A DNA stretch of 11,327 bases from an uncultured Deinococcales bacterium (GTDB lineage Bacteria; Deinococcota; Deinococci; Deinococcales; JAAFIG01), in NCBI GenBank assembly GCA_964247135.1, contig CAXTTL010000159.1, positions 1 through 11,327 on the forward strand. Direction: 5' to 3'. The position numbers were made by a program, and so were the translations under genes. Position 1 is the first letter of the stretch, and every line of letters begins with the position of its first letter. The notes under the pieces were generated by a model that saw nothing but the letters and a program-made list of their open reading frames with translations, searched no databases and was not told where the DNA came from. This document shows, piece after piece, positions 1 to 11,327 of the stretch.

Positions 1-1
1 A

Positions 2-2101
2 AGCGAACAACAACTGATTCAAAGTCTGGCGCAACTGGTGCAAAGTGCCTCGAGCGCCTACACCAAATTCCAGCAAACCCACAAAACCACCACCGCCAAA
101 ACCCAAGCCGACACGATAGCCGAATTCACCAAAATCCTGACCAGTTCCGACACCGCCTTCCAAGCCGCACTCGAGCAACTCGCCACCAGCCTCGAGAAAG
201 CCGCCAGCGACTACGGCACGGCATTGGTCGCGCACGCCAACGGACCAGATTTTGCCGCCGCCTTGACGGCTGCCGAAGCCAAAGCCGCCGCCGATGTCCA
301 ACCGCGTTGGAAGGGTTTACTCAAAATTCTTTTGATCATCGTGGTGGTCGTCGTGATCGCCCTGGTCATTGGTCCAGCCGTGATCGGTGCGGTTGGCGCG
401 TTCGCCGCCACGATGGGTGCGGGAGCCGCCGCCGGCGCCATCGGCGCGATTGTTGGCGGCGCAATCGTCGGCGCGTTATCGGGCGCGGTCATTCAAATGG
501 GCAGCAACGCCATCGACGGTAAAGCCATCTTTGAGGGCGTCGGACAAGCCATGCTGGTCGGCGCGATCAGCGGCGCGATTGGCGGCGGACTCGGTTACGC
601 CTTCTCGAGCGGCGCCAATGCCGCCGCCACATCCTCGAGAACCATGCTTTCAGCCATCGGCAGCAAAGCCAACAGTTTTGCGGGCAAAATGATTCTCGAT
701 CAGGTCAACGGTGTGGTCAGCAGTCAATTCTCGAGTTTGCTGACCACCGGAAAATTCCAAGACTTTGGGGACATGCTGAGAGACCCCAGCATGTGGATTG
801 GCGTGGGCGTCAGCGCCGCCAGCCACGCTGGAGGACCTCGAGTTGGAATAAGCGGCGAACCCACTCGACCCGCCAACAAGCTCGAGCTGATTCAAGAACG
901 GGCATCGGCTGCCGGTGAACGGTTCGGGCAAGACCTCGGTGTGCGCACCATGCAAGGTCTGGGAAGTCGCCCCAACATTGGCGTCAAAACCAACACGAGC
1001 CTCGAGCCAGGACAGCAACGCATCAACACCAACGAAGGTGCGGCAAAAGTCGAAGTCGGGCAGAACTCGCACCCAGAGGATGTTCGGGCACACCAAGATG
1101 TGGCGACACAGCATGTTCTCGAAAATGGTCCAATCGCCAAATTAAAGCAACGCCTCGGTATCGGTGAGGCAAACGAAGCCCCACCTGGCAGCAAAGCCCG
1201 TCAACTTGAAACCGAAGCCTTAAAACACGAAGCGATGTCGGATTGGCGTTTTGCCGAATCGGAACGTCAAGCCAAACTGGGCAACAAAGCCGAATCAGAC
1301 CGTTTACGCCAAGAAGCCCATGATTTACGCGAAGCCAGTCACGATTACCTCGAGCAATCTCGAGACATCAATGCCCGCAACCAACCAGGTGACGGTCAAA
1401 TCGATGGTGGTAAAAAAATCTATGACAACCACGACGATGTTAAAGATTTGCTGGGTAAACCATTTGACAAGACAAAAGTGCCAGATGGCTATACCACGTT
1501 TGAAATAGAAGGTGGTCGCAAGATCGTTGCTAAAGTAAGACCAGATGGAAGAATTGATATCAAACAAGCTGTTTTGCTTGTCAATGAAAAAGGTAATGTT
1601 TCTGTGAATGCACAAAGTCGCGTCAGTTATGACTACATTAGTATTTATGAAAATAGCCCAAATGCACGCCCTGGTATTAGCTTTGGTAAAGATGGCTATA
1701 CCGTTCACCATATGATTACCGATAAAATTTCGACAGGACATCCGTTAACTGTTAAAGCAATGGAATTGATTGGGTTTAATGTTGATACACCAGCCAATTA
1801 TGCAGCAATGCCAATGAAAGATCAATTTTTTAAATTGGACGGAACTGAAGTAGGACATTGGTCTTCGCATCCAGAATTTGATAAGATAGTAATTACTAAA
1901 TTAGATCGTATTCAAACCGCTCTCGAATTAAAATATGGTGAAACACCAGACTGGTCTGCTCACCCTCAGAGAGCACAGATTGAAGCTGAACTTAGACAAC
2001 GTATCCAAAATTTACAGGATGAAATTTTCGAGGATATTAGAACTGGTAATGTTCCGCAAACTAATGAAGGAACAACACATGGTGCTGGTAGAATTAACTA
2101 A
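2..2101 (+). CDS. Polymorphic toxin, 5'-truncated by the window, with a hydrophobic Gly/Ala-rich segment and a C-terminal AHH-like (HNH/EndoVII superfamily) nuclease domain
   Basis: The frame is open from position 2 (SEQQLIQSLAQLVQSA...), so the real start lies upstream. Hydrophobic stretch LLKILLIIVVVVVIALVIGPAVIGAVG...GAIVGGAIVGALSG at ~316-500. The C-terminus has VHHMI (1703-1717), GFNVDTPANYAAMP and GHWSSHPEFDKIV (1853 onward), matching the AHH pattern xHH..GF.i....N...lP..H...H..Y/F...V. Immunity-like genes follow immediately. Confidence 0.85.
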   Translation, partial: SEQQLIQSLAQLVQSASSAYTKFQQTHKTTTAKTQADTIAEFTKILTSSDTAFQAALEQLATSLEKAASDYGTALVAHANGPDFAAALTAAEAKAAADVQPRWKGLLKILLIIVVVVVIALVIGPAVIGAVGAFAATMGAGAAAGAIGAIVGGAIVGALSGAVIQMGSNAIDGKAIFEGVGQAMLVGAISGAIGGGLGYAFSSGANAAATSSRTMLSAIGSKANSFAGKMILDQVNGVVSSQFSSLLTTGKFQDFGDMLRDPSMWIGVGVSAASHAGGPRVGISGEPTRPANKLELIQERASAAGERFGQDLGVRTMQGLGSRPNIGVKTNTSLEPGQQRINTNEGAAKVEVGQNSHPEDVRAHQDVATQHVLENGPIAKLKQRLGIGEANEAPPGSKARQLETEALKHEAMSDWRFAESERQAKLGNKAESDRLRQEAHDLREASHDYLEQSRDINARNQPGDGQIDGGKKIYDNHDDVKDLLGKPFDKTKVPDGYTTFEIEGGRKIVAKVRPDGRIDIKQAVLLVNEKGNVSVNAQSRVSYDYISIYENSPNARPGISFGKDGYTVHHMITDKISTGHPLTVKAMELIGFNVDTPANYAAMPMKDQFFKLDGTEVGHWSSHPEFDKIVITKLDRIQTALELKYGETPDWSAHPQRAQIEAELRQRIQNLQDEIFEDIRTGNVPQTNEGTTHGAGRIN

Positions 2102-2109
2102 GGGAAAAG

Positions 2110-2817
2110 ATGAGTGATAAAGTATACCAATTATTACAGAATATAGGTCGCTTGGGCAGTATGCCAAGCGGTGATGCTTTTGATTTAAGAGATTTTGAAT
2201 TCCCTACAGAATCTGAACTATGGCATACACATGCTAATAGACCACTTAAATTACCCGAAACAGTTTTCTTTTATATGAATTCAAATCTTAAATTTATTAA
2301 AGAACTTGATATGCTATACGCAGATGCTGGAAATTACGTTGTTTCACAACGTTTAATAGATGTCTTACTGTCGGTAAAGAATTTTAATTATCGAAAATAT
2401 AAAATTGCCATTTTAGAAGAAGGGGCAATTCGATTTCAGAAAAATCCAGATGGCTATAAATCCCCGAAACCGTACTCAAATCCAGAAGAGTTTAAGAAAA
2501 AAAGCCTTCGAGATGACATGTACATTTTTCAACCACTCGAGATTTTATCCGATGTTTTTGACTGGGAAAATTCTGTATATAAACAATATGATTATGATAA
2601 AGAAATAAATGTACCTTCTTCAGTTCGAGAATTTGTTTTAAAAGAACCGACAGGTGGATTTCCACCCGTATTTAGATTAAAAGAAGACCCTGTAACATTG
2701 TTTATTTCTGCTGAGGCTCGAGAAGCCTTAAAAAAGGCAGATATAAAAGGAACTTCATATCTATCATTAAAAGGTTATGCCATTGGTAGACAAAAAGAGA
2801 TTGATGTTCCCATTTAA
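2110..2817 (+). CDS. Immunity protein, Imm11/DUF1629-like; probable cognate antitoxin (copy 1)
   Basis: ATG 8 nt after the toxin stop, preceded by purine-rich AGGGAAAAG. Motifs VVSQRLIDVL and PPVFRLKEDPVTLFISAEAREALKKADIKG resemble the Imm11 pattern FRL....lfvS...k.al....i.G. Imm11 is commonly paired with AHH toxins. Family assigned by motif recognition, not by HMM search. Confidence 0.75.
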   Translation: MSDKVYQLLQNIGRLGSMPSGDAFDLRDFEFPTESELWHTHANRPLKLPETVFFYMNSNLKFIKELDMLYADAGNYVVSQRLIDVLLSVKNFNYRKYKIAILEEGAIRFQKNPDGYKSPKPYSNPEEFKKKSLRDDMYIFQPLEILSDVFDWENSVYKQYDYDKEINVPSSVREFVLKEPTGGFPPVFRLKEDPVTLFISAEAREALKKADIKGTSYLSLKGYAIGRQKEIDVPI

Positions 2818-2943
2818 ATATTAATCTTTTTAAATCTGAACTACTAAGATTTTTTTGCTTTTAAGACACTTGAGTATTATGGAATTGCCAATATTAACTC
2901 GAGAAACCTATCCTCAAAACTTAGGTTAACGAAAGAATACTAC

Positions 2944-3615
2944 GTGGCATATGAATTAAACAATGATATTAGAAGATTATCTTTTATGGAACGTGGCGAC
3001 GCCTATGATTTAAAAAGTTTTTCGTTTTCAAAATCAGCAGAACTACTTCGCACATATGAACCTAGGTTGCTTGACTTACCCGAGGTATCATTTTTTTATG
3101 TATATTCTAAGAAAAGTTTTGTTGAAAGACTAGATTCACTATATACTCATGGAGTTCAATGTGTGTTTTCGCAAAAAGCTATAGATGTATTATTATCTGT
3201 AAAAGACTTTGAACATCGAAAATACGCAACCGCAATTCTGGCTGAAGATTTACCAGATTCTAAAAATCCGTATGATAATCCAGATTTTTATAAGACTAAA
3301 AGTTTGAGAGATGACTTATTTATTTTTCAAACACTCGAGTTTCTAGATATTTTTGACTGGGAAAAATCAAAGTATCGCCAGACAGATCTCAATAAAGAAG
3401 TTGGATCACCTGGTAGGGTTAGTGAATATGTATTTCGAGAACCTTCTAGTGGATTCCCGCCGCTTTTCCGTCTTCCTTATCAACCTGCCCATTTATTTAT
3501 TTCACATGATGCACGTCAAGCATTAAGGTTAAACAATATTAAGGGTTTTTCATTTTCAAAACTTAATGATTTATGGAATTCTGAAGTTGATACACCAATT
3601 TCGAATAAATTATAG
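2944..3615 (+). CDS. Immunity protein, Imm11/DUF1629-like, divergent paralog (copy 2)
   Basis: Shares GDAYDL, LLSVKDF..RKY..AIL, KSLRDD..IFQ.LE, FDWE.S.Y and GFPP.FRL with copies 1 and 3. The GTG start is uncertain. Confidence 0.75.
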   Translation: MAYELNNDIRRLSFMERGDAYDLKSFSFSKSAELLRTYEPRLLDLPEVSFFYVYSKKSFVERLDSLYTHGVQCVFSQKAIDVLLSVKDFEHRKYATAILAEDLPDSKNPYDNPDFYKTKSLRDDLFIFQTLEFLDIFDWEKSKYRQTDLNKEVGSPGRVSEYVFREPSSGFPPLFRLPYQPAHLFISHDARQALRLNNIKGFSFSKLNDLWNSEVDTPISNKL

Positions 3616-3672
3616 TTGCTCATAATAATATATTTAACTGTAATTAATCGATCAAAAAACACTAAGTAAAAA

Positions 3673-4380
3673 ATGAATGAAATTGCGTATCAATTATTGC
3701 AAAGCTTAAGTCGCTTGGGCAGTATGCCAAGCGGCGACGCTTTTGATTTAAGAGCTTTTGATTTTCCTAGAGCATCAGATTTATGGCAAACACACTCGGA
3801 TAGACTGCTTGAATTACCGGAAACTACTTTCTTTTACATGTATTCAAATCTTAAATACATCAAAGAACTTGATGTCTTATACCCACATTCAGGAAAGCCT
3901 ATTTTTTCTCAGCGTTTAATTGATACACTTTTGTCAGTGAAGAATTTTAATTACCGAAAATACAAAATTGCTATTTTAGAAGAAGGTGCAGTTAAATTTC
4001 AAAAAAATTCAGATGGTTATAAATCTCCTGAGCCATACGCAAATCCAGAAGAGTTTAAGAAAAAAAGTCTTCGGGACGATATGTACATTTTTCAATCGCT
4101 CGAGATTCTATCTGATGTTTTTGATTGGGAAAACTCTATTTATCGACAAAGCGAACTCAGCAAAGAAGTTGGTTCGCCTGGTCATGTACAGGAATTTATT
4201 TTAAAAGAACCCAAGAGAGGTTTCCCACCAATATTTAGATTAAAAGAAAGTCCAGTAACACTATTTATTTCTGCTGAAGCTCGAGAAGCACTAAAAAAAG
4301 CTGGTATTAAAGGAGCTTCATATCTATCATTGAAAGGCTACGCTATTGGTAGGCAAGATGAAGTTGATGTCCCCATTTAA
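3673..4380 (+). CDS. Immunity protein, Imm11/DUF1629-like (copy 3), close paralog of copy 1
   Basis: Same length (235 aa) as copy 1 and aligns without gaps. Hand count gives about 56 differences (~76% identity). Confidence 0.78.
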   Translation: MNEIAYQLLQSLSRLGSMPSGDAFDLRAFDFPRASDLWQTHSDRLLELPETTFFYMYSNLKYIKELDVLYPHSGKPIFSQRLIDTLLSVKNFNYRKYKIAILEEGAVKFQKNSDGYKSPEPYANPEEFKKKSLRDDMYIFQSLEILSDVFDWENSIYRQSELSKEVGSPGHVQEFILKEPKRGFPPIFRLKESPVTLFISAEAREALKKAGIKGASYLSLKGYAIGRQDEVDVPI

Positions 4381-4530
4381 ATATTAATCTCTTTAAATCT
4401 GAGCTAATAAGACTTTTTTGCTTTAAGACACTCGAGTGCTATGGAGCTATTTGTATTAACTCGAGAAGCTCTGATAAAAGTTGTCCAAATGCAGCGTTTA
4501 TTATCTGAAGTTTTATTTAGTAGGTAATAC

Positions 4531-5160
4531 ATGACTATTGACCAACAGGAAAACGATATTGAAGTTATAGAAAACGCGTGGAAAACGCAAAATTTTGATA
4601 AAGATATAGTTCAAAATCTCATAAAAAAATTTTCTAAATCGAAAAATGAAAAATTGCTTGAGATTCTCAGGGAGTCATTGAGTTCAGAAAATAATTTTTG
4701 ACGCAGGATAGCGGTTGACAAACTAATTTATTACAAAGATAAGATAAATTATTAAAATATTAAACTAATTAAAAAAATTATTGAAGCTGATGAAGATTCT
4801 AACTTCTGGCTTTTGTTAATAAAGATAGTGAATATTTTTTTTTATAAAAGACTTCATGTCGAGAAAGATAAGTATGTGTTGTCAGCACTCGTTGTTTCGA
4901 TTCTAACCATCAACGAAATACCACCTTATACGGAATTAACGAGAACACTCCGTTATTCCGCTTCGCTCCACAACTCCGTTAACCTCGTTGATTCCGTACT
5001 TTTGCCACTCCCGTTGGTCGGGGGAACAGTCGATAAAGCATGACTGTTCCCCGCAATTTGGTATTACTTGTCTTTGCCATTTTCTGATCAGATTTCCTCG
5101 GGTGAAATTCAAATCACTGACAAAGTGATACAGGATTTTATTCGTAAAAACTCGAGTTAA
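4531..5160 (+). pseudogene. Decayed HEAT-repeat-like gene, probably an orphan immunity protein
   Basis: ATG at 4531 after TAGGT. One frame reads MTIDQQENDIEVIENAWK...LLEILRESLSSENNF*RRIAVDKLIYYKDKINY*NIKLIKKIIEADEDSN...KRLHVEKDKYVLSALVVSILTINEIPP[insert]YLSLPFSDQISSGEIQITDKVIQDFIRKNSS*. In-frame stops at 4699-4701 and 4753-4755. Repeated L..(D/E).(D/N)...R..A helical units are HEAT-like. Confidence 0.6.
4929..5063. mobile_element. 135-bp MITE-like / Deinococcus SRE-like small repeat with a TTA target-site duplication
   Basis: TTA at 4926-4928 and 5064-5066. Imperfect terminal inverted repeats TACGGAATT / AATTTGGTA (7 of 9 match). Internal 15-bp stem (4929-4943 with 4984-4998, one G-T pair) and a perfect 11-bp stem GGGGAACAGTC/GACTGTTCCCC (5021-5031 with 5042-5052). 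More GC-rich than its flanks. Removing it with one TTA rejoins CCT-TAC-TTG in frame. Confidence 0.75.
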
Positions 5161-5247
5161 AGATGCAAATATTCGTCGCCTGACGTTCCAAAACCGCTCA
5201 CAAGCAACAACTTGTTGCAAATTTGGCATCCACAATTTCGGCTCGAG

Positions 5248-5736
5248 TTAGTCGAATGGCAATACCAAATCCGTGTCCACATTTCCTGGCAATGGATGCT
5301 CGAGAATGCGGGCGAGTGCCAGCAGTTGCCCTTTGTGGTGAAATTCGTGGGTGATCGGGTGCAGCAACAACCAACGTTGCGTGACTTTTAACGGTCCAGA
5401 ACGGTGCGCAAACTCAAATGGTTCGTCTGGGGTCCTAAATTTCTCGAGCGCCTCTTCCACGATTTTGTCTACAAACTTAAACCGTTCGCGTATGGCGCTT
5501 GCATCCAAGATTTGTTCGGCTGGCACGATCAGGTCTTCGCGTTTGTAACCCAGCGCAACGCCAGCCCAAGCCAGGTAGCAAAAGGCAACATGGGCGTGAA
5601 TGTTGCGAATGCTGCCGTAGGCAAAATCGGGTCGCTCGAGAATATAAATCTCGTTTGGTAGGCTGTCAGTAAACTCGAGCAGGACTTCGCGGGTGCGGCG
5701 GACGAGGTCGTACATCACCTTCAAATCATCGTTCAT
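5248..5736 (-). CDS. DinB/YfiT (DinB-like putative metalloenzyme) family protein; not DNA polymerase IV
   Basis: Motifs GSIRNIHAHVA...W and LLHPITHEFHHKGQL give the three-His site of the DinB four-helix family. ATG at 5736, with an alternative GTG at 5742. Lies 9 nt downstream of bcp. Confidence 0.85.
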   Translation of the reverse strand: MNDDLKVMYDLVRRTREVLLEFTDSLPNEIYILERPDFAYGSIRNIHAHVAFCYLAWAGVALGYKREDLIVPAEQILDASAIRERFKFVDKIVEEALEKFRTPDEPFEFAHRSGPLKVTQRWLLLHPITHEFHHKGQLLALARILEHPLPGNVDTDLVLPFD

Positions 5737-5745
5737 TCGCACAGC

Positions 5746-6210
5746 TTACGCCATGACAGCTTGCTGTTTCTTGAGGATTTGCAGAACTTCGGTGGCGTGA
5801 CTGAGCGGATTCACGAATTTCCAGTGGTGCGCGAGCTTGCCTTGCGGATCAATTAAAAAAGTTTGACGGTCTGCATTGCCGAGTAACGCCATAAAACCAT
5901 TGATGACCCCATACGCTTTGGCAATGCTTTTATCGGTGTCGGGCAACAACAAAAAGGTCAGGTGGCATTTTTCACGGAATTTTGTTTGTGAGGCGCTCGA
6001 GCCTGTGCTGACGCCGATCACTTGGGCGCCCAGTTTGACAAATTCTGGCAACGATTGCTCGAAACGTTGCGCCTCAATGCTGCAACCGAGCGAACTGTCT
6101 TTGGGGTAAAAGTACAAAATCACCCATTGCCCACGGAATTGCTCGAGGCTGATGATTTCACCCGTATCGCTGGTGGCAGAAAAGTTTGGGACGGCTTGGG
6201 AAATGTTCAC
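5746..6210 (-). CDS. bcp: Peroxiredoxin, BCP/PrxQ subfamily
   Basis: APNFSA...ISLEQFRGQWVILYFYPKDSSLGCSIEA carries the PxxxS/TxxC peroxidatic motif. Also GAQVIGVS, LLPDTDKSIAKAYGV and RQTFLIDPQGK. Confidence 0.92.
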   Translation of the reverse strand: MNISQAVPNFSATSDTGEIISLEQFRGQWVILYFYPKDSSLGCSIEAQRFEQSLPEFVKLGAQVIGVSTGSSASQTKFREKCHLTFLLLPDTDKSIAKAYGVINGFMALLGNADRQTFLIDPQGKLAHHWKFVNPLSHATEVLQILKKQQAVMA

Positions 6211-6301
6211 GCTTGCAGGTTACTGGTTTTAATGGTGATAAACCGTAGGCGAAACTCGAGATGCAATGTATTGCGCGGCACTCGAGTACAATAGCCAAAT
6301 C
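6211..6301. promoter_or_regulatory. Compact divergent promoter region with candidate leaderless -10 boxes for bcp and glcD
   Basis: Minus strand: TAACCT (6222-6217) sits 6 nt before the bcp GTG. Plus strand: TACAAT (6287-6292) sits 9 nt before the glcD ATG at 6302. Neither start has an obvious Shine-Dalgarno sequence. Confidence 0.45.
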
Positions 6302-7753
6302 ATGCTCGAGCCTCTCGCCATTCTGACCGATTTACGCCGTGTTCTGGGTGAAGCTCGAGTCATGACCAAACCCGCGCAATTGGCGACGTATGAATCCGAT
6401 GCGCTGACCAGTTTTAAAGCCAGGGCGTTGGCGGTGGTCATGCCAGAAACCGAACTCGAGGTGGTTGAGGTGGTCAAAATCTGTCACAGGCACCGTGTTC
6501 CGTTCGTGGCTCGAGGTTCGGGCACAAGTTTGTCGGGCGGCAGTCTGCCAGTGGCGGACGGCGTGGTGATCGCCTTGAATAAGCTCAACAAAATCCTCAA
6601 ACTCGACCCACTCGAGCGTGTGGCAATCGTCCAACCTGGCGTGACGAACCTGGCGGTGTCGACGGCTGCCGCACCGTTTGGCTTGTACTACGCGCCCGAC
6701 CCCTCGAGCCAACAGATTTGCACGATTGGCGGCAACGTGGCGTTCAATTCTGGCGGGGCGCACTGCCTGAAGTACGGCATGACCAGCAACCACGTGCTCG
6801 GTTTAAAAGTGCTCTTGCCCGACGGCGAGGTGCTCGAGTTAGGAGGCTCGAGTTTGGAAGGTGTGGGCGCCGATTTACACGGCTTGTTCGTGGGGTCGGA
6901 GGGTTTGTTCGGCATCGCGCTCGAGGTGACATTGCGCCTGCTGCCCAAACCCCAGCGGTATCGCACGGTGCTGGCGGCGTACCGTTCGCTCGAGGCGGCG
7001 GGCGATGCGGTTGCCAGCGTGGTGTCCAGCGGCTTGCTGCCTGGCGCAATGGAAATCATGGACGCTTTGGCAATCGAGGCGGCGGAGGCAGCCGTTCACG
7101 CGGGTTATCCCAAAGATGCGGCGGCGTTGCTGATCGTCGAACTCGAGGGTGAGGACCGCGCCATCGAAGCCGAATTTATAGAACTCGAGCAGGTGATTCG
7201 GGCGTCTGGGGCTTATGAAGTGCGCATTGCGCAATCCGAACTCGAGCGTCTGACGATTTGGAAGGGACGCAAGAGCGCGTTTAGTGCCGTCGGACGTTTA
7301 AGCCCCGATTACATTGTCCAAGATGGCGTCGTGCCGCGCGGTAAACTTGGGCTGGCGCTCAAAGAAATTGGGCGCCTCTCGAGCGTGGCGGGATTGCGGG
7401 TGGCGAACGTTTTTCATGCGGGCGACGGCAATTTGCACCCACTGATTTTGTTCGATGGGCGCGAACCTGGGGCGCTACGGAGGGCAGAACAGCTTGCAGG
7501 TGAAATCCTCGAGTTGTGCGTTCGTTTGGGCGGCAGCATCACCGGCGAACACGGCGTTGGCGTCGAAAAACGCGAACACATGCCGATCATGTTTTCACTT
7601 GGTGATCTCGAGGTCATGAAACGCTTGCGGCTTTCAATCGATTCGCTCGAGTTGAGCAACCCTGGAAAAATGTTCCCCAGCGGCGAAGCCCCCGCGCTCG
7701 TCTCTCACGCGCCGCATCCGCTCGAGCGGGCTGGCATCATCACCAGGGAATGA
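6302..7753 (+). CDS. glcD: Glycolate oxidase/dehydrogenase FAD-linked subunit GlcD
   Basis: Motifs [68 protein letters not shown] and [17 protein letters not shown] 6302 chosen over the upstream ATG at 6266. Confidence 0.93.
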
Positions 7754-8292
7754 TGGATGATATTCGTCCCGCTTACGAGGAACACGGCGTGACCGGTTTC
7801 TATGAACAGTTCGGCTCGAGTTACCGCAACCCGCACGAAACCATTTTGCAAAGTCTTCTGAAGCGCGTAATCCTCGAGTGGAAACTTGACCTCTCGAGCG
7901 TGCTCGATTTGGCGTGCGGCAGCGGCGAGGCGACGTTGGTCTTGCAAGAACTTGGCGCGAAGGTTGCTGGAATTGACCCGTACACGTTTGAAGCTTATTT
8001 GGAACGCACGGGTTTACACGCCGAACCATTTTCATTCGATGATATTGCCAATGGCACACTCGAGGGGCGAAGTTACAGTTTGATCGTGTGCAGTTTTGCG
8101 CTGCATTTGATGGAAGTCTCGAAACTGCCAATGTTGTTGTTTCAACTTTCACAAATCACCGACACCCTGTTGATTTTAACGCCGCACAAGCGTCCTCAAA
8201 TCAAACCAGAATGGGGCTGGCATCTCGAGGCTGAAATACTCGAGGATCGGGTTCGGGCGCGGTCGTATCGGACTTTAGGAGAATCCGCATGA
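7750..8292 (+). CDS. Class I SAM-dependent methyltransferase of unknown substrate
   Basis: Motif [11 protein letters not shown], then [17 protein letters not shown] and [14 protein letters not shown] overlaps with glcD (7750-7753) and with glcE (8289-8292). Confidence 0.85.
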
Positions 8293-9323
8293 CGATTCCC
8301 GAAATCCAAGATTTCATCAAATCCCAACCTCGAGTTCGGGTGCGCGGCGGCGGCACAAAACCCACGCTTTCCAATGCCGCAAATCTTGAGTTATCACAAC
8401 TTTCGGGGATGCTCGAGTACGACCCGAGCGAGTACACCTTCACGGCGCTGGCGGGAACCCGAGTCTCCGAAATCGCCCAGATTCTTGCCGAGCACGGGCA
8501 GCATTTGCCGTTCGACCCGCCGTTTCAGACGGCTGGTGCAACTTTGGGCGGCACGGTGGCGGCTGGGCTTTCGGGTTCTGGGCGGCAACGTTTTGGCGGC
8601 GTGCGCGATTTTGTGCTGGCGGTGCAATTTATAGATGGTCTGGGAGCGCTTGTAAGGGGAGGTGGCAAGGTTGTGAAGAACGCTGCGGGGTTTGACCTGC
8701 CCAAAATGCACTGCGGCGCTCTGGGAGCGTTTGGCGTGCTGACGGAATTAACCTTTAAAGTTTTTCCAGCGCCCAAAGCCTGGGCAAGCTTGCAACTCGA
8801 GTGTCAAAACTTCAAAACTGCGCTTGAAGTCATGCAAAAATTGGCTGGCTCGAGTTTTGATCTTGAATGCTTGGACATTTTTGACTCAAGCGTCTTGATC
8901 CGTATCGGTGGCGTTCCAGAAGCTTTGGAGGCGCGACTCGAGAACCTTCAAAAGTTCGTTGGCATTGAAGGACAAGTGATTCGAGATGACACTGAAATCT
9001 GGCGCGACGCCCGAGAATTCTTGTGGGTCAAAGAAGGCACAGCACTGGTGAAAATCCCTGTCACCGCCAGCAAAATCCCAAATCTCGAGGCAAAAATTGC
9101 CGCTCACGGGCGAACGCGCTACACCTCGAGCGGCAATCTGGCTTGGCTCGAATGGACGGAATCACTCGAGAACCTGGACGCGACCTTGCTCGAGCTTGGG
9201 CTGTCGGGTTTGGTGTTGCGCGGCAACACGGCTCGAGCTTTGCTGGGAAAACAAGTTGGTGGTGTGCTGCTCGAGCGGGTGCTGAACACTTTTGACCCAG
9301 AAAGGAAATTCAATGCAACATAA
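8289..9323 (+). CDS. glcE: Glycolate oxidase FAD-binding subunit GlcE
   Basis: Motifs [50 protein letters not shown] and [15 protein letters not shown]. Confidence 0.93.
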
Positions 9324-10557
9324 CATTCCACTCGAGAAATACGGCGCTCAAGGTTCAGCGATGGCTGAGGCGGTCGAAGCCTGCGTGCATTGCGGTTTTT
9401 GCCTGCCAACCTGCCCAACCTACCGCGTTCTGGGCGAGGAAATGGACTCGCCGCGCGGGCGCATTGTGCTGATGAAAGAGGTGCTCGAGGGAAACCTTTC
9501 GATGGCTGAGGCGAATGTTCACATTGATCGTTGTTTGGGTTGTCTGGCGTGCGTCACCGCCTGTCCAAGCGGGGTGCAATACGGCGAGTTGCTTGCGCCG
9601 TTTCGGGCTTTAAGTCAACCAAACTCGAACTTGCAAAAGATCACGAAAATCTTGATCTCGAGCACCTTGCCACACCCGCAGCGGTTTCGGTTGGCAGCCA
9701 GTTTGGGGCGTTTTGGAAAACCGTTTAAACCGTTTTTACCCAAACCCATGCAAGCCATGCTCGAGCTTTTACCAGAGGCGCTGCCGAGTGCTTACAACTT
9801 ACCAGAGTTTTTTCCTGCCATCGGCAAAAAACGCGCTCGAGTCGCGCTGCTTTCGGGTTGCGCCCAACAGGTGCTCGCGCCTGAGATCAACCGCGCGACG
9901 CTCGAGGTGCTGTCACGGAATGGGGTGGAGGTCGTCATTCCCAAATCCCAAGGATGTTGCGGCGCCATTCTGCTGCACACGGGGCAACAGTCTGAGGCTC
10001 GAGCGCTCGCCAGAAAAAACCTTGATGTTTTCCCGAACGATGTCGATGCGATTATTACCAACGCGGCGGGTTGCGGTTCGGGTATTCACGAGTATGGCTT
10101 GTTGTTCGCGGGAGAACCCGAAGAAGAAAAAGCTCGAGCACTTGCGGTGCAGGTCAAAGATGTCAGCGTTTTCCTTGCCGAACTCGGTTTGGTCACGCCC
10201 TTAAAACTCGAGAATCCCTTAAAACTCGCGTATCACGACGCCTGCCATTTGGCGCACGCCCAAAGTGTACGAATTCAACCCAGAAGTTTACTCTCGAGCG
10301 TCGAAAACTTAACGCTGCTCGAGTTAGCCGACCCAGAAATTTGTTGTGGCTCGGCGGGAACGTACAACATCGAACAACCCGAAATCGCCCGTGAACTGGG
10401 AACACGCAAAGCCAAAGCCGTGATTGAATCGGGTGCGAATGCCATCTCGAGCGGCAACATTGGATGCTTGACGCAAATCAAAACACACCTCGAGCGACTG
10501 GGGCATGATTTGCCTGTGCTTCACACCATCGAGATTTTACGCGCCGCGATGCGCTAG
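9313..10557 (+). CDS. glcF: Glycolate oxidase iron-sulfur subunit GlcF
   Basis: Two 4Fe-4S motifs ([12 protein letters not shown] and [12 protein letters not shown]), DSPRGRI, and CCG domains ([25 protein letters not shown]). ATG 9313 follows the SD-like AAAGGA (9301-9306). Confidence 0.94.
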
Positions 10558-11327
10558 AGGGTGTTTGAATTCGTCCTAAACGAGATTTCTCGAGAATCAC
10601 CATTTCACACGACACACCAAAATCAAAGGGGTAGGCTACATTTCCGATGAAAACCTACCCAAACCAGCTTACTCAACGCCAATGGAATATCCTAATTTTC
10701 AATCTCCCAGATCGAAATCGGACACCGAGAACCCAATGGGGTTGGCGCATCATCCTCAACGCCATCTTTTACGTGCTCAGAACAGCTTGCCAATGGCGTT
10801 ACCTTCCAAAGCACTTCCCACCTTGGGGTACGGTTTATCACTACTTTCGCACTTGGGTTCACGATGGTCTTTGGGAGCGTTTGAATACTATTCTCAGAGA
10901 ATTGGTACGTCAAAAGGTGAACAAGGATGCGCAACCCACAGCTTGCTGCATTGATACGCAAAGCTCGAAAACCACTGAAGTTGGTGGAGTTCGTGGGTAT
11001 GATGGGTACAAGAAAATCAATGGTCGAAAACGATTCTTACTGGTGGACACGCTTGGATTGTTACTCACAGTGAAAGTCATACCAGCGAATTGGTCTGAGG
11101 TGGATTGTGCTTTGGTTGGTTTGGAAGGCATGAACTCGAAATTTGGGAAGCTCAAGGTGATGTGGGCTGATGGTGGTTTCAATGATTTCAAATTTCGTTC
11201 TTGAGTCAAAGGCATATTGGGTTGCGAATTAAGGATTACCAAGAGCTTGTCCAAGCCTGGGCAAGCTGATTTTAAGGTTGCACCAAGGCGTTGGGTGGTG
11301 GAGGCGATCCCGCCCGTCAGGTGCATT
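10557..11327 (+). mobile_element. IS5-family insertion sequence (IS1031-like subgroup): left end plus defective transposase; right end not seen
   Basis: GAGGGTGTTTGAA at 10557, directly after CTA, resembles the terminal inverted repeats of IS1031-like elements. The transposase starts 90 bp inside. Confidence 0.8.
10647..11303 (+). pseudogene. IS5-family DDE transposase with a premature stop
   Basis: N-terminal YPNQLTQRQW...ILNAIFYVLRTACQWRYLPKHFPPWGTVYHYFRTW (DUF4096-type), then IDTQS, GYDGYKKINGRKRFLLVDTLGLLL and WADGGF. TGA at 11202-11204 is followed in frame by VKGILGCELRITK...FKVAPRRWVVE. Confidence 0.88.

Follow-up and report, generated by a model that had tools for sequence, protein, structure and literature searches.

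CTCGAG is a highly iterated palindrome held above neutral expectation throughout an uncultivated family of Deinococcales

The six-base palindrome CTCGAG occurs 33,925 times in the genome assembly GCA_964247135.1 of an uncultivated Deinococcales bacterium, a relative of Deinococcus and Thermus, which amounts to 6.66 per kb or about one site per 150 bases, 24.7 times the number expected from base composition. We conclude that CTCGAG belongs to the highly iterated palindromes of the HIP kind, in the form of a bare six-base word, and that a fixation bias still at work on the complete hexamer keeps its frequency near 25 times expectation throughout the DNA of the family; for this descriptive part we put the probability at about 0.97. 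Our literature search found no published report of a CTCGAG excess in these bacteria. By analogy with known systems, the word may label DNA as ‘own’ and so favor it in uptake or recombination, a tentative reading that stands only slightly ahead of biased repair.

The window, meaning the whole stretch of 11,327 bases analyzed here, contains exactly 78 CTCGAG sites, the first at 49 and the last at 10589-10594, while 200 dinucleotide-preserving shuffles of it gave a mean of 1.96 (sd 1.45, maximum 7) and none of the 200 reached 78. The original prediction had counted about 78 sites by hand, about 58 of them in 5151-10557, and the exact counts are 78 and 58. It had also described all three codon phases as used: with frames taken from the ORFs of the window and the start of glcD set at 6302, the Leu-Glu frame 0 (CTC-GAG) holds 44 sites, frame 1 (xCT-CGA-Gxx) 11 and frame 2 (xxC-TCG-AGx) 15. 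The remaining eight of the 78 are located between ORFs, at 5151, 5242 and 10589 and at all five positions that had been named as intergenic (2898, 4431, 4460, 6255 and 6281). The features of the window are:

49..1364, plus strand: 11 CTCGAG sites in the part with 55-60% G+C of the polymorphic-toxin ORF (2..2101), from site count, composition and ORFs; sites start at 49, 170, 191, 604, 634, 730, 837, 881, 1001, 1349, 1359.

2536..4465, plus strand: eight CTCGAG sites in an island with 33% G+C, from site count, composition and ORFs; sites start at 2536, 2717, 2898, 3334, 4099, 4280, 4431, 4460.

5151..10594, no strand assigned: 59 CTCGAG sites, about one per 92 bases, from site count and ORF domains; sites start at 5151, 5242, 5299, 5443, 5635, 5674, 5996, 6142, 6255, 6281, 6305, 6354, 6455, 6510, 6611, 6703, 6833, 6847, 6920, 6989, 7142, 7184, 7241, 7378, 7508, 7607, 7646, 7721, 7815, 7873, 7893, 8059, 8224, 8239, 8329, 8412, 8796, 8849, 8937, 9084, 9125, 9165, 9189, 9232, 9270, 9331, 9484, 9657, 9760, 9836, 9901, 9998, 10133, 10207, 10293, 10318, 10446, 10489, 10589.

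6255..6310, plus strand: three CTCGAG sites in 56 bases at the glcD start region, from site positions and ORF.

The toxin ORF ends in an AHH nuclease domain (PF14412 AHH, E 1.5e-7). Three paralogous Imm11 immunity genes, each of the three ORFs with a PF07791 Imm11 match, occupy the 33% G+C island, whose composition predicts about 0.3 CTCGAG sites per 3.5 kb versus the eight present. The paralogues carry the word at matching positions (2536/3334/4099 and 2717/4280), and it also lies in the spacers that follow them (2898; 4431 and 4460). The stretch 5151..10594 spans dinB-like and peroxiredoxin genes on the minus strand, glcD, a small SAM-methyltransferase gene, glcE, glcF and spacers, and the orthologous 5.3 kb in five other genomes of the genus have 34-53 sites, many at identical columns. 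At the glcD start, sites 6255 and 6281 lie upstream of the likely start codon (6302), and residues 2-3 are a Leu-Glu pair specified by site 6305; a longer ORF starts at 6266, and homologues align to it only from residue 8-31 onward.

Across the assembly (386 contigs, the largest of 116 kb, 5,091,702 bases, 52.65% G+C, 84% complete), CTCGAG is the commonest hexamer, followed in rank by overlapping shifts of the same word, and the next palindrome among all hexamers has an observed/expected ratio (O/E) of 3.7. CGATCG is found in 47 copies (O/E 0.03). All 297 contigs of at least 5 kb carry 2.6-10.5 CTCGAG per kb, and its O/E is 23-26 in each G+C bin from 0.35 to 0.60. Among 27,595 sites in long ORFs, 16,912, 4,271 and 6,412 are in frames 0, 1 and 2, so that 61% are in the Leu-Glu frame and 10,683 elsewhere. 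O/E in these three frames is 5.7, 14.6 and 11.6 against a shuffle of synonymous codons and 14.8, 25 and 21 against a shuffle of codon order, while a null that preserves codon pairs still leaves 1.81 in frame 1 and 1.87 in frame 2. Strictly non-coding DNA contains 642 sites in 101.5 kb (6.3 per kb, O/E 38.8), predicted tRNA and tmRNA genes contain 11 in 5.5 kb, and the density is almost as high in low-G+C DNA and in DNA unaligned between species. The original prediction had argued that Leu-Glu codon preference is insufficient, and would have been refuted by an excess that disappeared under a dicodon-preserving shuffle or was confined to the Leu-Glu frame; these figures show neither. At the sites examined, the commonest base at any flanking position reaches at most 39%, and no extension of the word beyond its six-base core is seen. 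None of the words that differ from CTCGAG at one base is depleted except those with CTAG (O/E is 1.17 for CTTGAG/CTCAAG and 1.74 for TTCGAG/CTCGAA).

As had been anticipated, the excess is not local to the contig, being genome-wide and present in 18 of the 18 other genomes of the family. All 19 family genomes, which are separate species representatives in five genera, have 4.3-6.8 CTCGAG per kb. The same search gave 0.03-2.9 per kb in 22 other genomes of the order, none of 198 further genomes of the phylum is above 3.6 per kb, and the families sampled other than that of the source range from 0.01 to 3.6 per kb. Other genera of the order show a milder excess (2-3.6 per kb), and high-G+C relatives have the word 2-3-fold over its reverse. 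The lineage belongs to Deinococcota, a phylum in which the original prediction described CTCGAG as frequent in some members such as Meiothermus.

The word has reshaped protein sequences. Of 21,956 Leu-Glu pairs, 77% are encoded as CTCGAG, while outside such pairs CTC makes up 15% of Leu codons and GAG 32.5% of Glu codons; likewise, CGA accounts for 53% of Arg codons in permissive contexts versus 12% elsewhere. Leu-Glu is the most over-represented dipeptide (O/E 2.36), and GlcD has 14 Leu-Glu pairs versus 5.9 +/- 1.6 in 79 homologues.

Sites are held well above neutral expectation, and new ones are still arising in each lineage, often by several changes together. Of 2,014 sites aligned between two species that are 86% identical, 1,552 (77%) are kept, which ranks CTCGAG first of 1,600 hexamer classes in conservation (mean 44%, sd 10). 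Inside the word, 995 of 1,115 CTC codons agree at their silent third base, compared with 768 of 1,344 outside, and silent positions within CTCGAG diverge at 0.25-0.64 times the rate of the same codons elsewhere. Along six terminal branches, 341 changes fell on motif positions where 834.5 were expected (0.41). In 428 windows aligned in six genomes, a site is present in one genome only in 49 cases and absent from one only in 95, a ratio of single-lineage losses to gains of about 2 : 1. Lineage-specific gains that take two steps exceed the rate seen for all other hexamers 6.7-fold, and those that take three exceed it 27-fold, ratios that 2 and 0 of 4,095 hexamers match, respectively. For gains in a single step from conserved one-off words there is no clear rise (12 versus 11.9 expected; 1.9-fold over the all-hexamer control, a ratio equalled or exceeded by 216 of 4,095 hexamers). 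Thus the predicted process that creates or maintains CTCGAG in this lineage is supported by the conservation and gain tests, and the gains expected among orthologues are seen for multi-step changes and not clearly so for one-mismatch precursors. From the abundance of one-off words a gain/loss asymmetry of 27-fold would be expected, but the measured rates give only about 3-5-fold. Transition one-offs are among the least stable words (CTTGAG/CTCAAG 21.5% and CCCGAG/CTCGGG 30% conserved versus the mean of 44%). Among non-conserved partners of the GCA_964247135.1 sites, transitions at the three half-site positions are about equally common (53, 73 and 50), a pattern without a deamination hot spot at any cytosine.

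The bias works site by site and not on spacing. Distances between sites are near random (CV 0.96, near-geometric quantiles), with about ten gaps exceeding the Poisson maximum of roughly 1.6 kb and the longest CTCGAG-free gap in 5.09 Mb measuring 2,644 bases. Losses are not compensated, with 0, 1 and 4 of the 95 having a gain nearby versus 0.2, 1.0 and 3.8 expected. New sites are nearer to existing ones than conserved sites are (median 53 versus 75 bases, p 5e-4), a clustering that is predicted by no model considered here.

Because a symmetric six-base word is favored only when complete, we infer that CTCGAG is read by a putative dimeric site-specific protein, for which several gene families were searched. 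Canonical Vsr (PF03852) has no match in the 84% complete GCA_964247135.1. The Vsr-fold family DUF559 has four genes there, was not found in two of the 18 other family genomes, and occurs in five of six sampled genomes of a CTCGAG-poor family. A nuclease of the XhoI family (PF04555) is found in none of the 19 family genomes by a search that detected it in 4 of 72 other genomes of the order, and the methyltransferase that accompanies such nucleases elsewhere in the order has a best match of 25% identity in GCA_964247135.1. Seven methyltransferase genes of this assembly, other than those of the C189, type I and type IIG-like enzymes, were traced in the 18 other family genomes; close homologues occur in at most eight of these (2-6 of 18 at 50% identity or more, and eight for any homologue of the C51 enzyme). 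ComEC (PF03772) is encoded by GCA_964247135.1, 17 of the 18 other family genomes and every one of the 22 further genomes of the order in the search, or 40 of 41 overall, and since it is present whatever the CTCGAG content it does not discriminate. CTCGAG is listed among the methylated motifs of hot-spring communities in a 2026 preprint, which, in the part available, does not name this lineage.

If CTCGAG is a tag of own DNA, its presence in a DNA piece would raise the chance of uptake or recombination, and alleles bearing it would spread by molecular drive within a recombining gene pool, possibly in a methylation-dependent manner. Thermus and Deinococcus are naturally transformable. We count as support the uncompensated losses and the richness of low-G+C and unaligned DNA, as well as the ComEC gene and doubleton SNPs that are common to all 15 genome pairs (4.8-11% each), a sharing pattern that implies recombination or a star radiation. 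Gains of several bases at once fit allele replacement, but their flanks are no more diverged than those of any window with at least two changes (0.082 versus 0.084), which does not support imported tracts. HIP1 has been proposed as an uptake recognition sequence (PMC13756078), and its methylated form is described as raising transformation of a cyanobacterium more than 100-fold (10.1101/2024.09.10.611283). Against a tag, a six-base palindrome discriminates poorly between DNAs, single-step gains are not clearly raised, losses outnumber gains, the measured gain/loss asymmetry falls short of 27-fold and ComEC is undiscriminating.

An only slightly less probable alternative is that a methyltransferase or nicking enzyme specific for CTCGAG works with repair or gene conversion to resolve mismatches between a complete site and a near-site towards the complete one, much as in the methylation-directed mismatch-repair model that Elhai describes for HIP1 (PMC4390886) or in a much stronger form of very-short-patch repair. 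Equal enrichment in every G+C class and contig fits a process that acts on all resident DNA, and the tRNA and tmRNA genes carry sites as well. Six-base palindromes are typical targets of type II methyltransferases and nucleases, and both the instability of the transition one-offs and the four DUF559 genes point the same way; however, DUF559 is not specific to CTCGAG-rich genomes, and canonical Vsr, the one-off depletion expected of very-short-patch repair and a deamination hot spot were all not found. Nor is any of the seven methyltransferases family-wide, the XhoI-partner enzyme lacks a close relative in GCA_964247135.1, and single-step gains are not clearly raised. Ordinary purifying selection on sites that serve another cellular function, such as binding a nucleoid-organizing protein, would explain the strong retention within and between genes, and from the conservation of HIP1, Xu, Lawrence and Durand favor a chromosome-structure role with selection for that word (PMC5861425). 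We consider this unlikely for CTCGAG: near-random spacing with its over-long gaps, and new sites that arise near old ones without compensatory turnover, argue against a need for even coverage, and a density of one per 150 bases, paid for with altered proteins, is probably far above what known organizing signals need.

Much less probable is that the sites are a relic, built up in the family ancestor by a process since lost and now decaying neutrally. The losses that exceed gains, the lack of a clear rise in single-step gains and the failure to find a reader gene common to the whole family would suit such a decay, but neutral loss should proceed at the background rate, and this reading is disfavored by the slow change at silent positions and in the motif as a whole and by multi-step gains in present lineages, with 19 genomes in five genera still rich in the word. 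We give almost no weight to explanations by codon or dipeptide preference, by a family of dispersed repeats or by artefacts of assembly or binning. The Leu-Glu frame does hold most long-ORF sites, and the 2-3-fold excess in high-G+C relatives could come from codon preference; yet every frame and non-coding DNA are enriched under each null, and the neighboring codon determines codon choice rather than the reverse. Preference of either kind is therefore ruled out by the frame-independent and non-coding excess and the codon-pair null, a dispersed repeat (REP or MITE) by flanks almost without information, and an artefact by similar density in 19 genomes.

Among known systems, the uptake sequences of Pasteurellaceae (USS) and Neisseriaceae (DUS) are non-palindromic words of 9-12 bases, occurring about once per kb and often paired at terminators, whose spread by molecular drive is attributed to preferential uptake and recombination of the DNA bearing them. 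CTCGAG resembles them as a hyper-abundant short word that occupies all frames of its own DNA and alters coding sequences, and differs in being a six-base palindrome with uninformative flanks at 6.7 per kb. In E. coli, CCWGG is over-represented through Dcm methylation and Vsr very-short-patch repair; the effect is small and the T-containing one-off word is depleted. Enrichment of a methyltransferase target by repair that favors the complete site is a rival reading for CTCGAG too, but here the excess is 25-fold, one-offs are not depleted (those with CTAG apart) and canonical Vsr was not found in the assembly. Restriction targets are usually avoided, not amplified. Systems of the XhoI/PaeR7I type have the identical six-base target, while their nuclease was not found in the 19 family genomes and their partner methyltransferase has no close relative in GCA_964247135.1. 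Randall et al. 2020 describe a predicted CTCGAG system in Mycolicibacterium smegmatis, and CTCGAG is a target that can be predicted for methyltransferases of the N6_N4 family (PMC7526240).

The closest comparison is with HIP1 (GCGATCGC), although that word is a cyanobacterial octamer and the Deinococcales hexamer is not HIP1 proper. Elhai 2015 gives HIP1 densities of 300-2,700 per Mb and O/E of 55-228 (Table 2, PMC4390886), so that CTCGAG is denser (6,660 per Mb) and its O/E lower (25); the same paper names GGCGCC and rCCGGy as cyanobacterial six-base alternates. The distribution of HIP1 is periodic at 10-90 kb in Xu et al. 2018 (PMC5861425). Deviations from CTCGAG are not concentrated at the outer positions and there is no extension beyond the core, a co-distributed orphan methyltransferase was not found among the seven genes in the 18 family genomes, and the proteome is visibly affected, with one dipeptide in 2.4-fold excess. 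With HIP1 as these sources present it, CTCGAG has in common that it is a short G+C-rich palindrome and the outstanding word of its genome, and that it is independent of frame and of coding, lies within and between genes, is clade-wide and is conserved beyond neutral expectation, the properties that place it in the HIP class.

The window, an entire contig (C159), contains exactly 78 CTCGAG sites between positions 49 and 10594, close to the hand count of the original prediction, which had also placed 58 of them in 5151-10557, a number that matches the list of site positions. Dinucleotide-preserving shuffles of the window yield 1.96 sites on average and 7 at most. With frames assigned from the ORFs of the window and the glcD start taken at 6302, 44 sites are in frame 0 (CTC-GAG, Leu-Glu), 11 in frame 1 (xCT-CGA-Gxx) and 15 in frame 2 (xxC-TCG-AGx), so that all three codon phases are occupied as claimed, and the 8 sites between ORFs include all five that had been named as intergenic. 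The window carries the following features:

Within 2-4380, ahead of the Imm11 genes: polymorphic toxin, C-terminal end with an AHH nuclease domain
Within 2-4380, in the 33% G+C island: three paralogous Imm11 immunity genes of 235, 223 and 235 residues
After the Imm11 genes, minus strand: DinB-family gene, then peroxiredoxin gene
4928-5064: dispersed repeat of 137 bases, with 26 further copies in the source genome, most 96-100% identical
After the peroxiredoxin gene, in this order: glcD, small SAM-methyltransferase gene, glcE, glcF
7750-8292: the class I SAM-methyltransferase gene, 180 residues, between glcD and glcE with a 4-base overlap with each
10595-11327, at the contig end: IS4/5-family transposase fragment (DUF4096 and DDE domain)

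The G+C content is uneven: 55-60% on the left and 50-61% on the right, with the island at 1500-5000 at only 33%. By our calculation the island holds 8 CTCGAG sites versus about 0.3 predicted from composition. The island with its three Imm11 genes resembles an array of spare immunity cassettes. There is no CTCGAG in the 733 bases of the transposase fragment, where about 5 are expected at genome density, and no second copy of this fragment in the assembly. The word is also absent from all 27 copies of the 137-base repeat in the source genome; this repeat has many copies in each of five congeners and resembles a young element of the MITE or REP type. The SAM-methyltransferase in the glycolate oxidase operon is probably a small-molecule enzyme, and its gene region is kept in congeners.

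Across the source assembly (5.09 Mb in 386 contigs, completeness 84%, contamination 1.8%), we counted 33,925 CTCGAG sites, or 6.66 per kb, with an observed/expected ratio (O/E) of 24.7 versus base composition. It is by far the commonest hexamer in the genome, and the next ranks are taken by its overlapping shifts. The possibility of a signal local to one contig, raised in the original prediction, does not hold, as all 297 contigs of at least 5 kb have 2.6-10.5 sites per kb. Enrichment is 23-26-fold in each G+C bin from 0.35 to 0.60, and 14-fold in the 0.30 bin, which comprises three 2-kb windows. The longest CTCGAG-free stretch is 2,644 bases, in an assembly where composition-based binning may have dropped atypical contigs, so that recently acquired site-poor DNA is perhaps under-sampled. 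Spacing is near geometric (mean 148, CV 0.96), apart from a three-base ripple and a shortage of gaps under about 15 bases. The profile along 3,532 long ORFs is flat except for a rise after stop codons, with 10.8 sites per kb in the first 50 bases versus about 6.5 elsewhere. Self-comparison of the assembly revealed no segment of at least 300 bases present in three or more copies. In 67 ARAGORN tRNA/tmRNA predictions (5.5 kb in total; some look doubtful), there are 11 CTCGAG sites versus about 1.5 that we calculate from composition, and one predicted tRNA-Leu has two. Examples of the predicted tRNA/tmRNA genes considered for CTCGAG content are:

C14:11589-11740
C157:3282-3938
C46:5146-5220

As a proxy for genes, we used 3,818 non-overlapping ORFs of at least 150 codons (4.22 Mb), a heuristic set rather than a gene call. 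These hold 16,912, 4,271 and 6,412 CTCGAG sites in frames 0, 1 and 2, so confinement to the Leu-Glu frame does not apply. Ten replicates of a synonymous-codon shuffle within each ORF give O/E values of 5.7, 14.6 and 11.6 for the three frames, and ten of a codon-order shuffle give 14.8, 25 and 21. The excess also persists over a dicodon-preserving null, calculated as a first-order codon Markov expectation, at 1.81 in frame 1 and 1.87 in frame 2; frame 0 is outside its reach, since the CTC-GAG pair is preserved by construction. Codon choice obeys the word: 77% of the 21,956 Leu-Glu pairs are spelled CTCGAG, while CTC makes up 15% of Leu codons without a following Glu and GAG 32.5% of Glu codons without a preceding Leu. 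Where neighbors permit CTCGAG, the CGA share of Arg codons is 53% and the TCG share 54%, compared with 12% and 19% elsewhere. Of all CTC codons in the set, 44% lie inside the word, as do 44% of GAG codons. Non-coding DNA, defined as free of ORFs of at least 75 codons in every frame (101.5 kb, 42% G+C), contains 642 sites, or 6.3 per kb, at an O/E of 38.8. The flanks are barely informative (39% G before, 39% C after), and the longer palindrome GCTCGAGC shows no preference beyond what independent flanks would give. The unit is therefore the hexamer alone, not a longer repeat.

The effect reaches into proteins. In those encoded by the long ORFs, no dipeptide is as over-represented as Leu-Glu (O/E 2.36); third place goes to Ser-Ser (1.62), a pair that frame 2 can specify. 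The closest named relative of the window's GlcD, 93% identical, is from a Deinococcales bacterium. In the window's GlcD there are 14 Leu-Glu pairs and 18 CTCGAG sites; a close relative shows 14 and 12, and 79 other GlcD homologues carry a mean of 5.9 such pairs (sd 1.6, maximum 9.5) with 1.1 sites. The dipeptide excess and this comparison indicate that amino-acid sequences have been altered by the DNA word.

For conservation between species, a comparison of 395 kb of a congener (G005) with the source genome gave 289.5 kb of alignment at 86% identity. In this alignment, 1,552 of 2,014 CTCGAG sites of the source genome (77%) are intact in the congener, and 85% of the congener's 1,823 sites are intact in the source genome. 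CTCGAG ranks first among 1,600 hexamer classes with at least 40 occurrences, which average 44% (sd 10). Of the CTC codons inside CTCGAG, 995 of 1,115 have the same third base in both species, versus 768 of 1,344 outside, and the inside/outside ratio of silent divergence is 0.25 for CTC, 0.28 for GAG, 0.41 for NCT, 0.64 for CGA and 0.53 for TCG. Beyond the long ORFs the divergence ratio is 0.53. Retention of the word at silent positions is independent of protein. Two hexamer pairs one transition away are unusually unstable, with 21.5% of CTTGAG/CTCAAG and 30% of CCCGAG/CTCGGG conserved. The site density of the congener, by our calculation, is about 5.3 per kb in DNA unaligned to the source genome and 6.3 per kb in aligned DNA.

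Turnover was analyzed by projecting five congeners onto 83 kb of the source genome, the six genomes being approximately equidistant at 85-87% identity. In all, 428 windows are covered in every genome and have a site in one or more; in these the site is present in six genomes in 174 cases, in five in 95, in four in 38, in three in 36, in two in 36 and in one in 49. The ancestor for each terminal branch was the consensus of the other five genomes, with four or more agreeing at each column. At motif positions, there are 341 changes versus 834.5 expected from rates elsewhere, matched for base, change and codon position (ratio 0.41). CTCGAG is retained at 0.893 compared with 0.736 for all other hexamers. 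The ortholog check of one-mismatch precursors found 12 single-step gains from conserved one-off words versus 11.9 expected. Against all other hexamers as control, gains requiring one, two or three changes are 1.9, 6.7 and 27 times as frequent, and rest on 12, 9 and 10 events; 216, 2 and 0 of 4,095 hexamers match these rates. Gains are under-counted relative to losses because the consensus rule drops fast-evolving windows. Flanks within 30 bases of multi-step gains have no sign of recombination tracts, with divergence of 0.082 versus 0.084 in control windows with any two or more changes. The 95 losses are not compensated by nearby gains, of which there are 0, 1 and 4 within 30, 60 and 120 bases versus 0.2, 1.0 and 3.8 expected, and new sites lie closer to an existing site than conserved ones do (median 53 versus 75 bases, p 5e-4). 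The uncompensated losses and the proximity of new sites to old argue for a pressure acting per site and not on spacing. Spacing homeostasis was ruled out by the lack of compensatory turnover and the near-random spacing. Every one of the 15 genome pairs shares doubleton SNPs in the same 83 kb, at comparable rates of 4.8-11%, consistent with a star radiation, free recombination or silent-site saturation among the six species.

The hexamer is symmetric and favored only when complete, the words one base away having a mean O/E of about 0.9 (our average), which points to a dimeric site-specific protein as its reader. Pfam searches of the source genome identified two C5, four or five N6_N4 and one D12 methyltransferases; the other matches were a type I enzyme, two of a type IIG-like kind and a single giant fusion. 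Scanning every ORF for motifs, with Pfam as the next step, brought in a 514-residue gamma-class methyltransferase, which has no Pfam DNA-methyltransferase match and only a sub-threshold rRNA-methylase hit; its sole similarity to a solved structure is weak (M.BseCI, E 0.019), and the protein collection contains some 8,000 of its homologues, all generically named. It belongs to this locus:

G000:C51:8405-10599 (L177:866-3060): type II restriction-modification pair in which a 217-residue nuclease (NCBIfam NF052465, type II restriction endonuclease, 328 bits) overlaps the start of the 514-residue methyltransferase

We traced seven of the methyltransferase genes (two C5, three N6_N4-type with SPPY or SPPF motifs, one D12 and the 514-residue gamma-class gene) in the 18 other genomes of the same uncultivated Deinococcales family. 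Each is patchy, and none of the seven is family-wide. Counterparts of a 466-residue methyltransferase (C4:28577-29977) have two in-frame stops each in the congener (G005:C76:182942-184300) and in another genome of the family (G012:C72:42092-43402), and so look to be decaying. It is possible that non-orthologous methyltransferases of the same specificity serve in different genomes of the family. An XhoI-type system was rejected: a search for the nuclease gave no match in the 19 family genomes, and its partner methyltransferase has no close homologue in the source genome (best match 25% identical). The same search found the nuclease in 4 of 72 other genomes of the order, one copy being stop-interrupted. 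In three of these an N6_N4 methyltransferase gene of about 340-354 residues, confirmed by Pfam in two cases, comes after the nuclease gene. No canonical Vsr was found in the source genome. It has four small DUF559 (Vsr-fold) genes, on C142, C61, C252 and C290, one with stop codons, and 16 of the 18 other family genomes have 1-11 matches. DUF559 was set aside as the reader and kept as a lead only, as it is multi-copy in the family yet present in CTCGAG-poor relatives as well. Among the variants, each of the three half-site positions is changed about equally often, the two cytosines being no more mutable than the thymine. This pattern is a weak hint against 5-methylcytosine and very-short-patch-type repair; N6-adenine methylation, N4-cytosine methylation or no methylation would be compatible with it.

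The phylum of the Deinococcales is noted for natural transformation and efficient DNA repair. While the excess of CTCGAG is shown, its mechanism is inferred. The reading we rank first, with a probability of roughly 0.35, is that CTCGAG would tag self-DNA and be favored in uptake or recombination. It is placed there because the pressure is additive per site, because accessory and low-G+C DNA is reached almost equally, because allele replacement would accommodate multi-base gains, and because such a role is now emerging for HIP1, the highly iterated palindrome of cyanobacteria, in recent accounts (10.1101/2024.09.10.611283; PMC13756078). Biased repair linked to a site-specific enzyme comes close behind as a similarly tentative explanation, and a structural or other cellular role for the word seems unlikely. 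That CTCGAG is a neutral relic is highly improbable, since its high retention and multi-step gains indicate a process active in present lineages, and codon bias or artefact, set beside the codon nulls and the non-coding excess, has practically no standing.

Three observations fit poorly with all of these readings, including the self-DNA tag. The excess of gains grows with the number of changes needed, word counts imply a 27-fold asymmetry where point changes give about 3-5-fold, and new sites cluster by old ones. They leave room for a process by which whole CTCGAG words would be written close to sites already present, each in one multi-base event and not by point mutations. We consider this a long shot, a little less probable than a structural role; it could work through templated repair in short patches, or through very short tracts of conversion that start from a site already there. 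If true, CTCGAG would be a self-propagating genomic element without mobile DNA.

The genome search places the source genome in a family of 19 species-level genomes in 5 genera of one order. The 18 others have 4.3-6.8 CTCGAG per kb, based on rounded genome sizes, and in the same search four other families, represented by 22 genomes, have 0.03-2.9. Among 201 sampled genomes of the phylum, the maximum outside the family is 3.1-3.6 per kb, in a few genera, which fits the mention in the original prediction of CTCGAG being frequent in some Deinococcota. One large genus (83 genomes) has 0.01-0.3 per kb, under the composition expectation. The trait is therefore graded through the phylum and extreme in this family. 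With relatives that are depleted (0.01 per kb), mild (2-3.6) and extreme (6.7), this gradient makes a gene-tracking comparison possible, as well as experiments in cultivable relatives with the mild form. In viral contigs with three CTCGAG within about 100 bases, the signature of the family was not found among the 80 loci examined, nearly all of which are 64-72% G+C (one 57%); most of the densest contigs among the matches listed are also rich in GAGCTC.

Many of the other palindromes are extremely scarce in the source genome. GAGCTC, which is CTCGAG read backwards, has 0 copies, and 15 of the other 18 genomes in the family have fewer than 30. GAGCCC/GGGCTC has only 5 copies, so GRGCYC as a whole is avoided. 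Counts are 1 for GGGCCC, 3 for CGGCCG, 4 for AGGCCT, 5 for CGTACG and 7 for GGATCC; GGCC has 380 copies (O/E 0.016), CTAG has an O/E of 0.07, and about half of the 64 palindromic hexamers are under 0.2.

Hyper-abundance of CTCGAG was not found reported in the freely accessible literature searched. One paper describes a predicted CTCGAG restriction-modification system in Mycolicibacterium smegmatis (PMC7526240), and a 2026 preprint lists CTCGAG among methylated motifs in hot-spring communities. In the source genome, DNA-level pressure extends to dictating 77% of Leu-Glu pairs and making the dipeptide 2.4 times too common. An XhoI digest would yield pieces of about 150 bases from such DNA, and ignoring the word would mislead composition-based binning, codon models and selection tests on these genomes. 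To our knowledge, three decades of work on highly iterated palindromes have been restricted to one phylum and have settled no mechanism, and CTCGAG in this family is a second, independent and denser case. It shares four of their defining features, namely an outstanding palindrome, frame independence, clade-wide spread and conservation; a further feature of the class is a methyltransferase co-distributed with the word, and the seven genes traced here are patchy. The word is distinct from HIP1. Uptake sequences have another length, symmetry and density, and the Dcm/Vsr footprint is of a different size and includes a depleted one-off word, which is lacking here.
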